Part shown: one piece after another, positions 1-18,259 of the stretch | Layout of the letters: each line of letters starts with the position of its first letter | How positions within the stretch are numbered: position 1 is the first letter of the stretch | Assembly: GCA_037190965.1 (NCBI GenBank) | Contig: JBBCKI010000012.1 | Location: forward strand, 1-18,259 | From: Chthoniobacteraceae bacterium | Lineage (GTDB): Bacteria; Verrucomicrobiota; Verrucomicrobiia; Chthoniobacterales; Chthoniobacteraceae | Length of the DNA: 18,259 nt | Direction of reading: 5' to 3' | Position numbers and translations under genes: made by a program | Notes under the pieces: model-generated | What the model saw: the letters and a program-made list of their open reading frames with translations, nothing else | Told to the model about the DNA's origin: nothing | The model's database searches: none

Positions 1-114
1 TTTCAGGTCGCATCCCATCAAGATGAGTTTGTCCTGCGGGGATGGACGCCAAATGCGCTTCCTCGTCATGTCCCGCGCTCGCGGCGCGAGCGGACTACCT
101 TGGTTGGTCCTCCA
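1..114 (-). repeat. REP/REPIN-like element, partial copy cut by window edge; homologous to 4949-5128
   Basis: Reverse complement reads TGGAGGACCAACCAAGGTAGTCCGCTCGCGCCGCGAGCGCGGGACATGACGAGGAAGCGCATTTGGCGTCCATCCCCGCAGGAC, aligning with 4949 TGGAGGACCGACCAGGTAGACCGCTCTCGCCGAGAGCGCGGGAGTTGACCAGGATGCACATTTGACGCCCATCCCCCGCAGGAC; GGTAG followed by a GC palindrome is the REP architecture. Confidence 0.8.
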
Positions 115-180
115 AACAACGTCATATCTCAATCGGGTAGCTTTCCTGTCCTGCACCCCGTCGAGGTGTTTATTCGGTCG

Positions 181-2181
181 CTACAAATAATAGTCAAAAT
201 CCTGCTCCCTCGACACCCAGCGGCGGACGCGGAAGATATGCACCGGCTTGGTATGGGGATCAAGCGCGACGAAATTGCGTCGCCCATGCCAGAGGTAGCG
301 TTCGTCCCAGAGGAGATCGTGAACCTGGTAGGTATCGCCTTCCAGCCAGCCGAATTCCTCCAGCGGCACGTGGATGAAGGAGTCGTGCCGGTTCCACGGG
401 TCGAGATTCACGACGACGAGAATCAGGTTGTCGCGCGCGGCGGTCATCTTTCCGTAGAAGAGGACGTTCTCGTTTTCCGCCGCGTAGAAGCGGAGGTTGG
501 TGTACTCGTGCAACGCCCGGTTCTCGCGGCGGATGCGATTGAGCCGGGTGATGAACTCTTTGATGTTGCCCGGCGCGTTCCAGTCGCGGCCTTTGAACTG
601 ATACTTTTCGCTGTCGAGGTATTCTTCCTTCCCGTGAACGGCGGCGTTCTCGCAAAGCTCGTAGCCGCTGTAGATTCCATACGCCGAGGAAAGCGTAGCC
701 GCGAGGGCGGCGCGGGTCATGAAGGCGGGGCGCCCCCCCTGCTGGAGAAACTGGGGGAGAATATCCGGGGTGTTCGGCCAGAGGTTGCCCAGAAAATACT
801 GGCTCATCTCCGTCTGGGTCAGCTCGGTGAAGTATTCCGTCAGCTCGTGCTTGGTATTGCGCCAGGTGAAGTAGGTATAGCTTTGGCTGAACCCGGCTTT
901 CGCCAGCGCCTTCATCATTTTCGGGCGGGTGAAGGCTTCGGAGAGGAAGATGGTATCGGGATGTTGCGCGCGGACTTTGCCGATCAGGTATTCCCAGAAG
1001 GCGACCGGCTTGGTGTGCGGGTTGTCGACGCGGAAGATTTTGACGCCGCGCTCCACCCAGAAGAGGACCACGCTGGTAAGCTCATCCCAGAGCTCCCGCC
1101 AGTTCTCGTTCTGGAAATTGAGCGGGTAGACATCCTCGTACTTCTTCGGCGGATTCTCGGCGTACTTGATGGTGCCGTCGGGCCGTTTGAAGAACCACTC
1201 CGGGTGCGCGCCCACGTAGGGGTGATCCGGGGAGCAGTTGATGGCGAAATCGAGCGCAAGCTCCATGCCGCGTTGATGGATTTGGTCCACGAGCCATTCG
1301 AAATCGGCCAGCGTCCCGAGTTCCGGCGCGACATCCTTGTGGCCGCCGCCGTTGGGGCACTTTTGGTGCCGATTGCCGATGGCGTAGGGGACGCCCGGTT
1401 CCCCCGGTTCGGAGGTGACGGAGTTATTCTTCCCCTTCCGGTTGGTGCTCCCGATGGGATGGATCGGCGGGAAATAGATGACGTCGAACCCCATCGCGGC
1501 GGCGTCGTCAATGCGCGGCAGACAGTCGCGGAAAGTGGAGCCACGATCCGGTAGTCCTTCTGCCGAGCGTGGGAAAAACTCGTACCACGCCGTGAACCTC
1601 GCACGCTCCCGGTCGACGAAGACCCGGGGGTAGGGGAGGTATTCCGTGGAAAGGGAGTGATCCGCCCACGTCAGCATGAGCGCCTCCACCTCCGCCCAGT
1701 GCGCGATGGCATCGACTTGCACGGGGGGCGCGGTTTCGATCAGCTTGGCGATTTCGGTCAACCGGGCCTTGTCGCGGGGATCGAGCGCGCGATGCGCCGC
1801 CGCCCGGATGATTGCCGCGCCTTCGAGCGTTTCGCTCCGGAGTTCGGTCAGTCCGCCTTCGAGCTTCTTACGGAACTCATGCTGCCATGAGCGGAACGTG
1901 TCGCCCCAAGCTTCGAGGGTGTATTCGTAGACGGCGTTCTCAAAAAGCGAGCAGGTGCCCTGCCACCGGTCGTTGCCGATGGGAATCATGGGCGTTTCGT
2001 TCCAGGCGATGTCGCCCGCCTTGCGCCATTTCAGCCGCGCGCCGACGAGATCGTGGCCGTCCTTGAAGATATCGGCCTCAACGGTCAGGTCATCACCGAC
2101 GACCCGCTTGATGGGGTGGCGTCCGCAGTCGATGAGCGGTTCCAGGTTTTCGATGACCACGGTCGGCTGTTTTGGAATCAT
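181..2181 (-). CDS. glgE: Alpha-1,4-glucan:maltose-1-phosphate maltosyltransferase (GH13)
   Basis: Motifs WYEFFPRS, YAENPPKKYEDVYP, FRVDNPHTKP (nucleophile D), FLSEAFTRP (acid/base E), NTPDILP, YLDSEKYQ. Start placed at ATG 2181 (MIPKQPTVVIE); the ORF extension to 2466 crosses repeat DNA. Confidence 0.95.
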   Translation of the reverse strand: MIPKQPTVVIENLEPLIDCGRHPIKRVVGDDLTVEADIFKDGHDLVGARLKWRKAGDIAWNETPMIPIGNDRWQGTCSLFENAVYEYTLEAWGDTFRSWQHEFRKKLEGGLTELRSETLEGAAIIRAAAHRALDPRDKARLTEIAKLIETAPPVQVDAIAHWAEVEALMLTWADHSLSTEYLPYPRVFVDRERARFTAWYEFFPRSAEGLPDRGSTFRDCLPRIDDAAAMGFDVIYFPPIHPIGSTNRKGKNNSVTSEPGEPGVPYAIGNRHQKCPNGGGHKDVAPELGTLADFEWLVDQIHQRGMELALDFAINCSPDHPYVGAHPEWFFKRPDGTIKYAENPPKKYEDVYPLNFQNENWRELWDELTSVVLFWVERGVKIFRVDNPHTKPVAFWEYLIGKVRAQHPDTIFLSEAFTRPKMMKALAKAGFSQSYTYFTWRNTKHELTEYFTELTQTEMSQYFLGNLWPNTPDILPQFLQQGGRPAFMTRAALAATLSSAYGIYSGYELCENAAVHGKEEYLDSEKYQFKGRDWNAPGNIKEFITRLNRIRRENRALHEYTNLRFYAAENENVLFYGKMTAARDNLILVVVNLDPWNRHDSFIHVPLEEFGWLEGDTYQVHDLLWDERYLWHGRRNFVALDPHTKPVHIFRVRRWVSREQDFDYYL

Positions 2182-2274
2182 ACCAATAGGTGCTGAAGGT
2201 GAGGCTGGATTAACGACAGGGGATCTGCCGTCGTGATGGGGCAAAAAGAGAAAAGAGCGGGCCTGTGGCCGGGG

Positions 2275-2385
2275 GCGGCGTCGCGGAGCTCCGCCCTCCG
2301 AAGACTGCGCGATAAGCGCGTAGAACGGGGCCGAAAAATCGGCGCGGCAGCGCCACCAACGGAGGGCGGAGCTCTGCGACGCCGC
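2275..2385. repeat. Inverted REP-like doublet (CGGAG-headed), 26-bp arms
   Basis: 2275-2300 GCGGCGTCGCGGAGCTCCGCCCTCCG and 2360-2385 CGGAGGGCGGAGCTCTGCGACGCCGC are reverse complements at 25/26 positions; arms contain an internal GCGGAGCTC(C/T)GC palindrome. Confidence 0.75.
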
Positions 2386-2455
2386 AACGCCGAAGGCGCT
2401 TGTCTTTGCTTTTCTCCTTGGCTCGTTCGGGAGGATTTTCAGGTCCGGGGGCCGT

Positions 2456-2491
2456 AATCCTGTCAATCATGCCAATCTTATTAATCCTGTC
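2456..2491. repeat. Degenerate 9-bp tandem repeat x4
   Basis: AATCCTGTC AATCATGCC AATCTTATT AATCCTGTC, exact 9-bp period. Confidence 0.7.
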
Positions 2492-2530
2492 TTAAAAGAA
2501 ACACACGCCGTTTCTTCATGCGTTCACTCC

Positions 2531-2572
2531 AAAAAAATTGCCGCCCGGCGTGCGAAGACGCCGGGCGGCAAT
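2531..2572 (-). terminator. Rho-independent terminator of the ThrC-like/MoaD/NIL operon
   Basis: Perfect 15-bp stem ATTGCCGCCCGGCGT (2537-2551)/ACGCCGGGCGGCAAT (2558-2572), followed on the minus strand by a U-run (A-run 2531-2536); just after the NIL gene stop. Confidence 0.9.
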
Positions 2573-2590
2573 CAAAAGGAGCAAGGGCGT

Positions 2591-2839
2591 TTACCCTTCG
2601 ATGGTGTTGATCTCCACCGGTTCCACCTTCACGCCGGTTTCCTCCAGCCAGGCGATGGCGCGCTTATTCTCTTCGCGCTCGCCTTCCAGTTCCAGCGAGA
2701 CGATCCCGACTTCGTCGGTCACGCTCGCCTGCCGGACGTTGGTGATGACCTGGAATTTGTGGCCCAGCTCGTACACCACGGGGCGGGTGATCAGCCGCGC
2801 GGGAAACATGAGCCAGAGCCGTGTTTTTTCCGTTGCCAT
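2591..2839 (-). CDS. Stand-alone NIL-domain protein (ACT-like)
   Basis: 82 aa; pattern FP..LITRPVVYELGHKFQVITNVRQASV..EVGIVSLELEG....KRAIAWLEETGVKVEP resembles NIL domains (MetN C-terminus, NIL-ferredoxins); no cysteines, so no Fe-S cluster. Confidence 0.82.
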   Translation of the reverse strand: MATEKTRLWLMFPARLITRPVVYELGHKFQVITNVRQASVTDEVGIVSLELEGEREENKRAIAWLEETGVKVEPVEINTIEG

Positions 2840-2858
2840 AAGATTCTAGCCTTCGATT

Positions 2859-3134
2859 CTAGCCACCGGCGATGGCGGGGACGATGGAGACTTCGTCGCC
2901 TTCCTTGAGGGCGCTGGCCTTGTCTTCAAGGAAGCGGATGTCCTCGTCGTTCACGAAGATGTTTACGAAGCGGCGGACGTTGCCGGCCTCGTCGAGCAGG
3001 CGCTCCTGGATGCCGGGATAGCTTTTTTCCAGGTTGCCGATCAGTTCGCCAATGTTGGTGCCTTCGACCTGAACGGTGTCGAGGTCGTAGGTCAACTTGC
3101 GAAGCGGAGTGGGAATACGGACGCTGATAGCCAT
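2859..3134 (-). CDS. MoaD/ThiS/CysO-family ubiquitin-like sulfur carrier protein
   Basis: 91 aa; VRIPTPLRKLT start, RRFVNIFVNDEDIRFL, C-terminal VSIVPAIAGG with free Gly-Gly; CysO-like subtype. Confidence 0.93.
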   Translation of the reverse strand: MAISVRIPTPLRKLTYDLDTVQVEGTNIGELIGNLEKSYPGIQERLLDEAGNVRRFVNIFVNDEDIRFLEDKASALKEGDEVSIVPAIAGG

Positions 3135-3157
3135 GATTTCAATGAGGTTAGGTTATG

Positions 3158-3317
3158 GGAAGTGCTGATTAAAGCAAGCTCGGTCGGAAACTTGTCATTT
3201 TTGGCTCTTTCCGAGTGGATTTGTCCTCGCCTGTCTCAAACAGGCTGCGGGAAATCCCCTCAGAAATAGCTCAAAACTGCCTGCGTTTTCGTCCGGCTCC
3301 ATTTAATCAGCGATTCC
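3158..3317. mobile_element. ~160-bp MITE-like fold-back element, copy 1
   Basis: TIRs GGAAGTGCTGATTAAA ... TTTAATCAGCGATTCC; central CCTGT-CTCAA-ACAGG hairpin; homologous to 12076-12236 and 18105-18259; right flank CTAA. Confidence 0.8.
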
Positions 3318-3338
3318 CTAAGAAGCCGACCGGGGCAA

Positions 3339-4595
3339 TTACTTTGCCGCGAGCTCGGCTCCGATCTTTTCGTCAAATTCGCGAAGGCTTGGGTTGATGA
3401 GGCGGGGTTCGCCGCACTTGCCGACGATCGCCTCCTGGGTTTTGAGGCCGTGGCCGGTGATGCAGAGGACGGCGCTCTCGTCGGCGGGGATTTTGCCCGT
3501 CTCGATGAGTTTCTTGGCGCACGCCACGGTGACGCCGCCGGCGGTTTCCGCAAAGATACCGGCGTACTCGGCGAGGAGCTTGATGCCCTCGACGATCTCT
3601 TCGTCGGTGACATCCTCGGTGCAGCCGCCGGTTTCCTTCATCGCGTGGATGGCGTAGTAGCCGTCCGCCGGGGTGCCGATGGCGAGCGATTTGGCGATGG
3701 TGTCGGGCTTCGGCACCGGCTTGACGATGTCGGTTCCCTTCTTCATCGCGGCCGAGATCGGCGCGCAGCCGGTCGCCTGGGCACCGTAGACGCTGAAGGC
3801 GGTTTCGTCGACGAGGCCGACCTTGACGGCTTCGTTGTACGCTTTCTGGATCTTCGTGAGCAGCGAGCCCGAGGCCATCGGGATGACTGTGTGCCGGGGG
3901 ATCTGCCAGCCGAGTTGCTCGACGATCTCGAAGCCCATCGTCTTGGAGCCTTCCGCGTAGTAGGGGCGGAGGTTCACGTTCACAAAGCCCCAGCCGTACT
4001 TGCCCGCGATCTCCGAGCAAAGCCGGTTGACCTGATCGTAAGCGCCGTGAATGCCGATGACGTTGGTGCCGTAAACGAGAGAGCCGAGCACCTTGCCCTG
4101 CTCCAGGTCGGCGGGGATGAGGACGTAGCTGGTCAACCCGGCGGCGGCCGCGTTGGCGGCGACGGAGTTGGCGAGGTTGCCGGTCGAGGCGCAGGCGACG
4201 ACCTCAAAGCCGAGTTCGCGCGCGCGGCTCAGGGCGACAGAGACCACGCGGTCCTTGAAGGAAAGGGTGGGGTAATTGACCGTGTCGTTCTTGATCCAGA
4301 GCTCCCGGATGCCGAGCTTTTTGGCGAGGCGGTCCGCCTTGACGAGCGGCGTGAAGCCGACCTGCGTGCCGACGCTCGGTTCGCCGTCGATGGGGAGCAA
4401 CTCCCGGTAGCGCCACATTGACTGCGGGCGGGATTCGATCACCTCGCGCGTCAGGACGGACTTGATCGCGTCATAGTCGTAGGCGGCTTCCAGCGGGCCG
4501 AAATCGAAGTCGCACACGTGGATCGCCTTTTTCGGGTAGGGGCGTCCGCATTCACGACACTTCAGGTGCGAAAAGTAAGGGCTCGGTTTGTCCAT
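3339..4595 (-). CDS. Threonine-synthase-like PLP enzyme (fold type II); probable sulfur-carrier-dependent homocysteine-forming enzyme rather than true ThrC
   Basis: PTLSFKDR (PLP lysine), CASTGNLA, YYAEGSKT, PMASGSL, DTIAKSLAIG, GIFAETAGG, ITGHGLKT; N-terminal CRECG..CDFD. Functional reinterpretation is inferred from the SAM riboswitch and adjacent sulfur carrier. Confidence 0.85.
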   Translation of the reverse strand: MDKPSPYFSHLKCRECGRPYPKKAIHVCDFDFGPLEAAYDYDAIKSVLTREVIESRPQSMWRYRELLPIDGEPSVGTQVGFTPLVKADRLAKKLGIRELWIKNDTVNYPTLSFKDRVVSVALSRARELGFEVVACASTGNLANSVAANAAAAGLTSYVLIPADLEQGKVLGSLVYGTNVIGIHGAYDQVNRLCSEIAGKYGWGFVNVNLRPYYAEGSKTMGFEIVEQLGWQIPRHTVIPMASGSLLTKIQKAYNEAVKVGLVDETAFSVYGAQATGCAPISAAMKKGTDIVKPVPKPDTIAKSLAIGTPADGYYAIHAMKETGGCTEDVTDEEIVEGIKLLAEYAGIFAETAGGVTVACAKKLIETGKIPADESAVLCITGHGLKTQEAIVGKCGEPRLINPSLREFDEKIGAELAAK

Positions 4596-4741
4596 AAATT
4601 CTTCAACTCATCTGTTTTGCCCAGATCGAGAGCGCGAGAGGCGCATCCAGTCGATGATTGAAGAATCTGCCCTGAAAAACCTGGCTCTCCGGAATCGCTC
4701 TAAAGAGCTTTGAAAACCTTGGGAGCCATGGGCCTATTCTC

Positions 4742-4872
4742 CTCTCATCTTTCCCAATGCGTTTTAAGCGCACCGAGCTGGATTTGGCACCTGGGCCTTG
4801 CCGCGATTTCTCGCCCTGCAAGCGGTTGCCGTGACTTCAACGGGCCAGTCCCTCAGTCACTCTCGATAAGAG
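4742..4872 (-). ncRNA. SAM-I (S-box) riboswitch aptamer
   Basis: Minus strand: CTCTTATCGAGAG-TGACTGAGGGACTGGCCCGTTGAAGTCAC-GGCAACC...GGTGCCAAATCC...GGGAAAGATGAGAG; P1 (CTCTTATC/GATGAGAG), P2 kink-turn region, GCAACC and GGTGCCAA all match the SAM-I consensus. Confidence 0.96.
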
Positions 4873-4880
4873 TCGCGGTC

Positions 4881-4909
4881 ACGGTAGGGGGCTTGAGAGG
4901 TAGCGTCAA
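4881..4909 (-). promoter_or_regulatory. Sigma70-type promoter for the riboswitch operon
   Basis: Minus strand TTGACG (4909-4904), 17-nt spacer, TACCGT (4886-4881); predicted start ~4874, just before aptamer P1; AT-rich stretch upstream. Confidence 0.65.
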
Positions 4910-4948
4910 TATAAATTGAGGGGTGCCGATGTGGTAAGGGGGGAAATC

Positions 4949-5128
4949 TGGAGGACCGACCAGGTAGACCGCTCTCGCCGAGAGCGCGGGAGTTGACCAG
5001 GATGCACATTTGACGCCCATCCCCCGCAGGACGGGCTGAAGGGCGCGGGGATGCAGCCTGACGGAAGCCACGGGGGCCGATACCCGCGCTCGGCGGCGCG
5101 AGCGGTCTACCGGTGCTGCCGCACCATT
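4949..5128. repeat. REPIN-like element: inverted GGTAG-type REP pair plus tail hairpin
   Basis: GGTAGACCGCTCTCGCCGAGAGCGCGGG (4963-4990) and inverted CCCGCGCTCGGCGGCGCGAGCGGTCTACC (5083-5111), then GGTGCTGCCGCACCATT; related copies at 1-114 and ~9935-10009. Confidence 0.82.
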
Positions 5129-5201
5129 CACCGGGGAAGTGTTGAGGAACGTGCGTTCTTAGCTGACAAATTGGGGAAACCACGCAAAATTGGGGTTTCT
5201 C

Positions 5202-6497
5202 ATGAGACAAATCGGCATTGGCATCGCAGGCTTCGGAACCGTTGGCGCAGGGGTTTACAAACACCTCTCCGGCAATCGCCGACTGTTGTGCGAACGGCTC
5301 GGCCTGGAGTTGGAGGTGCGGAAGATCGCCCTGCGCGATCCCGCCAAGGCGCGCAGCGTCGCGGCTCCCAAGGAGATCGTCACGACCCGGTGGGAGGATC
5401 TGATCGAAGATCCCTCGGTTGAGATCGTGGTGGAACTGATGGGTGGGGTGGAAGAGCCGCTCAAGCTGGTGCTGGCCGCCATCGAAAAGCGCAAGATTGT
5501 CGTCACCGGCAACAAGGCGCTCCTCGCCGAGCATGGGCGCGAGATCTTTGAAGCCGCGGGGCGTCACCGGGTGCCGATTTTCTTCGAAGCGGCGGTCGCC
5601 GGGGGGGTACCGATCATCAAGTCGATTCGCGAGGCATTCGTGGCGAGCCATATCCGCTCCATCCACGGGATCATCAACGGCACGAGCAATTACATCCTGA
5701 CCCGGATGACGCAGTCGGGCCTTGGGTTTGCGGAGGCGCTCAAGGAAGCGCAGGACGCCGGGTTTGCCGAGGCCGACCCGACGCTCGACATCAACGGCTG
5801 GGACGCCGCGCACAAGGCGATCATTCTCGCCTCGCTGGCCTACGGGTTCTGGGTCGGGACGTGCGAAATCCAGGTGGAGGGGATCGAAGGGGTCACCGCC
5901 ACGGACATCAAATTTGCGGGGCAACTCGGGTACAAGATCAAGCTGCTGGCGGTCATCAAGGCCGACGAGCAGGGCCGTGTGGAAGTGCGCGTGCATCCGA
6001 CGCTGGTTCCCGACACGCATGTGCTGGCCTCCGTCAATGGAGTCTTCAACGCGGTGGCGGTCCATGGCGACGTGGTGGGCGAGACGCTTTTTTACGGACG
6101 CGGCGCGGGACAGGACCCGACGGCGAGCGCGGTCATCAGCGATCTGGCGGAAGCCGCCGTCGCGTTGGAGATTCCGCGTGCCCATGTCGGCTTCACGCCG
6201 CATACCCTGTACGGCAATTGCAAACCGGCCTGCGAGATTGTCACCCAGTACTATCTGCGGCTCTCCGTGATCGACAAACCGGGAGTGCTCGCGCAGGTCG
6301 CCAACGTGCTGGCCGATCAGGAGATCGGCATCTCCTCCGTCATCCAGCCCGAGGCGCACGAGGATGAAGCCACGCCGCTGGTCCTGATGCTGCACGACGC
6401 CGCCAAGGGGCGGATGGATGCCGCGCTCGAAGCGCTCTCCAGGCTTGAATGCGTCAAACGCCCGCCGCGCATGATTCGCGTGGAAACTTTCCAATGA
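5202..6497 (+). CDS. hom: Homoserine dehydrogenase with C-terminal ACT domain
   Basis: GIAGFGTVG Rossmann motif, [66 protein letters not shown]-like [12 protein letters not shown] at 5202. Confidence 0.97.
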
Positions 6498-7600
6498 CCT
6501 CTCCGTCTCCATCTCCCATCGCCCCGGTGTTGAATGACCGGGGGCTGATCGCCCGTTACCGCGAGTTTCTTCCCGTTTCGGAATCGACGCCCGTTATTTC
6601 GTTGAACGAAGGCTCCACGCCGCTCATCCATTCGCCAAAACTGAGCGCGCGGGTGGGGCGCGGCAGGAACGTCTTCATCAAGTACGAGGGGTTGAACCCG
6701 ACCGGCTCGTTCAAGGATCGCGGGATGACGGTCGCCATTTCCAAGGCGGTCGAGGAGGGAGCCCGCGCGGTCATCTGCGCCTCCACCGGCAATACTTCCG
6801 CCGCCGCAGCAGCCTACGCCGCGCGCGCCGGGGTCGGCTGCGTGGTTCTGCTGCCTGCGGGAAAGATCGCCCTCGGCAAGCTGGCCCAGGCGTTCATGTA
6901 TGGCGCGAAAGTGGTGGCCATCGAGGGGAACTTCGACGACGCGCTTCAACTCGTCCGGGAGATCGGCGAGACGGAGCCGATCGCCATCGTCAATTCGATC
7001 AATCCGCACCGGCTCGAAGGGCAGAAGACCGCTTCGTTTGAGATTATCGAGGAACTTGGCGACGCGCCGGAACTTCATATTTTGCCCGTGGGCAATGCCG
7101 GGAACATCAGCGCCTACTGGCGCGGTTACCGCGAGTTCCAGCAGCTTGGCCGCGCCACGCGGCTCCCAAGAATGCTCGGTTTCCAAGCCGCTGGGAGCGC
7201 CCCGATTTTTTACGGCAAGGTCGTCGAACATCCCGAGACGGTCGCCACCGCCATCCGGATCGGCAATCCCGCAAGCTGGTCGCTTGCCTCGGAGGCGATC
7301 CGCGATTCGCAGGGGGGCATCGACATCGTTACCGATGACGAAATCCTTGCCGCGCAGGCGTGGCTTGCCGGTAACGAGGGAATTTTTGTGGAACCGGCCA
7401 GCGCCGCCTCCATCGCGGGGCTGCTTAAATCGGTCGAAGGACGAGGCGTTTTTGGGCTGGATGTGATCCCCGAAGGGGCGAACCTCGTCTGCACCGTCAC
7501 CGGCCACGGCCTGAAGGATCCTGACATTGCCAAGGACCGAGTTGGCGGCGTGATCCCCGCCCGGGCCGAAAAGCAGGCCATTCTCGATTTGTTGGGGTAG
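6494..7600 (+). CDS. thrC: Threonine synthase (canonical short type)
   Basis: [71 protein letters not shown] overlap with hom stop. Confidence 0.95.
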
Positions 7601-7626
7601 CTTACGAGAAGGTGGGGCAGAGAAGT

Positions 7627-7654
7627 TTGACAACGGATCAATCGGCACCAGACT
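7627..7654 (+). promoter_or_regulatory. Possible promoter for the ABC ATPase gene (possibly leaderless)
   Basis: Perfect TTGACA at 7627-7632, weak -10 CAGACT at 7649-7654 (16-nt spacer); ATG at 7662, no Shine-Dalgarno. Confidence 0.3.
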
Positions 7655-7661
7655 TTCCCTC

Positions 7662-8498
7662 ATGAACGCGCCGCTGCTCGACGTCCGAAATCTCGTCATC
7701 CAGTTTGCCACGGAGGATTCCACCGTGGAGGCGGTCAAGGGCATCTCGTTCACGCTGGAGAAGGGCGAAGCCCTTGCGGTGGTGGGGGAGAGTGGATCGG
7801 GCAAAAGCGTCTCCGCGCTCGCGCTCACCCGGTTGCTCCCGGAGCCTCCCGCGCGCTATGCCGGGGGGGAGATTCTGCTCAACGGGCAGGACGTGCTCAA
7901 GATGACCGGGCCTGAATTGCGTCGCATCCGGGGCTCCCGCATCGCCTATATTTTTCAGGAGCCCTCCACTTCGCTCAACCCGGTGTTTACCATTCGCAAC
8001 CAGATCGCGGAAGCGATCCGGCTGCATCGGCCCGATGTCACGGATATCGACGGCGAGGTGGCCAAGTGGCTCGGGCTGGTAGGGATCGTCAGCCCCGAGA
8101 AACGGATGTGGGATTACCCTCATCAGTTGAGCGGCGGGATGCAGCAGCGCGCGATGATCGCGATGGCGCTCTCCTGCCGTCCCGACATCCTTGTCGCCGA
8201 CGAGCCGACCACGGCCCTCGACGTCACCATTCAGGCGCAGATCATCGACCTGTTGCGCGATCTCAAGAAGGAGCTCGGCATGAGTTTGCTGCTCATTACG
8301 CACAATTTCGGCATCATCGGCGGCATCGCGGACCGCGTCGCGGTCATGTTTCGCGGGAAGATCGTGGAACATGGACCGGTGGAGCAGGTGCTCCGTCAGC
8401 CGCAACACCCCTACACCCGGGCATTGATCGATTGTATCCCTAAGCTCGGGGAGCGTAAACGGCGGTTGACGACGATCAATCACGCGGCACTGCAGTAG
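7662..8498 (+). CDS. Oligo/dipeptide-type ABC transporter ATP-binding protein (OppD/DppD-like)
   Basis: Walker A GESGSGKS, IFQEP.TSLNP, YPHQLSGGMQQR, Walker B ILVADEPTTALDVTIQAQI, ITHN, HPYTRAL. Confidence 0.93.
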   Translation: MNAPLLDVRNLVIQFATEDSTVEAVKGISFTLEKGEALAVVGESGSGKSVSALALTRLLPEPPARYAGGEILLNGQDVLKMTGPELRRIRGSRIAYIFQEPSTSLNPVFTIRNQIAEAIRLHRPDVTDIDGEVAKWLGLVGIVSPEKRMWDYPHQLSGGMQQRAMIAMALSCRPDILVADEPTTALDVTIQAQIIDLLRDLKKELGMSLLLITHNFGIIGGIADRVAVMFRGKIVEHGPVEQVLRQPQHPYTRALIDCIPKLGERKRRLTTINHAALQ

Positions 8499-8525
8499 GC
8501 GCGACACGCGTCCCCCGCTTTTGGC

Positions 8526-9872
8526 CTAGGGCAGCAATGGCAGGCTTGGCAACTGGCTTGGCAGCTTGACCGGCACCAGCGGCGCGACGATATCGAGAAC
8601 CCCTTGGGCGTTCTTGCGGACGCTTTCCTTGGCGGAGTTGACGGTTTGATCGAGTGCCGCCGCCGCGAGCCGTGCGGAGAGATCTTCCATCGGATGCGCC
8701 GCCGGGCCCGAGAGCGTTACGGGCGTCCAGAGATAGCCGTCGCGGGCGGTCGTGAAGACTTTCTCCCGCGCGCCGGGGATCCATTCCAACGCCGAGGGAA
8801 TGACGCCGACCTGCACCGTACCGTCGATCCGGCCCGCGCGAACGGTCACCGCCCCCTCCACCTTGAGCAACCCGCTGCTTTCGATCACGAGATCGGTCAC
8901 GTTGAGTGTCCCGGCGGGATCCCCTGTGAAACGCGCGGTTCCCTTGTGGAGATTCATCCGGCGGAAGCCGTCGGTGCGCGTCAGCTCGGCCACTTTATCG
9001 AGCAGCGGCAACGCGCTGAGTTCGCCCTCCGTGAGGGAGGCCTCGCCCTTGGTGATCTGTGTGCCGCCATGAAGCTGGAGAGCCATCGCGCCGGAGAGTT
9101 TGCCGGTCAGCTTCGCCCGCCAGTCGCCTGGAAGGAGCAGTCCGACCGGGATGGCGGTGTAGGTCGCCTGGCACTGACTTGCGCCGGGGGCAAACTCGCC
9201 CTCCACCTGAAGCGCCCCGCTGTCGCCCGCCCGGAGGCGCGCCCCTGTCAGGAAGAGCGTTCCACCCCGGGTTCGCGCTTCGAAGTTCTCCAGCCGCCAT
9301 TCGATGCCCGGCCCGTCGGAAAACCGGGCTGCACCCCCGTCGCCCCGCAGCAGCCATTCGGCAGGATTTCCCGGGCTGGGGGTTGCCTGGAGCCTCGTCT
9401 TCTTGAGTTCGCCGCCCTTCCAGTTGAGTTCGAAATCGGCCACCGTCAGTTTGTTCAACGCGAATCGGCCGGGAAGGGCTTCGTCGGTCCGGGATGTCGC
9501 CATCATCCCGGAGGAGGGCGTGGTCGTGCCATCGAGAACGATCCGCATCCGCGTCACATCGAGGTTTTCGACCGTGCACGATTTCGCAAAGAACCCAAAG
9601 CGAACCTCGGCGCGGATCTGGTCGGCCTTCAAGAGTTCAAACGTCGAGCCCCTCCTTGCGGTAAACCCGTCGGTGTAAATTGCTTCCAGGGACTGCGGTT
9701 GCAGAAGCGTGAATTCTCCTTCGGCATTAAGCGCTCTCGAAACTGCCGCATTCAACCGTTGCCTGCACGGATCGCTTTTGAGGTAGCCTTGAAACCAGAA
9801 GCGAAAACCGAGCGCCGCACAAAGAGATGCGACCACTGCTGCTACGAGAAATCCAATCAAGATCCGTTTCAT
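8526..9872 (-). CDS. Membrane-anchored hypothetical protein, possibly AsmA-like
   Basis: N-terminal hydrophobic anchor (MKRILIGFLVAAVVASLCAALGFRFWF), beta-strand/Gly-rich body, C-terminal ESSGLLKVEGAV...IDGTVQVG...PVTLSGPAAHP resembling AsmA C-termini. Confidence 0.6.
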   Translation of the reverse strand: MKRILIGFLVAAVVASLCAALGFRFWFQGYLKSDPCRQRLNAAVSRALNAEGEFTLLQPQSLEAIYTDGFTARRGSTFELLKADQIRAEVRFGFFAKSCTVENLDVTRMRIVLDGTTTPSSGMMATSRTDEALPGRFALNKLTVADFELNWKGGELKKTRLQATPSPGNPAEWLLRGDGGAARFSDGPGIEWRLENFEARTRGGTLFLTGARLRAGDSGALQVEGEFAPGASQCQATYTAIPVGLLLPGDWRAKLTGKLSGAMALQLHGGTQITKGEASLTEGELSALPLLDKVAELTRTDGFRRMNLHKGTARFTGDPAGTLNVTDLVIESSGLLKVEGAVTVRAGRIDGTVQVGVIPSALEWIPGAREKVFTTARDGYLWTPVTLSGPAAHPMEDLSARLAAAALDQTVNSAKESVRKNAQGVLDIVAPLVPVKLPSQLPSLPLLP

Positions 9873-9934
9873 GGGAGAACGGCTTAATTAACCTGAACCG
9901 GCCAAGACTTCGAATGAAATCGGCCTCGCTCTTT

Positions 9935-10009
9935 CCAAGGGGCCGAGGCGGCAAGGTACCCCCCCTGCGCCGTCGAGCGCGGGCAGGCTACCGGTGCTGC
10001 CGCACCATT
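9935..10009. repeat. Degenerate right half of the REPIN family
   Basis: CTACCGGTGCTGCCGCACCATT (9988-10009) is identical to 5107-5128; upstream CCAAGGGGCCGA..TACCC..GCGCCGTCGAGCGCGGGCAGG resembles 5068-5106. Confidence 0.72.
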
Positions 10010-11151
10010 TAACCCAGCCTGACCCCCACTTTGCAAAGCGCTGCCGCGCGGGCGGCGGCCTCTTCCAGGAGCGATGCGGCGTTCGCAATGGCTTCCTCCA
10101 GCGGCATCGGGCCGTTTGGGATTGGCAGGGCGGCATCGAAGAGTTCCGCCAGGCGGGGATCGTTTGACACCCGGCCGCCGAAGGCGATCACCGGTTTTCG
10201 GTAACGGCGGGCGAGCATGGCGATTCCAGCGGGGCCTTTGCCGTCGAGCGTCTGCATGTCGAGGCTCCCCTCGGCGGTAACGACCAGATCGGCTCCTGCG
10301 ACGGCTTCTTCCAGCCCGAGGATCTCCGCGATGAGATCGAACCCCGGGCGGATGGACGCATTGCAGAAGGTGAGCAGCCCGAAGCCGAGCCCTCCGGCGG
10401 CTCCTGCGCCGGGGGTGTTCTCGAAACCGCGTTCCAGTTCAAGATCGCGCACGGCCAGTTCCGCCAGGTGCTCCAGCGCGAGTTCCAGTGCCTCTATGTC
10501 GCGGGCGTCCGCGCCTTTCTGGGGGGCGAAGACCTGCGCCGAGCCACGGGGGCCGAGGAGGGGATTCTGCACGTCGCAGGCGGCGATGATTTCCGGCAGA
10601 TCGGGGACGTTACGGTTTTCGATCCTCTCCAACGCCAGCAGGTTGCACGGGGCGGGCTGCTCCATCGGTTCGCCGTCGCTGGTCAGAAAATCGTAGCCGA
10701 GCGCTGCGGCCATGCCCGCGCCGCCGTCGGTGGTCGCGCTCCCTCCGAGCCCGACGATGATCCGTTTCGCGCCGCGCTCCATGGCGTCGCGCATCAGTTC
10801 CCCGGTGCCGAAGGTGTTCGCCTCCCGGGCGCGGCGTTCCGCCTGGGGGACGAGGACAAGCCCCGACGCTTCGCTCATTTCGATGACGGCGGTGGGCACT
10901 GCCGCACCGGGGATCCAGGCGTACCCGGCCTGCACGGGGGCTCCCAGGGGGCCTCGCACGGTGCGGGTGATCCATTCGCCTCCCAGCGCGTCGCGCATGG
11001 CCCGGGCCGTTCCTTCGCCACCGTCGGCGATGGGGCAGAGCGCGATCTCCGCCTGGGGCCAGATTCGTTTGAACCCCCTCCCCAACGCGGCGGCGGCCTC
11101 GGAGGCCGGGAGGGAACCCTTGAACTTGTCGGGGGCGATGACGATTTTCAT
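10009..11151 (-). CDS. glxK: Glycerate kinase (GlxK/GarK family)
   Basis: [14 protein letters not shown] start, [68 protein letters not shown]. Confidence 0.93.
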
Positions 11152-11350
11152 GGTCGGAAGCATCCATCTTGCACCGGATTGCCGCACGGTTCCAGCACTC
11201 CGTGCGCAATCCATGGCGGCAGGGTTCGCAGTGTGGGCCTTGACGGCTTTCTTGCCTTTTTGCCAGCCGGCCCTAATACTCTCGACGTATTACAGAGAAT
11301 CTTTGAGGCCCACTCCGTGCGGCCGTAGGATTCGCAACCCAAAACAAATT

Positions 11351-11980
11351 ATGGCATTTGAATTACCCGCACTTCCATTTCCGGCAAACGCTCTTGAGCC
11401 TTACATCGACGGGCGTACCAACGAAATCCATCACGACAAGCATCATCAGGCTTACGTGACGAACCTTAACAACGCCATCGCGGGCAAGCCCGAGTTGGAA
11501 TCCAAATCGCTCGACGCGCTGATCACCGATCTCGCTTCCGTGCCCGAGGCCGTCCGTACCGCCGTTCGCAACAATGGGGGTGGTCACTGGAACCACACGT
11601 TCTTCTGGAACATCCTCGGCAAGAACGAAGGGGGCAAACCCTCCGGCGCGCTCGCCGAAGCGATCAACGCCGCTTTCGGCAGCTTCGAGGCGTTTCAGGA
11701 GAAATTCCAGGCCGCAGGCGCAGGCCGTTTCGGCAGCGGCTGGGCCTGGCTCGTGGTCAAGGGCGACAAATCGCTCGCCATCGGCTCCACGCCCAACCAG
11801 GACAACCCCCTGATGACCGGCGTTTCCGAACTGATCGGCACGCCGATTCTCGGCGTCGACGTCTGGGAACATGCCTACTATCTCAACTACCAGAACCGCC
11901 GCCCGGATTACCTCAAGGCTTTCTGGAACGTGGTGAACTGGAACGCCGTGGAGAAGCTCTACGCGGACGCGGTGAAGTAA
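11351..11980 (+). CDS. sodA: Superoxide dismutase, Mn-type signature
   Basis: [56 protein letters not shown] and QD positions favour Mn over Fe. Confidence 0.93.
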
Positions 11981-12003
11981 TTCACTTCTTCCTAAGACTC
12001 ATC

Positions 12004-12047
12004 AAAAGCGCCGAAGTTTTTTTTCTTCGGCGCTTTTTTTTCTTTTT
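12004..12047 (+). terminator. Rho-independent terminator after sodA
   Basis: AAAAGCGCCGAAG-T8 loop-CTTCGGCGCTTTT followed by further T-runs. Confidence 0.88.
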
Positions 12048-12075
12048 GAGAGGCAGGGGTTACCATGATGTTTAA

Positions 12076-12236
12076 GGAACCGCTGATTAAAGCGAGCTGA
12101 AGCGCAAGCTTGTCATTTTCGGGTCTTTTTGGGCTGCTTTTTCCTCACCTGTCTTCAGACAGGCTGCGGGAAAGCATCTCAAAAATCCCTCGAGACTGCC
12201 TGCGCTTTCGCCTCGCTCCATTTAATCAGCGTTTCC
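12076..12236. mobile_element. 161-bp MITE-like fold-back element, copy 2 (best preserved)
   Basis: TIRs GGAACCGCTGATTAAA / TTTAATCAGCGTTTCC (15/16 complementary), flanked by TTAA on both sides (12072-75, 12237-40); central CCTGTCT-TC-AGACAGG. Confidence 0.85.
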
Positions 12237-12250
12237 TTAACCCTCTGCGT

Positions 12251-13489
12251 ATGGCGTACCTCAACGACAACTACCTCAAGCTCAAAGCCGGTTATCTTTT
12301 TCCTGAAATTGCCCGTCGCGTGAAGGCATTCTGCGACGCCAACCCGGAGGCGGCCAAACGGCTCATCCGCTGCGGCATCGGCGACGTGACAGAACCGCTC
12401 CCGCCCGCCGTGGTGGCCGCGCTGCATGCGGCTGTGGACGAACTGGCCTCGCGCGAGACCTTCCGTGGCTATGGGCCCGAGCAGGGGTACGAGTTTCTAC
12501 GCAACGCCATCGCGCAGAACGACTACCGCAATCTGGGCATCGACATTGCCGACGACGAGATCTTCGTCTCCGACGGCTCCAAGTGCGACTGCGGCAATAT
12601 TCTCGACATCCTCGGCCACAAGAACACCCTCGGAATCACCGATCCGGTTTACCCGGTTTACGTCGATACCAACGTCATGGCGGGGCATACCGGCGATGCC
12701 GACGCCTCGGGAGCCTACGCAGGCATCCATTACCTGAAGTGCGACGCGGGGAATGGCTTTGTCCCCGAGGTGCCTGCCGAAAAGCTCGATGTCGTTTACC
12801 TCTGCTTCCCCAATAATCCCACGGGTGCCACGGCCACGCGCGCGCAGCTTGAGGCATGGGTGAAGTACGCGCTGGAGAACCGGACGGTTCTGCTCTTTGA
12901 CGCGGCCTACGAGGCTTACATCTCCGACCCCACCGTGCCGCACTCGATCTACGAGATCCCCGGCGCGCGCGAGTGTGCCATCGAGTTCCGCAGTTTCTCG
13001 AAGAACGGCGGGTTCACCGGGACCCGGTGCGCCTTCACCGTCGTGCCAAAGACGCTCCTCGCCGCCACGGAGAGTGGCGAACTCAAGCCGCTCCACCCGC
13101 TCTGGAACCGGCGGATGAGCACCAAGTTCAATGGCGTGCCCTATATCGTCCAGCGGGGCGCCGAGGCGCTTTACTCGGCCGAGGGCAAGCAGCAGGTCGC
13201 GGCGTTGATTGAGCATTATATGGGCAACGCTGCCATCCTTCGCGAAGCGGCAACGGCCGCCTGTCTCCCGGTGTTCGGCGGCGTCAATGCCCCCTATATC
13301 TGGGTTGGCACGCCGGAGGGGATCACCAGTTGGGAAATGTTCGATCGGATGCTCAACGAAGCCAATGTGGTGATCACGCCCGGCAGCGGCTTTGGCTCCA
13401 ACGGCGAGGGGTATTTCCGGATCTCCGCCTTCAACAGCCGGGCGAACGTGGAAGAAGTCGCGCGGCGGATGCGGGCGATTGCGTGGTGA
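12251..13489 (+). CDS. dapL: LL-diaminopimelate aminotransferase
   Basis: [100 protein letters not shown] 12251. Confidence 0.96.
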
Positions 13490-13501
13490 TCGCCCGGTGA
13501 C

Positions 13502-14608
13502 TTAATCCCGCCAGCGACGGTGGGGCAGGCCATACATCTCCCCGAGCCAGGCATAGGCGATATCGAGCGCGGCGATGGAGGGTGTATGCCCTGAGGCGTG
13601 GTCGATGCAGCCAAGGGCGTTGTCACTGCCGTGGAGACGGTAGATCGGGCGAGCTGCATCGAGGTATTGCCAGCTTTCGCTCGAGTCGGTTTCTCCGGCA
13701 ATGAGGAAAAAGGGCCTGGGTGCCAGCAGGGCCAGAAGTTCGTGATGGGCCATGGCGCTGTCATCCGGGGGAATCTTGTCGCCGAGATACCAGGGGGCGT
13801 CCCAATTGGTCGATCGCCACGGCAACCCGAAATCGGAGCCGATGACGCAAGTCACCCGCTCATCGAGCGCGCCGGTGTAGAAAGCCATTTTCCCACCAAG
13901 CGAGTGCCCCATGGCGAGCACCCGGGATGGATCGACACCACGCTGGCTCAAAAGAAGGTCGAGCGCGCGCGAGGTATCGTGGGTCAGTTTGCCGAGGCCG
14001 GTCCACTCAGGATGATCGCTCAGGATCTTTTGCGCCGCGCTCTTCCACCAGGCGAACGGAGCGTCGCTGCAAGGATCGGGCACGGTGTTGAAAGGGAAAG
14101 CCTCTACGCAGGCGACGACGAACCCGAGCCGCGCCAGATGCCGGCCGATCTGCCGCACTTCGGTCGCCACCGATTCGTCGTCTTCAAGTCGAAGCCCGGT
14201 TGTCGCGGAGTTCGGCGCAAGCCCGGCGGACTTTTCCGGATGATAAAACGGAACGACCGCACATGGTGCGGGATCCCCTGCAGGCCGCCTGGGATGCAGG
14301 ATGATGACGCGTTGGCTTTGGCCCGGTCCGGTCGGCTGAAGCAGGGAGACGGCTCGGAAATCCGGTCCCTCCATTTCCTCCGTCACGCGTGGAGTGGGAT
14401 CGTATTGATCGGCGGAAAAGGAGGGCTGCCCCAGTAGATCAAGCCAGCGAGCCTTGAATTCGGGCCGGAGCCGTTGCTCCCAGGCTCGGAGGAGATCTGT
14501 CGCATGGGCTGCGCCGGTTCCGCCCAGCAGCGGCCGGAGTTGGTGATTGCGGCCGAGCCGGGTTCCGTTGGGCTGTGAAAATGCTTTGGCGATGGAAGGA
14601 CGATTCAC
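13502..14608 (-). CDS. Alpha/beta hydrolase (dienelactone-hydrolase/CE15-like esterase)
   Basis: Nucleophile elbow GHSLGGK, GKLTHDTSRALDLL, HELLALLAPRPFFLIAGETD, C-terminal GH; GTGA overlap with upstream gene stop; no clear signal peptide. Confidence 0.8.
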   Translation of the reverse strand: MNRPSIAKAFSQPNGTRLGRNHQLRPLLGGTGAAHATDLLRAWEQRLRPEFKARWLDLLGQPSFSADQYDPTPRVTEEMEGPDFRAVSLLQPTGPGQSQRVIILHPRRPAGDPAPCAVVPFYHPEKSAGLAPNSATTGLRLEDDESVATEVRQIGRHLARLGFVVACVEAFPFNTVPDPCSDAPFAWWKSAAQKILSDHPEWTGLGKLTHDTSRALDLLLSQRGVDPSRVLAMGHSLGGKMAFYTGALDERVTCVIGSDFGLPWRSTNWDAPWYLGDKIPPDDSAMAHHELLALLAPRPFFLIAGETDSSESWQYLDAARPIYRLHGSDNALGCIDHASGHTPSIAALDIAYAWLGEMYGLPHRRWRD

Positions 14609-15267
14609 TGGTTCTTGCGATGGGTTGCAGCACGATAACCAAAGCAGATCGCGCCCAATCCGGCAATCAAAGCGACCGATGATGGCTCGGGGACCGCGGT
14701 TACCTCAAAGCTGTCAAACGCAACATAGGCCGTTCCTGTTATTGCCTGGGTGAACGCAATATGGCCGCTGACCGTAAAGGAAACGGCATTCTCCGGAGCG
14801 ACCGCTACGACGCTGAGCTGAGTCCACGTGGCGGAGCCGGTTGATTCTGTTTGAAACTGCTGCAAGAGGTTGTTGGAGGCGTCGTAGAAAGAGATGATGC
14901 CCGAGACGCCGTACTTGCCCGCCTGGCCGCTGGTGCGAACCGACAATTCCAGACGGTAGGATGTGTTGGCCGTCACACCGGTATAGCGGTTGCTGGTAAG
15001 ACTGCTGATGGTTGAATTGGCGGGCTGTCCGCTGAAGATCACTCTCTGGATGGCGTGACTTCCCTCGTAAACAAAGGACGACGCGGTTGCGGAATCCAGC
15101 CATCTCCAGTAACTGCCGTCCACGGTAAACGCCCACCCCGGCGGTTTGTTGCTTACGAGGCTGTCTTCAAATCCACCATTGGTGATCAGCGTGGCGGCCT
15201 GGACGGTTGCCGGAACCATGAGGCAGGCGACGAAAAGAGGGGCGATTGACTTAAAGAAGCGTTTCAT
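14605..15267 (-). CDS. PEP-CTERM surface protein with CBM-like (galactose-binding-like) domain
   Basis: Signal peptide ending ATVQA; LITNGGFED...PPGW and WTQLSV...APENA...VAFDSFEV resemble CBM4/9/16-like jelly rolls; C-terminal VPEPSS + hydrophobic segment + basic tail. Confidence 0.88.
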   Translation of the reverse strand: MKRFFKSIAPLFVACLMVPATVQAATLITNGGFEDSLVSNKPPGWAFTVDGSYWRWLDSATASSFVYEGSHAIQRVIFSGQPANSTISSLTSNRYTGVTANTSYRLELSVRTSGQAGKYGVSGIISFYDASNNLLQQFQTESTGSATWTQLSVVAVAPENAVSFTVSGHIAFTQAITGTAYVAFDSFEVTAVPEPSSVALIAGLGAICFGYRAATHRKNQ

Positions 15268-15316
15268 AGTTGAGATAGGGATGTTTTTTTGGGGGTTGGG
15301 GATGACGAGGGGCGGG

Positions 15317-17140
15317 CTAATTCCCCTCCGATGCTGTCAGAAAGGCGACATAACTCATGGGGGCGATGGTCGTTTCGATCAACGCGGTGTGCCCCAGGCG
15401 TTTGCCGCTTACGATCTCCACCGTGTCAGGCTTGGGAACCGCATTTTTCCAGGCAACGCGAGCCGGGAGGCGCGTCTTTCCACGGTTGATGATGATCACA
15501 AGACGGCGCTCGCCAAGGGTATAGGCAAAGGTGCTGGCCGGATCGATATTACGAGAGAGGCTCAGGCTGTCATTGGAGACGCGTTCGCCATCGAGCAGGA
15601 AATCTTCGATCTCCGACATTATCTGGCTGACTTGTGCGGTTGCGCTGAACGCGGCCCCTTCGAAGACGGGAAGGTACCAGAGGGTCAGACCGCCTTTTCC
15701 GCCGCTATCAAGGAGGGCCGACAGGAGCCGGAGTTTGAATTCATCGGGCCCCGGCATCCGGCGTTTATGTTCGAGGAAATGCTCGATAAACATTTCGGCG
15801 GCAATATAGGGAACTTCGCCGAGGGCACGAGCCGTGGCGGCAAGGTCCCGGCGGCCTCCATAGTAGCCTGCACAGCCAAACTGGATTTTTCCCTCCTGGA
15901 CCATCTGGCCCCAGTCGACTGAATAGAGCTGCCGGGTGAAGTTGTCGAATTTCCCATCGTATTCATAGCCCGAGTAGAGACCGTAGCCCAACGTCGGATC
16001 GATGGTCGCGATCGCCTCGGCGAGAAGGGCCGACATCTGCGCGCTCTGCCAGCACCGGTACGATATCCACTGTTCGCGATAGTGTTCCGCGATATGGGCG
16101 GGGTTTGCCGGAACCGGTTCGTTAATTTTGGCCCATTGGGCAAACGCTTCCATTGCGCCGGGGTTATGGATGTCGCCATAAGCGATCTTTCCTTCACGGT
16201 CCATTCCCCGTACTTCGTTGTCGTTGACGACGGCCCGATAATTGGTTGATCCAAGTTGGGATCGGAGGTCCTCGATCAATAAAGGCATTACTTTTTCTTT
16301 ATTGGCGATGATCCAGGTCGCTGCGGCGGCGTGCTTCGATGGATCGGGCCTGCCGTCTTTGTCGAACATGACTGCCTCGGGGAATTGATTGCGAATACGG
16401 CCTGCGAAGGAGTTCCAGAACCAGTAGAGCTCAGTACCCAGCCCTTCTTTGCTCAACGAGGGGGTAAGCGAAATAAAGTCCGGCTTGCCGTTCTCGATTG
16501 GGCGCATGTCGCAAATGGTGTTGATTCCCGAATTCAGGACGGCTTTCTCAATGGCTTCGGAAAACTTGGGATTCGCATACCCATGATAGTTATAGATGCC
16601 GAGCGTCAGGCGCCGGGGGCGCTTGCCTTGGAGTGGCTCGAGGACCTGTAGCTTTGCGGTCAAGGGTTCGCATCGTTTCCCGCCGCCGACAGTGGAGGCT
16701 TCGATAGTGCATGAATAGTCGCCCGGCTTGTTTGTGGCGCCGGGGTCGATCATCAACGAAAGGCGCAGCGCCTCCCGAGAGGAAAACTGGGCTTTGGGCA
16801 GTGAAAGCTGATAAACTTCGTTCTTCCCGGATGACACCTTTTCCACCTTGGAAGGGATTGCCAAAGGTTTCGGATGCAGGCCGAAAGCCCGCGACTCTCC
16901 GACAGCGGTGATTTCAAAGCCGCTGGGAAGCGTAATGCTCAGAAGAATATCCGCTTCGGTCTCATTGAAGTCGTCGGGAAGCGCAGGCCAGATCGGCATT
17001 GGCTGCCCCGCGACAAGATAGGCGCTGCTACCGCGCGGCCACAGGGAGAGTTCGCCTGCGAAGGTGGCAGAGCCAAGCGCGGCCAAGGCGATGGAAAATG
17101 AGGCAAGGCGTAACTTATTTAGAAAACGGGTTTGGGTCAT
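15317..17140 (-). CDS. Secreted hypothetical protein with putative GH42/clan GH-A-like barrel
   Basis: Signal peptide ending ATFA; VVNDNE, AMEAFAQWAK, QWISYRCWQ...LAEAIATIDP, PYIAAE resemble GH42-type segments in order. The CDS is solid; the fold is inference. Confidence 0.6.
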   Translation of the reverse strand: MTQTRFLNKLRLASFSIALAALGSATFAGELSLWPRGSSAYLVAGQPMPIWPALPDDFNETEADILLSITLPSGFEITAVGESRAFGLHPKPLAIPSKVEKVSSGKNEVYQLSLPKAQFSSREALRLSLMIDPGATNKPGDYSCTIEASTVGGGKRCEPLTAKLQVLEPLQGKRPRRLTLGIYNYHGYANPKFSEAIEKAVLNSGINTICDMRPIENGKPDFISLTPSLSKEGLGTELYWFWNSFAGRIRNQFPEAVMFDKDGRPDPSKHAAAATWIIANKEKVMPLLIEDLRSQLGSTNYRAVVNDNEVRGMDREGKIAYGDIHNPGAMEAFAQWAKINEPVPANPAHIAEHYREQWISYRCWQSAQMSALLAEAIATIDPTLGYGLYSGYEYDGKFDNFTRQLYSVDWGQMVQEGKIQFGCAGYYGGRRDLAATARALGEVPYIAAEMFIEHFLEHKRRMPGPDEFKLRLLSALLDSGGKGGLTLWYLPVFEGAAFSATAQVSQIMSEIEDFLLDGERVSNDSLSLSRNIDPASTFAYTLGERRLVIIINRGKTRLPARVAWKNAVPKPDTVEIVSGKRLGHTALIETTIAPMSYVAFLTASEGN

Positions 17141-17210
17141 GATGAAAGCTGGGCGCGCTTATGGCGCACAAGAGGGTTGAAAAGAGCGAAAGAGGGCGCG
17201 GGCGGAGTCG

Positions 17211-17951
17211 TCAATTGACGACATTCCAATTGTATAATTTCTGATATTCCTCGCGGGATGCCTTCGTGGATACAAATTCAACATGCCCATCAAGGAATCC
17301 AAAGTTCGAACCGCTGCCCTTGTGGGCTTTGCTGGTGCCGTTATAGAACCGATATCCGGGATTTGAACCGGGAGAATCAATAGGGTTGCTATAGTAATTC
17401 CCCATCAGCAGTTTCTCGCCTTCATCAAAATAGCAGAAGAGGAGCGGGACGGTGCCCGGGTTCAGGATAGTGGAGAGTTTCCGGCGAGTGTTCAGAACCA
17501 CTTTTGAATTGATGGAGTATCCGACTCGGTATTCCTTGGAAGCCAACTCTTCGGCATTGAAAGCACAATACCAGCCTCGCCAGACAGTCTGCGCATTTAC
17601 CGCAATGGAGCTCCCGCTTGGCGTTTGTTTGATGACAGGCGTCGGCATCAGCCATCCGGTCCCGCCCGTGGTAGTCCACCAATATTGGAAGGTAATGAGG
17701 CCCGGGGGCGGCCCATCCTGCGTCATGTATGGCAGGTAGCCATTGTTTTCATTGGCATAAAGCTGGAGCGCTGCAAGATGCTGGCGAAGATTGGAGACGC
17801 ACGTTGTCCCTTTGGCGTGATTCTGGATTTTTCCCAAAAGAGGAAACGAGATCCCTGCTAATATAATTATGATAGCGATGCTGATTATGAGTTCCAAAAG
17901 AGTGAATGCATTTCGATTGGAAGATCGCTGAGGCAAGAAGGGGGAGGCCAT
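17211..17951 (-). CDS. Prepilin-type N-terminal cleavage/methylation protein with H-X9-DG-CTERM-like C-terminus (DUF1559-like)
   Basis: NA|FTLLELIISIAIIIILAGISFP with Glu+5; CVSNLRQ; C-terminal HKGSGSNFGFLDGHVE; visibly AT-richer than housekeeping genes. Confidence 0.9.
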   Translation of the reverse strand: MASPFLPQRSSNRNAFTLLELIISIAIIIILAGISFPLLGKIQNHAKGTTCVSNLRQHLAALQLYANENNGYLPYMTQDGPPPGLITFQYWWTTTGGTGWLMPTPVIKQTPSGSSIAVNAQTVWRGWYCAFNAEELASKEYRVGYSINSKVVLNTRRKLSTILNPGTVPLLFCYFDEGEKLLMGNYYSNPIDSPGSNPGYRFYNGTSKAHKGSGSNFGFLDGHVEFVSTKASREEYQKLYNWNVVN

Positions 17952-18044
17952 CGCAAATCACTTTGGGGGTTGCGGAGTGCTTGGTTTCTACGACGCAACC
18001 GAAGGTAGCTTAGCGGTACTGTAAGTCCACTTGAAAGCCGCTAT

Positions 18045-18082
18045 TGTGCCTGCTGGTTTGTAGAGTGTGCCTACTGGTATGT
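18045..18082. promoter_or_regulatory. Tandem 17-bp direct repeat, candidate operator for the pilin cassette
   Basis: TGTGCCTGCTGGTTTGT (18045-18061) and TGTGCCTACTGGTATGT (18066-18082), 15/17 identical, 21-bp period, ~95-130 bp upstream of the pilin ATG. Confidence 0.5.
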
Positions 18083-18104
18083 TTTTCGAGGCTGGATTTC
18101 CTAA

Positions 18105-18259
18105 GGAACCACTGATTGAAGCGAGCCATGCCGTAAGCTTGTCATTTTGGCGTCTTTCCAATCCGATTTTTCCTCACCTGTCTTCAGACAGGCTGCGGAA
18201 AATCGACTTGGAAATCCATCCCAACTGCCTGCGCTTTCGTCATACTCCATTTAATCAGC
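18105..18259. mobile_element. MITE-like fold-back element, copy 3 (right end cut by window edge)
   Basis: CTAA then GGAACCACTGATTGAA...CTTGTCATTTT...CCTCACCTGTCTTCAGACAGGCTGCGG...ACTGCCTGCGCTTTCG...CTCCATTTAATCAGC; colinear with copies 1 and 2. Confidence 0.83.

What the first reader, a model, noticed from the sequence alone, without database searches (positions are those of the whole stretch)
2591..4909. SAM-riboswitch operon: ThrC paralog + sulfur carrier + NIL = candidate homocysteine/methionine route from O-phosphohomoserine
Seen: promoter, SAM-I aptamer, ThrC-fold PLP enzyme, Gly-Gly sulfur carrier, NIL protein and strong terminator as one unit, while a canonical thrC lies across the intergenic region. 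Established: SAM-I controls Met/Cys genes, not threonine; mycobacterial CysM uses thiocarboxylated CysO on O-phosphoserine; from memory, a ThrC-like enzyme plus carrier (MetM/MetO) was reported to make homocysteine from O-phosphohomoserine in Streptomyces. Inference: this enzyme performs gamma-replacement of O-phosphohomoserine with carrier-COSH. I do not know of a characterised PVC version with a dedicated NIL partner; pipelines would likely label it a second thrC.
Basis: partly seen in the sequence, partly recalled or inferred. Interest (0 to 1): 0.85.

Follow-up and report, generated by a model that had tools for sequence, protein, structure and literature searches.

The report
SAM-switched homocysteine operon with NIL partner
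A SAM-sensing RNA switch sits in front of three genes that likely make the methionine precursor homocysteine by a sulfur-carrier route published for Streptomyces in 2024; the undescribed part is a small third protein, likely a methionine sensor, that among the related genomes sampled occurs only where this route occurs.

Summary
The core is very likely the published MetM/MetO route (O-phosphohomoserine + carrier-thiocarboxylate to homocysteine; Hasebe 2024, seen only through three citing papers). The 97%-complete genome shows no MetA, MetX, MetB/Y/Z or DUF39 but has MoeZ, ThrB and MetH. The enzyme has replaced ThrC-conserved active-site residues and groups with carrier-linked enzymes from many phyla. 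All 54 of 81 sampled order genomes carrying it keep a separate thrC. Beyond the published scheme: NIL occurs in 42 of those 54 and 0 of the other 27, sits alone in unrelated neighbourhoods in 8 of 8 unlinked cases fetched, is occasionally fused to the carrier, keeps MetN's methionine-binding Asn, and is missing together with the riboswitch in two 0.9-Mb genomes; it is likely a feedback sensor (untested). No Mec protease was found. The Streptomyces sequence could not be compared directly. This scan noted the same operon before in at least eight other genomes.

The parts
4881..4909 (-). Candidate sigma-70 promoter, TTGACG-N17-TACCGT (weak -10 box)
   Evidence: Read by eye; placed so that transcription would start 1-2 nt before the aptamer; not listed by the consensus scan
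4742..4872 (-). SAM-I (S-box) riboswitch aptamer
   Evidence: RF00162 77.5 bits, model 1-108; only SAM-I match in the genome
4596..4741 (-). Expression platform; predicted translational switch (arm ~4670-4651 pairs either with the 3' strand of P1 or with the region just before the AUG)
   Evidence: Constrained folding; no intrinsic terminator here; not confirmed as a shared pattern in 18 relatives
3339..4595 (-). MetM-type ThrC-fold PLP enzyme, 418 aa (predicted homocysteine synthase)
   Evidence: 36% identical to the genome's ThrC; clade and residue signature
3150..3316 (.). ~165-nt palindromic interspersed repeat in the spacer between the enzyme and carrier genes; probably unrelated to function
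   Evidence: Spacer folds at -78.6 kcal/mol; 14 other matches of 100 nt or more at 76-81% in the genome
2859..3134 (-). MetO-type ubiquitin-like sulfur carrier, 91 aa, ends in Gly-Gly
   Evidence: PF02597, TIGR01687; adjacent in 74 of 80 named loci
2591..2839 (-). Stand-alone NIL-domain protein, 82 aa (predicted methionine sensor)
   Evidence: PF09383; matches the MetN C2 domain, E 5e-5, N34 = N295; co-occurrence
2536..2573 (-). Intrinsic terminator (16-pair stem, T run)
5202..6497 (+). Homoserine dehydrogenase (context; divergent operon)
   Evidence: NF004976 518 bits
6494..7600 (+). Canonical threonine synthase ThrC (context)
   Evidence: TIGR00260 331 bits; keeps T88/S155/R160/Q164/N188 equivalents

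Best explanation
This SAM-riboswitch operon likely makes homocysteine by the MetM/MetO route: the unlinked MoeZ would load sulfur on the carrier's terminal Gly-Gly, the ThrC-fold enzyme would swap the phosphate of O-phosphohomoserine for that sulfur, and the NIL protein is predicted to be a methionine-binding feedback subunit. Shown here: the anatomy, the missing classical genes, the clade and residue signature, and the co-occurrence. Taken from the literature (second-hand): the MetM/MetO chemistry in Streptomyces. Inferred: that this enzyme does the same (about 0.85); that SAM shuts the operon off, probably by hiding the start region (about 0.5 for that mechanism); that homocysteine leaves the carrier without Mec; that a NIL dimer binds L-Met and damps MetM or carrier loading (about 0.5; the target protein is unknown). 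ThrB and Hom supply O-phosphohomoserine, the separate ThrC makes threonine, and MetH methylates homocysteine.
For: Genome (97% complete): PF01053 0 matches over cut-off (4 of the 5 weak hits were checked and are aminotransferases), MetX 0, MetA 0, DUF39/HcyBio 0. Present: MoeZ ThiF+rhodanese, ThrB (25), MetH (23). The genome's only SAM-I match is in front of this operon. Enzyme: 99% SH-aLRT clade of 31 rows apart from 9 ThrC rows in a quick tree; ThrC-invariant T88, S155, R160, Q164 and N188 (1uim numbering) are L, N, Y, S and S/G in 31 of 31. 60% identical to the Microcystis novacekii orthologue; the M. aeruginosa protein is reported 51.6% identical to S. albulus MetM, whose gene has an upstream SAM riboswitch (PMC12172450). 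Nonomuraea has the same SAM-I, enzyme (56%), GG-carrier layout. Carrier adjacent in 74 of 80 named loci; SAM-I in 25 of the 40 of those 80 loci that were scanned; one Terriglobia locus puts the enzyme under SAM-I in front of a PF01053 gene and an alpha/beta hydrolase (likely metY, metX). Order sample: 54 of 54 genomes with the enzyme keep a second thrC-family gene; 32 of 54 have neither a strong PF01053 hit nor MetX, against 2 of 27 without the enzyme. NIL: 42 of 54 against 0 of 27; N34 and A38 align to MetN N295 and A299, which form the L-Met site (PMC6233128); N kept in 18 of 21 and A in 21 of 21.
Against: No activity was measured. The S. albulus MetM sequence and the original paper were not available, so orthology is by a bridge. 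The Microcystis orthologue was reported to act as a threonine synthase/deaminase and to give only an unidentified peak with sulfide. 21 of 54 genomes with the enzyme also carry a strong PF01053 gene and 9 of 54 carry MetX, so the exclusion is partial; kin are not independent. No Mec/JAMM was found (24, 83; the one weak hit is RadC, 86), so release of homocysteine from the carrier is unexplained if it went through a peptide bond as in CysM/CysO (recalled). NIL is missing in 12 of 54 order genomes and from 65 of the 80 named loci (some are cut short), and 3 of 21 NIL proteins lack the Asn. The translational switch was not a shared pattern: with P1 forced, the start region was more paired in 7, less in 8 and equal in 3 of 18 relatives. 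Absences come from a 73-contig draft.
Confidence: 0.82

Rival explanations
1. The core is MetM/MetO, but NIL is not a sensor: it is a structural or catalytic helper (for example it docks the carrier on MoeB/MoeZ, or helps release homocysteine from the carrier) or binds the substrate.
For: NIL is fused behind the carrier in 2 proteins (P0275, P0276). It sits between the carrier and a ThiF/MoeB gene in Nitrospirota and Elusimicrobiota. It has a conserved C-terminal tail (P74, E76, E81) beyond the part that matches MetN (55, 60). A NIL/ferredoxin protein is required in the DUF39 homocysteine route (PMC5764234).
Against: Enzyme + carrier occur without NIL in 12 of 54 order genomes, including two 0.9-Mb genomes that also lack the riboswitch, and near none of the cyanobacterial, planctomycete or actinobacterial loci. 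NIL has no conserved Cys (56). The MetN methionine-site residues are kept.
Confidence: 0.3
2. The enzyme is a second threonine synthase or a Thr synthase/deaminase, and the carrier serves another sulfur pathway (molybdopterin, thiamine, tRNA thiolation).
For: It passes TIGR00260 (277.5 bits, cut-off 167) and databases name it threonine synthase. The Microcystis orthologue was reported to have Thr synthase and deaminase activity.
Against: SAM-I control; a separate thrC is kept in 54 of 54 genomes, even 0.9-Mb ones; five ThrC-invariant residues are replaced; no other homocysteine route was found in the genome; a separate ThiS exists for thiamine. GapMind notes that MetM is often misannotated as threonine synthase.
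Confidence: 0.07
3. The enzyme uses the carrier to make another sulfur product, such as cysteine from O-phosphoserine (CysM/CysO type) or cysteate.
For: Same fold type and the same kind of carrier as mycobacterial CysM/CysO (recalled). A cysteine-synthase-family gene lies upstream in a Nitrospira operon.
Against: The genome has a CysK over cut-off; CysM models score 39.5 bits against 394 and cysteate synthase 68 against 325; the nearest solved structures are threonine synthases, which act on O-phosphohomoserine.
Confidence: 0.05

Closest known systems
MetM/MetO (with MoeZ and Mec) of Streptomyces albulus; Hasebe et al. 2024, AEM 90:e01247-24 (not held; seen through passages of PMC13759103 and its supplement, PMC12172450 and bioRxiv 10.64898/2026.09.15.751699)
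   Same: ThrC homologue followed by a sulfur-carrier gene, upstream SAM riboswitch, MoeZ elsewhere, O-phosphohomoserine available, homocysteine predicted as product.
   Different: Verrucomicrobiota host; third gene NIL, not among the four proteins GapMind lists; carrier ends directly in Gly-Gly and no Mec was found; direct sequence comparison not done.
Canonical threonine synthase ThrC (Thermus 1uim, Aquifex 2zsj; window 6494-7600)
   Same: Fold-type II PLP enzyme, same catalytic Lys, likely the same substrate.
   Different: 34-36% identity, extra N-terminal Cys-containing segment, T88/S155/R160/Q164/N188 replaced, separate clade, never the only thrC-family gene in 54 genomes.
MetN C2 (NIL) regulatory domain of the MetNI transporter (3dhx; PMC6233128)
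   Same: Same Pfam family; N295 and A299 of the L-Met site align with N34 and A38.
   Different: Stand-alone protein with a conserved C-terminal tail, tied to a biosynthetic enzyme rather than an ABC ATPase; Met binding untested.
DUF39 + NIL/ferredoxin + COG2122 homocysteine route (MA1821/MA1822; PMC5764234)
   Same: A NIL domain accompanies a homocysteine-forming sulfur-transfer system.
   Different: Starts from aspartate semialdehyde, uses a persulfide and a ferredoxin; DUF39 not found here; the NIL here has no ferredoxin.
Protein-thiocarboxylate routes of Wolinella (homocysteine; cited in PMC5764234) and mycobacterial CysM/CysO/Mec (cysteine; recalled)
   Same: Sulfur delivered on a ubiquitin-like carrier loaded by a MoeB/MoeZ enzyme.
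   Different: Different PLP enzymes and acceptors (recalled: O-acetylhomoserine with MetY; O-phosphoserine with CysM), and both use a JAMM protease.

Membership tests
MetM/MetO route | ThrC-homologous PLP enzyme with the catalytic Lys | tested here: met
   PALP, TIGR00260; K114 in SFKDR
MetM/MetO route | Direct orthology to S. albulus MetM (A0A059WBP2) | not testable with these tools
   Paper not held and the sequence was not obtained
MetM/MetO route | Same clade as proteins reported to be MetM homologues, apart from ThrC | tested here: met
   One clade (99 SH-aLRT, quick tree) with Microcystis (60%) and Nonomuraea (56%) proteins; M. aeruginosa protein reported 51.6% to MetM
MetM/MetO route | Adjacent sulfur-carrier gene with Gly-Gly | tested here: met
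   3134-2859 ends AIAGG-stop; adjacent in 74 of 80 named loci
MetM/MetO route | Upstream SAM riboswitch (as reported for S. albulus metM) | tested here: met
   RF00162 77.5 bits; report of the S. albulus riboswitch
MetM/MetO route | MoeZ carrier-activating enzyme in the genome | tested here: met
   396-aa ThiF + rhodanese protein on contig C30
MetM/MetO route | Mec (JAMM) hydrolase, listed by GapMind for carrier maturation (accessory step) | tested here: not met
   Only a weak PF14464 hit, which is RadC; motif scan empty. The carrier already ends in Gly-Gly, so trimming would not be needed; hence filed as a variant
MetM/MetO route | Homocysteine formed from O-phosphohomoserine and carrier thiocarboxylate | not testable with these tools
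   Needs an assay
Canonical threonine synthase | ThrC-conserved residues T88, S155, R160, Q164, N188 (their substrate-binding role is recalled; searches found no paper on it) | tested here: not met
   Kept in 9 of 9 ThrC rows, replaced in 31 of 31 clade rows
Cysteate synthase (TIGR03844) | Score over the family cut-off | tested here: not met
   68.4 bits against 324.9
Methionine-binding NIL/C2 domain | N295 and A299 equivalents | tested here: met
   N34 in 18 of 21, A38 in 21 of 21
Methionine-binding NIL/C2 domain | Binds L-Met across a dimer interface | not testable with these tools
   Needs calorimetry or a structure
DUF39 + NIL/ferredoxin route | DUF39 gene and a ferredoxin fused to NIL | tested here: not met
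   PF01837 0 matches; NIL is 82 aa with no Cys

The most novel reading that the evidence does not exclude
The stand-alone NIL protein is a third, dedicated component of the MetM/MetO route: a free methionine-sensing subunit that gives the O-phosphohomoserine branch point its feedback control, kept in trans even after it leaves the operon. The same domain would then have been recruited three times to methionine control (transport, the DUF39 route, this route), and this Mec-free version would be the main methionine route of most Chthoniobacterales, including reduced 0.9-Mb genomes.
Probability: 0.45. Interest if true: 0.62.

Novelty: new variant of a known kind. Interest (0 to 1): 0.42.

Why it matters
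It corrects a common misannotation (a 'second thrC') and explains how two thirds of the sampled Chthoniobacterales, many with no classical met genes, could still make methionine. The enzyme competes with ThrC for one substrate, so the branch needs control; a free NIL sensor would supply it and is cheap to test. A Mec-free three-gene set is a simple system for asking how homocysteine leaves the carrier. The residue signature (R160 to Y, T88 to L, Q164 to S) gives annotators a way to tell the clade from ThrC.

Tried and rejected
Complex prediction (2 x enzyme residues 6-410, carrier, NIL as partner): no answer, score 0.01 against a mark of 0.32; it says nothing for or against binding. Search for enzyme-NIL fusions among 15 longer enzyme homologues: none (one ThiF fusion, two LeuA-dimer fusions). 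Test for a shared translational switch in 21 relatives: 3 had no start found, 18 gave no consistent trend. Terminator-type expression platform: none found by the scan. Naming of cluster members could not be made. Centring a genome search on the Nonomuraea record was not possible, so no Streptomyces sequence was reached; the genome-contig scan covered 2 of 64 parts and returned none among its best 80. The original MetM paper is not held, and its supplements could mention NIL or PVC bacteria. Paper searches linking NIL to MetM/MetO or the operon to Verrucomicrobia found nothing ('NIL' does not occur in the GapMind supplements). The careful tree did not finish; the quick tree is cited. Rejected: second ThrC, cysteate synthase, CysM-type and DUF39-type readings (see rivals and membership). 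The one NIL hit in a genome without the enzyme (G077, 57 bits, 1 of 143 such genomes in the phylum sample) is a NIL/ferredoxin gene between DUF39-like and COG2122-like ORFs (read by eye), so it is not an exception.
Full report
Observation. On the minus strand the window has a SAM-I aptamer at 4872-4742 (77.5 bits), a 418-aa PLP enzyme at 4595-3339, a 91-aa ThiS/MoaD protein at 3134-2859 that ends in Gly-Gly, an 82-aa NIL protein at 2839-2591 and a 16-pair terminator at 2573-2536. A promoter-like TTGACG-N17-TACCGT at 4909-4881 is well placed but weak (read by eye; not listed). Homoserine dehydrogenase and a canonical thrC form the divergent operon. Close homologues are named from Chthoniobacteraceae and other Verrucomicrobiota. 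The genome is 4.2 Mb in 73 contigs, 97% complete.

The genome needs another route to homocysteine. No MetB/MetC/MetY/MetZ-family gene passed the Pfam cut-off (4 of 5 weak hits checked are aminotransferases), and MetX, MetA and DUF39 gave no match, while the controls rang in the expected genomes. ThrB, MetH and a bifunctional homocysteine methyltransferase, CysK and a MoeZ with ThiF and rhodanese domains are present. This operon holds the genome's only SAM-I match. No JAMM/Mec protease was found: the single weak hit is RadC.

The enzyme is not a plain ThrC. It is 36% identical to the genome's ThrC. In a quick tree of 47 rows, 31 selected relatives form one clade (99 SH-aLRT) apart from 9 ThrC rows and 7 more distant paralogues. 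Five positions invariant in the 9 ThrC rows (T88, S155, R160, Q164, N188 in 1uim numbering) are replaced in 31 of 31 clade rows, while the catalytic Lys, N154 and the GFQA glutamine are kept. That these residues bind the substrate phosphate is my recollection; two searches found no paper on it. Cysteate synthase and CysM models score far below cut-off.

The clade travels with the carrier and with SAM control. Among the 80 best named loci from a scan of 2 of 64 parts of the genome collection, a carrier gene lies beside the enzyme in 74; 2 of the 6 without are cut at the contig end. 65 carriers end exactly in Gly-Gly, 8 have a short extension and 1 is cut. SAM-I was found in 25 of the 40 loci scanned, from Verrucomicrobiota, Planctomycetota, Acidobacteriota, Chloroflexota and Actinomycetota, and in none of 9 Nitrospirota loci within 3 kb. 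Nonomuraea has SAM-I, the enzyme (56%) and a Gly-Gly carrier. A Nitrospira locus reads cysteine-synthase family, moeB, enzyme, carrier, NIL, moeB, JAB.

Order-wide test. In 81 Chthoniobacterales-order genomes (own included), 54 carry the enzyme. All 54 keep a second thrC-family gene. 32 of the 54 have neither a strong PF01053 gene (E at most 1e-100) nor MetX, against 2 of the other 27; 21 of 54 do have a PF01053 gene and 9 of 54 have MetX. In a phylum sample, 6 of 7 other genomes with the enzyme lacked PF01053, while 23 of 23 chosen genomes without it had one. Kin are not independent, so no statistic is given.

What is known. Hasebe et al. 2024 described MetM and MetO in Streptomyces. I could not read it. 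GapMind 2026 lists MetO, Mec, MoeZ and MetM with experimental evidence and notes that MetM is often misannotated as threonine synthase (passages and supplement). PMC12172450 (passages) reports that the Microcystis aeruginosa protein is 51.6% identical to MetM, lies next to a metO-like gene, and that S. albulus metM has a SAM riboswitch. The window enzyme is 60% identical to the M. novacekii orthologue. The same paper found threonine synthase and deaminase activity for the Microcystis protein and only an unidentified peak with sulfide, which counts against strict specificity. PMC5764234 (passages) had listed Aquifex and Acidimicrobium as having no known homocysteine route; both lineages appear among the 80 loci. 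So the core is a known route, reached here by a bridge and by architecture rather than by direct comparison.

The NIL protein. It matches the C2 domain of MetN (E 5e-5). Its N34 and A38 align with N295 and A299, which form the L-Met site across the C2 dimer (PMC6233128 passages). N is kept in 18 of 21 and A in 21 of 21. NIL is found in 42 of the 54 order genomes with the enzyme and in 0 of 27 without. In the phylum sample, 6 of 7 hits are in genomes with the enzyme, and the seventh is the NIL/ferredoxin gene of a DUF39-type operon. In 8 genomes where NIL lay away from the enzyme I fetched both places: NIL sat in 8 unrelated neighbourhoods without riboswitch or carrier, while SAM-I and the enzyme stayed together in 8 and the carrier in 7. 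So NIL is kept with the route without being carried along by position. It lies near the enzyme in 15 of the 80 named loci (Verrucomicrobiota 5, Nitrospirota 8, Chloroflexota 1, Elusimicrobiota 1) and is fused behind the carrier in 2 of 11 longer homologues; one of the two may be a read-through. Two single-contig 0.9-Mb genomes (G090, G114) keep enzyme, carrier, a MoeZ-size ThiF gene and thrC but lack both NIL and the riboswitch, as expected if both are regulatory. My searches found no paper tying NIL to MetM/MetO, but the original paper was not seen.

Mechanism. Likely: MoeZ adenylates and sulfurates the carrier's Gly-Gly; the enzyme eliminates phosphate from O-phosphohomoserine and adds the thiocarboxylate at the gamma carbon; homocysteine is released and MetH methylates it. 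How release happens without Mec is open. SAM likely turns the operon off. In the window, forcing P1 lets an arm at about 4670-4651 pair with the bases just before the AUG (-17.6 kcal/mol), whereas without P1 the same arm pairs with the P1 3' strand (-13.8), which suggests translational control; 18 relatives did not show a consistent pattern (7 more paired, 8 less, 3 equal). NIL is predicted to add fast feedback by methionine, at about even odds; its target is unknown.

Verdict. The finding is a variant of a published route: core about 0.85 likely, NIL sensor about 0.45-0.5. Eight earlier notes of this scan reached the same reading on other genomes; they are not independent evidence, and one prompted the fusion search. 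Interest 0.42.

Noticed in passing
window 3150-3316, 12076-12240, 18112-18259; at least 11 other contigs: A ~165-nt palindromic interspersed repeat (MITE- or REP-like), 14 further copies of 100 nt or more at 76-81% identity in the genome; one copy lies inside the operon between the enzyme and carrier genes.
   Followed up: partly
L018, L019, L131 (G114, G090): Two single-contig 0.9-Mb genomes of the order keep enzyme, carrier, MoeZ-like gene and thrC but no PF01053, MetX, NIL or SAM-I. If they belong to the order's nematode endosymbionts (genus Xiphinematobacter, a guess from size, not checked), this route could fill the missing methionine genes reported in PMC7857533 (passages).
   Followed up: partly
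L055:805-6130 and other Nitrospirota loci: Operon with a cysteine-synthase-family gene, two rhodanese-less MoeB genes, enzyme, carrier, NIL and a JAB protease; several Nitrospirota carriers have C-terminal extensions, fitting a trimming role for JAB.
   Followed up: partly
L109:2630-7098: Terriglobia locus: SAM-I, the enzyme, then a PF01053 gene and an alpha/beta hydrolase (likely metY, metX), with no adjacent carrier.
   Followed up: partly
order sample: 10 of the 12 genomes that have the enzyme but no NIL carry a strong PF01053 gene, against 11 of the 42 with NIL; mostly one family, so possibly only kinship.
   Followed up: no
L024-L031: A further thrC-like clade (33-38% to the enzyme) in other Verrucomicrobiota, without carrier or riboswitch and with its own residue pattern; function not examined.
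   Followed up: no
P0218, P0244, P0186: Distant enzyme homologues fused to a LeuA allosteric domain (2) or to a ThiF domain (1).
   Followed up: no
window 181-2181 (-): Downstream gene is an alpha-amylase-family protein (GlgE-like by recall), separated by the terminator and unrelated to the operon.
   Followed up: no
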